From: Gammaproteobacteria bacterium
GTDB taxonomy: Bacteria; Pseudomonadota; Gammaproteobacteria; Steroidobacterales; Steroidobacteraceae
Assembly: GCA_040004115.1 (NCBI GenBank)
Contig: JBDUBO010000011.1
Coordinates: 77 to 64,076 of the forward strand
DNA: 64,000 nucleotides
Direction: 5' to 3'
The notes below the pieces were generated by a model that saw only the letters and a list, made by a program, of their open reading frames with translations, did no database searches and was not told the origin of the DNA. Shown here piece by piece: positions 1 through 64,000 of the stretch. Position 1 is the stretch's first letter. The number at the start of each line of letters is the position of its first letter. Both the position numbers and the translations under genes were made by a program.

Positions 1-230
1 TTGAAATAGGCGCAGCGGCGGCCGGCTGGCCTGCCGTCGTGGTCGCCGTGCGGGTCATCGGCCCCATCGTGCGCTTGGAGCTCTACGCCGATGGTCAACC
101 GGCCAACGAGCTGATGGAGGCGGAAATAAGCCGCGAGCGTTACGAAGCCGAGCGCTTCGCCGTCGGTCAAAAGGTGGGTCTGCGCTTCAGGCGCTGGCAG
201 GTGTATCCCGCTAACGGCGCTGCAGCTTGA
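1..230 (+). CDS. C-terminal end of an ABC-transporter ATPase, probably sulfate/thiosulfate importer CysA (TOBE-type regulatory domain); 5' part lies outside the window
   Basis: The frame containing nt 3 is open from the window edge to the stop at 228-230. The tail VRLELYADGQ..EAEISRERYEAERFAVGQKVGLRFRRWQVY resembles the C-terminal domain of CysA/ModC-type ATPases. It sits next to sulfite reductase genes. Confidence 0.45.
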   Translation, partial: EIGAAAAGWPAVVVAVRVIGPIVRLELYADGQPANELMEAEISRERYEAERFAVGQKVGLRFRRWQVYPANGAAA

Positions 231-696
231 GGGGCAAGCCTGCGTCGTTCGAGGGTTGATAGGCGCGCGAAAAGGTCGACAGTGCCGTGCTTGCGCCCTC
301 GATGTCGGCGTCCGGCAATTCGAAACTGTTAAAGCCGCACCGGGCCATGAAAAATACCTGATCGCGGCGCACATAACCGGTGGCGCGCAGCTCGCCGCTG
401 AAATTCCACTGTTCACGGAGCATGCGCGCCTGGGAGTAGCCACGTCCTTCGCTGGGACCGGAGAACTCGAGTCCGATCAGAGAAAATCGCGAAAAGCGCG
501 GCGCCAACAGATCAAGCTTGTGACCGGGCGGCAGTACGACGCCGAGCCGGCCGTCGCGATTCGCCCAAATGTCAGGCTGGCTTTGCCACTCTGCGTAACT
601 CAGGATCAACGATGCCGCCTGGCGGTCCTCGGCTTCCGCGAGGTAACTCCAGTCGTCAACGACTACTTGGCCGTCACGCAGCAGCCGACGTGGCAT
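211..696 (-). CDS. DUF934-family protein (conserved partner of assimilatory sulfite reductase)
   Basis: 161-aa ORF (MPRRLLRDGQVVVDDW...SLIGLEFSGPSEGRGYSQARMLRE...) typical of DUF934. It lies immediately downstream of cysI and overlaps it. Confidence 0.7.
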   Translation of the reverse strand: MPRRLLRDGQVVVDDWSYLAEAEDRQAASLILSYAEWQSQPDIWANRDGRLGVVLPPGHKLDLLAPRFSRFSLIGLEFSGPSEGRGYSQARMLREQWNFSGELRATGYVRRDQVFFMARCGFNSFELPDADIEGASTALSTFSRAYQPSNDAGLPLKLQRR

Positions 697-2326
697 ACAC
701 TCTTTCCTTGAAGGGCTTCACACCGAGGCGCCGTACAGTGTCGAGGAAGCGCTCCCCGGACTCTCGATGCTCGACATATACCTCGAGCAGGCGCGCAATC
801 GTTTCGGCGACATCGGCCTTGGCGACCGACGGGCCGATGACTTGCCCTAAGGATGCGTCGGCGCCGGCCGCGCCGCCGATGGTGATCTGGTACCACTCCT
901 GGCCGCCCTTATCTACGCCGAGAATTCCGATATGCCCGACGTGGTGGTGACCGCAGGCGTTCATGCAGCCCGACATCTTGACGTCGAGTTCGCCCAAGTC
1001 ATATACATAATCATAGTCGTCGAAGCGCTCGTTGATGAGCTTCGCCACGTCGATGGAGCCGGCGTTGGCGAGGCTGCAAAAATCGAGGCCGGGGCAGCAG
1101 ATCATATCGGTCAATGTGCCGATGTTGGGCGTGGCGAGGCCCGCCGCTTCGAGTGTCTGCCAGAGCTCGAACGTGTTGTCCTGCTCTACGTCCGCCAGCA
1201 GCAGATTTTGCGTGTGGGTGACGCGCACTTCACCGAAGCTGTAGCGATCGGCGAGATCCGCGACCAGTTCCATTTGAACGTCGGTGATGTCGCCCGGCGC
1301 CTCACCGGGCTTCTTGAGCGATATAAAGACGGCGCGATAGCCAGAGACCTTGTGCGCCACGGTGTTGTAGCGATACCAGGCGCGAAACGCCGTGTTTTTC
1401 CCCAGGGCGGGTTCCGTGTTCGGCAGGCCGCTATACGCCGGCGCATTGAAGAAGCCGCGCAGCCGCGCGATTTCCGAGTCATCCACGCGCGGACCGCCTG
1501 CGCGTGTCAATTCCCACTCCGCTTCCACACGCCTGCGGAATTCCTCGATTCCGAGCGACTTCACCAAAATCTTGATACGCGCCTTTGTTAGATTATCGCG
1601 CCGTCCTTCCAAGTTGTAGACACGCAGGATCGCCTCGAGATAGGACAACAGGTGCTCGCGCGGCAGAAAATCGCGCACCACCTGGCCGATGATGGGCGTA
1701 CGGCCCAGGCCGCCTCCGGCCAGAATTTCAAAGCCCAATTCACCGGCGGGTCCGCGCACGATGTGCACGCCAACGTCGTGCACCAGAGAGGCGGCACGGT
1801 CCTGGGGCGCTCCTGTCACGGCGATCTTGAATTTTCGGGGCAAATAAGTGAATTCCGGGTGGAAGGTCGACCACTGGCGAATCAGCTCGCACCAAGGGCG
1901 CGGATCCTCGAGCTCATCGGGCGTCACGCCCGCCAGGTGGTCGGTGGTGGTGTTGCGGATGCAATTACCGCTGGTCTGGATGGCGTGCATCTCTACCTCG
2001 GCAAGCTCCGCTAAAATGTCCGGCACTTCCTCGAGTTTGGGCCAGTTGTACTGAATATTCTGGCGGGTCGTGAAATGCCCGTAGCCGCGGTCATAGCGGC
2101 GGGCGATCCCGCCGAGGGCTCTGAGCTGCACAGAAGACAACATGCCGTAGGGAATGGCCACACGCAGCATCGGCGCATGACGCTGGATATAGAGGCCATT
2201 GCGCAGGCGCAGATGGCGGAATTCATCGTCGTTCAGCTCGCCGGCGAGAAAACGCCGCGTCTGGTCGCGAAATTGTGCGACGCGCTCGATTACCAGCGTT
2301 TTGTCGACTGCGTCATACCGATACAT
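674..2326 (-). CDS. cysI: assimilatory sulfite reductase hemoprotein (nitrite/sulfite reductase siroheme/4Fe-4S family)
   Basis: 550-aa ORF with cysteine cluster motifs DMICCPGLDFCSLA and MSGCMNACGHHH. The N-terminus (RFLAGELNDDEFRHLRLRNGLYIQRHAPMLRVAIPYG) is typical of the family. Confidence 0.9.
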   Translation of the reverse strand: MYRYDAVDKTLVIERVAQFRDQTRRFLAGELNDDEFRHLRLRNGLYIQRHAPMLRVAIPYGMLSSVQLRALGGIARRYDRGYGHFTTRQNIQYNWPKLEEVPDILAELAEVEMHAIQTSGNCIRNTTTDHLAGVTPDELEDPRPWCELIRQWSTFHPEFTYLPRKFKIAVTGAPQDRAASLVHDVGVHIVRGPAGELGFEILAGGGLGRTPIIGQVVRDFLPREHLLSYLEAILRVYNLEGRRDNLTKARIKILVKSLGIEEFRRRVEAEWELTRAGGPRVDDSEIARLRGFFNAPAYSGLPNTEPALGKNTAFRAWYRYNTVAHKVSGYRAVFISLKKPGEAPGDITDVQMELVADLADRYSFGEVRVTHTQNLLLADVEQDNTFELWQTLEAAGLATPNIGTLTDMICCPGLDFCSLANAGSIDVAKLINERFDDYDYVYDLGELDVKMSGCMNACGHHHVGHIGILGVDKGGQEWYQITIGGAAGADASLGQVIGPSVAKADVAETIARLLEVYVEHRESGERFLDTVRRLGVKPFKERVYATSAAA

Positions 2327-2498
2327 AGCTCGCCAGACTACGGCGGTGCCCCGTGCATCGCCAATTACCGGAACGCATGAGCTTATGACCGGCAGAGCTA
2401 GGGACCCGGGTGCAGGGGCGGGGGCCCGGCTGCAGAGGCCGGCAATAAGTGAAAAGTTCTCGCTGCTGTGGGCCCGTGCGGCTTCCTAAAACCGTGAT

Positions 2499-3062
2499 TT
2501 GCTCGGCAGAGGGAATTTGAGGTTACGTGCAGCATCGCGGATGTCTATTGAGGGGTCCGCTGTGGCAACAGATCTTACGGAAGTCATGGTCGCGCCGGAC
2601 ACTTATCATGTCTCGCCAGAACCCATGCTGATGATCGCCGATTTGCACGGCGCCCTCGCGCTTTGTCTGCATGACGAGGGTCGAGGCGTCGGCGGTTTAT
2701 TGCATTTGCGTTTCAAGGGCGGCACCGGTCGTCCCAGCGATGTCACGGACAATACCTTGAGCTCGGTGTTGGTTGTGCTCGACCGCTTCAAGCGCGCCGT
2801 GCTCGGCAATGCCACTCGCGGCGACGAAGTGCAGGCGCGGATCCTCGCGCACGCGCTGCCGCCGACGGATGCCGGCGAGCCCAGTGCCTCCTTGGTGGAC
2901 CTGATTCGAGCTGACCTTGCCGATGGCAAGATTGCCTGCGGCACCCAGACTACGCGACGCACCGAGTCGCTGCGCGTGTGCTTTCAGCCCTTTAAGGGGA
3001 GCGTCTGGGTTTGTGGACCGAATGATTTGCGCGCTGCCTCGCGCCGCCGCTCGACCGGTTAA
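2499..3062 (+). CDS. CheD-like (chemoreceptor glutamine deamidase fold) protein with a non-canonical active site
   Basis: The core YHVSPEPMLMIADLHGALALCLHDEGRGVGGLLHLRF aligns by eye with the CheD signature (..TLGSCVAVCLyD....GG..H..LP). The GSC cysteine position is Ala. Start is uncertain (TTG 2499 or ATG 2541). Confidence 0.5.
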   Translation: MLGRGNLRLRAASRMSIEGSAVATDLTEVMVAPDTYHVSPEPMLMIADLHGALALCLHDEGRGVGGLLHLRFKGGTGRPSDVTDNTLSSVLVVLDRFKRAVLGNATRGDEVQARILAHALPPTDAGEPSASLVDLIRADLADGKIACGTQTTRRTESLRVCFQPFKGSVWVCGPNDLRAASRRRSTG

Positions 3063-3105
3063 ACGCCTGTACCCAGCAGGGCGGCCTTCAATATAAGATT
3101 GCGCC

Positions 3106-3789
3106 ATGCGACGTTGTATGGCTCTGGCGGTTCTGTTTCTCGCGGCGTGTGCGAGCGAAGAGCTTGCGCAAGCGCCGCCGACAGACGTGGATTTCAGCGG
3201 ACATTGGCAGCTCAATGAGGCGGATAGCGACGATCCGCAGCGCATGCTCCAGGCTCAATTTAATCAAGCCGCCGGCGCTCAGAACAATCCATCGCGCGGT
3301 TCCGGCGGACGGGGCGGCCGCCAGGGTGGAGGCCGCGGGGGTGGGGACATGCCTGCCGCGGGACCCGGCGGCCCGATAATGCCCTCGGTGGGAGCGATGG
3401 GCGAAGGTTTGCGATGGCCCGGAAAATTACTTGATATCAAGCAGGTGGCCGGCGTCGTGGCCTTCACCTCCGGGGGTGCCAGCCGCGTCTGTCAGCCCAT
3501 GGATGCTGCGCGCAGGCCGCATCATCGCCCTGCGTCGTCAAACGATCGCGACACCGCATCGGGACGCGCCGCGCCGCCACGCGCACGCGATACCCCGCCG
3601 CCGCGTTGTGGTTGGGCGGAGAAAACGCTGATAGTGAAAGGTGGCGATGCCGACGATGACCGTCCGCCCTTCGAAGAACACTACAGCCTGTCGGACGATA
3701 AGCAGCGCCTGGTGGAAGTGGTGGGATTTACCGGCGGACGTTCCAGCGGCTTCACCATGTCGCGCGTGTGGGATCGCCAGCCGCAATAA
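3106..3789 (+). CDS. lipoprotein of unknown function with a Gly/Arg-rich low-complexity segment
   Basis: Signal peptide plus lipobox MRRCMALAVLFLAAC|ASEE. Contains the low-complexity stretch SRGSGGRGGRQGGGRGGG. Followed by a clear intrinsic terminator. Confidence 0.6.
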   Translation: MRRCMALAVLFLAACASEELAQAPPTDVDFSGHWQLNEADSDDPQRMLQAQFNQAAGAQNNPSRGSGGRGGRQGGGRGGGDMPAAGPGGPIMPSVGAMGEGLRWPGKLLDIKQVAGVVAFTSGGASRVCQPMDAARRPHHRPASSNDRDTASGRAAPPRARDTPPPRCGWAEKTLIVKGGDADDDRPPFEEHYSLSDDKQRLVEVVGFTGGRSSGFTMSRVWDRQPQ

Positions 3790-3790
3790 A

Positions 3791-3816
3791 AAAGCCGGGC
3801 GTGTGCCCGGCTTTTA
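3791..3816 (+). terminator. rho-independent terminator
   Basis: Stem AGCCGGGC (3793-3800) and GCCCGGCT (3805-3812) with loop GTGT, followed by a T run and preceded by an A run. It begins 2 nt after the stop codon at 3787-3789. Confidence 0.8.
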
Positions 3817-4010
3817 AGTCCCCATGCCTTATGTGTGGCGCTTTATTCTTGCGCTCTGGCAATGATTGGTCTTTTCACTTCCCTAGAGTCCTATTGCGTC
3901 CGAGCAACACTCTAGTCCTGAGCCGCTGCCGAAGCTAGCCCAATTGCAAAGAAGTGCAAAAATAAATGTAGTGTATAAACAACACTTGCCACGAAAGTCC
4001 GTCCGACCCC

Positions 4011-4637
4011 GTGGCGGGTCCGGTTGGAAACTTGGCGTATCCTTGCCGCAACAAGCGCGACAGCTGGAGACATAAGTTGGTAAAGGCATCGAAGTCATCC
4101 CCATCGACCATCACGGTTCGCACACGGCGTGCCTATGTCGACTGCAAGTTCGGCCAGCTGCATGTGCGCACCGCCTTTCCAACCACCGGCGGCTTCGACG
4201 AGCAGGTGACTCTGTTCTGCCTGCATCCCATGGATGCCTCGAGCCGTATCTTCGGCCGGCTGCTGCCGGAGCTCGCAGACGTGCGTTCTGTGTACGCGCC
4301 CGATTTGCCGGGGGACGGCGAGTCCGATCCCTCGCCGACCAAGAGCATGACGGAAGCCGCCGCGGCGATTTCCGATCTGGCCGACGACTTACGCTTGCGC
4401 CAAATCGACCTGCTGGGAGTTCAATATGGAGCCGGAGTCGCGGTGGAACTGGCCGCCTTGCGGCCGGATCTGGTGAAGCGCCTGGTTCTCGCCGGCGTCC
4501 CGGCCAGCGAGCGCTTGCCGGTCGCCAAACAGCCGCGCTTGTTGGTCGATCTTGCCGCTTACGGAAACGACCCGTTCGATTCAGCACCACAGGCCCTCGC
4601 GAAGCACATCGGCGCATTCCTACGCGGTTCCACGTGA
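4011..4637 (+). CDS. short alpha/beta-hydrolase-fold-like protein lacking the nucleophile serine (paralog of 13420-14199)
   Basis: Motifs FGQLHVR, LFCLHPMDASSRIF, APDLPGDGESD and IDLLGVQYGAGVAVELA are collinear with 13420-14199. The G-x-S-x-G position reads G-V-Q-Y-G. The true start may be an internal TTG near 4077. Confidence 0.55.
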   Translation: MAGPVGNLAYPCRNKRDSWRHKLVKASKSSPSTITVRTRRAYVDCKFGQLHVRTAFPTTGGFDEQVTLFCLHPMDASSRIFGRLLPELADVRSVYAPDLPGDGESDPSPTKSMTEAAAAISDLADDLRLRQIDLLGVQYGAGVAVELAALRPDLVKRLVLAGVPASERLPVAKQPRLLVDLAAYGNDPFDSAPQALAKHIGAFLRGST

Positions 4638-4647
4638 GCATCGCGCA

Positions 4648-5331
4648 TTGCGGCTCAATAAATTCATCAGCGAAACCGGAGCCTGCTCGAGGCGCGAGGC
4701 GGACAAGTGGATCGAGGCCGGACGCGTTACCTGCAACGGTCGGCTCGCAGCCCTGGGCACGCGGGTGGAGGACGGCGATGAGGTCAGGATCGACGGCGAG
4801 TTGATCGGCGCCAAGAAAAAGCCCGTCTATATCGCGCTCAACAAACCGGTCGGAATCACCTGCACCACTGAATCCGACATCGAGGACAACATCATTGATC
4901 TGGTCGGCCATCCGGAGCGCATCTTTCCGATTGGCCGCCTGGACAAGGACTCCGAAGGCCTGATACTGCTGACCAACAACGGCGACATCGTCAACGAGAT
5001 CCTGCGTTCCGAGAACAATCATGAGAAAGAATACGTCGTTACCGTTGATCGCCCCATCACCAATTTGTCGCTGCAGATGATGGCGAGCGGCGTGAAAATC
5101 ATGGGCGAGCTGACCAAACCCTGCAAGGTCAGCCGCATCGGCAGTGAGTCCTTTCGCATGATTCTCACCCAAGGATTGAATCGGCAAATCCGTCGCATGT
5201 GTTCGGCGCTGGGCTACAAAGCAAGGCGCCTGCAGCGGGTGCGAATCATGAACATTCATCTGGGAACTTTGAATTCCGGACAATGGCGCCATCTGACCGA
5301 TACGGAACTTGCCGGCCTGTTGCCGGATTGA
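4648..5331 (+). CDS. rluF: 23S rRNA pseudouridine synthase, RluF/RsuA family (S4 domain plus PseudoU_synth_2)
   Basis: LRLNKFISETGACSRREADKWIEAGRVTCNG (S4 domain) and catalytic motif PIGRLDKDSEGLILLTN. Start set to TTG 4648, just after the upstream stop; the supplied ORF 4552-5331 extends into the previous gene. Confidence 0.85.
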   Translation: MRLNKFISETGACSRREADKWIEAGRVTCNGRLAALGTRVEDGDEVRIDGELIGAKKKPVYIALNKPVGITCTTESDIEDNIIDLVGHPERIFPIGRLDKDSEGLILLTNNGDIVNEILRSENNHEKEYVVTVDRPITNLSLQMMASGVKIMGELTKPCKVSRIGSESFRMILTQGLNRQIRRMCSALGYKARRLQRVRIMNIHLGTLNSGQWRHLTDTELAGLLPD

Positions 5332-5342
5332 ACCAGCGGATG

Positions 5343-5816
5343 CTAGCCGGATCGTAGGGCCGTCGCCGCCATTCCTTCCGACCAACGGCGGCCGCTGGTG
5401 ATTCGCCAGTCGGGGTCCTCGGCGTTGGTTGCCAGCCACCGAAAGAAATCATGACGCTGGTTGGTCCAATAGGCGTAGCTATAGAGCACGCCGCCGGTAC
5501 TCGACTTCACCGTGAAACGCCGGCGAAACCCAAAGCTTGCCAGACCGCGAGTGCAGCTGATGCGGGGCGAATTCTCCGACAAGGCGTACTGGTCGGGGCC
5601 GACTTGTAAGCGCAGGCGTCCCGCTTGGCCGTACACGCAGATATTGGGCTGCGATGGGCGGATCAGCGCGATACCGTGCACCAGCGCCGGCGGAGTGTCG
5701 AAGGCGCTCCAAGTGCCGCCAAGTGCATGCCATTGCAGCACCATGCCTTGACGCCGGAAATCAATGACCGAAATAGTCGTGGCGTTGTCGGGGGCCATGC
5801 CCGCAGCATGCCGCAT
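5343..5816 (-). CDS. hypothetical protein
   Basis: ORF 5343-5885 with non-shadow-like composition. Start moved to Met 5816 to avoid overlap with the 3' end of dsbD. No motif recognised. Confidence 0.4.
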   Translation of the reverse strand: MRHAAGMAPDNATTISVIDFRRQGMVLQWHALGGTWSAFDTPPALVHGIALIRPSQPNICVYGQAGRLRLQVGPDQYALSENSPRISCTRGLASFGFRRRFTVKSSTGGVLYSYAYWTNQRHDFFRWLATNAEDPDWRITSGRRWSEGMAATALRSG

Positions 5817-5850
5817 CCACGCCTCATTGAGAATCGTCGTAGCGAAAAAC

Positions 5851-8022
5851 TTACGGAGCAGCGGTGCGGCGGGGTGCGTCGGCAAAGGCGCTTTGTACCA
5901 CGCTCGCAGTCAGAAGTTGCGGCAGCACGACGGCAGCGGATGCGCCGGGTTTGGCGTTGTATACCACGTACAGCGGCACTCCGGCGCGGCCGAAAGCGGC
6001 CAGTGCTTGCGTAATGGCCGGGTCTCGATTGGTCCAATCCCCCTTCATAAGGGTAACCCCTTTGCTGCGAAAGACCTCCTGAACCCCAGAGTCCGCAAAG
6101 GCGTTGCGCTCATTGACCAGACAGGTCAGGCACCAGCTGGCGGTGAAATTCACCAGCAGCGGCTTGCCGGCGGCAATTAGGCTGGCTACTCGTGCCGCAT
6201 CATAGGGCTGCCATTCTCCATCGGCATGCGCGCTCCCGCCTCCCGCCGATGCGCCGGTCGCAGCCGCGGCCAAGCCGGCGAAGCGCACCGGCAGAACAAT
6301 GGCGAGCAGCACCGCAAGCATCGCAGTAGCCAAGGCCGCGACACGGCCCGTGCTCGAGCTGGACTTGGATTTTTGGTAGGCCCAGGCCGCCAATGCCACC
6401 AGAATGGCGCCGGCCAGTGCAGCACCCAATCCAAGGGACGAGGTTTGCTGCGCGAGCACCCACAGCAGCCACGCCGCCGACGCATAGATCGGGAAGGCAA
6501 AGAACTGCTTCAGCGTATCCATCCACGCGCCCGGTCGTGGCAGCGCACGCCTCATCCAGGGCGCGAATGACAGGAGCAGGTAGGGCAGTGCGAGTCCCAG
6601 TCCCAATGACGCAAAGATGCACAGCGCAACGATGGGCGGCTGGGTGAGCGCTGCGCCGACCGCAAAGGCCATGAAGGGCGCCGTACACGGCGTCGCCACC
6701 AAAGTTGTGAGGACACCGGTGAAAAATGCGGCGCGATAGCTGTCGCCGTGGGTGAGACCGTCGCCGACGCCGGCGAGTCCGCCGCCGAACTCGAAAACAC
6801 CGGACAGATTGAGACCCACAGCCAGCAGCAAGTACACCAGCAAGGTGACGAACAACGGCGACTGCAATTGGAAGCCCCAGCCGATCTGCTCCCCGCCCGC
6901 ACGCAGCACCAGCAGCAAGGCCGCCAGGCACAACATGGAGCTGATGACGCCGGCGGCGAACACCAGGCCCTTGGTGCGTACGGCGGCGGGATGCTTCCTC
7001 GCCTGTTCAACCAAGCCGATGGCTTTGATCGATAGCACCGGAAACACACAGGGCATGAGATTCAAAATCAGGCCGCCGAGTATCGCGAACAGCAGCAATA
7101 CCGGCAGCGAAGTGTCGTCAATCCCGGGTGCGCCCGCGGACCGCGGAGTGGCGGGGCTCAAGCCACCGTCCGCAGCGGAGAAACCCGCGGCGATCTCCAT
7201 GGGCACGGTCACCGTCTCATTGCCGCTCTGCTCAGTGGCGAGCAATACGCCGCGAATGATCCCGGCCTTGGGCGGCCGATCGCCGAGCTTCATCGACAGT
7301 TCGACAGCGTCCCTATTGCGCGCCACAATCTGCGGCGCGGCGTACTCGATGCCGCCCTCGTCATAGGGAAAGAACGCCAGCGATTTGATCTGCGGCAGGG
7401 TCGTGCCCCATTCCTTGCCCAGGGTAATGACCAGTCGGCCATCCTGAATCCGCGCGCTGGTCGCAGCCGGCTGGGCGCTCGGCAACTCGCTTCGCGCCGC
7501 CGTGAACAGCGCGGTATCCAACGGATCGATGCCGCCCGCCGCGGCGCTTGTCGGCAGTTTCAATTGCAGATCGGCGTCCTCGGGAATGCACACATCGGAA
7601 CAGACCAGCCAGCTTGCCTTTGCAAACAGCGCGACGGGCGTGCCGGGCTTCAAGTCCTTGGGCGCGGTGATTTCAACCAAATGCACGGCGCGCCCCGCGT
7701 AGCCGTAATTGACCAGCGGCGGCAGCTCGAAACGATGCGGCGTGGTCCAGACGATGTTTCCCGCCGTAAATCCCGCGGGCAGCTGCCATTTGATCGACGT
7801 GGCCTGACCAGAGTCGCCGGGATTGCGCCAGTAGGTATGCCAGCCATCACGTATGTTTAATTCAAGGGCGACCCAAAATGACTGGCCCGGAGCGACCGCG
7901 CTCACCTCGCTCACCAGGTGCGCCTTTACATTGTCGGTGGCAACAACGTTGCCCGAGACGGCAAAGACCGGAGACGCCAGCAGCAAGCTCAACAGCCATA
8001 AATTCACGATGCGCATGGACAT
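5851..8022 (-). CDS. dsbD: thiol:disulfide interchange protein, DsbD/ScsB family
   Basis: 723 aa. It has a signal peptide, an N-terminal periplasmic domain (WLVCSDVCIPE), a multi-TM core with conserved Cys (LNLMPCVFPVLS, LVATPCTAPF), and a C-terminal thioredoxin fold with WCLTC. Confidence 0.9.
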   Translation of the reverse strand: MSMRIVNLWLLSLLLASPVFAVSGNVVATDNVKAHLVSEVSAVAPGQSFWVALELNIRDGWHTYWRNPGDSGQATSIKWQLPAGFTAGNIVWTTPHRFELPPLVNYGYAGRAVHLVEITAPKDLKPGTPVALFAKASWLVCSDVCIPEDADLQLKLPTSAAAGGIDPLDTALFTAARSELPSAQPAATSARIQDGRLVITLGKEWGTTLPQIKSLAFFPYDEGGIEYAAPQIVARNRDAVELSMKLGDRPPKAGIIRGVLLATEQSGNETVTVPMEIAAGFSAADGGLSPATPRSAGAPGIDDTSLPVLLLFAILGGLILNLMPCVFPVLSIKAIGLVEQARKHPAAVRTKGLVFAAGVISSMLCLAALLLVLRAGGEQIGWGFQLQSPLFVTLLVYLLLAVGLNLSGVFEFGGGLAGVGDGLTHGDSYRAAFFTGVLTTLVATPCTAPFMAFAVGAALTQPPIVALCIFASLGLGLALPYLLLSFAPWMRRALPRPGAWMDTLKQFFAFPIYASAAWLLWVLAQQTSSLGLGAALAGAILVALAAWAYQKSKSSSSTGRVAALATAMLAVLLAIVLPVRFAGLAAAATGASAGGGSAHADGEWQPYDAARVASLIAAGKPLLVNFTASWCLTCLVNERNAFADSGVQEVFRSKGVTLMKGDWTNRDPAITQALAAFGRAGVPLYVVYNAKPGASAAVVLPQLLTASVVQSAFADAPRRTAAP

Positions 8023-8150
8023 ATATTACCCAATAAACCCAGTTGAAACCCCCGCAGGCTCCGTGGGCTGTGCGGCGTCTCACAGTATGCGCCGGCCATA
8101 CCGCTCCGTGGACGCTTGAGCTATCGTAGGCATCCCCAACGATGTAACCC

Positions 8151-9668
8151 ATGCAAGAAAACTACGTAGATCGCATCCTCAAAGCCAAGGTGTACGACGT
8201 CGCCGTCGAGACCTCACTCGATGCCGCACCGCGGCTATCGCGCCGACTGGACAATCGCATTCTCTTCAAACGAGAAGACCTCCAGCCGGTGTTTTCGTTC
8301 AAAATTCGCGGCGCCTACAACAAGATTGCGCAGCTATCGCAGATCAGCTCGCAGCGCGGCGTCATATGCGCCTCGGCCGGCAACCACGCCCAAGGGGTGG
8401 CGTTGGCAGCGCGCACGCGCGGCATTCCGGCCGTCATCGTCATGCCCTTGACCACGCCCGACATCAAGGTGCAGGCAGTCGCCGATTTCGGCGGCGAAAT
8501 CGTTCTCGAGGGTGATGACTACGATCAGGCGTACGAGCACGCCTTGGAACTCGGCCGCGAGCGCGGCCTGGTGTTCGTGCATCCCTTCGACGATCCCGAC
8601 GTGATTGCCGGGCAGGGCACCGTAGCCATGGAGATCCTGCGCCAACACCACGGCGATGAGATCGACGCGATTTTCGTTCCGGTCGGCGGCGGCGGACTAA
8701 TAGCCGGAATATCGGCCTACGCGAAAGCACTATATCCGCGCATCAAGATCATCGGGGTTGAGCCGGAGGATGCAGCGGGAATGTACGAGTCGCTGCGTGC
8801 CGGTAAGCGCGTGACTCTGGAGCGCGTCGGCATGTTCGCCGACGGCGTCGCTGTGCGGCGCGCGGGCGAGGAAACCTTTCGCCTCGCACGCCAGTTTGTG
8901 GACGAGATCATCCTGGTGACCACCGACCAGATCTGCGCCGCCATCCAGGATATTTTCCAGGATACGCGCTCAATTGCGGAACCGGCCGGAGCCCTGGCCG
9001 TGGCCGGCATCAAGAAATACGTGGCACGCGAGAACTGCAAGGCACGCACGCTGATCGCGATCAACAGCGGCGCCAACATGAACTTCGACCGATTGCGCTA
9101 TGTCGCCGAGCGCGCGGACTTGGGCGCACAGCGCGAGGCACTGTTCGCCGTGGAGATTCCGGAGGCGCCGGGTTCGTTTCTTCGATTCTGCGAATTGCTG
9201 GGCCGGCGCAGCGTCACTGAGTTCAATTACCGGTACGCCGATCTGCAGGCGGCGCAAATATTCGTCGGCCTCGCCCTCACACAGGGCAGACCCGAACGGG
9301 ACGACCTGATGCGCAGCATCTCGGCGGCGGGATTTGCCGTGCGCGACATGACCGACAATGAAATGGCCAAGCTGCACGTGCGCTACATGGTGGGCGGGCA
9401 GGCAGGCTTGAGCGACGAGCGCCTGTATCGCTTCGAGTTTCCAGAGCGCCCGGGCGCACTGCTCAAGTTCCTACAGGCCATCGGCACCGGTTGGAACATC
9501 AGCCTGTTTCATTACCGCAATCACGGCTCGGATTACGGGCGGGTGCTCGCCGGCATCCAGGTGCCCGTCGAAACACGCACCGATTTTCTGTTGCATTTAA
9601 ACGAGCTGCACTACGCCTACATAGAAGAGACCGACAACCCGGCGTACAAGGTTTTTTTGGGAGGGTGA
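8151..9668 (+). CDS. ilvA: biosynthetic threonine dehydratase (threonine ammonia-lyase)
   Basis: 505 aa with PLP-lysine motif FSFKIRGAYN and two C-terminal ACT-like regulatory repeats, typical of IlvA. Confidence 0.95.
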   Translation: MQENYVDRILKAKVYDVAVETSLDAAPRLSRRLDNRILFKREDLQPVFSFKIRGAYNKIAQLSQISSQRGVICASAGNHAQGVALAARTRGIPAVIVMPLTTPDIKVQAVADFGGEIVLEGDDYDQAYEHALELGRERGLVFVHPFDDPDVIAGQGTVAMEILRQHHGDEIDAIFVPVGGGGLIAGISAYAKALYPRIKIIGVEPEDAAGMYESLRAGKRVTLERVGMFADGVAVRRAGEETFRLARQFVDEIILVTTDQICAAIQDIFQDTRSIAEPAGALAVAGIKKYVARENCKARTLIAINSGANMNFDRLRYVAERADLGAQREALFAVEIPEAPGSFLRFCELLGRRSVTEFNYRYADLQAAQIFVGLALTQGRPERDDLMRSISAAGFAVRDMTDNEMAKLHVRYMVGGQAGLSDERLYRFEFPERPGALLKFLQAIGTGWNISLFHYRNHGSDYGRVLAGIQVPVETRTDFLLHLNELHYAYIEETDNPAYKVFLGG

Positions 9669-9692
9669 GGGCGAAGGGTTGCGTGGCGCAGG

Positions 9693-12143
9693 CTAGTGCG
9701 CAGTGCTCGCGGCTCGCAAGGGCTCGGGGCGCACTGCCCTGAGCCACGCTTGAGCGCGGCGCACGACGGGATCGTCGGGGCCGCGCGCCTGCAACAACAC
9801 CGGCAATGCCGCGTCGAGTTCCTCCGCTGCCTCGCGCTTTTTACCAAGATGCGAGAGGGCATAGGCGTGAATGGCGTGGGCCTGGGCGGTCGATGGGCTC
9901 GCAGCGGGCGAAGTCGCTGTCCAGATGGTTATGGATTGAGCGCTCAATGCCAGAGCTTCGTCGGGTTTGCCGCGATCCACCAATAGTCGCGCAAAGTGCA
10001 TGAGTGCCGCCGCGCGATATTGGTGATTCGCGGGTAAGGACTTGTCGTAAATAGCCAGCGCCTGGCGGAATTCGCTCTCAGCCGCCGGCAAGTTTTCTTG
10101 ATCATGCAGAAGCATCGCCAGGCTCACACGGGAGTATCCGACCTTGTAATGGTCCGGACCATACATCGAGAGCGCCATTGACACGCTATTGCGTAAGAAT
10201 GGTTCCGCTTCGGACAGACGTCCTGTGCGCTGGAGAAACAGCCCGTAATTTCCCTTAACTGCCGCGGTTTCCGGGTGTCGTTCACCATACGCCCGCTCGT
10301 GAAGCCGGATTGAATCTTGAAAGAGATTTTCGGCCTGCTTTAGATCACCCATGTTTTGCGCAACGATGGCTAGATTGTCGAGGCTCATAGCTACCCGCGG
10401 ATGCTCGTCACCCAACACATGACGGTAGATGTTCAGCGCCCGTTCATACGTCTGTTTGGCAAGGCTCCAGCGTTGCTCGCGCGCGTATACTTTCGCCAGG
10501 TCATCTAGGACAGCAGCAACGTCGGTTTGCGGGGCCGAGCGCGCCTCCAGAATGCCGAGACTGCTGATGTAAAGTTCCTTGGCCGCGACAAACTTTCCTT
10601 GTTGATGTCGCAACATTCCAAGAACCCAAAGCGTGTGGCCGGCTTCCAGGCTACGTGCACCAAATTCGTTTTGTGAAATGTGCAGCGCTTCCTGCAGGGG
10701 TATCTCCGCTCCTGGTAGGTCGCCGACGCCGATGCGCGCCTGACCGAGTTCCAACAATGTCGCGATGCGCGATTTACCATGGGCCTGTGGCTGAAGCTGC
10801 AAGGATTCGCTCAATATCGGCAGCGCTTCCTGATACTGTCCGAGACTGTCGTAGACAGCCCCGACCGTAGAAAGGAGTGCCGCCTTGGTTTCCGGCTGAT
10901 CCTTGAGCCCCGCCTGCAATCGTTTCGCGCCGGAATCCAATAATTCACGCGCCGTAACTTGGCTGCCCCGATTCTCTTCAGGATCCGATAATTTGAATAG
11001 ATTCACGAGGAAGCTCGATACCTCTTCGGCTCGAGCGCGTTCGCGCTCGGCGCGTTCTCGCTGCTCGGCGACGCGATCGCGCTCCGCGGCAATGCGCACT
11101 GATTGCACGTACGTCGTTGTTGCAAAGGCGAGCACCAAGAATACAACGCTGGTGCCGGCTGCAACCGGCAGCCAATGACGTTTGAAGAACTTTGCCGTGC
11201 GATAGGTCATCGTATCGCGGTGCGCGATGACGGGCTTTCCCTCCAGATACCGCTGAATGTCGCTTGCCATTTGCTGCGCAGACGCGTAGCGGCGTTCTGG
11301 TTCCTTGCGCATTGCCATGAGCACAATATTGTCCAAATCACCCTGCAGCACTCGCCGCAGGCGCCTGGCGTTCGTACTGCGAGCATCGGCAATGCTGGTC
11401 GCTTCCGCCGAATCATCGGTGCTGACCAGACCGCTGGGCGGTGCCGGATCCTTCTCGCAAATGGCGCGCTCGATTTCGGTAAGCCGCATCGATGCGATAA
11501 AGAACGGCCCCGTTCCCGCCAGCAATTTGTACAGCAGTACACCCAACACATAGACGTCGCTGGAGGTAGTGATTGCCTCGCCTCTGACCTGCTCCGGACT
11601 GGCATGATCTGGCGTCATGACGCGAATATCGGCGTGGGTAACGGCCACCGTGTGATGCCCGACTTGGCGCTCGTCCAATAATTTGGCGATGCCGAAATCC
11701 AGCAATTTCGGAACGCCGTCGGCCGTAACTAGTATGTTCGAAGGCTTGAGATCGCGATGAACAATGAGGTTTTGATGGGCGTAATGCACCGCCGCACAGA
11801 CCGTCTGAAATAGCCGCAGCCGAGCGTCTACGTCGAGTCGATTCGAGTCACAGTAGGCGTCAATGGGTATGCCATCGACGTACTCCATGACGATATAGGC
11901 GTTTCCGTCCGCCAAAGAACCGCCGTCCAACAGATGTGCAATATTAGGGTGTTCAAGTTGCGCCAGGATTTGGCGCTCGATTTTCAGTCTCGACTGAACT
12001 CCGCGCGCGTCGCCGAACACTACCTTTATGGCTACCTTCTGCTCGAACTGGGCGTCCGCGCGTTCGGCGAGGTAAACCTCCCCCATGCCGCCGACACCCA
12101 AGGTGTGGAGCACGCGATATGGGCCTATACGGTCTCCTTCCAT
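9693..12143 (-). CDS. serine/threonine protein kinase with a transmembrane segment and C-terminal TPR repeats
   Basis: Gly-rich loop LGVGGMGEVY, VAIK, catalytic loop HRDLKPSNIL and DFG. The TM segment is WLPVAAGTSVVFLVLAFATTTYV. Multiple TPR-like repeats fill the C-terminal half. Confidence 0.9.
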   Translation of the reverse strand: MEGDRIGPYRVLHTLGVGGMGEVYLAERADAQFEQKVAIKVVFGDARGVQSRLKIERQILAQLEHPNIAHLLDGGSLADGNAYIVMEYVDGIPIDAYCDSNRLDVDARLRLFQTVCAAVHYAHQNLIVHRDLKPSNILVTADGVPKLLDFGIAKLLDERQVGHHTVAVTHADIRVMTPDHASPEQVRGEAITTSSDVYVLGVLLYKLLAGTGPFFIASMRLTEIERAICEKDPAPPSGLVSTDDSAEATSIADARSTNARRLRRVLQGDLDNIVLMAMRKEPERRYASAQQMASDIQRYLEGKPVIAHRDTMTYRTAKFFKRHWLPVAAGTSVVFLVLAFATTTYVQSVRIAAERDRVAEQRERAERERARAEEVSSFLVNLFKLSDPEENRGSQVTARELLDSGAKRLQAGLKDQPETKAALLSTVGAVYDSLGQYQEALPILSESLQLQPQAHGKSRIATLLELGQARIGVGDLPGAEIPLQEALHISQNEFGARSLEAGHTLWVLGMLRHQQGKFVAAKELYISSLGILEARSAPQTDVAAVLDDLAKVYAREQRWSLAKQTYERALNIYRHVLGDEHPRVAMSLDNLAIVAQNMGDLKQAENLFQDSIRLHERAYGERHPETAAVKGNYGLFLQRTGRLSEAEPFLRNSVSMALSMYGPDHYKVGYSRVSLAMLLHDQENLPAAESEFRQALAIYDKSLPANHQYRAAALMHFARLLVDRGKPDEALALSAQSITIWTATSPAASPSTAQAHAIHAYALSHLGKKREAAEELDAALPVLLQARGPDDPVVRRAQAWLRAVRPEPLRAASTAH

Positions 12144-12261
12144 GCCAGAAGGATGCGCCCGGGTGCGGGTTTACCGCAAACGCCCGCGGCCCTTGCGGTC
12201 GAGTGGCGCTTGAGTGTATGAAAGCAGGGGCGCGATCGCACAAAACAGGAGTTGGATTCAC

Positions 12262-12516
12262 ATGCCAAACGGACACGACCCAAACAAGCCGGCGCCAACC
12301 CCGGGATCAGGTGCCGGCACGGGTACTGGGACTGGGACTGGGACTGGGACTGGCACAGGAACGGGTACCGGGAAAGGAACGGGCGGAGGAAAGGTGACTC
12401 CGGATGGTGGGAATGATCAACCCCCGCAGACAAAAAAATTCCTCATGGCCGCGGGAGTGGGCGGCCTGATTGGTGGCGCCGTCGGGGCCCTGATCGGCAC
12501 TTGCTTGCACCACTGA
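12262..12516 (+). CDS. small protein with a (Gly-Thr)9 repeat and a C-terminal glycine-zipper membrane helix
   Basis: AGGAG lies upstream of ATG 12262. Sequence is MPNGHDPNKPAPTPGSGA(GT)9GKGTGGGK...FLMAAGVGGLIGGAVGALIGTCLHH. It is transcribed divergently from the kinase gene. Confidence 0.5.
   Translation: MPNGHDPNKPAPTPGSGAGTGTGTGTGTGTGTGTGTGKGTGGGKVTPDGGNDQPPQTKKFLMAAGVGGLIGGAVGALIGTCLHH
12316..12369 (+). repeat. hexanucleotide microsatellite (GGN-ACN)9, including four perfect GGGACT units (12328-12351)
   Basis: The sequence reads directly as ggcacg ggtact gggact x4 ggcaca ggaacg ggtacc. It is in frame and encodes the Gly-Thr dipeptides. Confidence 0.9.
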
Positions 12517-13419
12517 TTGGACAGTTTGACGTCCTATCCGCTGCTGCGCGAGCCGCGGCATGAGGTTCTGCGTGTACGCGGAATCGACATCCATCTGACG
12601 CGCTGGGGGCCCCCGCCTTCGGAGTCCCTACCGCCGATATTCCTGCTCCACGGCTGGCTCGACGCCGGAGCGACTTTCCAGTTCTTGGTGGATGCGCTAC
12701 AGCGTGATTGGCCCTTGGTGGCGCCGGATTGGCGTGGATTCGGGCGCAGCGAGTGGCCGCAGCAGGGTTACTGGTTTCCCGACTATCTCGGTGACCTCGA
12801 CGCATTGATTGGTGAACTCTCGCCCGCGACGCCAGTCCGACTGGTTGGACACAGCATGGGTGGCAATATCGCCTGCTCGTACGCGGGTGTCCGGCCGGAC
12901 CGAGTCCGCAGCGTGGTCAATCTCGAGGGTTTTGGCCTGGCGCGCACCTCGCCTGCGCAGGCGCCCGCGCGCCTGCGCAAATGGCTGGATCAATTGAAGG
13001 CCGATCCTTCGCGCCGGGACTATGCGTCATTCGAGGAGTTGGCCGGTATCATCCACTTCCGGTACCCGCGATTATCGGCGTCGCAAGCGGCGTTTGTGGC
13101 GGCAGCCTGGGGCCGGCTCGGTGACGGCGGTCGAGTGCGGCTCGCAGGCGACCCGCGCCACTACTGGGTGAATCCAGTCCTGTACAAGCGCGAAGACGCC
13201 GAGGCGTGCTGGCGGGAACTGCGCGCGCCCCTTCTAATGGTCGTGGGTGAGGAGTCGGATCACATGGCCAAACTCGGTGCTGATGGTACGGTCGAGGCTT
13301 TTCGCGCATTATTTCCGCACGTTGAATTTGCCCGAGTCGCAGGCGCAGGTCACATGCTGCACATCGAGAGGCCGCAACTGGTGGCACCTTTGGTCGAATC
13401 GTTCCTGGACGCTCATTAG
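12517..13419 (+). CDS. alpha/beta hydrolase (canonical Ser nucleophile)
   Basis: 300 aa with HGW oxyanion region (IFLLHGWLDAG), nucleophile elbow GHSMGG and C-terminal AGHMLHIE. TTG start directly after the upstream stop. Confidence 0.85.
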   Translation: MDSLTSYPLLREPRHEVLRVRGIDIHLTRWGPPPSESLPPIFLLHGWLDAGATFQFLVDALQRDWPLVAPDWRGFGRSEWPQQGYWFPDYLGDLDALIGELSPATPVRLVGHSMGGNIACSYAGVRPDRVRSVVNLEGFGLARTSPAQAPARLRKWLDQLKADPSRRDYASFEELAGIIHFRYPRLSASQAAFVAAAWGRLGDGGRVRLAGDPRHYWVNPVLYKREDAEACWRELRAPLLMVVGEESDHMAKLGADGTVEAFRALFPHVEFARVAGAGHMLHIERPQLVAPLVESFLDAH

Positions 13420-14199
13420 ATGCCGCGCAAGATTTATCCGACTCGTTTCGGGCAGGTACACTTGCGCAGCAAGTTCGGCAAGGGCATACCGCTGATCCTG
13501 CTGCATATGTCGCCGCGCTCCGGCGCCATGTGGGAATCGTTGCAGGAAAAACTGGAACGGCCGACGTTTGCGCCGGATCGGTTGGGTTACGGGTTCTCCG
13601 ACGCCCCACCCTGGGCCTTGTCGCTGGAGCAATATGCCCACAGCATAGTGGATACGTTGCAGGCTGCGGGGGTCACAGGCGACATCGACATTTTGGGCAT
13701 TCACACAGGTTCCATCGAAGCCGTCGAGGTTGCTCATCAGATGGGCGCGCAGGTTCGGCGGATCATCGCCGTCGGGATGCCGTTGTTTTCAGCCGAGGAG
13801 CAGAAGCGGCAGCTGGAGAAGTACAGCGAGCAGCCTTTGAGGCCGGCGATGGAGGGCGGACATGTGCTGGGCGCCTGGCGTGGGGGCTTCGCATTTCGCC
13901 AACCGCCGTACGATCTCGCGGACGTTCACAGCCGTTTCGTGGAACACGTGCTCGCGGCAAATCCTGGTGCCGCGTTTCGTGCCGCGTGCGGCTACCCCAT
14001 CGACAAAAAGCTCAAGAGCCTGAAGACGCCATTGACAGTGTTTGCTCCGCACGATGACATCATCGAGCAAACGCAGCGGGTGAAGCCTCTGCTCAAGCCC
14101 GGAGCCACTTATGTCGATTTGCCAGAGCTGAGTCAGGATCCGTTTTACGTGTCCGTCGACCGCATGGTGACGCTGGTGAATCGATACCTGCCGCCTTGA
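13420..14199 (+). CDS. alpha/beta-hydrolase-fold-like protein lacking a Ser/Asp/Cys nucleophile
   Basis: 259 aa with fold landmarks LILLHMSPRSGAMW, APDRLGYGFSD and IDILGIHTGSIEAVEVA. The nucleophile position reads His (G-I-H-T-G). Paralog of 4011-4637. Confidence 0.6.
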   Translation: MPRKIYPTRFGQVHLRSKFGKGIPLILLHMSPRSGAMWESLQEKLERPTFAPDRLGYGFSDAPPWALSLEQYAHSIVDTLQAAGVTGDIDILGIHTGSIEAVEVAHQMGAQVRRIIAVGMPLFSAEEQKRQLEKYSEQPLRPAMEGGHVLGAWRGGFAFRQPPYDLADVHSRFVEHVLAANPGAAFRAACGYPIDKKLKSLKTPLTVFAPHDDIIEQTQRVKPLLKPGATYVDLPELSQDPFYVSVDRMVTLVNRYLPP

Positions 14200-14846
14200 C
14201 AGCCCCAGCGATGGACGTCTCCAAAATTCCGCCCGCCGATCTCCCCAACCCTCTCCCGGGTAGCGCGCCCGCCGCGGATCAGCGGACTCAATCCTCGGCC
14301 ACTCTCGCGCCGCCGGCGGATCATGCCGATATCCGGCCGCTCGATATCGCCGGCGCGCTGCAAATTTTGCTTGCCGAAGTGCATGCGGAGCTGGAGTTAG
14401 TTCTCGAAGCTGCAATATCACAGAGCTCCGCGAACCTGCAAGGGCCGGGAATCGCACAAGACGCAGTGCAAGCGGCACACGCACTGCTGCAGGTGTTTCT
14501 GCGAGAGATGCCGCAAGACGCCGGCAATGCTCCCGCGTGGACTAGCACGCTGCTCCGCATGCAAGCAGCCGTTGAGTCGGGCATGGAACGAGCGTTCAGC
14601 CTCGTGTCGCAGTGGCGGGATGTGCCCGCGCCCGCAGTGGACGCGGTGAAGGATACACGGGGACTGTTCCTGTCCGCGCTGCGCGATGACCCTCCAAACC
14701 CACTGTGGCTGCGGCCGGAATGGTTGGGCCTCGCCCCCGCATTTTACCGCTTCCGCCGGCGACGCCGCATCTCGCGCCGCCGTCTGACCGACCCCGATTA
14801 TTCAACGGGAAATTTGGATGATGGGAGCGAGGAGAATCCCCGATGA
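14196..14846 (+). CDS. hypothetical protein (Ala/Leu-rich, basic C-terminal RFRRRRRISRRR patch)
   Basis: ORF with 4-nt overlaps to both neighbours, so operon-like. Alternative ATG start at 14211. No motif recognised. Confidence 0.45.
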   Translation: MTAPAMDVSKIPPADLPNPLPGSAPAADQRTQSSATLAPPADHADIRPLDIAGALQILLAEVHAELELVLEAAISQSSANLQGPGIAQDAVQAAHALLQVFLREMPQDAGNAPAWTSTLLRMQAAVESGMERAFSLVSQWRDVPAPAVDAVKDTRGLFLSALRDDPPNPLWLRPEWLGLAPAFYRFRRRRRISRRRLTDPDYSTGNLDDGSEENPR

Positions 14847-15241
14847 TGAGACGGACGCTGATCATTGCGAGACGTGCAGCGCTGGTATTCGTTTTTCTCT
14901 GGTTTTTTCTCGGTGGAATTGCGCATTTCGCGCTTACCGAAGTAGAAATGCGCGCGGTGCCCCCATTCATTCCATGGCCGCATGCGGCCGTGCTGGTCAG
15001 CGGTGTGTTTGAGCTGCTGGGCGCCGCTGGCTTGTTGCTGCCGGTCACACGCAGGGCCGCGGGCATAGGCCTGTTCGCACTCACCATCGCCGTGACGCCG
15101 GCAAACATCTACATGTGGCAGCATGCGGAGGCGTTCGGTGTTGCGCGCTGGTTATTGCTGTTGCGGCTGCCGCTTCAAGGGGTGCTGCTTGCGCTCATCG
15201 CTTGCAGTACCTGGCCCAGAATCTTCAAGGCAGGAGAATGA
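14843..15241 (+). CDS. DoxX-family membrane protein
   Basis: 132 aa with four hydrophobic helices; the sequence type FLGGIAHF...ELLGAAGLLLP...TPANIYMW is typical of DoxX-like proteins. Confidence 0.65.
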   Translation: MMRRTLIIARRAALVFVFLWFFLGGIAHFALTEVEMRAVPPFIPWPHAAVLVSGVFELLGAAGLLLPVTRRAAGIGLFALTIAVTPANIYMWQHAEAFGVARWLLLLRLPLQGVLLALIACSTWPRIFKAGE

Positions 15242-16295
15242 TTTTCCCCAGGTTCCGCTTCGCAAGAAATTCCTGCTGCGCGCGAACGATATCGGCGAGC
15301 GGATGCACGGCCGCGATCAAAGGCCGAATTTCACTTCGCTCGATGTACTCAACCAGATGACCGAACACTTCCGACTCGAGCACGGTACTGCCGAGTAGCC
15401 GCAAATCCTTGAGATACAAAGTCCGCAGATCCAATTCGACGATGGGCCCCGCGATGGCGCCGGCCACGGCGTAGGCCCCGCCCCGTCGAAGCACCTCGAG
15501 CAGACCCGGGAATTGCCGGCCGCCCACCACGTCGACAATGGCGTCGATCGATTCCTGACCAAATACCTTGGCGGGGTCGGCGTCCGCTGCAATGACTTGA
15601 GCGGCGCCCAAGGAGAGGACCCCAGCGGCCTTCGATTCGCTGGCGACGGCGAACACCGTGGCGCCTCGGCGCCGGGCCAGTTGCACGGCGGCCGATCCGA
15701 CGCCGCCGGATGCGCCCGTCACGAGTACGGTCTGGCCCGCGCGCAAGTTCAATCGAGTGAGCATATTCTCGGCAGCCGAGTATGCACACGGAAATGAAGC
15801 GAGCTGCGCATCCGACAGGCTGCAATTGACGGTGCGGGCATGCGCTGATGGGACACGCGCAAATTCCGCGAACGCGCCGTCGCACTCCGAACCGAAGTAG
15901 ATCGGCTGGGATTGCCCGCCCGCAGCCACAGTTTGGAACACCGGTTCGACCAGCACGCGTTCGCCGATGCGCCGCGAATCAATTCCTTCCCCGACGGCGA
16001 CGATGCGGCCGCAGGCATCGGCTCCTTGGATTCGCGGGAAGGCAGGCGCCGAGCCGGTCCAGCCCGCGTCCTCGGAGCGCGCCGCCGCGATTCCGGAGGC
16101 GCCTGCCTCCGCCGTAGTGCCTTCGGTCACCGATCGCGAATACCATGCGGTGCGGGTGTTGATGTCGGTATTGTTCACTCCCGCCGCAGCGACTCGGATC
16201 AGCACTTCGCCGGCGCGCAGCTCCGGGACGGGCACGTCCTCGCGGTATTCCAGCTGCTCGAAGCCGCCGTGGCCGTTGAGCAGTACGGCCTTCAA
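15225..16295 (-). CDS. zinc-binding alcohol dehydrogenase / quinone oxidoreductase family (MDR superfamily)
   Basis: N-terminus MKAVLLNGHGGFEQLEYREDVPVPELRAGEVLIRVAAAGVNNTD and NAD(P)-binding motif VTGASGGVGSAAVQLA. Confidence 0.85.
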   Translation of the reverse strand: MKAVLLNGHGGFEQLEYREDVPVPELRAGEVLIRVAAAGVNNTDINTRTAWYSRSVTEGTTAEAGASGIAAARSEDAGWTGSAPAFPRIQGADACGRIVAVGEGIDSRRIGERVLVEPVFQTVAAGGQSQPIYFGSECDGAFAEFARVPSAHARTVNCSLSDAQLASFPCAYSAAENMLTRLNLRAGQTVLVTGASGGVGSAAVQLARRRGATVFAVASESKAAGVLSLGAAQVIAADADPAKVFGQESIDAIVDVVGGRQFPGLLEVLRRGGAYAVAGAIAGPIVELDLRTLYLKDLRLLGSTVLESEVFGHLVEYIERSEIRPLIAAVHPLADIVRAQQEFLAKRNLGKIILLP

Positions 16296-16434
16296 GATTC
16301 ATCCACTACATTGACGAAGGTCGGAGCGAACACTCAAGACTCCTTGGCGGTTACCATCAAGTCGATGGATTGATGTCATTATTGCAGATCTGCACCTCCT
16401 TCCAATTCGAGTACTGTGGACACGGAGAGTTAAC

Positions 16435-16818
16435 ATGGGTCGCTCAATGCAATATGTCTGTCGAATTTTTGCAGTTACGGCAGCGACTCTCATTGCAAGC
16501 GCTGCGTTGACACCGGCCGCTACGCAAGAATCGCGGGAAGCTGGGTTCCTTGTGGAGAACCACGCAGCCATGGGCAAGATGATGGCGGCGATGGAGGTTA
16601 AGCCATCCGGCGACATTGATCGCGATTTCGCGGCAATAATGATTCCACACCATCAGGGCGCCGTCGACATGGCGCTCGCGGAATTGCGCTTTGGCCGCAA
16701 TGAACGATTGCGCCGCATCGCGCAGGAAATTGTCGTCGAGCAGCAACAGGAGATGGTTGCAATGCGCCAGGTGCTCGACCATGAGTTAGGTCAATCCGTG
16801 CATACACCTAGTCCGTGA
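16435..16818 (+). CDS. DUF305-domain periplasmic protein
   Basis: Signal peptide followed by the DUF305 signature DRDFAAIMIPHHQGAVDMA. Confidence 0.75.
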   Translation: MGRSMQYVCRIFAVTAATLIASAALTPAATQESREAGFLVENHAAMGKMMAAMEVKPSGDIDRDFAAIMIPHHQGAVDMALAELRFGRNERLRRIAQEIVVEQQQEMVAMRQVLDHELGQSVHTPSP

Positions 16819-18296
16819 GGTCCAAGATGAGCTGCCGAATGCCCTTGGTTGCGTTACCGTGCGTTGTTCTGGCGGCGGCTTCTGCCCTCGCCCATGCCGG
16901 CCAGGCACCTGGATTGGCGTCGGACCGCGATCTGCCGGTCAGTCACAGCGACCGGGTCTACGCGGCTGAACAGTTTTCCAATACGGTGTCCGTCACTGAT
17001 CCGAGTGACAACAAGCTTCTCGGTGTGATTCGTCTGGGCGACCCGTCGCCGGGAAACTTCAGTCCGCTGTACCGTGGCCAGGTGCTGGTGCATGGCTTGG
17101 GCTTCTCTCCGGACCACCACACGCTGGCCGTGGTCTCGATCGGCTCTAACTCGGTCACCTTTATCGATACCGCGACCAATGCGGTAAAGCACACCACCTA
17201 TGTTGGACGCTCTCCTCACGAAGCGTTCTTTACGCCCGACGGTTCCGAGGTTTGGGTCACCGTGCGAGGCGAGAACTATGTCTCAGTGCTGGACGCCGCA
17301 ACCTACCAGGAGAAGGCACGTATCGTGACGCCGAATGGACCCGGCATGCAGATCTTCTCTCCCGACGGCAAGTATGGATACGTCTGTTCGTCCTTCACGC
17401 CCGAGACTGTGGTCGTTTCGGTCGCTTCGCATGAGATCGTCGGCCGGGTCAAGCAGGAGAGCCCATTCTGTCCGAACATTGCTGCCACGCCCGATGGAAA
17501 ACAGGTCTGGCTCACGTTAAAAGACGTGGGTCGCACCATGGTTTTCGACGCGCGGCCGCCGTTCGCGATTATCAAATCCCTGGATACCGGTGCTATTACC
17601 AATCACGTCAACTTCGCCTGGACGAAGCAAGGGACGTTTGCCTACGTCAGCATCGGCGGCCTGAACCAGGTAAAAGTTTTCAGGACCGACGACTTCTCGC
17701 TAGTCGCCACCATTCCAGTCGGTGAGCTGCCGCACGGCATTTGGCCCTCGGGCGACGGTTCCCGAATGTACGTCGGCCTCGAGAACGACGATGCGCTACA
17801 GGTGATAGACACTGCCTCGAAAGCCGTCGTCGGCGAGATTTCGATCGGCCAAGCCCCGCAGGCGCTCGTCTACGTTGCACGCGCGGTGCCCGAGGGTGCC
17901 GGGTCACAGGCTCTCCTGCCGCTCGCTGTCGCCGGCCAGGCAACTCACTTGGCATTAGTTGCCGTGGCAAACGGCAGCACACCTCACGGGACGATCGTTC
18001 GTACCAGCATTAGCCTCTTCGATCAGGGGTTTGTGCAGGTCCTGGAGGCGTCAGTCACTGGGCTTATGCCCATGCAATCCTATGTACTGGCGCTTGCCGA
18101 GAGCCCTGACGGGTCCGGCGCGTTGCAGGCTCTCGCAAACTTCACGGCGAATCCTGCCGGCGCGGCCATCGTGAATTCGATCGGCCCCATCCGCCAGATC
18201 GTTCAAGCCGACCGTATTGCCGAGCGCCGTTATCTGGTCATTGCGATGCAAACGGCGGGTGGTCCTGGCAAGCCGGTCCAAATTCAGGAACCGTAG
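16815..18296 (+). CDS. secreted beta-propeller repeat protein (YVTN/YncE-like) with an extra C-terminal domain
   Basis: Signal peptide, then repeated blades of the type V.VID..T..V...I.VG..PHG..FSPDG (SVTDPSDNKLLGVI, FIDTATNAVKHT, VLDAATYQEKARI, VIDTASKAVVGEI). 4-nt overlap with the DUF305 gene. Confidence 0.7.
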   Translation: MRSKMSCRMPLVALPCVVLAAASALAHAGQAPGLASDRDLPVSHSDRVYAAEQFSNTVSVTDPSDNKLLGVIRLGDPSPGNFSPLYRGQVLVHGLGFSPDHHTLAVVSIGSNSVTFIDTATNAVKHTTYVGRSPHEAFFTPDGSEVWVTVRGENYVSVLDAATYQEKARIVTPNGPGMQIFSPDGKYGYVCSSFTPETVVVSVASHEIVGRVKQESPFCPNIAATPDGKQVWLTLKDVGRTMVFDARPPFAIIKSLDTGAITNHVNFAWTKQGTFAYVSIGGLNQVKVFRTDDFSLVATIPVGELPHGIWPSGDGSRMYVGLENDDALQVIDTASKAVVGEISIGQAPQALVYVARAVPEGAGSQALLPLAVAGQATHLALVAVANGSTPHGTIVRTSISLFDQGFVQVLEASVTGLMPMQSYVLALAESPDGSGALQALANFTANPAGAAIVNSIGPIRQIVQADRIAERRYLVIAMQTAGGPGKPVQIQEP

Positions 18297-18298
18297 AA

Positions 18299-19453
18299 TT
18301 GCCTGAACGCGACACGGATGCCAATCATAAATCCATCGGTACGGCGCGTCAGGTGTACGACGGGACCCTGACTTCCGACATTCAGGTCAATACTTTTCGT
18401 AACACCGAGCGATTATTCCCGGTGCGGGTCGTCAAGCATGGGCCCCACGTGCTCGCCCTGCCCAAGGCAGCCGTGCCGTTGATCAAGGTCGAATTCAGTT
18501 CCGGCGGCAAGGCCTACGACCTGATCGATTACATGGCCTTGAATCGCGTCACCGCGCTCTTGGTGCTGAAGAATGGCAAGATTGCCTACGAAGATTATGA
18601 AATGGGCAACACCGAGAGGACTCACTGGATGTCCATGTCCATTGCCAAGTCGATCACTTCTTCGTTGATGGGTGCGGCGATTCGGGATGGACATATCAAG
18701 AGCGTCGATGACTCGGTGACCCAGTACGTCACGGAGCTCAAGGGCAGCGCATACGACGGCGTCAGCATTCGAAACCTGCTGCAAATGGCCTCGGGAGTGA
18801 AGTGGGACGAGACGTATACCGACCCTGCGTCGGACCGGCGCCACATGCTGGAGGCGCAGATTGCGCAGCGCCCCGGTGCAATCCTGGATTTGATGGCCAA
18901 ACTCCCGCGCGCGGGCACGCCAGGTACGCTCTGGAATTACAGCACCGGAGAGACTTTCGTCGCCGGCGCCGTGGTGAGCTCGGCGGTCGGCCGCTCCCTT
19001 TCGCAATATTTATCGGAGAAAATCTGGAGCAAGGCCGGCATGGAGTCCGACGCAACGTGGTGGCTGGAATCCCCCAACGGGCAAGAAATCGGCGGCAGCG
19101 GCTTAAGCGCCACCCTGCATGATTATGGGCGCTTTGGGCTGTTCCTCATGAACAGGGGAGTAGCTGGCGGCGAGAAAATTTTGCCCGATGGCTGGGTGCA
19201 GGACGCCGGCAGCAGCAAAATGATCGGCGGAAAAAGAGTTGACTACGGGTACATGATTTGGCCGTTCGCAGCAAGTCCCGGTTCCATAAACGAAGGCGCC
19301 TTCAAGGCGTACGGCATTTACGGCCAGAATGTCTACGTCAATCCCCGAGAGCACGTCGTGATCGTCGTGTGGAGCGCGCAGCCCAAGCCCGGCGGCAAGG
19401 CCGTGATCGAGGATGCGGATTTCTTCGCGGCTACGACGCTCGCCGTTCGATAG
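18299..19453 (+). CDS. serine hydrolase, beta-lactamase/transpeptidase-like family
   Basis: S-x-x-K motif in MSMSIAKSITSS; WNYSTGETF aligns with the second class C motif region. TTG start. Confidence 0.75.
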   Translation: MPERDTDANHKSIGTARQVYDGTLTSDIQVNTFRNTERLFPVRVVKHGPHVLALPKAAVPLIKVEFSSGGKAYDLIDYMALNRVTALLVLKNGKIAYEDYEMGNTERTHWMSMSIAKSITSSLMGAAIRDGHIKSVDDSVTQYVTELKGSAYDGVSIRNLLQMASGVKWDETYTDPASDRRHMLEAQIAQRPGAILDLMAKLPRAGTPGTLWNYSTGETFVAGAVVSSAVGRSLSQYLSEKIWSKAGMESDATWWLESPNGQEIGGSGLSATLHDYGRFGLFLMNRGVAGGEKILPDGWVQDAGSSKMIGGKRVDYGYMIWPFAASPGSINEGAFKAYGIYGQNVYVNPREHVVIVVWSAQPKPGGKAVIEDADFFAATTLAVR

Positions 19454-19480
19454 TATCTGACCGCATCGGGCTGTGCGCCT

Positions 19481-19846
19481 TCAGCGTGCGCGCTTCTTGC
19501 TGCGGCGCGCGGCGGGCCTCGACGGCATTGCGGCGATGGCGATGGATCGACGTGCCCATGCGCTGCACTCTTCGGCGTCTTCGAGAATATCCGCCGGCAC
19601 TTCGTAGTAGCTCATGCTGAGTTGGGGCTTGTTGGCATACGGGCGAAAGCGGCCCATGCCGCGCGTCTCGTAGTCGCCGCGGTTTGCATCGTTCACTTTG
19701 AAATACAGGGTATCGCCCATGACGATGGCGAAGAAACGCTGGTCTTGATATAGACCGACGCCGCCGAACATGCGCCGCGGCGTGACATCCTTAAGTCGCT
19801 GCAGTTGCTCCAATACGAATTGCAAGTATTCGTCGGTGACGGTCAT
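19481..19846 (-). CDS. TfoX/Sxy N-terminal domain protein
   Basis: MTVTDEYLQFVLEQL...RRMFGGVGLYQDQRFFAIVMGDTLYFKVND is a typical TfoX_N sequence. Start moved to Met 19846 inside the supplied ORF. Confidence 0.75.
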   Translation of the reverse strand: MTVTDEYLQFVLEQLQRLKDVTPRRMFGGVGLYQDQRFFAIVMGDTLYFKVNDANRGDYETRGMGRFRPYANKPQLSMSYYEVPADILEDAEECSAWARRSIAIAAMPSRPAARRSKKRAR

Positions 19847-19898
19847 TCGCGCCCCTCCTGCATCGACAGTCCACACGCAATATCTTACGATTCGACCC

Positions 19899-20801
19899 AT
19901 GAATTGGAAGCTGCATCTGCCGGAGATCTTTCTCGGCATTTCCTTAGGGATGATTGCGATCGAGGCGGCCTTGAGCAGCCTGGCGGTGGTCATTGCTCGC
20001 TATCGCACGGCTGACACGTTTGCCTCGCTCGGCATGCAGGCGGGCAATATTGCCATGAACCTGTTGATGGCCGGAATCGTATTCACCGGTCTAACTGCGG
20101 CCTACAAGTTCCGTTTGTTCGACATATCCCCGAGCTCGGCATGGGCCTGGCTGGCGATCTTCTTTCTCGATGACTTCATCTACTACTGGTTCCATCGCAT
20201 CAGTCATGAGTGCCGTTTCTGGTGGGCGGCGCATGTGAATCATCACTCGTCGCAAGAATACAATTTGTCCACGGCGATCCGACAATCATGGACCAGCGTC
20301 GTCGTGGGCACCTGGACGCCGTGGATTCCGCTGGCGCTGCTGGGGTTTCCGCCGGCGATGATCCTGGCGCAGCAAGGCTTCAATCTGTTCTATCAGTTTT
20401 GGATCCATACCGAAGCCATCCGACGCATGCCGGCCTGGTTCGAATACCTATTCAATACTCCCTCGCATCATCGAGTACACCATGCGTCCAACGCGCGCTA
20501 CCTCGACCGCAACTACGCCGGCGTGTTGATGGTCTGGGACCGCCTGTTCGGTACCTTCGTGGCGGAACGCGACGATGAGCCGCCGCGCTACGGGATTGTC
20601 AAGAACATTGATACATTCAATCCCGTTCGCATTGCCTTTCACGAATGGGCGGCCATCGTTCGGGAGGTGTTTGCCGCGGGCTCGGTAAACGAGGCATTGG
20701 GCACGATTTTTGGTCCGCCCGGCTGGCGCACCGACGGCCGGGGGCTCACGTCGAAAAATATCCGCGCCGAATGGAGAGCACGCCATGCAACAAGGGCCTG
20801 A
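19899..20801 (+). CDS. sterol desaturase / fatty acid hydroxylase family membrane protein
   Basis: Three His boxes: HRISH, HVNHH and HHRVHH. Start at ATG 19899 (MNWKLHLPEIF). Confidence 0.85.
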   Translation: MNWKLHLPEIFLGISLGMIAIEAALSSLAVVIARYRTADTFASLGMQAGNIAMNLLMAGIVFTGLTAAYKFRLFDISPSSAWAWLAIFFLDDFIYYWFHRISHECRFWWAAHVNHHSSQEYNLSTAIRQSWTSVVVGTWTPWIPLALLGFPPAMILAQQGFNLFYQFWIHTEAIRRMPAWFEYLFNTPSHHRVHHASNARYLDRNYAGVLMVWDRLFGTFVAERDDEPPRYGIVKNIDTFNPVRIAFHEWAAIVREVFAAGSVNEALGTIFGPPGWRTDGRGLTSKNIRAEWRARHATRA

Positions 20802-20857
20802 CCCCGACAAGGATACTTGGGTGAGCGGTAGCGGCGGCTTTGATTTGACGTCGATCC

Positions 20858-21571
20858 GTGCCGGCGAATGATGCACACCGCATGAGTCGCCGCCCGCGAT
20901 CACCGCTTATGTCCATTGCCGCGGCGTTGTTTGCCATCGGGTATCTGTGCGTCGCCGACGGCGCGTCGGCGCGTCATCGCAGCCACGTGAGTACTGCCGA
21001 GTCCGGCGACTTCGCCTACTACCTGCTGTCGCTGTCTTGGTCGCCCGCATTCTGTTTGTCGTCACCAAACGCCAAAGAGTGCAACGGACCTCGGCGCTAT
21101 GGATTCATCGTGCACGGGCTTTGGCCGCAAAACGAACAGGGTTGGCCGGAACACTGCGACATGCACCGTCAGGTACCCGACGAGGTGGTGCAGGCCGTCG
21201 CCGACGTAATGCCCGCTCGAGAGCTGGTTTACCACGAATGGTCGGCGCACGGGACGTGCAGCGGGCTGGAGCCCGCCGCGTACTTCGAATTGCTGCGCCG
21301 CGCCTATGCGAGCGTCACCATTCCGCGGGAGCTGCTGCGGCCGGCTCAGGCGAGTGAGCAGTCGCCGGCCGTCATCGCCGACGCATTCTTGCGCGCCAAT
21401 CCGCGCATTCCCTTGCAATCGGTGGTGGTCACCTGCACGGGACAAGAAGTACCACGACTGCGTGAGGTTCATATTTGCCTGAGGCGCGACCTGACGCCGC
21501 GCAGCTGCACCGCCGACGTGGTTCGCGCCGCCTGCCGAGCGTCCCAAGTCATCATTCCACCGATTCGCTGA
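20858..21571 (+). CDS. ribonuclease T2 family (RNase I-like), secreted
   Basis: CAS I motif FIVHGLWPQ and CAS II motif HEWSAHGTC, with an N-terminal hydrophobic signal-like segment. Confidence 0.85.
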   Translation: MPANDAHRMSRRPRSPLMSIAAALFAIGYLCVADGASARHRSHVSTAESGDFAYYLLSLSWSPAFCLSSPNAKECNGPRRYGFIVHGLWPQNEQGWPEHCDMHRQVPDEVVQAVADVMPARELVYHEWSAHGTCSGLEPAAYFELLRRAYASVTIPRELLRPAQASEQSPAVIADAFLRANPRIPLQSVVVTCTGQEVPRLREVHICLRRDLTPRSCTADVVRAACRASQVIIPPIR

Positions 21572-21580
21572 AGAGGACCT

Positions 21581-22045
21581 ATGGATAGACCGCCGCTACC
21601 GCCATTTACCTTGGAAACAGCCACGCAAAAAGCGCGCATGGCCGAAGACGCGTGGAATACACGCGATCCGGCGCGGGTCGCCCTTGCCTACACGCCGGAC
21701 AGCCGCTGGCGTAACCGCGCCGAATTCCTTCAAGGCCGAGATGCCATCCAGGGGTTTTTGTCGCGTAAGTGGGCCCATGAGCTGGACTACCGGTTGATCA
21801 AGGAGCTCTGGGCATTTCGCGACAATCGAATAGCCGTGCGCTTTGCCTACGAATGGCATGACGACAGCAGTCAGTGGTTTCGCAGCTACGGCAACGAAAA
21901 CTGGGAGTTCGACGAGCACGGCCTGATGAGCTTGCGGATCGCCAGCATCAACGATTTGCCCATCGCCGAGACCGATCGGCAGTATCGCTGGCCGCTGGGG
22001 CGCCGGCCGGATGGACACCCGGCCTTGAGTGAGCTCGGGCTGTAA
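21581..22045 (+). CDS. DUF1348-family (NTF2-like) protein
   Basis: [43 protein letters not shown] and [27 protein letters not shown] are typical of DUF1348. Confidence 0.75.
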
Positions 22046-22148
22046 CCCAAGGCTCCGCTTGCCTTTTGAGGCCTCGGGCGCCATGTAGGAGTGATTGGCC
22101 GCGCGCCGCGACACCGGCCTATGCAGGCGGTCCGATATCTGAAGTAAG

Positions 22149-23180
22149 ATGAATGGGATGGAACGACACGACTCTAGCGGGCATGAGCATGACCACGGCG
22201 ACGAGCACGCGGCTGAGCAAGGGCATGACCCCAATCATGCTCAAGGGGGCGGGCATGCCCATGGGCATGGCCACGCGCATGGTATCGCCACCCACAGCAT
22301 CAATACCCGGATGGCGATTGCGGTCGGGCTCAACTTGGTTTTCGTTGCCATTGAGGGTGGTTTTGGCTTTCTGTCAAATTCGGTGGCCTTGATCGCGGAC
22401 GCCGGTCATAATTTGAGCGACGTTCTGGGACTGGTGTGTGCTTGGACCGCCATGTATTTGGGGCGTCGGCCGCCGGGTGCCAGGTTCACCTACGGCCTGG
22501 GACGATCCTCCGTATTAGCGGCTCTCGCCAATGCCGTGCTGTTGTTGTTGGCCTGCGGCGCCATCGCCTGGGAGGCCATTGGCCGCCTTGCGTCGCCGCC
22601 CGCCGTCGCCGGCGCTACGGTGATGTGGGTGGCGGCCAGCGGCATCGTTATCAACGGTCTATGCGCCTGGCTGCTGCACGCCGGCAGTCACGGCGACTTG
22701 AACCGTCGCACTGCCTTCATCCACATGCTGGGGGACGCCGCCGTATCCGTCGGCGTACTACTGTCGGGTGCGCTGATTTTATATACCGGCTGGAGCCGGC
22801 TGGACCCCATCGTCAGCTTGTTGATCGTCGCGGCGATTTTGCTGAGCACATGGGGATTGTTGCGGGATTCCCTGCACCTATCGCTGGATGGCGTGCCGGC
22901 GAGCGTTAATTCCACGGCGGTGATGTCTTTCTTATCCCATCAGCACGGGGTGACCGACGTACACGATCTGCACATTTGGGCGCTCAGCACCACCAGCGTG
23001 GCCCTGACCGCCCACCTGGTGGTGCCTGATCGCGGCGCGGAAGACGCGCTCCTCGACTCCCTCACCCCAAATCTCAAACGCCGCTTCCATATCCACCACG
23101 CCACGTTGCAGATTGAACGCGACCGCTGCGAACACGGTTGCGAGGCGGAAGCGGAAGCGGAAACTGAGGCTGAAGCATGA
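22149..23180 (+). CDS. cation diffusion facilitator (CzcD/ZitB-like) metal efflux transporter
   Basis: His-rich N-terminus (GHEHDHGDEH..GHAHGHGHAHG). The TM2 and TM5 metal-site motifs are HNLSD and HMLGD. The C-terminal tail is EAEAEAETEAEA. Confidence 0.9.
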   Translation: MNGMERHDSSGHEHDHGDEHAAEQGHDPNHAQGGGHAHGHGHAHGIATHSINTRMAIAVGLNLVFVAIEGGFGFLSNSVALIADAGHNLSDVLGLVCAWTAMYLGRRPPGARFTYGLGRSSVLAALANAVLLLLACGAIAWEAIGRLASPPAVAGATVMWVAASGIVINGLCAWLLHAGSHGDLNRRTAFIHMLGDAAVSVGVLLSGALILYTGWSRLDPIVSLLIVAAILLSTWGLLRDSLHLSLDGVPASVNSTAVMSFLSHQHGVTDVHDLHIWALSTTSVALTAHLVVPDRGAEDALLDSLTPNLKRRFHIHHATLQIERDRCEHGCEAEAEAETEAEA

Positions 23181-23596
23181 AAAACACTTATGGACTTCTC
23201 GCTCTCGCCACGCTGGTCTTTTCGCAGCTCATCTACGCGGCGACGAATCAGGCCGAGACCGCTGCGGAAACCTCGGCAGTTGCATGGCTTAAGCTGGTGG
23301 ATTCGGCCGACTATGCCGGCAGCTGGGATGCCGCGGCGTCGACATTCAAGCAGTCGATATCGAAGCCACAATGGGGTTCCGCCGCCGCCGGCGCGCGCGC
23401 TCCGCTCGGCAAACTATTGTCCAGGACCCTGCAAACCGCCCGATACACGAAGTCTCTACCCGGCGCTCCGGAAGGCGAGTATGTGGTGATAACCTTCGCG
23501 GCGGTATTTGAAAACAAGGCCGCCGCGGTCGAAACCATCACGCCGACGCGAGATGCCGATGGCGCGTGGCGTGTCTCCGGCTACTACATTCGCTAG
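23177..23596 (+). CDS. DUF4019-like secreted protein
   Basis: Signal peptide, then AVAWLKLVDSADYAGSWDAAASTFKQSISKPQW...WRVSGYYI, which matches my recollection of DUF4019. 4-nt overlap with the CDF gene. Confidence 0.55.
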   Translation: MKNTYGLLALATLVFSQLIYAATNQAETAAETSAVAWLKLVDSADYAGSWDAAASTFKQSISKPQWGSAAAGARAPLGKLLSRTLQTARYTKSLPGAPEGEYVVITFAAVFENKAAAVETITPTRDADGAWRVSGYYIR

Positions 23597-24675
23597 GAAC
23601 CGCTTTCTGACTCGGGCTTGCGGAACAGATAGTGCGACACCAGCCACTGCTGACCTTGGGCGTAACCCCACAATTCCGCGCAGGACATGAAGAACACCCT
23701 CCAGTAGACCCACCAGCGCCGCACCTGATCGGCACCGTAGGTCTGCGCCAGGATCGGTTCGATGGCGGCGCGGTTTTTATCCATGTTTTGCAGCCAGTGC
23801 TCGCTGGTCTGACTGTAGTGGCGGCCGTCCACCTGCCAATGCTCTTGGAGCTGCAAGTCCTTCTGGAAGTAGAGCAATAGATCGTCGCTCGGCATGATGC
23901 CGCCGGTGAAAAAGTACTTCGCCATCCAGTCGCTCTCATCGCGCACTTCGAAGGGATAGGCGTAAGTGCGGTGGCTGAAGATATGCACGAACAAGGTTGC
24001 CGCGGGTTTGAGCCAGCCGGCGATGCTCTGCATCAGCCATTCGTAGTTGCGCATGTGCTCGAACATCTCGACGGATACCACGCGATCGAACTGCACATCC
24101 GCCGGGAACGACAGTTGGTTGACGTCGCAGGTGATCACCTCAAGATTCTCGATCCCACGCGCCGCCGCACGCGCATCGATGAAGGCCTTCTGAGTGCGCG
24201 AATTGGATACCGCGGTGATGTACGAACGAGGATAGCGCTCCGCCATCCACAGAGACAGCGAGCCCCAGCCACAGCCGAGTTCGAGGATTTTATCCCCGTC
24301 CTGCAATGCCGCCCGCTCGGCTGTGAGCCGCAGCATGTTTTCTTCCGCCTGATCCAGAGTGTCGCCGGAATCGCGATAGTAGCCCGACGAATACTTGAGG
24401 TGACGGCCTAGCACGAGTTCAAAAAAGGCGCACGGCAACTCGTAGTGCTGCTGATTCGCCTCGGCGGTATTGATGGCGATGGGGCTGCTCCGCAGGCGCC
24501 CGATCAGCTTCATCAAATGCCGCTGTTGCGCTTCGAGGCTGCCCCGATGTTCCTCGGTGAGCCTTGCGTTGAGCAGCCGCCGTATGCCGAATCGCACCAG
24601 AAAATCAGGCAACAGGTTGCGCTCCAGCAGGCGCATTGACCAGGACAGCGGCATCGGCATGGCTGCAGTATTCAT
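23593..24675 (-). CDS. SAM-dependent methyltransferase, cyclopropane-fatty-acyl-phospholipid synthase (Cfa/CMAS) family
   Basis: SAM motif ILELGCGWGSLSLWMA and the family-typical QQHYELPCAFFELVLGRHLKYSSGYY. Confidence 0.85.
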   Translation of the reverse strand: MNTAAMPMPLSWSMRLLERNLLPDFLVRFGIRRLLNARLTEEHRGSLEAQQRHLMKLIGRLRSSPIAINTAEANQQHYELPCAFFELVLGRHLKYSSGYYRDSGDTLDQAEENMLRLTAERAALQDGDKILELGCGWGSLSLWMAERYPRSYITAVSNSRTQKAFIDARAAARGIENLEVITCDVNQLSFPADVQFDRVVSVEMFEHMRNYEWLMQSIAGWLKPAATLFVHIFSHRTYAYPFEVRDESDWMAKYFFTGGIMPSDDLLLYFQKDLQLQEHWQVDGRHYSQTSEHWLQNMDKNRAAIEPILAQTYGADQVRRWWVYWRVFFMSCAELWGYAQGQQWLVSHYLFRKPESESGS

Positions 24676-24684
24676 ATGGCGGTC

Positions 24685-25149
24685 CTAGCTGATTTTCGCT
24701 GCGGCGCGCGCGAACACAGGCGTCAATAATTTATAGGACAGATAAACGGCAAAGGGAGCGACCATGATCCAGGCAAGGCCCGCATGCAGAATTGCGTCCC
24801 ACAGCACCACAATGGCATGTCCGGCGCCGCCCGCCAAAAGAGCGAGTCCCTCCTTGATCGACAGCGGTTGGGGAGGCACACGCAGAATCCATTCGCCGAG
24901 ACGGACGAAGGGAATTATCAGCAATACTTGCGTCGGCGCCATGACTGCTTGCACCAGCTGAATCGCCGGCAGGTTCAGGCGAAATGCCAGGGCGATGGCG
25001 GTGCAAAGAATGGTCGAGACGCCGAGAATCGGCATGTTACCCACCACCACGCCGATGGCGACGCATAGCGCCAGCCGATCCGCGGAGACACCCTGGCTCA
25101 ACAAAGCCAGGAGAGGCGCGAGAATTCTGCGGCGCAGCCAGTCCTTCAC
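24685..25149 (-). CDS. DUF2062-like membrane protein
   Basis: VKDWLRRRILAPLLALLSQGVSADRLALCVAIGVVVGNMPILG... Start set to GTG 25149, immediately after the upstream stop; the longer supplied ORF overlaps the DUF1475-like gene. Confidence 0.5.
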   Translation of the reverse strand: MKDWLRRRILAPLLALLSQGVSADRLALCVAIGVVVGNMPILGVSTILCTAIALAFRLNLPAIQLVQAVMAPTQVLLIIPFVRLGEWILRVPPQPLSIKEGLALLAGGAGHAIVVLWDAILHAGLAWIMVAPFAVYLSYKLLTPVFARAAAKIS

Positions 25150-25157
25150 GGAATGCG

Positions 25158-25505
25158 TCAGCGATTCCGCGTCGAGAGAATCGCCGCCGCATCCTGGTCG
25201 GGGCGCAATCGGATGAGCTGCAGCAGAACATAGGCCGACATGGCCATATTGCCCAGAAGCATGATGGCGATGAACCACGCGATCCTGGGTAACGACCGTG
25301 TCTCCTTGAAAAATACCCACACGTAGAAGGTCAGAAAGCCGAAATAGGCATCCATCAGGGTCGCGATGGTCCAATAACGATCCGATCCCGACGTCAAGCC
25401 GCCCCATTGCAGCACGGGCTGCTGCAAGCTTGCCCATCCCGTATACAGGAGCAATGACAGGAAAACGCCGGAGAACAGGATTTTTAAATTGGTTTTTGTC
25501 GACAT
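25158..25505 (-). CDS. DUF1475-like small membrane protein
   Basis: 115 aa, four hydrophobic segments (WTIATLMDAYFGFLTFYVWVFFKE). Tightly packed upstream of the DUF2062-like and Cfa-like genes. Confidence 0.5.
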   Translation of the reverse strand: MSTKTNLKILFSGVFLSLLLYTGWASLQQPVLQWGGLTSGSDRYWTIATLMDAYFGFLTFYVWVFFKETRSLPRIAWFIAIMLLGNMAMSAYVLLQLIRLRPDQDAAAILSTRNR

Positions 25506-25623
25506 AGGCGTACATTCCTAGCTTATTCGGTGAAAATTGCCCTTCGGATTCACCCTCTTCCAATATATCGATGTGGCTTAAGGCTGCCTGAGCCGTTACA
25601 GTCGATTCCAGGGAGAATTATGC

Positions 25624-27225
25624 ATGTCCAATGAAAGCGCGATCCGCCGTGAAGTCGGCGCCATCGCCCTGATGTTTACGGGATTGGGTTCCATCATAGG
25701 CTCGGGCTGGCTGTTCGGCGCCTGGCGCGCTGCCCAGCTCGCGGGGCCCGGTGCCATATATTCCTGGATCATAGGGGCCGTGATCATCTTATTCGTCGCG
25801 TTTACGTATGCCGAACTCGGAGCCATGTTTCCCGAGTCCGGTGGCGCAGTGCGCTATGGGCATTATTCGCATGGGTCGCTGGTCGGATTCGTCGCCGGCT
25901 GGGCCGCGTGGATTGCCATCGTCTCGGTGATTCCGGTGGAAGCCGAGGCATCGGTGCAATACATGAGTTCTTGGCCCTGGGAGTGGGCTCAGCAACTGTA
26001 CGTGCACAAGGCCAACGGGCAGGGCGAACTCACCGTGCCCGGCCTATCCATTGCTGCCGTGCTGGTTGTGATCTATTTCCTGCTCAATTTCTGGAGCGTG
26101 AAGGTTTTCGCCGATACCAACAGCGCCATCACTTTCTTCAAGCTCATCGTACCCGCGGCCACCGCGATCGCGCTGATGTGCACGGGCTTTCACTGGGAAA
26201 ATTTCAGCGTTGGCATTCACGGCGGCCAGCACACCGGAAATCTTGCTTCCATCCTGACGGCGGTTGCGACCAGCGGCATCATTTTCAGCTACAACGGCTT
26301 CCAGAATCCCGTGAACCTTGCGGGCGAGGCTCGAAATCCCGGGCGCAGCGTGCCGTTTGCGATCTTCGGGTCAATTGCGCTGTCCACGGTGGTTTACTTG
26401 TTGCTACAGGTGGCCTTCCTGGGCGCCGTGGCGCCTGATCGTTTGCATGAGGGCTGGGCAGCACTCGAGTACAGTTCGCCGTTCGCGCAATTGGCGCTTG
26501 CCCTGAATCTAAACTGGCTGGCATTACTGCTGTACGCGGATGCCTTCGTCAGCCCCAGCGGCACCGGCACCACCTATACCGCGACCACCGCCCGCCAAAT
26601 CTACGCCATGGAACGCAGCGGCACCGTGCCTAAGGTGCTCGGCCGCGTGCATCCGCGCTTCGGCATACCGCGGCCGGCCATGTGGTTCAATTTGCTGGTC
26701 TCCTTCATTTTCCTGTTCTTCTTTCGCGGCTGGGGCAAGCTCGCGGCGGTGATTTCGGTGGCCACCATCATCACCTACCTGGTGGTGCCGATCAGCGTGA
26801 TGGTGCTGCGGCGCACCGCACCCAACTTCCATCGGCCGCTGCGCGTCCCGGGCTTGAGCGTGCTTGCGCCAATCGCGTTCGTGCTCGCCACTTTGATGCT
26901 GTTCTGGGCACGCTGGCCACACACCGGCGAGATCATGCTGCTGTTGATTCTGCCCATGCCCGTGTATCTGTACTACCAGGCCAAATCAGGTTGGCCTAAT
27001 TTCGGACGGCAGATGCGCGCCGCCTGGTGGTTGATCACCTATTTGATGGTGATCACCGCACTGTCCTGGGCCGGCAGCAAGGAGTTTGAAGGGCACGACT
27101 ACATAGGCTACGGTTGGGATCAACTGTGCGTGGCACTGTCCGCGCTGGTCTTTTATTTTTGGGGGCTCCGCAGCGGCTGGCGTACGCCGGCAGTCGAAGA
27201 GGCTGAGATCCGACACAGGCAATAA
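25624..27225 (+). CDS. APC-superfamily amino acid permease
   Basis: 533 aa, about 12 TM segments. The N-terminal signature is ALMFTGLGSIIGSGWLFG...AELGAMFPESGG. Confidence 0.9.
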   Translation: MSNESAIRREVGAIALMFTGLGSIIGSGWLFGAWRAAQLAGPGAIYSWIIGAVIILFVAFTYAELGAMFPESGGAVRYGHYSHGSLVGFVAGWAAWIAIVSVIPVEAEASVQYMSSWPWEWAQQLYVHKANGQGELTVPGLSIAAVLVVIYFLLNFWSVKVFADTNSAITFFKLIVPAATAIALMCTGFHWENFSVGIHGGQHTGNLASILTAVATSGIIFSYNGFQNPVNLAGEARNPGRSVPFAIFGSIALSTVVYLLLQVAFLGAVAPDRLHEGWAALEYSSPFAQLALALNLNWLALLLYADAFVSPSGTGTTYTATTARQIYAMERSGTVPKVLGRVHPRFGIPRPAMWFNLLVSFIFLFFFRGWGKLAAVISVATIITYLVVPISVMVLRRTAPNFHRPLRVPGLSVLAPIAFVLATLMLFWARWPHTGEIMLLLILPMPVYLYYQAKSGWPNFGRQMRAAWWLITYLMVITALSWAGSKEFEGHDYIGYGWDQLCVALSALVFYFWGLRSGWRTPAVEEAEIRHRQ

Positions 27226-27245
27226 GCCGGGGATCACGCGAGCAT

Positions 27246-27599
27246 CTAGCCGTTCAAAATGTGAGTGCTGACCGGCCAGGTCACTGGACTGGGCTCCACG
27301 CCGAGCGGCGAATCGTGAGTGGGATCGAAGGTGCTCAGCTGGCGTCGCATCCAGACGCCGAATCGTTGGTCGCTTGCAAGCCGTGCTTCGTCGCCGCCAC
27401 GGGCATAATCCTGCAGCGCCTCTTCGTCGATCGCGATGCGGATCATCCGCGATCGCTTGCTCGCGCGAAACGCGTCCGCGGGCAGACGCCAAGAGGCAAG
27501 AATCATCATGTCCTGCCCGCCGCGCGGCGTCAGGATGCGCGAGTCCTCCGGTAGCTGCTGTTCAACAAGATTGCGAAAATGGCTGCTGTAGTCTTTCAT
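27246..27599 (-). CDS. hypothetical protein
   Basis: 117-aa ORF with ordinary amino-acid composition and an ATG start. No motif recognised. Confidence 0.45.
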   Translation of the reverse strand: MKDYSSHFRNLVEQQLPEDSRILTPRGGQDMMILASWRLPADAFRASKRSRMIRIAIDEEALQDYARGGDEARLASDQRFGVWMRRQLSTFDPTHDSPLGVEPSPVTWPVSTHILNG

Positions 27600-27717
27600 C
27601 GAATCTGGGTTATTCGTTTTGATCCACCGCGCCGATATCCTACTCGAATCAATCCATCCTGTGCATCAACGTCTCCCGGCGACGACGCGACAGGGCACCG
27701 TGCGCGGACTACCAAGC

Positions 27718-30282
27718 CTAAGGGCGTGGGCGCGCGCGACGCGTGGGCTCGGCGGTGTACGGATCTTCCGGCCAGTAATGCTTCGGGTATCGACCCTTCA
27801 AGTCCTTCTTGACTTCGTGATATCCGCGCTCCCAAAAACTCACGAGGTCACGGGTAATCTGCACCGGACGCCGCGCCGGCGACAGTAATTTCAGCAACAG
27901 CGGCACTCGTCCGGCGACGACGCTCGGTGTCCGGCTCAATCCGAACATTTCCTGCAGCCGCACCGACAAGGTGGGAGTGTCGCCGTCCTGGTAGTCGATC
28001 GGTATATTGGAGCCGCTCGGGACCGTGAAATGCGTCGGTGCCTCCCGCTCCAGGATCACGCCTTGTGCGTAGCTCAAACGAGATCGCAGGGCATTACTCA
28101 AGTCCATCCGCGCAAAATGCGCGCGGCGGGTGAAACCCGCGATCCACGCTGGCGCCCACGCATCGAGGCTCGCAGCAAGCGCCGCGTCGCTCACGTCAGG
28201 CCAGGGCTCCGGCGACGCGACCGCATGCTCCCGCATCAGCATCACGCGCGCCTGCCACTGCCGCAAGTCTGGGGTCCATGGCAGACCTGCCGACCCCAAT
28301 TGCCTTGCACCGTCGAGCGCCGCAGCCTGCAGCGCTTCGCTGTCGGGGTTGCGCAGCTCGCTCGACTCCAAGACCAGCGCGCCCAGACGGCGCTCGCGCC
28401 GCGCGCGGATCGCCTGGTCCCGCTCGTCCCACAGTATCGCGGAATGATCGAGGATTTGCGCCGAAAATTGCTTTTCGAGGTCCGCAATACGCACGGGTGC
28501 GGCAAGAAAAATTCGAGACTCACGTTCCGCGCCGTCCAGCTCGGCCGCGACGATGTACTCGGCCTTGGACAGTGCCTGTGGTTCGCCAAAGCGTGCGCCG
28601 CGGCCATTCGCCAGCAAGTACCGCCCGCCGTCGCCGCGCGCCTGGCCGATACGATCGGGATAGGCCCATGCCAAGAGAACTCCCGCGGCATCGTGCGGAT
28701 CCGCGGTGTCCCGCCGCTCAGGCGCGAAGCCGCGCTGCCATTGCGCAGAACTGCGCGCTGCCTGCGTCATGGCCCGCTGGTCCACGGTAATTCCCGGCGG
28801 CGGGTTGCGAACTTCGCCGCGCAACACGGCTACCCTGAGGCGCACGTCTGCGTCGCGTGCGCCAATCCCCGCACGCAAGATGTCGCGTTCGCTCAAGATG
28901 GCGGCGAGGTCGCAGGCCAGACGCGGCGCGCCGAGCGCGTCGGCCATGACGAGCATGTGCGCCAGCCTCGGGTGGAGTCCGAGCTTCGCCAGCTTTCGTC
29001 CGTGCGTTGTGACCCGAGCGGTGGAATCGATGGCTTCGAGCTGCCGCAACAAATCGCGTGCCTGCGCCAGCGGCGCTGCGGGCGGCGGATCGAGCCATGA
29101 AAGACTGGCCGCGTCCATTGCACCCCAGCAGCTCAATTCCAGCGCCAGCGGGGCGAGGTCGGCATGCAAGATTTCCGGCGCCGTCTGCGGCGCCAGCGAT
29201 GCCTGTGTCCCCTCTGACCATAAACGATAGCAGTGGCCGGCGCTCAAGCGGCCGGCGCGCCCGCGGCGCTGATCGGCGGCCGCCTGCGACACCTTGGTGG
29301 TCACGAGGCGGCTCATGCCGGTAGCGGGATCAAATTCCGCATAACGGCGCAATCCCGAGTCGACGACGATGCGAATGCCTTCGATGGTCAGGCTTGTTTC
29401 CGCAATGCTCGTGGCGAGCACGATTTTTCGCCGTCCGGCGCGCGCCGGGGCAAGGGCTGCTTCTTGCGCAGCACCCTCGAGATCGCCGTACAGGGGCAGC
29501 ACGCTCACATCCCGATCAAGGCCCGCATCCTCGAGGGCTCGCTGCACCCGCCGGATCTCCGCAGCGCCGGGCAAGAAGCAGAGTATGTCGCCCTCGTGCT
29601 CGCGCAGCGCCCCGCGCACCACTTGAGCCGTTTGCTGTTCGAGAAATATCTCCGGACGCCGTGCCACGTACTGCGTCGCCACTTCGAAGCTGCGGCCGCG
29701 GGCTTCAATGATGGGTGCATCGCCGAGCGGCGCGGCGCCGCCTGCGAGCGAGGCATCTCCAAGCAGCTTGGCGATGGGCTGCAAATCCAACGTCGCCGAC
29801 ATCACCACCAGGCGCAAATCCTCGCGCAGGTTCCGCTGACTTTCGATGCACAGCGCCAAGCCCAGATCGGCATTCAGACTGCGCTCGTGAAACTCGTCAA
29901 AGATCACGCAGCCGATGCCGGCGAGCGCGCAGTCCTCTTGCAGCATGCGCGTGAGAATGCCCTCCGTGACCACTTCGATGCGGGTCTCGCGGCTCACCCG
30001 GGTTTCCAGCCGTGTGCGAAACCCCACGCGCCGTCCCACCGGCTCTCCGAGCAGGTACGCCATTCGCCCGGCAACGGCGCGCGCCGCGATGCGCCGCGGC
30101 TCGAGCATCAAGATTTTTTGTCCCGTCAGCCAGGGGCTGTCGAGCAGGAAGAGGGGCACGATGGTGCTCTTACCGGCACCTGGCGGGGCCTCGAGCAGCA
30201 CGCTGCACCGGGTTGTCAGGGCCTCGGCCAACGCCGGCAGGGCCTCATTGATCGGTAAATCGGGTAGCGGCGGTAGGCTCAC
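27718..30282 (-). CDS. hrpB: ATP-dependent RNA helicase HrpB (DEAH-box)
   Basis: 854 aa with Walker A APPGAGKST, the DEFHER box and SATL, plus HA2 and HrpB C-terminal regions. Confidence 0.95.
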   Translation of the reverse strand: MSLPPLPDLPINEALPALAEALTTRCSVLLEAPPGAGKSTIVPLFLLDSPWLTGQKILMLEPRRIAARAVAGRMAYLLGEPVGRRVGFRTRLETRVSRETRIEVVTEGILTRMLQEDCALAGIGCVIFDEFHERSLNADLGLALCIESQRNLREDLRLVVMSATLDLQPIAKLLGDASLAGGAAPLGDAPIIEARGRSFEVATQYVARRPEIFLEQQTAQVVRGALREHEGDILCFLPGAAEIRRVQRALEDAGLDRDVSVLPLYGDLEGAAQEAALAPARAGRRKIVLATSIAETSLTIEGIRIVVDSGLRRYAEFDPATGMSRLVTTKVSQAAADQRRGRAGRLSAGHCYRLWSEGTQASLAPQTAPEILHADLAPLALELSCWGAMDAASLSWLDPPPAAPLAQARDLLRQLEAIDSTARVTTHGRKLAKLGLHPRLAHMLVMADALGAPRLACDLAAILSERDILRAGIGARDADVRLRVAVLRGEVRNPPPGITVDQRAMTQAARSSAQWQRGFAPERRDTADPHDAAGVLLAWAYPDRIGQARGDGGRYLLANGRGARFGEPQALSKAEYIVAAELDGAERESRIFLAAPVRIADLEKQFSAQILDHSAILWDERDQAIRARRERRLGALVLESSELRNPDSEALQAAALDGARQLGSAGLPWTPDLRQWQARVMLMREHAVASPEPWPDVSDAALAASLDAWAPAWIAGFTRRAHFARMDLSNALRSRLSYAQGVILEREAPTHFTVPSGSNIPIDYQDGDTPTLSVRLQEMFGLSRTPSVVAGRVPLLLKLLSPARRPVQITRDLVSFWERGYHEVKKDLKGRYPKHYWPEDPYTAEPTRRARPRP

Positions 30283-30369
30283 GGATGCCTAAGATAACCC
30301 ATGGGCCGGCATCGAGATGCAGCAGGAGGAGGGGCGCGCCACGCTGTGCATGTTAAGATGCGCGCCGTC

Positions 30370-30674
30370 GGGCCTGTAGCTCAGTTGGTTAGAGCAGGGG
30401 ACTCATCAATAAATGGTGCCTTCGCATCGCAAGGTGCGAAGTGGACGGGATGAATTCAGGGAAACCTCAACAGCGTGGAGCTGCTGGCAACCCTGAGCCA
30501 AGCCGGCGGTGCACCGTCGGAAGGTGCAGAGACTACCTGAGCGCGTTCAAGTCGCGCTTAATGACAGGCTAGAGCGTCCCGCACCCCACTGGGGTGAAGA
30601 GATAGTCCACTCCCTCCGGAAACGGCGGGGCAGAGTGAATCCCTTGGTCCTCGGTTCGAGTCCGAGCGGGCCCA
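30370..30674 (+). tRNA. split tRNA gene, anticodon CAT, most like tRNA-Ile2 (lysidine/AUA-decoding); exon 1 is 30370-30406 and exon 2 is 30638-30674
   Basis: The joined exons give a 74-nt cloverleaf. Acceptor stem GGGCCTG/CGGGCCC, D stem GCTC/GAGC, anticodon stem GGGGA/TCCCT, loop CT-CAT-AA, variable loop TGGTC, T arm CTCGG-TTCGAGT-CCGAG, discriminator A. CCA is not encoded. Confidence 0.9.
30407..30637 (+). ncRNA. group I self-splicing intron (IC3-like, bacterial tRNA-intron type), ORF-less
   Basis: IGS GTG can pair with exon CAT, giving U.G at the 5' splice site. Conserved blocks are TTCAGGGAAACC...CCCTGAGCCAAGCC, GGAAGGTGCAGAGACTA and AAGAGATAGTCC. P2-P9 pairings can all be traced, P9 carries a GAAA tetraloop, and the terminal residue is G 30637. 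Confidence 0.85.
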
Positions 30675-30914
30675 CTAATTCTCGAGAGCCGGGGACGATC
30701 GGTAACGATCGGGTATCACCTACCGCTGGACCCTGCTTCCCTCCCACGTCGATTCGATCTAGTCTACGGCTACAGCCGCGGCCGCGAGATCTGTTTCGCG
30801 CGTGGTTTTCTTGAAGGGCACTCAACACCAAAAAACAATCGGCTTGCCTAACGTCGGCGATTTCACCAATGCATTCGCCAGTTAGGACGGGGAAGCCGCT
30901 AGGGGTAAAAAATC

Positions 30915-32624
30915 ATGAAATCAGTTCCGATAGTCTCAATGTGCGCACTCACCATCTGCTCGCTGCAGTCGGCCAGTTCGTTTGCCAACGGCGCAACGCA
31001 CCATCCGAAGATGGCGACCGCTGCCCCGCTCGCACGCACCGCGTTTCCGAATGGTCTGCTCAGTAAGGGAGGCGATCCGGGCGATGACGACACTGCGATA
31101 TCGGTGGCGCCGAATCTCTCCGCATTATGTCAATCTTATATCGGGAAACTGAACACGTATGAGGAGCCGCGCCCCAATGTCGATCAGATCAATCACGATA
31201 CGTTCGTGCAGGCCGGTACCCAATTAGGCTGCGACAGCGCGCAGAATGAAACCACCATCGCCGTCAACCCCGCCAATCCGCGGAATTTGGTGGCCGGGAC
31301 CAATGACTACCGACTTTTCAATACCCGTGAAGGGCGCAATGACGGCTCGGGCTGGGCTTACACCACGTTTGACGGCGGGCGCAGTTGGCTCGATGTTCAA
31401 TTGCCGCATCTGACCTACCAGACCGATGCAAAAGGTCTGCTGTCCGATATGGATTCGGCGGGCGATCCCGCCGTTGCATTCGGTCCGCACAACACCGTGT
31501 ACTACGCCAACCTGGTGTTCAGCCGCCTGGACAGTGCCAGCGGCGTGACCGTCAGCAAGTCCACCGACGGTGGCCGCACCTGGGGCGAGCCCTCCATCGT
31601 GCATACCGACGGCGTGGACGCGAGCGGAAATTCGCTTCCCACTCCTTTCTTCAATGACAAGGAATGGATCACCGTCGATCAGCACACGGGTACGGTGTAC
31701 GTAACCTGGACGTCGTTCGGCCCCAACGATTCGCCCATTCTGGTGTCACGTTCCACCGACGGTGGAAAAACGTGGTCAGCGCCTGTCGCCGTGAATCCAT
31801 CCTCGACATTCACACCCGGCGGCATCACGGCCTACAGCAGCGGCTCCAATCCCCAAGTCAATCGCCGCGGCGACTTGTTCATCGCCTACGAGTCCGCGGT
31901 GTGCCAAACACTCGCCTGCGACCAGGCTACCGACCATGACGCTGTGATCATAGCGACTTCTCGTGACGGCGGGCTTACCTTCACGAACAAGGAGGTCGCC
32001 TATGACTACGATTTCCCCTTCAACGAGGATACCGGCCGAGACTCGCTCACAGGCGAGAATTTCCGGATCAACAGCTTTCCGCAGTTGGCCATTGACCCCG
32101 TCACCGACGCGCTCTACGCAACGTGGGCCGACGACCGCAACGGTCTGTATGACTCCTCCGGCAGTTCCGTCAAGAGTAACGGCGATGTATTCATCGTCGC
32201 ATCGAAAGACGGTAAGCGCTGGTCACCGACGATCTCGGTGGGCACGGCCGCGGATGAAGTCTATCCCGCCATCGCCGCTTACGGCGGCACCGTGGCCGTG
32301 ACTTTCTACACCCGCACCTACGATGCGAGCGGCATCGGTCTCGATGTTGCGTACGTATCGGGCGAGGCAGAAGACTTGGGTGGCCTGGGCGAGCACAGGG
32401 TTCACCGCGTCACCTCGCAAACATCGAATCCGCAGATTCAATTCGTGGGGGTCGGCGCGGTCACCGGCAACACACTGCAAGGAGTGTTCATCGGCGACTA
32501 CACCGCGGTAGCGCTTGGCGCCGACCACGTGTTGCATCCGAGCTGGACCGACTTCCGCGGCAACCCCGGCGTTACCGCCCCGAACCAGGATGCTTACACG
32601 CAATCGGTCAAACTCGATAATTGA
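30915..32624 (+). CDS. secreted BNR/Asp-box repeat protein (sialidase-like beta-propeller superfamily)
   Basis: Signal peptide and repeated Asp-box motifs S-x-D-x-G-x-T-W (FDGGRSW, SKSTDGGRTW, SRSTDGGKTW, SRDGGLTF, SKDGKRWS). Confidence 0.8.
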   Translation: MKSVPIVSMCALTICSLQSASSFANGATHHPKMATAAPLARTAFPNGLLSKGGDPGDDDTAISVAPNLSALCQSYIGKLNTYEEPRPNVDQINHDTFVQAGTQLGCDSAQNETTIAVNPANPRNLVAGTNDYRLFNTREGRNDGSGWAYTTFDGGRSWLDVQLPHLTYQTDAKGLLSDMDSAGDPAVAFGPHNTVYYANLVFSRLDSASGVTVSKSTDGGRTWGEPSIVHTDGVDASGNSLPTPFFNDKEWITVDQHTGTVYVTWTSFGPNDSPILVSRSTDGGKTWSAPVAVNPSSTFTPGGITAYSSGSNPQVNRRGDLFIAYESAVCQTLACDQATDHDAVIIATSRDGGLTFTNKEVAYDYDFPFNEDTGRDSLTGENFRINSFPQLAIDPVTDALYATWADDRNGLYDSSGSSVKSNGDVFIVASKDGKRWSPTISVGTAADEVYPAIAAYGGTVAVTFYTRTYDASGIGLDVAYVSGEAEDLGGLGEHRVHRVTSQTSNPQIQFVGVGAVTGNTLQGVFIGDYTAVALGADHVLHPSWTDFRGNPGVTAPNQDAYTQSVKLDN

Positions 32625-32736
32625 TTCGCGGCTCACGCCTGAAATGGGGGCGGCGGATCGCAACGCCGCCCCCTCCGGCCGCATCTATCCGTTGCACCCA
32701 TCGACTAGAACAGGTGTTTACGCTGTAATTTACCTT

Positions 32737-32997
32737 ATGATTAAATACGAATCGCAACTGGACGCGGTCTTCGTGGCACTCGCCCACCCAGACCTGAAGG
32801 TGCTCGAGAGGGCCCAGTTGATCAGCCGCAGCAAGACCGCCCAGTGGCGGCCCTGCCAATTGGAAGCGGCTCCCTTGAAAACAGCGTCACTCTGGATCGA
32901 GCAACAGCGAAAAGTCTGGGAATTCCGTCTCGACCGCTTGGAAAAACATCTGCATAGCGTGCAAAAGCAGCGGGGAAGTAGCGATGGCCGAGGATGA
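32737..32997 (+). pseudogene. ArsR/SmtB-family regulator relic with an internal deletion of the wHTH core
   Basis: MIKYESQLDAVFVALAHPD|LKVLERAQLISRSKTAQWRPCQLEAAPLK... The N-terminal (ALA.P) and C-terminal (L.VL..AGLI.S...G) landmarks of ArsR-like proteins are joined without the intervening helices. Confidence 0.55.
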
Positions 32998-33182
32998 AAA
33001 AGAACGCGAGCTGGTACTGCAGCGGGAAATGCCTTTTTCCGACTCTGCGCCAGCGTTATCCCAGCATGAAATCCCGCGACGAGGTGGTCAACAAGTACGG
33101 TGCGGTCGAGGGCGGCAAACAGCAACTGTTGAAGCTTGAGGCCTACGTCAAGGCTAACCTGACCCGTAATCGCATACCTTGA
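32984..33182 (+). pseudogene. SRPBCC/Aha1-like gene relic (N-terminal and C-terminal pieces in different frames)
   Basis: The frame from ATG 32984 gives MAEDEKERELVLQRE..., a typical SRPBCC N-terminus. ORF 32994-33182 ends ...SRDEVVNKYGAVEGGKQQLLKLEAYVKANL, a typical SRPBCC C-terminus. The central roughly 100 codons are missing. Confidence 0.5.
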
Positions 33183-33192
33183 GGCTCTGAGC

Positions 33193-33852
33193 ATGACGAT
33201 CGCCCTCTACGGACATCCCTTCTCCTCGTACACGCAGAAAGTGCTCATCGCGCTGTACGAGAACGGCACGCCTTTCGAGTTTTGTTGCATCGGGCCGGAT
33301 ACGCCGCAGCATTCGGCCGAGTGGCTGCGGCTCTGGCCGCTGGGCAAGTTCCCTCTGCTGGTGGACGGCGAACGCAACGTGGTCGAGACCAGCATCATCA
33401 TCGAGTACCTACACCTCGTGCATCCCGGACCGGTGCGCCTGCTGCCGGCGGAGCCGATGCCCGCGCTGGACGTGCGCTTCCTTGACCGCTTCTTCGATCT
33501 GCACGTAATGACCCCGGTGCAGCATGCGGTGGGCGGTGCGCTGACGGGTGACCCGGTGAAGCGCCGAGAAGGATTAGCCGTTGCTGTGGAAAAGCTGGAA
33601 CTCGCCTATGCGTGGCTCGAAGGGCAGCTTGCCGGCAGGACTTGGGCCGCTGGTGCGGATTTCACGCTGGCGGACTGCGCGGCCGCGCCCTCGCTGTTTT
33701 ACGCAGACTGGACCAACCAGATTTCCGAGGCCTATCCGATACTGTGCGCCTATCGCGCGCGGCTGCTCGCCCGTCCGTCCTTCGCCCGGGCGGTGGAGGA
33801 GGCGCGGTCCTTCCGGCCATACTTTCCTTTGGGAGCGCCGGATCGAGATTGA
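33193..33852 (+). CDS. glutathione S-transferase
   Basis: N-terminal thioredoxin-like GST domain (LYGHPFSSYTQKVLIALYENG...GKFPLLVDGERNVVETSIIIEYL) plus a helical C-terminal domain. Confidence 0.85.
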   Translation: MTIALYGHPFSSYTQKVLIALYENGTPFEFCCIGPDTPQHSAEWLRLWPLGKFPLLVDGERNVVETSIIIEYLHLVHPGPVRLLPAEPMPALDVRFLDRFFDLHVMTPVQHAVGGALTGDPVKRREGLAVAVEKLELAYAWLEGQLAGRTWAAGADFTLADCAAAPSLFYADWTNQISEAYPILCAYRARLLARPSFARAVEEARSFRPYFPLGAPDRD

Positions 33853-33972
33853 AGGGCACTGAGGTTCTGAAACTGGCGAAATAAGTCCATCAATTGGATG
33901 GATAATGAATCTGTTGAGCAGCGCTCCGCAGGGCGCGGATTTTTCCTGCGTCGGATAATTAGAGGACTAGCG

Positions 33973-34449
33973 ATGAACAAGAACACCATCTGCCTGTGGT
34001 ACGACCATGGCGCAGAAGAGGCCGCGCGTTTTTACGCCCGGACCTTTCCCGACAGCACCGTTGGCGCGGTGCACCGGGCGCCGTCCGACTTTCCAGGAGG
34101 CAAGGCGGGCGACGTCTTGACGGTCGACTTCATGGTGTGCGGCGTGCCGTGCCTTGGCCTCAACGGCGGGGACAGGTTCAAGCACAGCGAGGCATTCTCC
34201 TTTCAGATCGCCACCGACGACCAGGCGGAGACCGATCGTTATTGGAGCGCGATCGTCGGCAACGGCGGCGCGGAAAGCGCGTGCGGCTGGTGCAAGGACA
34301 AATGGGGCCTCTCGTGGCAGATCACGCCGCGCGTCCTGACCGAGGCAATGGCCAGGGGCGGCGACGTAGCGAAGCGAGCGTTCGAGGCCATGATGAAGAT
34401 GCGGAAGATCGACGTCGCCAAGATCGAGTCGGCGGTGCGCGGCGGCTGA
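33973..34449 (+). CDS. VOC-family protein (PhnB / 3-demethylubiquinone-9 3-methyltransferase-domain type)
   Basis: MNKNTICLWYDHGAEEAARFYARTFPDS and CGWCKDKWGLSWQI are hallmarks of this family. Start at ATG 33973 inside the supplied ORF. Confidence 0.8.
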   Translation: MNKNTICLWYDHGAEEAARFYARTFPDSTVGAVHRAPSDFPGGKAGDVLTVDFMVCGVPCLGLNGGDRFKHSEAFSFQIATDDQAETDRYWSAIVGNGGAESACGWCKDKWGLSWQITPRVLTEAMARGGDVAKRAFEAMMKMRKIDVAKIESAVRGG

Positions 34450-34462
34450 TCTGCGCTTAGAA

Positions 34463-34585
34463 ATGACCGGATCCAACAAGGCCGTCTTTCTCAGTTACGC
34501 GTCCAGGGACGCAGATGCCGCATGTCTGATTTGCGAGTCGTTGCGAGAGGCCGGGCGAATGGCATTTCCGAGTCCTGTTAGGTAG
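34463..34585 (+). pseudogene. 5' fragment of a TIR-domain gene (40 codons, then stop)
   Basis: MTGSNKAVFLSYASRDADAACLICESLREAG matches the conserved start of bacterial TIR domains (FLSYAS.D...A..I...L...G). The frame ends at TAG 34583-34585 and no continuation was found in other frames. Confidence 0.4.
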
Positions 34586-34769
34586 AAGCCGTTATGGAGA
34601 CATCGGATGTCCAAAAGATGATCGCCAAAAAGGAAGCGCTGCTCTGGTCCCGCTAATTCGTATACGATAGCGCTGCCGCTTGAGAATGGCAGGCGACCGA
34701 TTTGCGCCTGGCGGTTTATCGGCCGCATTCTGAATATATGATCTGGAACAATAAATATCAGGGGCTTCC

Positions 34770-35876
34770 ATGAAGATAGGAGTTCTGCGGATAACGGTCG
34801 CTGCGGTGCTATTCGTCACTCTTGGGTTCGCCACGGACAATGTACAGGCGGACGTCACCATTGAGCGCAGCATCGCCGTCGACGGCGTCGGGGCAATGGC
34901 GTTCGCGAATATGTCCGGCACCTCCAAGACCATCATTTCCGGCGACAAGTCGCGCACCGACAGCGACATGAAGATGCAGTCCAAAATCATTGGCTTTCTG
35001 GCTCGCAACACCGTAGGTCCAAGCGCCGACATCGTGCTGCTCGATCAGGACATGCTCTACCACCTTAACCTGGGCAAGAAGGAATACACCGAGACGACGT
35101 TCGAGCAGATGCGCGCAATAATGCAGAAGGCGTCTGATCAGATGAATTTAAACGCAGAAAAGAGGCAGCCGTCCGCGGTAGACCAGTCCAAGTGCCAATG
35201 GCTGCCGCCCAAGGTGGTAGTGAATAAGACAGGTGAGAAGGCACAATTCGCCGGCTACGATTCCGAGCGCGTTACCGTCACTGCGTCGCAGCCATGCGAA
35301 GACAAGGAAACGGGATCGATCTGCGAAGTTGCATTGGTAATGGATCAATGGACGTCAAACGAATTCTCGGAGAACGCCGAAGCACGGAAGTTCTATAACG
35401 CTTACGCCATGAAAATGGGCATGGACCCTTCGAATTCTCAGGACGCGTCCCAAAGAGCGAAGGCTCTGTTCGGTCAGTACAAAGGCATCTGGACAGAGAT
35501 CGCTTCAAAGATGCGGGACGTGAAAGGATATCCCTTGAAAAGCAGCTTTACACTGGCGCTCGGGGGCGCTCAGTGCAAAGACTCAAAGCCCGACCAGGCG
35601 CAATCGAACCGGTCTGACGACGCTTCGGCCAGCCCGAGCGGCATCGCAGGCGCGTTGGCAGGCAAACTCGGTGGCCTGTTCCATAAAAAGAAGGACGACC
35701 CGGACGCACCTGCCGCACAAACTACGCCCGCCGTTACGCCTGTCGCTCTGCCGGAAGGCGATGTGTCTTTGATGACCGTGTCATCACAGCTGGTTTCGGT
35801 GTCTTCAATTGGCGCGAGCGCCGACGCGTTCATCGTTCCAGTGGATTTCAAGAAACAAGAGCTGAAGACGCAATGA
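34770..35876 (+). CDS. secreted hypothetical protein (possibly DUF4412-like)
   Basis: Signal peptide MKIGVLRITVAAVLFVTLGFATDNVQA, Lys/Ser/Asp-rich composition, and an internal GIAGALAGKLGGLFHKKKDD linker. The region is visibly AT-richer than its surroundings. Confidence 0.6.
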   Translation: MKIGVLRITVAAVLFVTLGFATDNVQADVTIERSIAVDGVGAMAFANMSGTSKTIISGDKSRTDSDMKMQSKIIGFLARNTVGPSADIVLLDQDMLYHLNLGKKEYTETTFEQMRAIMQKASDQMNLNAEKRQPSAVDQSKCQWLPPKVVVNKTGEKAQFAGYDSERVTVTASQPCEDKETGSICEVALVMDQWTSNEFSENAEARKFYNAYAMKMGMDPSNSQDASQRAKALFGQYKGIWTEIASKMRDVKGYPLKSSFTLALGGAQCKDSKPDQAQSNRSDDASASPSGIAGALAGKLGGLFHKKKDDPDAPAAQTTPAVTPVALPEGDVSLMTVSSQLVSVSSIGASADAFIVPVDFKKQELKTQ

Positions 35877-36050
35877 ACCAAGGGCATCACCTCACTTGAA
35901 ATAAGAGATTATTGCGGCATCCCTGACAACCGTGCAGACAGCTTCTCCCACCCATAAAACGTGGTGAATGTCCTGATTGGAGTAGCGACAAGTGCTGCGC
36001 GCTTGTCGCGATGAACCTTCAAAGAACACGAAAGGGAGCTCTTGAAAGCC

Positions 36051-37649
36051 ATGAACTGCGGTGAGGCCGTAATGAAATTACTCTCGGCCTATAAGGTCGA
36101 CACCGTGTTCGGCATGGCAGGGACGATGACGGTCGAGTTGTATCGCGGCATCGCACTCGCAGGGATCCGGCATGTGCAGTGTCGCAATGAACAGGGCGCC
36201 AGCCTCATGGCAGACGGGTATGCGCGCGCGACTGGAAAGCCCGGCGTATGCACCATCATCGCCGGCCCCGGCGTCACCAACGCGGCCACCGGTATCGCCC
36301 AGGCTTATTGCGATTCGCAGCCCATGCTCGTGTTGTCCGGAGCCTGCGCCACACAGACTCAGGGGAAAGGCTGGGGACCGATCCACGAACTTGCAGATCA
36401 AGCCGCGGTGACAACCGGGTTCACCGCATTCAGTTCCATGGTGCGATATCCGGAAGACCTGCCGGAATTGATTGCCCGTGCCTATGCGGTGTTTCGCGGC
36501 AGCCGGCCGCGTCCGGTTCATTTGTCGCTGCCGCGGGATGTGCTGCCGCTGCCGGTCGCGGCCGGTTGGAAGACCCGCCGCTCTCCGTCCCTGCCTATGC
36601 CCGATCCGGCGACGATCGAGGAGGCCGCGGATCTGCTGGCACGGGCAAAGCGCCCGCTGATTCTGGTCGGCGGCGGCGCGGTCGGTACACGCCAGTCCCT
36701 GACCCACATCGCCGAGTACATCGGGGCTCCGGTACTTTCCACCAATGCCGGCAAGGGCATACTTCCGGAATCGCATTCGTTGTCCCTGGGCGCCTCGATC
36801 GTGCGAAAGTCCAGCCAGGACGCGCTGGCCGATGCCGATGTGGTTCTGTTGGTGGGCTCGGAAGTCGGCATGGGCGACAGCTTCTTGCCGACACTCGATA
36901 TTCCAGGCGACATCGTGCGGATTGACATCGATCCCATGGAACTCACTTCGGTGTATCCAGCCGCGGTGCCCATTCAAGCCGATGCCCGTGCCGCGATGAT
37001 CGCCCTATGGTCCGCACTCTCGGGCCGCAAGCCTGCTTCGCAGCGGCCGCAAGGAGAGATCCGGACCAGGGATGTTCTCGCGCACATAGCCGCGACAATG
37101 AGCGAGGTGGAAAAAAAGCACGCACGCGTGTGGAAAATCGTGCGTTCAGTTCTTCCTGCGGACGCGATCGTGATGGGCGATGCTTCGCAGATCGTGTACT
37201 CCGGCTCTTACGCCATGCCGATGGAACAGGAGCGCTGTTGGTACTATTCCGGCACCTACTGTGCGCTGGGTGTGGCCTTGCCCATGGCCATCGGCGCCAA
37301 GATCGGCGCGCCGCATCGGCCGGTGCTCGCCGTCGCCGGCGACGGCGGGTTCATGTTCACCGTCAACGAGCTAGCCACCGCGGTGGAAGAACGCCTCGCG
37401 CTGCCGGTCATTGTGTGGAACAACGACGCCCTGAAGGCGATTGTGGACGAGATGGACGAGCGGCATATTCCGCGCATCGGTGTGGAACCGAAAAGCCCCG
37501 ACTTGCTGACATTGGCGAAGAGCCTCGGTTGTAATGCCGTTCGTGCGGCGAGCGCCGATCATCTGGCGCAATCGCTGCGGGACGCTCTCGATGCGGATCG
37601 TCCCACTCTGATCGAAGTCCGTGAAGATAGCCCCTGGCTAGCGGCATAA
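36051..37649 (+). CDS. thiamine-pyrophosphate-dependent enzyme (acetolactate synthase large-subunit-like / 2-oxoacid decarboxylase family)
   Basis: N-terminal Pyr domain (GASLMADGYARATGKPGVCTIIAGPGVTNAATGI) and TPP motif GDGGFMFTVNELATA...WNN. ATG 36051 has GGGAG upstream; the supplied ORF starts at TTG 36042. Confidence 0.85.
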   Translation: MNCGEAVMKLLSAYKVDTVFGMAGTMTVELYRGIALAGIRHVQCRNEQGASLMADGYARATGKPGVCTIIAGPGVTNAATGIAQAYCDSQPMLVLSGACATQTQGKGWGPIHELADQAAVTTGFTAFSSMVRYPEDLPELIARAYAVFRGSRPRPVHLSLPRDVLPLPVAAGWKTRRSPSLPMPDPATIEEAADLLARAKRPLILVGGGAVGTRQSLTHIAEYIGAPVLSTNAGKGILPESHSLSLGASIVRKSSQDALADADVVLLVGSEVGMGDSFLPTLDIPGDIVRIDIDPMELTSVYPAAVPIQADARAAMIALWSALSGRKPASQRPQGEIRTRDVLAHIAATMSEVEKKHARVWKIVRSVLPADAIVMGDASQIVYSGSYAMPMEQERCWYYSGTYCALGVALPMAIGAKIGAPHRPVLAVAGDGGFMFTVNELATAVEERLALPVIVWNNDALKAIVDEMDERHIPRIGVEPKSPDLLTLAKSLGCNAVRAASADHLAQSLRDALDADRPTLIEVREDSPWLAA

Positions 37650-37727
37650 GCCACTGGGTCTGGCCGACCGCGTCTAGCCGACCGCGTCTATGCAGGGTTT
37701 TCTAAACGTGGGAGCACGCGGTGTAGG

Positions 37728-38732
37728 TTAGCCGGGATCATGCGCGCGAGGACGTCGCAGCGGGTTCTGGTCGTTAATCTGGTCGCGTGGACGGTAGGGC
37801 GCCTCGAGGAAGTCCCGCTCCGCGGCGTCGAGCTTAAGTCCCAGCGCCTCCACCGCGACGTCGAGGTGCTTGGTCTTCGCAGCACCCACAATGGGAACGT
37901 TGTGATGGCTGTTGCCCGCGACCCAGGCCATCGCGACGTGTGCGGCGCTCACCTCCCGGCGCGCGGCAAGCTCGCGCACGCGGCGCGCTATCTCACGATC
38001 GACTGCGTCGCCGTAGAATTCCTGATAGACATCGTGGGCGGTACGCGCGGTTCCCGCGGCCCCGGCGTCGCGCGCCAGGAAGCCGCGCGCCAAGGGACTG
38101 AAAGTCGTGACGGCAATTCCTTGGTCCCGGCAGTAAGGCAGCATCTCCCGCTCCTCTTCACGATAGAGCACGTTGTACTGGCACTGCATGTTGACGAATC
38201 GCGTCCAGCCGTTCATTGCCGCCGCGTGGTTCATCTTGGCGAACTGCCACGTGTACATCGTGGAGGCGCCGAGATAGCGCGCTTTGCCGGCACGGACGAT
38301 GTCGTGCAGCGCCTCCATCGTCTCCTCCACCGGTGTAGCCGCATCGAAGGCATGAATCACGTAAAGATCGACGTAGTCGGTACCTATTCGCGCCAGCGAC
38401 CGGTCTATTGAGGCCGCAATGTGCTTGCGCGACAGGCCGCGATCATTCGGGCCATCGCTCATCGGATAGTAGACCTTGGTGGCGAGTACGAGTCGCTCGC
38501 GCGCACTCATCTTGAGCAGGTTCTGGCCAACGACCTCCTCGTTACGGCCGACGGAATACCAGTCGGCCATATCGAAGAAGGTGATGCCGAGGTCGAGGGC
38601 GCGCCGCAGGATGGGAATCGAATCGTTCTCGTCCAGCACCCAGCCCTTCCAGGCGGAACTGCCCATCGACATCGTGCCGAGGCAGAGCTGCGACACCTTG
38701 AGGCCCGTCTGCCCGAACCGTGTGTAATCCAT
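37728..38732 (-). CDS. aldo/keto reductase
   Basis: MDYTRFGQTGLKVSQLCLGTMSMG and LDLGITFFDMADWY are typical of AKR family members. Confidence 0.9.
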   Translation of the reverse strand: MDYTRFGQTGLKVSQLCLGTMSMGSSAWKGWVLDENDSIPILRRALDLGITFFDMADWYSVGRNEEVVGQNLLKMSARERLVLATKVYYPMSDGPNDRGLSRKHIAASIDRSLARIGTDYVDLYVIHAFDAATPVEETMEALHDIVRAGKARYLGASTMYTWQFAKMNHAAAMNGWTRFVNMQCQYNVLYREEEREMLPYCRDQGIAVTTFSPLARGFLARDAGAAGTARTAHDVYQEFYGDAVDREIARRVRELAARREVSAAHVAMAWVAGNSHHNVPIVGAAKTKHLDVAVEALGLKLDAAERDFLEAPYRPRDQINDQNPLRRPRAHDPG

Positions 38733-38961
38733 GCTAAACCCACTCCCGCCGTGTATTTGTTTTCGTGACGATTTGGTATTTTGACACGGTTCCGGCAGTG
38801 ATCTAAATGTCGCAAAACGGACCAGGGCAGCCCGAATGGGGCGTTGGACTTTTCAGCCTCGTCGAATGGCCAGGGCTACGCTACGAAATGCGATGCGGTC
38901 ACTCTGTACGATAGCGTACAGATCGATCCCGCAAACTATCGATGAAGACATTGCGGATTGA

Positions 38962-39534
38962 GTGCAAAATAAGTCCATAGGCACCTGGATGAACAAAATA
39001 ACACCAAGAGATTTTCGCAATGCCTTCGTCGCGGTCATGAAGACCGAGGAAGACGGATTTCGAACGGCGATCGGCTTCGAGACGAAGTCTTATAATTACT
39101 TCATGCGATCGACCATCTATCCCAGGATTGGCAGACATCTCGGCTTGCTGTCTTGGAATAAGGAGTACTACACGCTCGATGGAATGCTCTATGAAGAGCG
39201 CGGCATGGACGACACCGGCAAATACGCCACCTATGCGAACTGGGTCTCAGTAGCAATCGAACACGAGAACGATGCAACCCGGGCACAGGAAACCATGAAC
39301 AAGCTGCAGTTGTTCAACGCGCCGCTCAAGGTTCTGATCACTTACTCGGCAGCGGGTCCCGGCACCGATTCATTGTTGAGAAAGTACGAGAACATCATCA
39401 AAGCCTCCGATGTCTTCAATGATTTTGCGACTCTGAGGCAGCAACTGGTCATCCTGGGAACACCAAAAGCGGCAGCCGACTGGCGCTTTTACGCCTACGA
39501 AAATGACGGTTTTGTTTTGATGCTCCCGACCTGA
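38962..39534 (+). CDS. orphan hypothetical protein in an AT-richer patch
   Basis: 190-aa ORF with normal-looking composition (alternative ATG at 38989). The strand-like pattern YYTLDGMLYEE ... WVSVAIEHEND ... LKVLITY is faintly reminiscent of a PD-(D/E)xK core, but no family was recognised. Confidence 0.5.
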   Translation: MQNKSIGTWMNKITPRDFRNAFVAVMKTEEDGFRTAIGFETKSYNYFMRSTIYPRIGRHLGLLSWNKEYYTLDGMLYEERGMDDTGKYATYANWVSVAIEHENDATRAQETMNKLQLFNAPLKVLITYSAAGPGTDSLLRKYENIIKASDVFNDFATLRQQLVILGTPKAAADWRFYAYENDGFVLMLPT

Positions 39535-39588
39535 AGTCGGCGGCTCGGCTGCGGGGCGCCACGGTCGCGGCTGCGCGCATCGTTCGCT

Positions 39589-40065
39589 CTAGTGAGCGCT
39601 CTCGTCGAGCGCGGCGACTTCGTCCGCAGTGATCCTGTCTTTGTAATGATTGCCGAAATTCGCACGGACATAGTTCACGACGGCTGCTATCTGCGCGTTG
39701 CTGAGTGTCGCGGGCGCGCCGGCGAATCCGATGGCGTGTTTGTCGCCAAAAGCCGGCATATTTCGCCTTCCCTTCAATATCGTGAGCGCCATGTATTGAC
39801 GCGACCCCAAGCTCGGGTCCTTCGCGAGTGGCGGATAACGACCGGCGCCGACTGCACCCTGCGCGTCGGGCATGTGGCAACCTTGACAAATATGCTGGTA
39901 GACCTGCCTTCCATCGATCGCGTTGAGCGGCGTCGGATCCATGATACCCACGGTATCCGCGAGTGCCGACGCTTCCATAAAAACGGCGAGCATCAGTACG
40001 ACAGAAACGACGACACCGGCGCAAAGGCAGCGCGCGGCTGTAGGAGACAGTGGTGGTCTGTTCAT
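39589..40065 (-). CDS. periplasmic mono-haem c-type cytochrome
   Basis: Signal peptide, haem motif CQGCH and a distal Met region (RRNMPAF). The start codon overlaps the stop of the upstream amine oxidase gene (ATGA). Confidence 0.85.
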   Translation of the reverse strand: MNRPPLSPTAARCLCAGVVVSVVLMLAVFMEASALADTVGIMDPTPLNAIDGRQVYQHICQGCHMPDAQGAVGAGRYPPLAKDPSLGSRQYMALTILKGRRNMPAFGDKHAIGFAGAPATLSNAQIAAVVNYVRANFGNHYKDRITADEVAALDESAH

Positions 40066-41681
40066 GCCGCGGCGCCCGCCGCCAGCGCCCGCCGATGCAG
40101 ACGGTCAATCGCATCCAACGCCGAGGTGACTGCTCCCTCCTGCCACGCGGGCAGATAGGACGCGTGTTCTCCTGCCAGAACGATCCGACCGTCAAAGGCG
40201 CACAGATTATCGTAGTGCTCGGTCCGGTTGGCGTCAGACCATAGCCCGAAGCAACCCATTGCGGACGGCACCCGATGCCAGGCGACCGCGATCCCGTTCT
40301 CAAATTCTTTCGCGTATTGCGGATGAATTTGGCCGCCGAATTCGACGGTCTTGGCCACGCGTTCTTCGGGCGTCATCGACGTGAAGTCCATCGAATTGAT
40401 CATGTCCCAGATATAGGCGCCCAGCAGTACACCCTTGCCGTCTGCGAAAAAATGACTGCTGGGATAGCTGATTTGACCGATCGGCAAGTCGGTATAGGTG
40501 ATGCCGCCGTAGATCTGCTCGTCTTCCTCCCAGAAGCGTCGCTTGAACTGCAAGCCGACCTTAAGTCCCGTGCTATAGGGAACCGCGGCGATCGCCTTGG
40601 CCATGGGATCACCGACGTTCAACGGAATCTGGCTCAGAATCGACAGCGGTATCGTACAGACACACCAGTCCGCTCGCGCTGTCTGCCGGGCGGAACCCGC
40701 GGCAAGATCTTCAAACGTGGCGCTGACACCTTGCTCGTCTTGTCGGATCTCGACGATCTTGGCGTTGTAGCGGATTAAGGAGCCGAGCTCGCGCCCAAAA
40801 GCCTGACCCACCCTACCCATGCCGCCCACCGGCTGGAACATCGTCGTTTGCATGTCGTACATTTCACCGAGAGGCAGCGCTGCCCATAGCCCGGAGTTCA
40901 GCAGCTCCCCCAAGCCGACAGGCTCCGAGAAGACCGGCCGTGCACTCAAACCGCCGCCCGGATCGCGCTCGAAGCCACGCCGCTCGCTGCTGTCGGGACC
41001 CTTCACGAATCGGTAATTCTTGTCGAGCGCGCCCCAGAAGCGCAGCGAGTCGAGCAGTATCGCCCGATCTTCCGCCGTCACGTCGGCGTCGAGCGCGTTA
41101 CTTCGGGTTGCCTTCGCCAGCAGTTCAGCGACATGTCCGCTGAAGTCCGCCTTGACGGCGCGCAATCGCTGCGGCTTGCCGCTGAACGCCTTGCGGCTGT
41201 GCACGTATGCGTTGTGGTTGATTTGCACAAACGGTTCCAGCGCGACGCCGAGCCGCTTGCAGTAGCTCAGCATTCCCTGGTGGTGATAGGGCAGCCGCCA
41301 CGGACCCGGATTGATGTACAGGTCCTGATCGAACCGGCACTCCTGAGTCTGACCGCCCAATTCCGTGTAACGATCGCCCCCGCGCAGTGTCCAGTTGCGG
41401 CCGCCGGCACGGGCGTTGTACTCCAGGACTTGGACCTGGTAGCCGGCATTGCGCAATTCGTAGGCGGTCACGAGTCCGGCCATCCCCGCACCCAGCACCA
41501 GAACCGAAGCGCCCTGCGGTGCCGCGCTCAACTTGACCGGCCCGCGGTAATTCGATTCGGCCGCATAGCCCAGACTGTGCATGGCCTGGTACATCGCGGT
41601 ACTTCCCGCGCTTAGCCCAATCATGGCGAGCAGCCGTCGCCGCGAAATTGATGTTGCCGATTTTTCCGTCATGCCAGCCAC
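40062..41681 (-). CDS. Tat-exported flavin-dependent amine oxidase family protein
   Basis: Twin-arginine signal SRRRLLAMIGLSAGS, FAD dinucleotide motif VLVLGAGMAGLVTAYEL and the C-terminal flavin amine oxidase signature (VLAGEHAS). Confidence 0.85.
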   Translation of the reverse strand: MAGMTEKSATSISRRRLLAMIGLSAGSTAMYQAMHSLGYAAESNYRGPVKLSAAPQGASVLVLGAGMAGLVTAYELRNAGYQVQVLEYNARAGGRNWTLRGGDRYTELGGQTQECRFDQDLYINPGPWRLPYHHQGMLSYCKRLGVALEPFVQINHNAYVHSRKAFSGKPQRLRAVKADFSGHVAELLAKATRSNALDADVTAEDRAILLDSLRFWGALDKNYRFVKGPDSSERRGFERDPGGGLSARPVFSEPVGLGELLNSGLWAALPLGEMYDMQTTMFQPVGGMGRVGQAFGRELGSLIRYNAKIVEIRQDEQGVSATFEDLAAGSARQTARADWCVCTIPLSILSQIPLNVGDPMAKAIAAVPYSTGLKVGLQFKRRFWEEDEQIYGGITYTDLPIGQISYPSSHFFADGKGVLLGAYIWDMINSMDFTSMTPEERVAKTVEFGGQIHPQYAKEFENGIAVAWHRVPSAMGCFGLWSDANRTEHYDNLCAFDGRIVLAGEHASYLPAWQEGAVTSALDAIDRLHRRALAAGAAA

Positions 41682-41783
41682 CTTCGAGCAAGGCGGACAG
41701 CATAGCGTGGAATGCCAGCGGCCGCTTAGCGACGCGGTGTATTTGCGCGGGGTCGCTATCTAGCGAATAGGATCGGCCGATTT

Positions 41784-42242
41784 TTGTCTACACTGTTGCT
41801 AATGGGCATTCATCTGCCGAATCGAATCAAGGCCTGGATCAACTGCATTGGGCTGGGGATCTGGATCTCGGGCGCCGCATGGCTGATCGTCCACTACTGG
41901 CTCGAGCCACCAGATGCGCTGGGCCTGCCTGTCAATCCGGCAGGTCCGTGGTGGCTCAAGGTACATGGAGCGTTTGCATTTCTCGCGATCTGGACCGGCG
42001 GCCTAGTGTGGGGCCTGCATGTTGTCAAAGCATGGCGCCGACGACGTCACCGGTGGAGCGGCGGCATACTCTTAAGCTCATTGATTCTGCTGATCGCCAG
42101 TGGCTATCTTCTGTACTACGTTGGTGAGGAGCGAGCGCGGCAGGGCATTTCACTGCTGCACTGGATTCTGGGGCTGCTGATTCCGATTGGATACCTAACC
42201 CACCGACTCGCCAAGCAGCTCCCACGCAGCCGTCATCGCTGA
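41784..42242 (+). CDS. four-helix integral membrane protein with conserved-looking His residues (function unknown)
   Basis: 152 aa with four hydrophobic segments. His residues sit near helix ends (IVHYW, LKVHGAF, GLHVVKAW, LLHWILG). TTG start. Confidence 0.5.
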   Translation: MSTLLLMGIHLPNRIKAWINCIGLGIWISGAAWLIVHYWLEPPDALGLPVNPAGPWWLKVHGAFAFLAIWTGGLVWGLHVVKAWRRRRHRWSGGILLSSLILLIASGYLLYYVGEERARQGISLLHWILGLLIPIGYLTHRLAKQLPRSRHR

Positions 42243-42342
42243 AGCCCTGCGACCTCCCGGTGGTGCGCCGGCGGGCCATTGGTTTTCCACTCAACGATTA
42301 GATGCCCGCGTAAGCCGCTGATTCACTAGGTTGGATTAGTTA

Positions 42343-42371
42343 TTGCTAATACGAATCATTCTCATTATAGT
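42343..42371 (+). promoter_or_regulatory. sigma70-type promoter (TTGCTA-17 nt-TATAGT) overlapped by a Fur-box-like AT-rich element
   Basis: TTGCTA at 42343-48 and TATAGT at 42366-71. The 19-mer ACGAATCATTCTCATTATA (42351-69) matches GATAATGATAATCATTATC at 12 of 19 positions. This is the only strongly AT-rich patch upstream of the porin gene. Confidence 0.4.
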
Positions 42372-42427
42372 TCGTTCTTAGATATACGGGGTCCCGCAGC
42401 CCGGATGCCGTCGAGGATCGCAACCCA

Positions 42428-43894
42428 ATGAAAATCAAACTTCGCTACTTCGCTGCCTTAGTCACCGCGGCCATCGCGATGCCCGTGGTGGTCGGTGCTG
42501 CGGAGCCGTCGCCCGTCAATCCGGACCTCGTGCGCAAGCTGGAACAGCGCCTCGACGAGATGCAACTGCAATTGGGTGCGATGAAGGCGCAGATTCAGGA
42601 GTTGAAGTCGCAGAACCAGGCGTTGAAAACCGCCCAGCAGCAACTCGCCCTGTTGCCGCAAGCGGCGCTTGCCCAAGTGGCCTCGGCCCAATCGGCGCAG
42701 TCGAAGACAGCTGAGCCAACGGGCGGACAATGGGCGGCCAGCGAGAATCCGTGGCCCGCCGGCGGTGGAATATCCGAGAATATGAGCCTGTGGGGTTACG
42801 GCGAGATCTATTACACGCACCCGACGCATGAGGGACGGAACACGCAATTCGATTTGGCGCGCGCAGTTTTCGGCATCGGCTACCGGTTCGACGATCGAAC
42901 GATGTTCAACTCAGAATTCGAGGTAGAGCATGCGGTCTCGTCGGCGGACGACAAGGGCGAGTTCGAAGTCGAACAGTTCTTCGTCGAGCATCAGCTCGCA
43001 CCCTGGGCTTCGGTCAAAGGCGGCCTGTTTCTGATGCCGTTCGGCTTGTTGAACGAACATCACGAACCCACCAATTATTTTGGCGTGCAGCGCAACTTCG
43101 TCGAGACCCTGATCATCCCCAGTACCTGGCGTGAGGGTGGCGTGGGACTGCACGGAAACACCGAGATGGGCCTCGACTGGGACGTGGGCCTGACGACGGG
43201 CTTGAATTTGGCGGGATGGAACGTTAACCCGGAAGATCCTCTGTACCACACGGCGCTGGATCTCGAGAATTCCGGTGCGGCGCCGATGCAGGCCACCCAT
43301 CAGGAGCTGTCGCTTGCGAACGGACATCATCTATCGCAATACGTTTCGCTGAACTATAGCGGCGTGCCCGGACTATTGGCCGGTGCAGCCGTATTCACAG
43401 GCAATGTCACGGTGCCGTCGCTGCCGGTCAACCTGCCGAACGAACGCGCGACGCTCTGGGAGGGACATGCGCGTTGGACACCGGGCGCCGCCGAATTATC
43501 GGCGCTCTATGCGCGCGGCCGCTTCTCGAACACGTCGACCTTCAACGTCGTCAATGCCGGGGCGTCCAATCCTTTGCCGGCGGAATTTCTCGGCTACTAT
43601 CTGCAGGGCGCGTATACCGTGTGGCAGGATGGCGGAGCCCGTCTCGCGCCTTTCGCGCGCTGGGAGCACTACGACATGGGTTCATCCTACGAGGGCATTG
43701 CGCAGGGATTCACCATCGTACCCGCGGGACTTGCCGCCGACGGCAAACCCTGGCCGCAACCGCGCGATCGCGTTTGGACCTTCGGCGCAAATTACTACTT
43801 GACGCCGAAAGTGGTCTTCAAGGTTGATTACCAGACATTTGACGTCAACAAGGATTTGACGCGCTTCGATCTAGGATTGGGCGTGGCATTTTGA
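42428..43894 (+). CDS. outer-membrane porin-like beta-barrel with an N-terminal coiled coil
   Basis: Signal peptide, coiled-coil segment LEQRLDEMQLQLGAMKAQIQELKSQNQALK, alternating beta-strand pattern, and a terminal aromatic residue (...GLGVAF). Confidence 0.7.
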   Translation: MKIKLRYFAALVTAAIAMPVVVGAAEPSPVNPDLVRKLEQRLDEMQLQLGAMKAQIQELKSQNQALKTAQQQLALLPQAALAQVASAQSAQSKTAEPTGGQWAASENPWPAGGGISENMSLWGYGEIYYTHPTHEGRNTQFDLARAVFGIGYRFDDRTMFNSEFEVEHAVSSADDKGEFEVEQFFVEHQLAPWASVKGGLFLMPFGLLNEHHEPTNYFGVQRNFVETLIIPSTWREGGVGLHGNTEMGLDWDVGLTTGLNLAGWNVNPEDPLYHTALDLENSGAAPMQATHQELSLANGHHLSQYVSLNYSGVPGLLAGAAVFTGNVTVPSLPVNLPNERATLWEGHARWTPGAAELSALYARGRFSNTSTFNVVNAGASNPLPAEFLGYYLQGAYTVWQDGGARLAPFARWEHYDMGSSYEGIAQGFTIVPAGLAADGKPWPQPRDRVWTFGANYYLTPKVVFKVDYQTFDVNKDLTRFDLGLGVAF

Positions 43895-43901
43895 ACCAGC
43901 A

Positions 43902-44435
43902 ATGATGTACGGCGGCTCCCGCATTGTCATTCTGCCGATCGCGGTCGCGGCGATCTGCACACCCGCGCAAGCGCTCGTCTACATGAGTGTCGAGCAGGCG
44001 CAGCAGGTCATGTACCAAGGTCGCTCGCTGACGGCGCTGCCGCTGGCGCTGACCGCGGAGCAGATTATCGCCATTGAGCATGACTCGGGGGCGAAGGTTT
44101 ACGCGGGTTCGCTGCACGCGTGGCAGGCCGATGACGGCGGCTACTTTTTCGTCGACGCTGTCATCGGCAAACATGATCTCATCACCTACGCCGTTGCGTT
44201 GACGGCGGAAGGTAGGGTGCGTCAAATCGAAATCCTGGAATACCGCGAGGCCTACGGCGGCGAAATCCGCAACGCCCATTGGCGGGCGCAGTTCACCGGC
44301 CGTCAACACGGCGATCAGGTGCGCATTGGGCGCGACATCCAAAACATCAGCGGCGCCACACTGTCCTGCGAGCACGTCACAGACGGTATCCGCCGTCTGC
44401 TCGCGACCTATGCGATCGCTATCGCCGGCCGCTGA
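43902..44435 (+). CDS. secreted FMN-binding domain protein (ApbE substrate type)
   Basis: Signal peptide plus an FMN_bind domain with the flavinylation motif in DIQNISGATLSCEHV ([S/T]GA[S/T]). Confidence 0.75.
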   Translation: MMYGGSRIVILPIAVAAICTPAQALVYMSVEQAQQVMYQGRSLTALPLALTAEQIIAIEHDSGAKVYAGSLHAWQADDGGYFFVDAVIGKHDLITYAVALTAEGRVRQIEILEYREAYGGEIRNAHWRAQFTGRQHGDQVRIGRDIQNISGATLSCEHVTDGIRRLLATYAIAIAGR

Positions 44436-44487
44436 GCCGGGCGCCGGTGCGGCGCCTCGCGGGCGGCCGAACGAGCTGCAGCATTGG

Positions 44488-45312
44488 GTGCGGCGCGCGC
44501 GGCCGACGTTGGGCACAATCGTAGAAATCAGCGTCGGCGACCGACGCCGAGAGCCGCAACTACACGTAGCCATCGATGCCGCATTTGCCAGCATCGAGCG
44601 CGTGCATGATCTTATGAGCTATCAGGCGCCGGACAGCGAACTGTCGCGTCTCAATCGGGAAGCCGTCCGAGGAGCCCAACAAGTCCACCCGGATACTTAT
44701 GCAGTATTCGAAGCCGCGCTGCGTGCGGCGACATCGAGCGCAGGGGCATTCGATCCTTGCATCGCGCCCCTGCTCGAGGAATGGGGGCTGCTTCCGCGTA
44801 TACAGTCGACGGTTAACCCTGTGGGCGATTGGCGCGACATCGAACTCCTGTCCGGGCGGCGAATTCGCTACGCGAGACCGGTGCGCGCTGATCTTGGGGG
44901 CATCGCAAAGGGCTACGCGGTCGACTCGGCGGTGCGAAGTCTGCAGCAATATGGCATCGAGGACATCGTCGTGAACGCCGGCGGCGATCTGCGGGTCGCG
45001 GGACCGCATTGCCACAGCGTGCAGTTGCGCCACCCGCTCGCGCCCCGGCATTCGGCTCACTCCGTTGCCATATGCAACACCGCGCTTGCAACATCGGCGA
45101 TATATTTTTCGCGCCGCAAGGGCTCCACCGACGAGGTCTCGGCGCTGGTAGATCCACGCGATGGCACGCCCTATCTCGGCGGGCGCAGCGTCAGTGTGCG
45201 TGCAGATGATTGCATGACCGCCGACGCGCTGACCAAAGTGGTTATGTTCGCGCCGACCGCCCTCGCGGAGTATGTGCTTGCATATTACCAAGCCGAGGCC
45301 TACGTGATCTGA
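44488..45312 (+). CDS. apbE: FAD:protein FMN transferase (ApbE family)
   Basis: Motifs TLGTIVEI, DLGGIAKGYAVD, VNAGGD and TADALTKV. Start tentatively GTG 44488; the supplied ORF from 44326 overlaps the previous gene. Confidence 0.8.
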   Translation: MRRARPTLGTIVEISVGDRRREPQLHVAIDAAFASIERVHDLMSYQAPDSELSRLNREAVRGAQQVHPDTYAVFEAALRAATSSAGAFDPCIAPLLEEWGLLPRIQSTVNPVGDWRDIELLSGRRIRYARPVRADLGGIAKGYAVDSAVRSLQQYGIEDIVVNAGGDLRVAGPHCHSVQLRHPLAPRHSAHSVAICNTALATSAIYFSRRKGSTDEVSALVDPRDGTPYLGGRSVSVRADDCMTADALTKVVMFAPTALAEYVLAYYQAEAYVI

Positions 45313-45393
45313 CCTTGGGCCTGCGGGGACGTGCCAAGCCCCAGCATTCGTGTATAACCGATTGCCGCCACGGTCATTAAGAGCGCCAAGATA

Positions 45394-46758
45394 ATGCGTA
45401 CAGAGCCCGAGCGTTGGTCCTCGAGATTGGGCTTCTATCTGGCTGCTCCCGGCGCGGCCGTCGGTCTCGGCAGCATATGGAGATTCCCCTATTTGACCGG
45501 TACGAATGGCGGGAGCGCTTTCGTGTTCGTTTTCATATTGGCCTGCCTGGGTATAGCGACTCCGCTGCTGGTTGCTGAATTCATGATAGGCCGACGGTCG
45601 CGGCGTAATCCCGCCGAAGCTGCAGGGGAAGTCGCGGCGAGCCTCGGTCGATCGCGGGGATGGAACGCCATAGGCATCCTCGGCACCGTTGCGGCATTTG
45701 TCGTCATGTCGTACTACACGGTTATCGCCGGCTGGGTTTTAGCCTATGCCTGGAAGTGCGTTTCTGGGGAACTCAACGCGTTACCGCGCCGCGCCGTCGA
45801 AGTCCAGTTTCATGAGTTTCTGTCCAATCCGTGGCGAGTCGGCGCTTGGCATGTTGCATTCGTCATTTTACTGGGCGGTATTTCCGCGCGAGGCGTTAAT
45901 CGCGGCATCGAAGTGGCGAATAAAATTCGCGCGCCCACCCTGTTGATACTGCTTCTCATTCTGGTTGCATATGCACTGGCCACGGGAGATGTAAGCCGCG
46001 GCCTGGCCTTCGCATTCGCTCCGGACTTCAGCCGGTTGTCAGCCAACGTGGTGCTTGCGGCCATCGGCCAAGCCTTCTTTGCAACCGGCGTTGGCATGGG
46101 AATGATGCTGGCTTACGGCGCGTACGTACCGCGCGGCGCTTCTCTTGTCAGAGCAGCGTTAATTATCAGCGGCTCGATTGTGCTGGTGTCTTTGCTCGCG
46201 ACCCTGATGATCTTCCCGCTGGTGTTTAGATACGGATTGAATCCTGCACAGGGAGCGGAGCTCGTCTTTAATGTGCTGCCGGTGGCGTTCTGGGAGATGC
46301 CCGGCGGCCGGATCGTGGGCAGCCTGTTCTTTATTTTTCTCATACTGGCAGCGTTGACGCCGAGTCTTGCCGGACTGGAACCCATGGTTGCGTGGCTGGC
46401 GCAGCGCCAAGGAATGTCGCGCCGCAGGGCGGCCTTCGCCGCGTCAGCCTGCGTGTGGCTGGTGGGCATCGGCAGCGTGTTGTCCTTCAACGCGTGGGCC
46501 TCTTGGCATCCGTTCGCTTTTATTGCACGGTTGCGGAGCATGACGATCTTCGATGTGCTTGACTTCGTTTCCTCAAACCTGATGCTGCCAATCGGCGCCC
46601 TCCTTACCTGCGCGCTCATCGGCTGGCGGCTGCCCCCGAGTTTGGTCGAAACAGAATTGACTGAGGAGCGGGCAGGTGTGCGTCGATGGGTGCTCTTCCT
46701 GCTGCGCTATGTATGCCCTCTGGGGATAGTCGCGGTGCTGGTGACGGCGCTCGCCTGA
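45394..46758 (+). CDS. sodium-dependent transporter, neurotransmitter:sodium symporter (SNF/NSS) family
   Basis: NSS signature GLGSIWRFPYLTGTNGG and about 11-12 TM segments. Confidence 0.9.
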   Translation: MRTEPERWSSRLGFYLAAPGAAVGLGSIWRFPYLTGTNGGSAFVFVFILACLGIATPLLVAEFMIGRRSRRNPAEAAGEVAASLGRSRGWNAIGILGTVAAFVVMSYYTVIAGWVLAYAWKCVSGELNALPRRAVEVQFHEFLSNPWRVGAWHVAFVILLGGISARGVNRGIEVANKIRAPTLLILLLILVAYALATGDVSRGLAFAFAPDFSRLSANVVLAAIGQAFFATGVGMGMMLAYGAYVPRGASLVRAALIISGSIVLVSLLATLMIFPLVFRYGLNPAQGAELVFNVLPVAFWEMPGGRIVGSLFFIFLILAALTPSLAGLEPMVAWLAQRQGMSRRRAAFAASACVWLVGIGSVLSFNAWASWHPFAFIARLRSMTIFDVLDFVSSNLMLPIGALLTCALIGWRLPPSLVETELTEERAGVRRWVLFLLRYVCPLGIVAVLVTALA

Positions 46759-46796
46759 CCGGTGCGGGGCGCGGCCTCGCGCTTTCGGACCGGTCC

Positions 46797-47702
46797 TTAA
46801 GAGGTGGTGGCTTGGGATTTGCGTGACAGCCGCAGGCCTTCGCCGGCATAGATCAGCAACGCCGTCCAGATGACCGTGAATCCTATGGCGCGCGTGCGCG
46901 CGAACGGCTCATGCAGCACGAACACGCCGCAGGCGAATTGCATCGTCGGTGCAATGAATTGCAGCAGTCCCACGGTCGAGTAAGGAAGCAGACGGGTTCC
47001 ATAGGCATATAGGAACAGGGTGATGGCCGTGATGGGCCCTGTTCCAATCAACAGGGCGTCAATACCGGTCCCCGTGTGGCCTAGCGCCCCGGTGCCCATG
47101 GATTCGCACCACAACAGATACAACCCTGAAATGGGGCCGAGCATCAGCGTTTCAGCCGCGAGCCCGGGCAGCGACTCGACATTCACGAGCTTGCGAATGA
47201 GCCCGTAGGTCGCAAACGAGAACGCGAGCGTCAGCGCGATCCAAGGCAGACGGCCTGCCATGATTGTAAGATAAGCGACGCCGGCCGCCGCCAGAGCGAC
47301 CGCGGTCCACTGAGCCGGGGTGAGCCTCTCGGACAGAAAGACCACGCCCAACAACACATTAACCAGCGGACCGATGAAGTAGCCGAGGCTGGTCTCGACG
47401 ACGTGACCGTGTACGACGCCCCAGACGTAGACCAGCCAGTTGACGGAGATCAATGTCGCGCTGAGGGCCAGCCGCCATACGACGCTGCGATCGGCCAGGG
47501 TCGCACGCAGCGTCGACAGCTCGCCACGCATGCCGATCCACGCGAGTACGAACACACACGACCAGACCAGGCGGTGTGCGATGATCTGAACGGCGGGTAC
47601 CTGGCGCAGCGGGTAGAAATAAAGCGGAAACAAACCCCAGATCGCGAAGGCTGCCGCCGCCGGAACCAACCCCTTGCTCGCCGGCTGCGGCGTCGAAGAC
47701 AT
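46797..47702 (-). CDS. rarD: EamA-family transporter RarD
   Basis: AAAAFAIWGLFPLYFYPLRQVPAVQIIAHRLVWS is the typical RarD N-terminus; 10 TM segments. Confidence 0.8.
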   Translation of the reverse strand: MSSTPQPASKGLVPAAAAFAIWGLFPLYFYPLRQVPAVQIIAHRLVWSCVFVLAWIGMRGELSTLRATLADRSVVWRLALSATLISVNWLVYVWGVVHGHVVETSLGYFIGPLVNVLLGVVFLSERLTPAQWTAVALAAAGVAYLTIMAGRLPWIALTLAFSFATYGLIRKLVNVESLPGLAAETLMLGPISGLYLLWCESMGTGALGHTGTGIDALLIGTGPITAITLFLYAYGTRLLPYSTVGLLQFIAPTMQFACGVFVLHEPFARTRAIGFTVIWTALLIYAGEGLRLSRKSQATTS

Positions 47703-47737
47703 CAGAACTCCCTAAAATCTCGGTGAAATCGCCAAGG

Positions 47738-49474
47738 CTACGGTTGCCGAACATTGCCGGCAGCCATTTCCGATTCCATCAATGATATCGGGATCATGCC
47801 CTCATGATTGAAGCGATCGAGAAAATCGCGCAGTACGAACGGCTTGCCGATCAAGTCTCCCTGATGTGCGTATTCGGCGATCAGCCGGTCCAGCAGTATC
47901 TTTCCGATGATGTAGCTGGTGCCGTAGCCCGGCTGGCGCAGATAGAGAAGTTGCTCGAAGCCGGTAAGCTGATCCTTAGGGTTGGCCCAGCCGCGCGGTG
48001 TCCATTCCGCGTGAAATTTGCCGGCCTGCTCCAGCGACATTTCGTTCGCTTGGACATGCAGCGATGCCAAGCCCCGGGCGGCGCGATTGGCCAGCATGAT
48101 CCACACCAATTCTTTGGCGCGCGGATTGTCGTCATACAGACCCGCGTGCATCACCAGCTCTTCAAAGGCCGTTGCAAAGCCCTCGGCACGATTGTCCCAG
48201 ATGTTCGACAGCGATGGCCTGCTGCGGATCGGACTGGCATTGGGCTCATCCCTCATGCGCGCCAGATCCAGCCAGTGATAATCATGCGATAGCAGCAGCA
48301 TGGGCTCGCGATGCGTTACGCGCGTAAAGAAGACCTGCTGTTCTTGCGGTACGAAGTGGCCGAGCTGCGGTTCCAAGGCCGCCTTGATGTACGGCTTGTC
48401 GGGAATGATCTCCCGCCGGACAAGGAACTCGACGAACTTGTCCAAGCGGGCGTGCGCAAGGCGGTCGAATGCCGCGGCGTCGGCGACCGGCTCGAGCGGC
48501 GGCAGGTGGATGTTGTTGTGCTCTTCCAGGCGCAGTGACGCCTGCGCGCGATCCAGCTCGCGGCCGAGCAGCACGACTTCCTCGTCCCAATCGAGGGGCA
48601 CGAAGTGCACATTTTTTTGGCACCAGGTGTAGTTATCCTTGCCGACGCCCGACGGGCCGGACTTGCCGGGAGCTAGGCGCTCCAGCCACGCAACAAATTC
48701 CTCGGTTGCCTTGCGGGCATTGGCGACCGCCTTTCGCAGCTCCGGGGCCGCACCCTTGAGATCGGCATGCTGACTTCCCTCCAATGTGCTCACCGTCAGC
48801 GTACCGGCCTCGAGTGATGCGAGCGCGCCCGCTTGATTGCGCAGCTCCTGTTCGCCGTAGACCCATAGGTCGTGCGCGTTACTGTCTTTCAAGTTCTCCC
48901 TCGCCTGGGCAAGCAGCGAGGGAATCGCTCCGATCTTTGCACTCAGGTCGTGCTGCGCCGGTGCAGCAAGCGGAAAGCGATAGTCATAGAGCTCAATTTC
49001 AGGATATGTGACCGGTCCTTCGCGCGCAGGCACGTCGGTTCGCGTGGGCCACACGCTGACGTAGAAAGCCGGATCGCGCGCCCAGGGGCGCAGCACCCTC
49101 AAGTCAAAATCAAGTCCGTTCATTTCCGCGGCGACCAGCTTGTAATCGTTGAGCTGCGGGGTGGCCCAGCCCTTGGTGTCGATGGCATCCAGCCGCTCGC
49201 GCCATTTCTTCAGAGCGACTGCTTTTGCAACCATGGCACCGGGGCTGTAATCGGGCACATTGCCCTTCATGACGGGCCGCTCGAACTCCCGCCATTGCTC
49301 GAACAGCGTCACGAGAACGGCATAGCCGGGCGCCGGTGCTGCGGCCGACGCTGGGGAACGTGCCACGGCGGCCAAAGGGGCCGGCGCGGCGGCTTGCTCG
49401 GCCGGGGCGCTGGTGATCCCGGCAAGGATCAGAGATCCGACGGCAATCAGCCGCCGCAATTCTGGGCTAGTCAT
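47738..49474 (-). CDS. secreted DUF885-like protein (divergent paralog)
   Basis: Signal peptide. The C-terminal half is collinear with the DUF885 protein at 52196-53950 (AEGFATAFEELVM.., RAARGLASLHVQ..). The HESAPGH motif is replaced by SHDYHW. Confidence 0.6.
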   Translation of the reverse strand: MTSPELRRLIAVGSLILAGITSAPAEQAAAPAPLAAVARSPASAAAPAPGYAVLVTLFEQWREFERPVMKGNVPDYSPGAMVAKAVALKKWRERLDAIDTKGWATPQLNDYKLVAAEMNGLDFDLRVLRPWARDPAFYVSVWPTRTDVPAREGPVTYPEIELYDYRFPLAAPAQHDLSAKIGAIPSLLAQARENLKDSNAHDLWVYGEQELRNQAGALASLEAGTLTVSTLEGSQHADLKGAAPELRKAVANARKATEEFVAWLERLAPGKSGPSGVGKDNYTWCQKNVHFVPLDWDEEVVLLGRELDRAQASLRLEEHNNIHLPPLEPVADAAAFDRLAHARLDKFVEFLVRREIIPDKPYIKAALEPQLGHFVPQEQQVFFTRVTHREPMLLLSHDYHWLDLARMRDEPNASPIRSRPSLSNIWDNRAEGFATAFEELVMHAGLYDDNPRAKELVWIMLANRAARGLASLHVQANEMSLEQAGKFHAEWTPRGWANPKDQLTGFEQLLYLRQPGYGTSYIIGKILLDRLIAEYAHQGDLIGKPFVLRDFLDRFNHEGMIPISLMESEMAAGNVRQP

Positions 49475-49498
49475 CGCTTGTCTCCGTTGAGCGCGAAT

Positions 49499-51241
49499 TC
49501 ACGCGCGATAAATGGGATAGCAGTTCAGCTGCTCATCCCACGAAGCATGATGTCGGCAAAAAAATTCCAGTCGCGCAGCCGGATCGGCACGAAACGCTGC
49601 ATCATCCCTAAGCTTGTGTTCGAATGCCTGCCGCAAAGTCGGGTTGTCGACCGACATTTCGCGCGCAATTTGCTCCGCCACGTATGGCTCCAACTGTTCT
49701 TTCTGCTCGAAGCAGGCATTGAAGAACCCCCAGGCGGCCAAGGAATCGGGCGCCTGCGGTTCGAGCAATGCGACGATCAGCCGCGACAGGGCCTGCGCCA
49801 TGGGCACGAACAGCGCAGGCTCAGCGATCTCGCGATCCAGCGCCTGCCACTCGCCCGCGACTTCCGCGCGCATGCGCCCCTCGAAGGGCTGTTTCGAGAA
49901 GGACACGTGGGTTGCGCGGAATTGCTCGAGCCCCGAGCGCCGCAGATTGGCTGGACTCGGCACCAGGATGATTCCATGGTACTTAAGACACGGCTCTATT
50001 TTCCGTGCGTAGGCTCGTGGAATGAAATAGCCCTGGCTCGGCGCCCGAATCACCAGCGTGGGTTCGATGCGATTGCGATATCGCACGCGCCATATTTGCG
50101 GCGTCGTGGGATCGTAAACGGTGGCTTGGCCGCCTGAGATATCGGAGCGTTCGCGGGTGTACGCGTAGCCGCGAAAGTCGATGTATTCCGCGTCGGCGGA
50201 GCCCTCGGCGTCGGTTGTCTTGCCCGCGGCGGCCGGCTCTCTCCAGCCCGACTTATAATCCAGCGTCAGTTCGGATGCACCGAGCGCACACGCCGATACA
50301 TCTGCAGCGCGGGTCTGGGAAAGCCAATCGACTCCATGCTCCGCCGCAAGTTCGGCAAGTCCGACCACCGTATTGCGCATCGCCTGCACGCGCCTGGCGT
50401 AGGGCTTCCAAGAATGCGTTTCCACCAGCACTGTGAAGCGATTGCGCTGCGGAAAGTAGCCGGTTGAAAAACGCGGCGAATAAACTGTCAGCAAGAATCC
50501 CGATTCGGGGTTGTCGGTCTCATACAGGTCAGGATAAAATGGCAGCGGCACAGAGCCCTGTTGCGCAAGCTTGTCGATCAATGCATCACGAAGCTGCACG
50601 CCGCTGTGCCGCAGTTGTGGGTCGCCTTGATTGATGGGTTCTACCTGGATTGATATGTCCGGCTCGAAATCCGCGCCGTCGGTGACGTGCAGATCCGCGC
50701 AGATCAAGGGGTCCCACGTTGCAATGAGCCCGAGCATGGCCTGCATTTCCGGCGTATCCGCTTTCATGTAGTCACGATTGAGATTGATGTTCTCCGCCGT
50801 GGTGCGCCAACCTGTGACCTCCGGGCCTTTCTGATTCGGCCGATTCCAGCGGCCGACGCGCTCGTGCCCGTCGGTATTGAACGCAGGAACGAATAGCAGG
50901 GCAATGCGCTCGAGCGCACCCGGGGCCGCGGTCCCGGACAGTAATTCACGCAAGGCGATGAAGCCCGCATCCTTGCCGTCGCTTTCGCCGGGATGAATTC
51001 CCGCTTGAATCATCAGAACGGGAATGCGCCGCGAGCGCAGCTCCTGCGCCGAGAGCGCACCGCTGCGGGACACGATCAGCGCCCGCAGCGGGCGGCCTTC
51101 GGCGGACTGTCCGTAATCGAAGTCTCTCACGGCATCGGGCCACGCACTTGCAATGCAGGCACAAAGGCGCTCGACCTCGTCGATGCGTCCGGTCTGCGTG
51201 AAGCCGGATTGTTCCGCCAGAGTCAGAAGTGCCGCGTTCAT
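49499..51241 (-). CDS. M14-family zinc carboxypeptidase-like protein
   Basis: Zn motif in MIQAGIHPGESDGKDAG (HxxE). Start at Met 51241, which overlaps the stop of the upstream TauE gene (ATGA). The longer supplied ORF runs antisense-like through that gene. Confidence 0.75.
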   Translation of the reverse strand: MNAALLTLAEQSGFTQTGRIDEVERLCACIASAWPDAVRDFDYGQSAEGRPLRALIVSRSGALSAQELRSRRIPVLMIQAGIHPGESDGKDAGFIALRELLSGTAAPGALERIALLFVPAFNTDGHERVGRWNRPNQKGPEVTGWRTTAENINLNRDYMKADTPEMQAMLGLIATWDPLICADLHVTDGADFEPDISIQVEPINQGDPQLRHSGVQLRDALIDKLAQQGSVPLPFYPDLYETDNPESGFLLTVYSPRFSTGYFPQRNRFTVLVETHSWKPYARRVQAMRNTVVGLAELAAEHGVDWLSQTRAADVSACALGASELTLDYKSGWREPAAAGKTTDAEGSADAEYIDFRGYAYTRERSDISGGQATVYDPTTPQIWRVRYRNRIEPTLVIRAPSQGYFIPRAYARKIEPCLKYHGIILVPSPANLRRSGLEQFRATHVSFSKQPFEGRMRAEVAGEWQALDREIAEPALFVPMAQALSRLIVALLEPQAPDSLAAWGFFNACFEQKEQLEPYVAEQIAREMSVDNPTLRQAFEHKLRDDAAFRADPAARLEFFCRHHASWDEQLNCYPIYRA

Positions 51242-52164
51242 GGCGTTGGGGCCGGAGTGGATTGACGTGGTCGTCGTGCCGACCTCAGCATTTGGATCGC
51301 AGCGTAGAGCACCACCACCAGTACCAGCCAGCGCAGCCAGGCGATCGGCAGCGATTTCACGATGTAAGCGGCCACCAGCACCCCGGGTATTCCACCAAGC
51401 GCGAGTCCCAACGCGGCGCCGAGATTGTAGCGCCCGCTGCGGACGAACCGGGCGCCGCCGATCGGCATCAGCAGCCCGCACGATCCCATCATGATGGGGA
51501 AAGCCGCCAGGGGGCTCATGCCGAGCAAACTCACCAAAATCAGGCAGGGTGCATACAGTCCAACGCCGAGCATCATGAGCGCGCCCAGAAAAGCGTTGAT
51601 GAGTACCGCAATGATCAATCGGGGGCCGAGCAATCCCAACGCATCGCCTCCCCCCGGCATCCAGTGCAGATTGCTGGCCAGGAATAGCATTGCCGCACAC
51701 AGCAGGGCCCCACCCATTCCCAGTTGAATGGCGCGCCGTGACAGGCGGGCCACAAATCCGACGCCGAGCCATGCCCCCAGAACGGCCGCAGCCACCATGG
51801 TGTAGAGCGTTATCAAATCGACTCTCACGATGGAGATGAAGATTAACGCCTGCGACATCGAGGGCAGGGCCTGGCCGACGTTGAGAGTGCCCGGAATCTG
51901 CTCATCCGGCATGCGCGCTCGAAGTTTGAAATAGGCCGTCGTAGGGGCAAAAGATCCGATGCCCAGGGTGTCGAAAAAATTGGTGACGAAGCCGACCAGC
52001 GGATCGGCCCAGCGTATCCTTCGTTCTTCCGTCCAAGCAGCCGGTCTCTCCGGCGGAATGCATTCCTTGCGGCTGCGGGCGCGCTCCAGCGCCCACCAGC
52101 AAATGACGTAGGCAACGCCAACTGCCGCGATGGTCGATACCAGGACGATGCTGCCGGCGTTCAA
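51238..52164 (-). CDS. TauE/SafE (TSUP) family anion exporter
   Basis: 308 aa, multi-TM, with two internal repeats; FFDTLGIGSFAPTTA and GGIPGVLVAAYIV are typical of this family. Confidence 0.7.
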   Translation of the reverse strand: MNAGSIVLVSTIAAVGVAYVICWWALERARSRKECIPPERPAAWTEERRIRWADPLVGFVTNFFDTLGIGSFAPTTAYFKLRARMPDEQIPGTLNVGQALPSMSQALIFISIVRVDLITLYTMVAAAVLGAWLGVGFVARLSRRAIQLGMGGALLCAAMLFLASNLHWMPGGGDALGLLGPRLIIAVLINAFLGALMMLGVGLYAPCLILVSLLGMSPLAAFPIMMGSCGLLMPIGGARFVRSGRYNLGAALGLALGGIPGVLVAAYIVKSLPIAWLRWLVLVVVLYAAIQMLRSARRPRQSTPAPTP

Positions 52165-52195
52165 GATGTCGAGTCCTTGTGCCGCACGGCCCCGC

Positions 52196-53950
52196 TCACT
52201 CCACGTCCGGGTAGGGGCCCTTGCCGCCGTCCGCGATGAAGCGATCGACGCGGGCCGTCAGCACTGGAAGGGGTACTGAGCCGAGTTCAAGCACTGCGTC
52301 GTGAAAGGCGCGCACATTGAATTTTGCGCCGAGCGCCTGTTGCGCCTTGGCTCGCGCCTTGAGAATAGCGTCTTCCCCGAGATAGTAGGACAGGGCCTGT
52401 GCAGGCCATGCGATGTATCGATCGATCTCCGTTTGTATTTCATGTTCAGGAAGTGCGGTGTATTCGCGGAAATAAGTGATTGCCCGGTCGCGGCTCCAGC
52501 CCTGGGAGTGGATTCCGGTATCGACGACCAGACGCGCGGCCCGCCAGATCTGATAGTTGAGCATCCCGAAGCGTTCATAGGGGGTCTCGTACATTCCCAT
52601 CTCGAGCCCCAATGTTTCGCAGTACAGCGCCCAACCTTCGCCGAAGGCAGAGATATAGGTATGCTGCCTGAACTCAGGCTGCTGCTTGTGTTCGAGCGCC
52701 AGCGACATCTGGAAAGCATGGCCGGGAGCGGACTCGTGCAAAGTCAGTGCCGTGAGGTTGTAGAGCGGCCGGCTCGGCAGATCGTAGGTATTGACCAAGT
52801 AGAGCCCCGGGCCACCGCGCCCGGACGTGTAAAACGGCGCGAGATCATCCGGAACGGGCTTGATGGCGAACCGTGCCCGCGGCAGTTGCCCGAAATATTG
52901 CGAGGCCTTGCCGTCGAACTGCTTGGCGATCCAGGCCGCGCGCATCAGCAACTCCTCCGAAGTTTTGGCGTAGAAGCGCGGATCGGCACGCAGAAACTTG
53001 AGGAAGGCGGGAAAGTCTCCGGTGAACCCGGTCTCCTTCATGACGCCGACCATTCGCTCGTGGAGCCTGGCAACCTCCGCCTCGCCGAATGAGTGGATAG
53101 CCGCGGGATCTGTGTTCAGCGTGGTGAACTCCAGGATCTTGGAGCGGTAGAACGCCTTTCCGTCCGGAAGGCTGTAGGCCGCCAAAGAGGTTCGCGTGCC
53201 GGGCAGGTATTCGTTGCGCATGAACTTCAGCAGATCACGGTACGCGGGCTGCACGGAATCGCGGATGACGCTGATCGCCTGCGCGCGCAGGCTGGCTTGT
53301 TCCGCTTCAGGCACGCCCTGCATGTCTTTGAAGGGGGTAAAGAACAGGCTCGCTTCGGGTGCGACCTCTGTGACGACGGTGATCGAAGCATCGCGCCCCT
53401 TCATGGTCACTTGCGGCGGCGTGAATCCTCGTTTCGAACCCGCGCGCATCTCGCCGATTTGCTCGTGAAAGTAGCGGGGAATGTCCTTCATCTGGCCGAT
53501 CCAGTTGCGGTAGTCCCGCACCGTCCGATAGGGACGGCGCGCCGTGTAGCCTAGATTGGTCCAAAACGTGGTGTCCGCATTCGCGGGCATCTCATAATCG
53601 CGAAATGTCTGATTGGCGATCAGCGCTTGAATTTGTGGTCGGTAGACGTCGTAGTTCAGTTGTTCGGCAGCCGACAGCGCGGCCCGCGGTATGGCGTCGA
53701 GCTTCTGCAGCACCTCCTGCCACATGCGCAGTCGCATCTCTTGGCTCGCCGGATCGACTTTGGGCAGATGATCCTGAACAGGCTTCTGCGAGTCTTCGCC
53801 GTCGGGGATCTGCTGGTCGCGCCACTTCCACTCGGCCTTGTAAATCGCTTGAAAACGCACATCGGCTTCGCCGGCTTTTGACGTATTGCCGCACAAATTC
53901 AATGTCACCGCGTAGAGCGCGGCCAAAACCCAAGGAGAGAGTGAACGCAT
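52196..53950 (-). CDS. secreted DUF885-family protein (zincin-like HExxxxH motif)
   Basis: LHESAPGHAFQ and FGEGWALYCE motifs. The signal peptide starts at Met 53950 (MRSLSPWVLAALYAV). The supplied ORF starts at 54031, which would overlap the stop of the upstream gene. Confidence 0.75.
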   Translation of the reverse strand: MRSLSPWVLAALYAVTLNLCGNTSKAGEADVRFQAIYKAEWKWRDQQIPDGEDSQKPVQDHLPKVDPASQEMRLRMWQEVLQKLDAIPRAALSAAEQLNYDVYRPQIQALIANQTFRDYEMPANADTTFWTNLGYTARRPYRTVRDYRNWIGQMKDIPRYFHEQIGEMRAGSKRGFTPPQVTMKGRDASITVVTEVAPEASLFFTPFKDMQGVPEAEQASLRAQAISVIRDSVQPAYRDLLKFMRNEYLPGTRTSLAAYSLPDGKAFYRSKILEFTTLNTDPAAIHSFGEAEVARLHERMVGVMKETGFTGDFPAFLKFLRADPRFYAKTSEELLMRAAWIAKQFDGKASQYFGQLPRARFAIKPVPDDLAPFYTSGRGGPGLYLVNTYDLPSRPLYNLTALTLHESAPGHAFQMSLALEHKQQPEFRQHTYISAFGEGWALYCETLGLEMGMYETPYERFGMLNYQIWRAARLVVDTGIHSQGWSRDRAITYFREYTALPEHEIQTEIDRYIAWPAQALSYYLGEDAILKARAKAQQALGAKFNVRAFHDAVLELGSVPLPVLTARVDRFIADGGKGPYPDVE

Positions 53951-54027
53951 GGCGAATCCCTTCAGCGGTGTTGATTGTTCAATGGAAACCAGAACTTGCG
54001 GTGATTCCGTGGCGCAGCGGCGGTGAA

Positions 54028-55281
54028 TCATGACATGGGCGCGCCGAACCGTTGCAGATCGAAGGCCGCAATTGGCAACCGCGGCGCGCGTTCGGCAACG
54101 AGATCTGCGACCAATTCCGCAGTAGTGGGCGCTAGCGTCAGCCCGATGTGCTGGTGGCCGACGGCGTAATACAGCTTCTCCGGGATACCCGGGGCACGCC
54201 CTATTCCGGGCAAGTAATCCGGCAACACCGGCCGGGCGCCCACCCAGCTTGGACCGTCGGACTCGCAGGCGAACCCCAGCGTTTGCACCGTACGGCGCAG
54301 GCGCGCGGGCTTGCGCGGATCGGAGGGCGCGTCTGCGTCCGCGAATTCCATAAAACTCGAGGCGCGCAGGCGCCCGGCCATCGGCGTTACCAGCGTGTGC
54401 TCGTGCTTATATACGACCGGCGCATCCAGAAACGGCGCCTGTCCCGGCAATTCGATGTGGTAGCCGCGAATCGCCTGCAACGGCGCATGCAAACCGAAGG
54501 GCGCGAGCAGCGGCTGCGAACCCATGCCCGCGCACACCACTACGCCGGCGGCCATCACCGGGTTTCTATCGCTGTGGATTTCGATCGCGCCGCCGTGTAG
54601 ACGCAGCGCCCGGACATCCGCCTGTAGAAATTCGGCGCCGTGTGCTGCTGCCGCGACGGCAAAGGCGCGTACGGCTTCGAGCGGATCGACGACGTGCGCA
54701 GAATCCTCGAACCACAGGCCGGCGGCGCTCTGCGCCCGCGCCGCACGCTGCAACGGCAGAAGCTCGGCGGCCGAAACCGCGCGGGTTCGTACGCCGAGTT
54801 CCGCCATCTGGCGCGCCTGTGCCTCCATGGCGGCGCCTCCGTGTTTGCCGAGATCGATTTCGTAGTGCCCGTTGCGGCGCAGCAAATCAGATCTGCCGAT
54901 GCTGTCGAGCCAACGCGACCAATGGACAGCGGCCGGTAGCACCAGCGGCGCCAGCTGACGGGTGTTTTCGTCGCGCTGGAATGCTGCCGAGGCGAACCGA
55001 CCTATCCATGGCAGCATGTCGAACACCTGCCGCGCGGGGAGGTCGAGCGCGCCGCCAAAGCGGAATAATTCGCGCCAAAAGCCGAACAGCAAAGCCGGTG
55101 AAGGCAGCGGTTGCACCAGTTCGGCGGCAATGTGCCCGACGTTGCCGAAGCTCGCGCCCGCGATGCCCGGTGCGGCTCGGTCGAACAGCAGCACGCCGCG
55201 CCCTTCGCGAGCCAAGGCAAATGCCACGGCCGCACCGATCACCCCGGCGCCGATCACAGCAATCTTACCTTGCTCGCTCAT
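54028..55281 (-). CDS. FAD-dependent oxidoreductase, D-amino-acid dehydrogenase-like (candidate D-hydroxyproline dehydrogenase)
   Basis: N-terminal dinucleotide motif IAVIGAGVIGAAVAFALA. Divergent from the hydroxyproline epimerase/deaminase genes. Confidence 0.8.
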   Translation of the reverse strand: MSEQGKIAVIGAGVIGAAVAFALAREGRGVLLFDRAAPGIAGASFGNVGHIAAELVQPLPSPALLFGFWRELFRFGGALDLPARQVFDMLPWIGRFASAAFQRDENTRQLAPLVLPAAVHWSRWLDSIGRSDLLRRNGHYEIDLGKHGGAAMEAQARQMAELGVRTRAVSAAELLPLQRAARAQSAAGLWFEDSAHVVDPLEAVRAFAVAAAAHGAEFLQADVRALRLHGGAIEIHSDRNPVMAAGVVVCAGMGSQPLLAPFGLHAPLQAIRGYHIELPGQAPFLDAPVVYKHEHTLVTPMAGRLRASSFMEFADADAPSDPRKPARLRRTVQTLGFACESDGPSWVGARPVLPDYLPGIGRAPGIPEKLYYAVGHQHIGLTLAPTTAELVADLVAERAPRLPIAAFDLQRFGAPMS

Positions 55282-55316
55282 GGTCGTACCGTATACGATC
55301 TACGATCCCGCAAGCA

Positions 55317-56243
55317 ATGCCTAACTATGAAAGTACTATGACCATCCCCGTTTCATGCACCTGGACCGGCGTCTTTCCAGCCGCCACGACGCAATTCAAT
55401 CCCGCCCTGGAAGTAGATTTGCCGGCGACGCAACTCGTGCAAAAGGCGCTGCTGAACGACGGTGTGCATGGTCTGGTGCTGATGGGTACGGTCGGCGAGG
55501 GCAATTCCTTGACCGCGCAGGAGAAGCGCAGCGTACTTGCCGCTGCGGTCGAGGTCAGTGAAGGCAAAGTGCCCGTCATTGCCGGCGTTTCGGAATTTAC
55601 CACCGCTGCCGCGGCGACTTTCGTGCGCGACGCGGAGCGCATAGGCGCAAGCGGATTCATGGTGCTTCCCGCGATGGTGTACGTGCCGACGGCCGCCGAG
55701 CTCGAATATCATTTCCGCACGGTGGCCGCCGCGACCGGACTGCCCATCATGCTCTACAACAATCCGCCCTCTTATCGGGTGAACATCGACATTGCGACGC
55801 TCGGTCGTCTCGCGGAAGTGCCGAACATCGTCTCGATCAAGGAATCCGCGCCCGATTCGCGGCGGTTCACCGACATCATCAATGCATTCGGCGAACGCTT
55901 CGTGCTGTTTGCCGGACTCGATGACATCGCTTTCGAGGGCTTGACCCTGGGGGCCAAGGGTTGGGTGTCCGGCCTTACCAACGCCTTCCCGGTCGAATCC
56001 CTGCTTCTCTACGCTGCGCTATGCGATGGCAAACTGGAGGCCGCGCGCAAGATCTACCGCTGGTTCATGCCGTTGCTGCACTTGGATTCGGAACACGATC
56101 TGGTCCAGTCCATCAAGCTAGCCGAGCAAATCATGGGCCGCGGTTCGGAACGCGTGCGCCCGCCGCGTCTGCCGCTGACGGGCGAGCGCCGCGCCGCTGT
56201 GATCGCGATGGTCGAGCATGCGCGGGATTCCCGGCCGCGATAA
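55317..56243 (+). CDS. DapA/dihydrodipicolinate-synthase-family lyase (candidate delta1-pyrroline-4-hydroxy-2-carboxylate deaminase)
   Basis: GLVLMGTVGEGNSLT and Schiff-base lysine region IVSIKESA. Start at ATG 55317 (or 55338). The upstream part of the supplied ORF is an Arg-rich shadow of the opposite-strand gene. Confidence 0.8.
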   Translation: MPNYESTMTIPVSCTWTGVFPAATTQFNPALEVDLPATQLVQKALLNDGVHGLVLMGTVGEGNSLTAQEKRSVLAAAVEVSEGKVPVIAGVSEFTTAAAATFVRDAERIGASGFMVLPAMVYVPTAAELEYHFRTVAAATGLPIMLYNNPPSYRVNIDIATLGRLAEVPNIVSIKESAPDSRRFTDIINAFGERFVLFAGLDDIAFEGLTLGAKGWVSGLTNAFPVESLLLYAALCDGKLEAARKIYRWFMPLLHLDSEHDLVQSIKLAEQIMGRGSERVRPPRLPLTGERRAAVIAMVEHARDSRPR

Positions 56244-57175
56244 TGCAGACAATCCGCGTCGTCGACTCGCATACCGGAGGCGAGCCCACGCGGCTGGTGC
56301 TCGAAGGCGGTCCTGATTTGGGCGGCGGCCCGCTGGCGGAACGGCTGCAGAAATTCCGCGATCGTTTCGATGCGTATCGTTCTGCGGTTGTGAACGAGCC
56401 GCGCGGCTCGGATCCCTTGGTGGGCGCGATGCTGGTCGAGCCGCACCGCACCGGCTGCGATCTCGGCGTCATCTTTTTCAACAACGTGGGCTATTTGGGG
56501 ATGTGTGGGCACGGCACCATCGGCCTGATTGCATCGCTCAAGCACTTGGGCAAACTCGCTCCCGGGGCGGTCAAGATCGACACGCCCGTCGGAGCCGTCG
56601 AGGCAATCTTGGGCGTGGACGGCCGGATCAGCGTGGACAATGTGGTGAGCTATCGCTCGGCGCACCGGACTGCGGTCGAAGTTCCCGGAATCGGCACCGT
56701 GACTGGCGATGTTGCCTGGGGAGGCAACTGGTTCTTCTTGGTTTCGGATCATGGTCAGATCATCGATTTGGCGCACGTCGAAGCCCTGACCGATTTTGGC
56801 TGGCGCGTGCGCGAGGCTATCAATGCCCAGGGACATCCGCTGGTCGATCATGTCGAGCTGTTTGCGGCCTCGGACCTGCCCGGCGCGCATAGCCGGAACT
56901 TCGTGCTGTGCCCCGGCAAGGCCTACGACCGCTCGCCCTGCGGCACGGGGACCAGCGCCAAACTTGCCTGCCTTGCCGCCGACGGAAAACTTCCGGAAGG
57001 CGAGGAGTGGATACAGGAGAGCCTCATCGGCAGCACCTTTGCGGGTCGCTATCGATGGCGCGATCGCGCCAAGGGTGAAATCGTTCCCACCATCACAGGC
57101 ACGGCACATGTGATCGGCGAGTCGCTGCTGCGCCTCGACCCGGAAGATCCCTTCTGCTGGGGCATTCGTGCATGA
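56243..57175 (+). CDS. 4-hydroxyproline 2-epimerase (proline racemase family)
   Basis: MQTIRVVDSHTGGEPTR, with both catalytic cysteines present (GMCGHG and DRSPCGTGTSA). ATG 56243 overlaps the upstream TAA. Confidence 0.85.
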   Translation: MQTIRVVDSHTGGEPTRLVLEGGPDLGGGPLAERLQKFRDRFDAYRSAVVNEPRGSDPLVGAMLVEPHRTGCDLGVIFFNNVGYLGMCGHGTIGLIASLKHLGKLAPGAVKIDTPVGAVEAILGVDGRISVDNVVSYRSAHRTAVEVPGIGTVTGDVAWGGNWFFLVSDHGQIIDLAHVEALTDFGWRVREAINAQGHPLVDHVELFAASDLPGAHSRNFVLCPGKAYDRSPCGTGTSAKLACLAADGKLPEGEEWIQESLIGSTFAGRYRWRDRAKGEIVPTITGTAHVIGESLLRLDPEDPFCWGIRA

Positions 57176-57879
57176 ATGAACCACTGGTCCAATCCATGAC
57201 CAGCCAACTCATTGTCCGCTTTCGCGAACGCATTCTGGCGGGCACCTATGCTCCGGGTTCCGCGCTGCGTCAAGATGTGCTTGCCTGTGAATTCGGCACG
57301 AGCAAGATTCCGGTACGCGAGGCGCTGGTACAGCTGCAGTCGGAGGGCCTGGTCGATATTTTTCCTAATCGCGGCTTTCAAGTGCGGCCGCTCGCGACCA
57401 GCGAACTCGACGAGGTCTTCAGCTTGCGCCTGCAAATCGAGCCGTCGGCCGTGGCCATGGGATCGAAGATTGCCACCGCTGCCGATCATAGCGCTGCACG
57501 AAAGGCGCTGGATCAATTGAACGACGCACTCGCAACCGAGGAGTATTCCGCATCCGGCCGGCTAAACCGCGCATTCCATCTCGCGCTCATCGTTCCCCGC
57601 CTGCAGCCTGTTGCAGCGGAGATCCTGGCCCGGCTACACACGCTCGCCCAACGCTATGTGCAGGCCCATCTGCGGCCTGAAGGGCGGGTCAAGCGCGCGA
57701 CGCGCGAGCATGCTGCCCTGCTGAAGATGTGGAGCCGGGGCAAGCCTAAGGAAGTGCGCGCGCTGATCCACACGCACATTCAATCCACGCGCGATGACCT
57801 CGCAAGGGTGGTGGCCGGCCGCGGCACGGGCGCCGACGCGGCGCGCGCCACGGCTCACGACACGAGCAGCGGAAAGTAG
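57172..57879 (+). CDS. GntR-family transcriptional regulator (FadR/FCD subfamily)
   Basis: wHTH segment LACEFGTSKIPVREALVQLQSEGLVDIFPNRGFQV followed by a helical FCD-like domain. 4-nt overlap with the epimerase gene. Confidence 0.85.
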   Translation: MNEPLVQSMTSQLIVRFRERILAGTYAPGSALRQDVLACEFGTSKIPVREALVQLQSEGLVDIFPNRGFQVRPLATSELDEVFSLRLQIEPSAVAMGSKIATAADHSAARKALDQLNDALATEEYSASGRLNRAFHLALIVPRLQPVAAEILARLHTLAQRYVQAHLRPEGRVKRATREHAALLKMWSRGKPKEVRALIHTHIQSTRDDLARVVAGRGTGADAARATAHDTSSGK

Positions 57880-57883
57880 GCGT

Positions 57884-58285
57884 TTACCACTGCTGTTCCT
57901 TGGGCAGGTCGTCATCGATCGTGTAGTAGTCCGATTTGTCGGCGAAAAAGATGTGCTGTTCCACGGCGACGCCGGTCGGGACGTCGAGTGTTCCGGCGGT
58001 AATGCTTAAGGAGTCGCGGCCGGCCAGCCTCCAAAACAAATTGCCTCCGCAGACGTTGCAGAATCCCCGCTCGGCGGTGTCCGATGACTGGTACCAGCGC
58101 AGCGACGCAGAGGATTTCCACGTGATGTCGGCTGAAGGCGCGCTGGTCATGGCGGCATAGTGCCCGCTGGTGCGGCGGCATTGCGAACAGTGGCAGGCTA
58201 TCACTCCGCGAAGCGCACCGTGAATTTCGTAGCGGACGCCGCCGCACAGGCAGCCGCCCGTATGTAGTGCTTCGTTATCTGTCAC
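57884..58285 (-). CDS. GFA-family (glutathione-dependent formaldehyde-activating / CENP-V-like) zinc protein
   Basis: HTGGCLCGGVRYE and ACHCSQCRRTSG cysteine motifs. Confidence 0.85.
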   Translation of the reverse strand: MTDNEALHTGGCLCGGVRYEIHGALRGVIACHCSQCRRTSGHYAAMTSAPSADITWKSSASLRWYQSSDTAERGFCNVCGGNLFWRLAGRDSLSITAGTLDVPTGVAVEQHIFFADKSDYYTIDDDLPKEQQW

Positions 58286-58309
58286 GCTTACCTCCGATTT
58301 CTTTTGAAT

Positions 58310-58777
58310 TCAGGCGCGGTTGACGCGACACGAGAAACATCCGCGATTCGCATTATGCAAATGTATGTAAGCCACTTGCGAATCGTCGAAGATCCGCGTC
58401 ACTGCGGCCGCAATATCCTTGCCGTCGCAAACCGTCGCGTCAACGATGAGGTCCGCTGAATCGTAGGCTCGAACCGACAATAGCCGCAGGCCTACATAGT
58501 CCGTAATTTGGTCCACTGCGAGCGAACGCTGCCGCGCCGCCTTGCGGACAAAGATGGGCCCGGATGCTCGATATGGCGATTGGGCCGGCTGATGTTCGTA
58601 TGCCAGGAGCAGTAGCTCCTCGCCGACTTCCGCATCGGACAGACTGACACGACAGGGAAATCCGGGCTTTTCCGTCGCGAGCATGCGACGGATATTGAGT
58701 GCGGCCAGTTCGCGATCGGTAAGTGCAAACAACGGAGTAAACGCTTCGATCGGCAAGCCGACTATTTGAAATGTCAT
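58310..58777 (-). CDS. DUF1203-family protein
   Basis: MTFQIVGLPIEAFTPLFALTDRELAA...EKPGFPCRVSLSDAEVGEELLLLAYEHQPAQSPYR is typical of DUF1203. Start at Met 58777 inside the supplied ORF. Confidence 0.75.
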   Translation of the reverse strand: MTFQIVGLPIEAFTPLFALTDRELAALNIRRMLATEKPGFPCRVSLSDAEVGEELLLLAYEHQPAQSPYRASGPIFVRKAARQRSLAVDQITDYVGLRLLSVRAYDSADLIVDATVCDGKDIAAAVTRIFDDSQVAYIHLHNANRGCFSCRVNRA

Positions 58778-58899
58778 GATTTTGCACCGCATGAGAAGCC
58801 TTGACAGGGCGCCATCATCGGCTATTGGCGGCTGCGGGTCTCGCCGTTTTCGGACCTCAAATGCGACGTCGGCAGGTGTTCCATGTGGGCACGCGTGAA

Positions 58900-60900
58900 T
58901 TAGAATCGGCGCGATGCGTACAGCAGCGCGGTATCCACTTTGTAAAAACTCTCCGGGCGGACGCCTAGCTGCGGATCGCTCGCCAGCATGTGATCGCGCG
59001 CCAGGTTCTGGGCGTGGCGTATATCCAATCCCAAATCCCATTTCGGCAGGGCATTGCGCCATAGGCCTCCAACGCCGTAGTACACCGAATAGGCCGGCGT
59101 GGCGAGATCATAGCGTGCCGCACCCAGAAACACGCCGAGCGCGACGGCGTCGGTAAAACGGTATCGATAGTCCACGGCGCGAACGCCGACGAGCGCATGG
59201 CCTTCTACTTCATCCAATTCGAGTCGCACGCCCAAATCATTGTTGGCCGATACCGCACGGCGGGCGCCCACGCCCAAGTGAGGATCGATATGCCATTTGC
59301 TCGAGGTGATGGGGAGACCCGGTTCCAAGTCGGTGCGAACCTTGTTGACAGCCATGCCGGCATCGACAAACAGTTCCGCGCCGTGCAGGGCCGTGCCGCC
59401 GTTGTAGGAGTCCTCATTGAGTTCGCCGTCATCGCGCGTGCGCGCATCGCCGCCGTAACGTACGAAGCCGGATAGCCGCGAGAACTTCTTGCCGTAGATG
59501 TCGCGTCCGCCGAATAGCTCGCCGCCGAGCGTCAAGCCTCGCCAAGGCCGCGAATAGCGCACCATGACGTCGTAGTAACGGTGGTAGGGGAAGGCGCCGA
59601 TGGTCGGGCTGTACACGCGCAGGTCGCCGCCGTAATAGCTTTGGTTCGCCAGGGTGCGGATGCGCTCCTCCAGATATCCGCCGAACGGCGGCTCCCAGCC
59701 GACGCGCAACATTTGGCTGCGAGCGCCTACACCGTCGCCGAAGTTGCGCTGATCGGCGCCCCAGTTGCCGAGCACCAGTCCGTCGTTGGTCATGCCGTCG
59801 AGGAAAATGCTGTGGACGTACCAGATGTTCTGCCACTCAGAGTACTCATAGGTCAGATCGAAATAGCGCCCGAGACGCGGTATATCGATACCGGCAGTAA
59901 GTGCCGCACTGCCGAGCAGGTAGCTGCCGCCGTTCGAGTTGTCCTCGCCCGCGTACTGAAAATACACGGCAATCGGCGTCTTACCGGGAAATATGAAGCG
60001 GCTGACGTACGATGCTTGCTGATTGCCCTGAGTCTGCGACAGGCCGCTGGGCTTGAAGAAATTGTGCAACAGGGTTCTGGGGCCGTCAGGCAGGCCGGCG
60101 CCGCCACCATACTCCAGCAGCCTATTGATTCCGAGTGACCAACCGCTGAACGGCTCGATCGAAAATTGCGCGCCGAACACACGCGGCTTGCCGTCGCTCA
60201 GCCTGCCCTGGTAAAGGATACGGTCCGAATGAGACAATTCGGTCGCGAACAATTCGTATTGGAATCCGAGGCGGGTCAGCGGCTCATAGTTCGACAGCGT
60301 CACGGAGGGCGTAGTCGGTGCTTCGGTGCTGATCAGCGTGCTGCTGTCGGTGGCGGGCGAGAACCAGTGATCGCGATAGCCGATGTCGATTTGCGCCCAA
60401 TTGAAGCCGAAGCTCAGCATTGAGCCCACCGGCACGGTATGGCCGCTGTAGGCCACCACACCGCCGCTGACAAGGACGTAATCATTCGGCTGCACATACG
60501 CTTGCAGGGACAGCTCCTCGCGGCTTTTCACCGGCATCCCGTGCGCGTTCGGCATCACGATGCCGTCGGCATTGTGAGCGATGGCGCCGGTCGCGCTGGC
60601 ATGCGTGACCGCATAGTCGCGCGAGTAGCGCTGCAAATACCTTTTGACCTTGGCGCACAGCGGCTTGTCGATCAGGCAGGCCTGCGGCAATGCTGCTTGC
60701 ACCAATCCGACGGCAAACGGTCGCTTCAGGATGGGCTCATCGGCGAGAATGAGCACCCGCTCGATCTGACGCTCCATCTCGGGCTCGAGATGCAGCGGCA
60801 GGTAGGCGCTGACCCCATCCGCCAGTGCGGTCCCCGTCCATGACGTCAGCACACAGCTGAGTGCAATCACCGGTTTAAGTGTCTTGCTCCATGACAACAC
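58900..60900 (-). CDS. outer-membrane beta-barrel, capsule-assembly Wzi-like family
   Basis: Signal peptide, N-terminal helical region, long alternating beta-strand region with YFQYAGEDNS-type segments, and a terminal Phe (...YASRRF). Confidence 0.5.
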   Translation of the reverse strand: MLSWSKTLKPVIALSCVLTSWTGTALADGVSAYLPLHLEPEMERQIERVLILADEPILKRPFAVGLVQAALPQACLIDKPLCAKVKRYLQRYSRDYAVTHASATGAIAHNADGIVMPNAHGMPVKSREELSLQAYVQPNDYVLVSGGVVAYSGHTVPVGSMLSFGFNWAQIDIGYRDHWFSPATDSSTLISTEAPTTPSVTLSNYEPLTRLGFQYELFATELSHSDRILYQGRLSDGKPRVFGAQFSIEPFSGWSLGINRLLEYGGGAGLPDGPRTLLHNFFKPSGLSQTQGNQQASYVSRFIFPGKTPIAVYFQYAGEDNSNGGSYLLGSAALTAGIDIPRLGRYFDLTYEYSEWQNIWYVHSIFLDGMTNDGLVLGNWGADQRNFGDGVGARSQMLRVGWEPPFGGYLEERIRTLANQSYYGGDLRVYSPTIGAFPYHRYYDVMVRYSRPWRGLTLGGELFGGRDIYGKKFSRLSGFVRYGGDARTRDDGELNEDSYNGGTALHGAELFVDAGMAVNKVRTDLEPGLPITSSKWHIDPHLGVGARRAVSANNDLGVRLELDEVEGHALVGVRAVDYRYRFTDAVALGVFLGAARYDLATPAYSVYYGVGGLWRNALPKWDLGLDIRHAQNLARDHMLASDPQLGVRPESFYKVDTALLYASRRF

Positions 60901-61056
60901 GATATTTAATTGACTCCATTGACCGTTAATCTATCGTGGCAGTACACGATATGACGCATAAGACGGTCAAGGCTTTTATTGGTTCCCGGCGCCGCTCATT
61001 GCTCGAGAGGGCGGGGCTTTCGCGCTTGACACATCGGCGGATCTGAAGGACGAGTT

Positions 61057-61716
61057 TTGTACGTACCCAAGTATTTTGAAGAAGCGCGCACCGCCGTTCT
61101 GCATGCGATGATGCGGGCGCACCCGCTGGCAACCCTGGTGACGCTGTGCGATTCGGGTCTCGACGCAAATCATATACCCGTGGAGACTCTCTCCGAACCC
61201 GCGCCGCACGGGATGTTGCGCGGTCATATCGCGCGCGCCAATCCCCTGTGGCGGGAGTACCGGGACGGATCGGCGGCGCTGGCCATCTTCCAAGGGCCGC
61301 AGGCCTACATCTCGCCCTCGTTCTATCCGTCCAAGAAGCAGACCGGCGAAGTCGTTCCAACCTGGGACTACGCGGTGGTTCATGCACACGGCAGCTTGCG
61401 CTTCATTCAGGATGCGGAGTGGCTGCGCGCGCTCATCGGGCGATTGACCGACGCGCACGAGGCATCGCGGCAGGCGCCTTGGGGGATCGCCGACGCTCCG
61501 CCGCGCTATATCGAAAAAATGCTGTCACAAATCGTCGGCTTCGAGTTCTCTATTGCCGGCCTGACAGGAAAATGGAAGCTGAGCCAGAATCATTCCGAGG
61601 CCAACCGGCAGGGAGTCGTCGCGGGGCTGCGCGAGACTTCGGGCACCGATTCCCGGGATATCGCGGGCATGCTCCAAGCGTTCAACGACGAACAGCGTAG
61701 GGAACCGCATGCCTGA
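61057..61716 (+). CDS. FMN-binding negative transcriptional regulator, PaiB family
   Basis: MYVPKYFEE...HPLATLVT...GHIARANPLW...ISPSFYPSK...VVPTWDYAVVHAHG is a typical PaiB sequence. Confidence 0.85.
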   Translation: MYVPKYFEEARTAVLHAMMRAHPLATLVTLCDSGLDANHIPVETLSEPAPHGMLRGHIARANPLWREYRDGSAALAIFQGPQAYISPSFYPSKKQTGEVVPTWDYAVVHAHGSLRFIQDAEWLRALIGRLTDAHEASRQAPWGIADAPPRYIEKMLSQIVGFEFSIAGLTGKWKLSQNHSEANRQGVVAGLRETSGTDSRDIAGMLQAFNDEQRREPHA

Positions 61717-62269
61717 TCACGGCGTTCAGGAAGCCGGAGCCACCTACGTCAAGGTCGTCCGGACGGAGCGTCTGGTGCTGCGTCAACTCGAATTGAGCGA
61801 CTCGCGCTTCATTCTGGAATTGTTGAATGAGGAGTCGTTTCTGCGGTTCATCGGCGATAAGGGCGTAAGGACGCTGACGGACGCGTGCGAATACATCCTG
61901 AAGGGACCCATCGACAGCTACGCGCGCTTTGGCTTCGGCCTGTACGCGGTCTGTTTGCGCGACGGCACGCCGGTAGGTATCTGTGGACTGGTCAAGCGCG
62001 ACGGCCTCGCAGATGTAGATGTGGGGTTCGCGTTTCTGGCGCGATACTGCGCGAAGGGATATGCGGTTGAATCCGCCGCAGCGGTTTTGGCTCATGCGCA
62101 CCAGGAGTTGCAAATCCGGCGTGTAGTCGCCATCACGGCCCCCGACAATGCAAAATCCATCGCGGTACTTGAGAAAATTGGGCTTAACTTCGAGTGCATG
62201 GTGAGGCTGGCAGAGCACAGTCCTGAACTCAAGTTGTATGGGATGACGTACTCCGGACATTGCCTGTGA
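61709..62269 (+). CDS. GNAT-family N-acetyltransferase (RimJ/RimL-like)
   Basis: TERLVLRQLELSD start and an acetyl-CoA motif region (FAFLARYCAKGYAVESAAAVL). Overlaps both the paiB-like and downstream genes. Confidence 0.8.
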   Translation: MPDHGVQEAGATYVKVVRTERLVLRQLELSDSRFILELLNEESFLRFIGDKGVRTLTDACEYILKGPIDSYARFGFGLYAVCLRDGTPVGICGLVKRDGLADVDVGFAFLARYCAKGYAVESAAAVLAHAHQELQIRRVVAITAPDNAKSIAVLEKIGLNFECMVRLAEHSPELKLYGMTYSGHCL

Positions 62270-62829
62270 ATAACTCCGCGGCTTCGGTGCTCGGGCTGAT
62301 CTACATCGTGTCCGAGCTGGGTCTTGCCATAAGCAAACGTGCCGCCACGGGAGCGCGCGTCCAGGATCGCGGATCCTTGACCCTGCTGTGGATGGTGATC
62401 GTTGTGAGCGTCACCCTGGCGTTCAATCTCGCGTACCAATTTCCGGCGGCCGGCATGAATGCCGTCCCTGTGTTGCGAATCGTGGGAATCGTGGTGTTCG
62501 TGGCGGGGCTAGCCATTCGCTGGTATGCCATCGTGCGGCTCGGTCGATTCTTTACCGTCAACGTCGCCATTGCTGCTGATCATCGACTTATCGACACCGG
62601 CCCTTATCGGTTAGTCAGGCATCCGTCATACACGGGTGCTCTAATGGCGTTCTTGGGGCTAGGATTGTGCCTGGCCAATTGGCTGTCATTGGTGGTGATC
62701 GTTGCGCCGATATTATTGGTATTCCTGCGGCGCATGCACATCGAGGAAGCGGCGCTTCTGCAGGCCTTTGGAGATCAGTACCGGGACTATATGCGTCGCA
62801 CCAAGCGATTGATTCCGGCCATCTATTGA
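62260..62829 (+). CDS. isoprenylcysteine carboxyl methyltransferase (ICMT/PEMT)-family membrane methyltransferase
   Basis: HRLIDTGPYRLVRHPSYTGALMAFLG and EEAALLQAFGDQYRDY motifs. Confidence 0.8.
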   Translation: MPVNNSAASVLGLIYIVSELGLAISKRAATGARVQDRGSLTLLWMVIVVSVTLAFNLAYQFPAAGMNAVPVLRIVGIVVFVAGLAIRWYAIVRLGRFFTVNVAIAADHRLIDTGPYRLVRHPSYTGALMAFLGLGLCLANWLSLVVIVAPILLVFLRRMHIEEAALLQAFGDQYRDYMRRTKRLIPAIY

Positions 62830-62843
62830 ATTGTTTTGCGGAG

Positions 62844-63284
62844 ATGACAATGCACCCCTTCCCTCATCACTACGCCGTCAATGCAGCAGTTCGCCCGGTC
62901 GGCGACGTACCGTTGTCCGCCGACGGCGTCAGGATCATCGAATCGGCTCCGCCCAAGGAATTCGACGGCCCGGGCAATCAATGGTCTCCCGAGGCGCTGC
63001 TGACGGCCGCAGTCCTGGACTGCTTTGTGCTGAGTTTTCGCGCCATCGCCACGGCGTCGAAATTTCCGTGGAACAGCCTGGAGGCGCGTACTGAAGGCAC
63101 CCTGGACCGTGTCGATGGCAAAATGCGCTTCACCCGTTTCGACACGCATGCCAAGTTGCAGGTACCCGCCGGCACGGATATCGAACGCGCCAAGAAACTG
63201 CTCGAGAAGGCCGAAACCACCTGTCTGGTCGCCAACTCGCTAACCAGCGAACGTCACCTCACCGCCGAAATCGTCGCAGTCTGA
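62844..63284 (+). CDS. OsmC/Ohr-family protein
   Basis: WSPEALLTAAVLDCFVLSF and AETTCLVANSL contain the two conserved Cys of OsmC-like proteins. Start at ATG 62844 inside the supplied ORF. Confidence 0.8.
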   Translation: MTMHPFPHHYAVNAAVRPVGDVPLSADGVRIIESAPPKEFDGPGNQWSPEALLTAAVLDCFVLSFRAIATASKFPWNSLEARTEGTLDRVDGKMRFTRFDTHAKLQVPAGTDIERAKKLLEKAETTCLVANSLTSERHLTAEIVAV

Positions 63285-63332
63285 TTACGCCTACTTGGCG
63301 TTGAACCGCTTGACGGCTGGAATACTGCAAAA

Positions 63333-63395
63333 GGGGTAAGGACTCACCGGGCGGGCACTGGCGGATTCAGTGCCCGCCCGGTGAGTCCTTACCCC
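63333..63395. terminator. 27-bp perfect inverted repeat (9-nt loop); probable bidirectional terminator between the osmC-like gene and rpoD
   Basis: GGGGTAAGGACTCACCGGGCGGGCACT (63333-59) and its exact complement AGTGCCCGCCCGGTGAGTCCTTACCCC (63369-95). TTT follows on the plus strand and TTTT on the minus strand. Confidence 0.6.
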
Positions 63396-63430
63396 TTTCC
63401 CGGTGTTCCAAGCGCCGAACGGTTCGCCGA

Positions 63431-64000
<570 letters not shown>

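Follow-up and report, generated by a model that had tools for sequence, protein, structure and literature searches.

A chromosomal tRNA(CAU) gene, probably encoding tRNA-Ile2, split by an ORF-less group I intron with a P7.1-like hairpin

We analyzed a 64,000-nt stretch of gammaproteobacterial DNA (contig JBDUBO010000011.1; hereafter the window) in which an initial annotation had proposed that a tRNA(CAU) gene is interrupted within its anticodon loop. A gene cut at this place raises two questions: can it still give rise to a tRNA, and which codon would that tRNA read? Our analysis makes it very probable that the locus is a functional chromosomal tRNA-Ile2(CAU) gene, split between positions 36 and 37 by a 231-nt group I intron without an ORF.

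The Rfam covariance model Intron_gpI (RF00028), a check that the initial annotation had called for, matched positions 30394–30629 of the plus strand with 75.9 bits (gathering score 50, E 1.8e-17) and was covered over its full length (model positions 1–253 of 253). This was the sole Rfam match within the 64 kb. The claim of an ORF-less group I intron is thus borne out by a score above the gathering score, and covariation backs the fold (see below). The intron begins with C and ends with G. There is no endonuclease ORF inside it; the only ORFs overlapping the intron, 30509–30814 on the plus strand and 30547–30831 on the minus strand, extend into exon and flank. It was inserted between CUCAU and AA, after the fifth base of the anticodon loop, with a U at position −1 and a terminal G. 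This combination defines the class Ile2.5Ug, to which the window intron belongs.

Joining the two 37-nt halves gave a perfect 74-nt cloverleaf, read as tRNA(cat) by ARAGORN. We also scanned metagenome contigs with a 44-nt query made of GACTCAT joined to AATCCC...GGGCCCA, that is, the spliced junction plus the 3' exon. The exact query was found on 39 contigs, and 15 of these contain an uninterrupted gene that is identical over its whole length to the predicted product (74/74). The flawless cloverleaf that had been expected from the halves therefore exists as a real gene elsewhere. One such identical gene (L176:4302–4375) scored 71.7 bits against the tRNA model RF00005 (gathering score 29), which also answers the proposed check of the product sequence with a tRNA covariance model. 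A search of a plasmid collection returned matches to the tRNA exons only. The exon and intron coordinates, listed with the other features in Table 1, are exactly those first proposed.

Table 1. Features of the split tRNA gene and its flanks (window positions)
Feature	Positions	Strand	Evidence
Putative extended −10 element TGtTAAGAT, 10 nt upstream of tRNA position 1	30351–30359	+	Sole conserved block upstream in 14 related loci
5' exon, tRNA positions 1–36 (37 nt), 3' end is anticodon CAU	30370–30406	+	Identical to 5' half of uninterrupted genes on 15 metagenome contigs
P1: exon C34-A35-U36 and intron C1 with guide GGUG (30415–18); U30406·G30416 wobble at 5' splice site	30404–30418	+	
Group I intron, 231 nt, no ORF contained	30407–30637	+	RF00028 match, MFE z-score, pairing count in 58 homologues
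P2, 9 bp (30420–28/30433–41), L2 tetraloop GCAA (30429–32)	30420–30441	+	
P3 5' strand CGGGAUG	30446–30452	+	Pairs with 30575–81
P4 (30456–61/30491–96) around P5 (30465–66/30486–87) and P5a (30471–74/30480–83)	30456–30496	+	
P6 (30498–99/30523–24) and P6a (30503–09/30514–20, loop UGCA)	30498–30524	+	
P7 5' strand: G, bulged A30530, GACUA; predicted guanosine-binding helix	30529–30535	+	Pairs with 30603–08, invariant 58/58
P7.1-like hairpin (33 nt) between P7 and P3'	30536–30568	+	100% paired; two inner pairs covary (GC/AU/CG, GC/AU)
P3 3' strand CGUCCCG	30575–30581	+	Pairing with 30446–52
P8 (30582–87/30591–96, loop ACU), short in this genome	30582–30596	+	Four pairs covary
P7 3' strand UAGUCC, after J8/7 AAGAGA (30597–30602)	30603–30608	+	Helix count and Rfam alignment
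P9.0 (30609–11/30634–36) around P9 (30612–18/30623–29), L9 tetraloop GAAA (30619–22)	30609–30636	+	
Terminal guanosine (omega-G), 3' splice site	30637	+	Invariant G 58/58
3' exon, tRNA positions 37–73 (37 nt), starts AA	30638–30674	+	Spliced-junction matches on metagenome contigs
Terminator-like hairpin and T-rich tail, 109 nt downstream of tRNA (weak evidence)	30783–30809	+	Consensus scan

We examined the intron fold helix by helix in an alignment of 58 homologous pre-tRNAs that differ pairwise by at least 7%. The proposed pairing of the guide GTG with CAT, including the U·G wobble, held: all four P1 pairs were invariant in 58/58 sequences. P2 showed compensatory changes in 9/9 pairs and a GNRA loop in 58/58. 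This helix had been recognized correctly and its extent had not, as it had been drawn as 30420–26/30435–41 and runs to 9 bp closed by GCAA. P3 had been placed in the wrong register. The pairing GGACG/CGTCC at 30443–47/30575–79 was formed in 84.8% of alignment cells and all departures were mismatches, whereas the register 30446–52/30575–81 was paired in 99.3%, with one pair varying U·G/C-G/U-A. We rejected the Rfam-style bulges A30450 and U30577 in P3, since both residues pair and P3 becomes a continuous 7-bp helix. P4 was confirmed, with 100% pairing, and P5 and P5a covary. The stem originally labeled P6 is genuine (compensatory changes in 6/7 pairs, 99% of cells paired) but is P6a; P6 proper is the short helix below it.

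The second half of the core gave a similar picture. The P7 helix GACTA/TAGTC stood as proposed and was invariant in 58/58, although its sixth pair, G30529–C30608, had been overlooked. Its sequence is identical to that of Azoarcus-type introns. As a member of the group I family, the intron would bind guanosine in P7. P8 was correctly placed, and its length varied widely among homologues. The P9 hairpin with its GAAA loop was also confirmed, with covariation in 6/7 pairs and a GAAA loop in 57/58 sequences; in the window P9 contains a single U-C mismatch (30615/30626) that is common to the closest relatives. Two of the three P9.0 pairs covary (AU/GU/GC and UA/GC). The 3'-terminal G had likewise been assigned to the right residue, and a terminal G followed by AA was found in 118 of the 126 delimited family members among the matches listed. 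The P7.1-like hairpin consists of an outer stem CCUG/CAGG, an inner stem (30540–45/30553–58) and a conserved 3' bulge, UAAUGA (30559–64). Along with P5/P5a and P9.0, this hairpin was missing from the first list of helices. Nothing convincing emerged when P10 was sought by eye.

How strong is the evidence for this fold? In the 58 homologues, the proposed 94-pair structure was paired in 96.1% of cells, and in 40 pairs both sides had changed in a compensatory way. The observed values were not reached in any of 500 shuffles, and slid controls gave 36–47%. P2, P5a, P6a, P8, P9.0, P9 and the inner stem of P7.1 covary. P1 is invariant, and P4, P6, P7 and the outer P7.1 stem are invariant or variable on one side in this set. 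P3, P4, P6, P7 and the outer P7.1 stem are therefore compatible with the fold and unproved within the 58 sequences; support for P3 and P4 comes from compensatory differences with Azoarcus-type introns, for example UCAGGG/CCCUGA in P4 of the window against UCGGCG/CGCCGA. Thermodynamic folding of the intron alone recovered most helices, with an MFE z-score of −3.09. The group I core is complete: a P4-P6 stack and a P3-P7-P8-P9 domain with the P3/P7 pseudoknot, all helices being present.

The gene sits among ordinary chromosomal genes (hrpB, a BNR-repeat protein, an amino-acid permease, GST, sulfite reductase, DsbD and IlvA). Its neighbor hrpB (27718–30282, minus strand) is divergent from it. We found no integrase or phage genes among the neighbors. 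A search for a second copy of the tRNA 3' end, which would mark an island as its att repeat, was also negative. The upstream DNA of 14 related loci could not be aligned apart from the block TGnTAnnAT, and this conservation suggests that TGtTAAGAT acts as a promoter in the window. A sigma-70 consensus scan of the plus strand gave no full −35/−10 match and recognized no −35 element. Downstream, the terminator-like hairpin showed no conservation in relatives. The C-terminus of rpoD is encoded at the window end (63431–64000, minus strand). The place directly downstream of rpoD holds tRNA-Ile2 in many relatives, and ileX in E. coli. In the window this site is occupied by an OsmC-like gene, with no tRNA and no tRNA or intron remnant.

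Is the split gene a decaying relic, its intron splicing lost or poor, with AUA read instead by an intron-less tRNA-Ile2, or by a tRNA-Ile(UAU), encoded at another place in the genome? Our view is limited to 64 kb of the genome, and other organisms do have this very tRNA as an uninterrupted gene. Moreover, CCA is not encoded (CTA follows the 3' exon) and P9 carries one mismatch. However, the P9 mismatch and the missing CCA are common to the closest relatives and are therefore lineage traits rather than decay; CCA is also unencoded in several close relatives and encoded in others. The exons and the intron core follow the consensus of the 58 homologues and carry no substitution of their own at any conserved column. 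The sole departure of the window from columns with a consensus of at least 90% is two extra bases in the P7.1 hairpin, and thus there is no sign of decay. Family-wide compensatory changes show selection on the fold, the promoter element TGnTAnnAT is conserved, and the window has no tRNA gene at the ancestral location of tRNA-Ile2, downstream of rpoD. We consider a relic very unlikely and keep the reading of a functional split gene.

Which tRNA does the gene encode? The acceptor stem, GGGCCUG/CGGGCCC, contains G3-C70, C4-G69 and C5-G68. G3 or C70 excludes tRNA-Met and tRNA-fMet, while C4-G69 and C5-G68 are characteristic of tRNA-Ile(CAU), and E. coli TilS requires them (Silva et al. 2006, PMC1635315). 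The D arm has C11-G24 and U12-A23, and the first pair is G1-C72. The initiator marks A11-U24, G12-C23 (A11-T24 and G12-C23 in PMC1635315) and C1xA72 are all absent, so the exclusion of an initiator tRNA, originally proposed from G1-C72, holds. Among 5,426 E. coli genomes the best full-length match was a gene annotated tRNA-Ile, with 84% identity. Given the published discriminators and this match, the sequence identifies the host tRNA as tRNA-Ile2, a predicted lysidine/TilS substrate, in agreement with the initial annotation. AUA accounts for 24 of 5,023 codons and is present in 11 of the 13 genes checked, and thus a tRNA-Ile2 function is needed. The PP-loop motif SGGxDS of a tilS-like gene was found nowhere within the 64-kb window.

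The D arm and the anticodon loop are common to the Met and Ile2 tRNAs of E. coli, and ARAGORN labels every CAT anticodon Met; both points would suit an elongator tRNA-Met(CAU) as the host. This identity is very improbable. It runs against G3-C70, a complete negative discriminator for Met and fMet, against the E. coli TilS determinants C4-G69 and C5-G68 (PMC1635315), and against the tRNA-Ile annotation of the E. coli gene that matches best over the full length. At many loci and on metagenome contigs, tRNA(CAU) genes that are related or identical, some split and some uninterrupted, also lie downstream of rpoD. As the window gene is hrpB-linked, this last argument rests on its near-identity to the rpoD-linked genes. 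Finally, the class is filed as Ile2.5Ug by Williams (2020). We therefore retain tRNA-Ile2 as the predicted host.

The initial annotation had warned that such genes are easily missed or mis-annotated, and this proved correct. In default mode ARAGORN detected no tRNA over the 64-kb window, and because default tRNA finding misses the split gene the genome would appear to be without a tRNA-Ile2. The intron mode (ARAGORN -i), another of the checks proposed, did find the gene, but it shifted the intron 2 nt upstream and called a tRNA-Gln(CTG). Splice sites at these positions (...CUC, intron, UGAAUCC...) would likewise delimit 231 nt with a final G, but they place C instead of U before the 5' splice site and so break the invariant U·G wobble, they give a tRNA-Gln(CUG) an Ile2-like acceptor stem, they come from a program known to misplace group I introns, and they are already refuted by the uninterrupted homologues, whose anticodon loop reads CTCATAA and not CTCTGAA, which fixes the junction at 30406/30638 and leaves the shifted sites a negligible probability.

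We compared the window intron with the Azoarcus intron, which it had been said to resemble closely. In vitro self-splicing is documented for the Azoarcus pre-tRNA-Ile, in which a 205-nt intron separates exons of 39 nt (5') and 40 nt (3') (PMC13168695); its host is a betaproteobacterium. Among the matches listed, loci L040, L041, L108, L109 and L134 are of the Azoarcus type. The resemblance holds for the host tRNA type, for the insertion point between CAU and AA with a GUG guide that pairs with the anticodon, and for the core: both introns share the P7 and J6/7 sequence GAAGGUGYAGAGACUA...AUAGUCC, GNRA loops on P2 and P9, the P9.0 helix, the terminal G and the lack of an ORF. It does not extend to the periphery. 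In Azoarcus, P7 is connected to P3' by the 3-nt linker GAC, whereas the window intron has the 33-nt P7.1 hairpin there. P5 reads CCUAAG...UAUGG in the Azoarcus type (CCTAAGC...TATGG at the loci) and CCUCAAC...CUGG in the window, i.e. CCUCAAC...GCUGCUGG. The former motif, which we take to be the L9 receptor, is thus absent from the window intron. The P3 and P4 sequences show compensatory differences, and P9.0 and the 3' tail differ as well (CAAACCGG against GCAGAGUG). Permissive local BLAST with the Azoarcus seed gave a best piece of 72% identity over 89 nt (44 bits), and a global alignment with free end gaps gave 146 identical columns on the 208-nt seed. Among the matches listed, 95 of 118 cleanly delimited tRNA(CAU) introns carry the P7.1 hairpin and the other 23, which are Azoarcus-like, do not. 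The window intron is not of the compact Azoarcus architecture; the Azoarcus intron lacks P7.1, and the two introns therefore belong to distinct structural lineages that occupy one site.

The hairpin itself is not new. We rejected the idea that it is an undescribed element because the seed alignment of Williams (2020) holds the same module, with an A-rich 3' bulge, in other tRNA introns (Lys.2Ug, Asn.4Ug, Phe.2Ug and Leu.1Ug); it is also drawn in the consensus structure. Pam37.Asn.4Ug, Dba165.Lys.2Ug, Mba55.Phe.2Ug and Mga42.Leu.1Ug have the same hairpin between P7 and P3', with the bulge AAUAA or UAAUAA where the window has UAAUGA. These four introns also share with the window GRUG-AAUUC at P3/J3/4, AGCGYCC in P3' and a GAUGAGAUAGUCC-like J8/7-P7'. 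In local BLAST the window intron scored best against Pam37 (54 bits), followed by Dba165 (48 bits), and slightly lower against Azoarcus (44 bits). The P7.1-bearing seed introns are about 62–66% identical to the window intron over the aligned parts; they lie in other tRNAs and at other anticodon-loop positions, and some have a second hairpin, P7.2. The Anabaena/Nostoc tRNA-Leu(UAA) intron (Leu.3Ug, cyanobacterial and plastid) is likewise an ORF-less group I intron of the anticodon loop with a similar core. It differs in its tRNA, in its site within the anticodon and in the lack of P7.1, and it was a weaker match (33 bits).

An intron with the same module was also found in phages. Klebsiella/Escherichia jumbo phages (e.g. 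OU509535) carry an unannotated tRNA(CAU) group I intron at the same insertion site. It is 228 nt long, has the same P7.1 module and matches RF00028 with 89.9 bits; it is part of a tRNA cluster of the phage, has an AT-rich sequence and shares ~70% identity with the window sequence over 240 nt.

How widespread are such introns? We scanned 185,579 species genomes for ACTCAT followed, after a gap of 98–128 nt, by GAAGGTGYAGAGACTA. The pattern demands an exact core motif, and therefore the counts are lower bounds that give no frequency: at least 120 loci were found, among the matches listed mostly in Gamma- and Betaproteobacteria. The matches listed include Steroidobacteraceae, Woeseiaceae, Rhodanobacter, Dyella, Lysobacter, Luteimonas, Polynucleobacter, Rubrivivax and Azonexus, and also a few Fibrobacter and Verrucomicrobia. 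Another 21 loci came from viral contigs. Williams (2020, bioRxiv 10.1101/2020.01.27.920355) counted 5,292 group-I-split tRNA genes in ~80,000 genomes and places Ile2.5Ug among the four classical classes of tRNA introns in bacteria, all of them filed as IC3. These numbers do not support the statement that split tRNAs are rare in bacteria.

The closest loci among the matches listed belong to Steroidobacteraceae and unclassified gammaproteobacterial MAGs; they are 95–97% identical over 305 nt and keep the hrpB synteny. The host is thus probably a Steroidobacteraceae-like gammaproteobacterium. Some hrpB-linked copies are uninterrupted (L176, L162, L172, L164 and L151), with an hrpB 65–72% identical to that of the window. 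In the closer hrpB-linked relatives L098, L045 and L099, hrpB is ~75–80% identical (in L099 over its hrpB end) and all have the intron. Thus, the presence or absence of the intron varies at one and the same locus across the group.

Conservation and homology suggest that the intron splices, and we propose the following pathway. The gene would be transcribed from its own extended −10 promoter. The intron would fold into its P3-P9 and P4-P6 domains, as covariation indicates, and the GNRA loops L2 and L9 and the extra P7.1 hairpin may brace these domains through tertiary contacts. P1 would form from the guide GGUG, the anticodon CAU and the first intron base, a pairing conserved throughout the alignment. 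As in other members of the family, an external guanosine bound by P7 would attack after U36 of the U·G wobble. P9.0 would place G30637 in the same pocket, and the exons, kept together by the anticodon stem, would become ligated. The predicted product is a 74-nt tRNA equal in sequence to real uninterrupted genes. This tRNA would then need cleavage by RNase P, CCA addition and modification of C34 to lysidine by TilS, after which it should read AUA.

Taken together, these results leave the current understanding of split tRNA-Ile2 genes unchanged. Knowledge of the class goes back to the early 1990s, and it has been catalogued at scale. Only mildly new are the P7.1-bearing lineage at the tRNA-Ile2 site and the fact that jumbo phages carry it; a division into two lineages is apparently undiscussed in the accessible literature. 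A wider reading is possible, and we hold it tentatively, as somewhat short of probable. Two intron lineages may occupy one tRNA-Ile2 site: a compact Azoarcus type in Betaproteobacteria and a P7.1-bearing type, including the window intron, that predominates in Gammaproteobacteria (95/118 delimited introns among the matches listed) and also resides in jumbo-phage tRNA clusters. The site might have been colonized repeatedly, or introns might have been exchanged between phages and bacteria, with the GUG-CAU pairing as the means of targeting, and the ribozyme might be the sole route to AUA decoding here. If the window gene is the sole copy, AUA decoding in this organism would hinge on an RNA-catalyzed step. 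For studies of RNA structure, the P7.1-bearing relatives supply a large number of natural variants on the much-studied Azoarcus system, all of which possess an additional peripheral module.

Where does tRNA-Ile2 reside in related genomes? In many of the fetched loci, and on metagenome contigs, the gene lies 0.2–1.7 kb downstream of rpoD, with or without the intron. At the equivalent position in the window we found neither a tRNA nor a tRNA remnant (see the table for the genes present). The tRNA-Ile2 gene seems either to have relocated to the hrpB locus, 33 kb away, or to have persisted there alone. Elsewhere in the window, the kinase-TPR gene falls within the stretch of minimum GC (0.567 versus about 0.61).

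Protein-coding features of the window near rpoD and elsewhere
Feature	Position	Strand	Remark
RpoD, C-terminal 189 aa	63431-64000	minus	window ends inside rpoD
OsmC-like gene	within 62667-63430		occupies the position downstream of rpoD
Kinase-TPR fusion protein (Ser/Thr protein kinase with TPR repeats), 816 aa	9693-12143	minus	

The Steroidobacteraceae also carry another intron-bearing variant of tRNA-Ile2, observed in L029, L039, L049, L053, L056, L058, L066, L094 and other loci. Its D arm reads GCACAGCGGTTAGTGC, and the U12-A23 pair is swapped to A12-U23. The linkage of the two variants is distinct: the second one is linked to rpoD, whereas the window variant is linked to hrpB.

Intron-split tRNA(CAU) genes were also found in phages. 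A Klebsiella phage (OU509535.1, 335376-335677, corresponding to positions 603-904 of our locus L182) carries an unannotated tRNA(CAU) with a 228-nt group I intron that matches the Rfam group I intron model RF00028 with 89.9 bits. In this and further Klebsiella and Escherichia jumbo phages (matches H2-H7), the split gene sits inside a tRNA cluster, and the jumbo-phage intron shares with the window intron both the insertion site and the P7.1 hairpin. A cluster of ~25 tRNA genes adjoins an intron-bearing tRNA(CAU) on the viral-classed contig IMGVR_UViG_3300009149_000039 (L017, 4800-14100).

Two metagenome contigs, L173 (2882-2925) and L174 (10632-10675), hold only the 3' 44 nt of tRNA-Ile2, preceded by unrelated DNA. 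These fragments look like an att-type repeat that may come from an element integrated in the tRNA gene. In six other loci (L038, L046, L047, L106, L113 and L138), ARAGORN delimited a 3' exon of 54–60 nt, and the intron end violates the G-then-AA rule. These odd exons reflect either mis-delimitation or an additional insertion near the 3' splice site.

Finally, we inspected the 3' end of the window tRNA gene (30674-30677). Unlike the same-clade relatives L037, L098 and L052, which encode the 3' CCA, the window gene does not encode it, and neither do its close relatives L099, L082, L101 and L074. Maturation of the window tRNA requires a CCA-adding enzyme.
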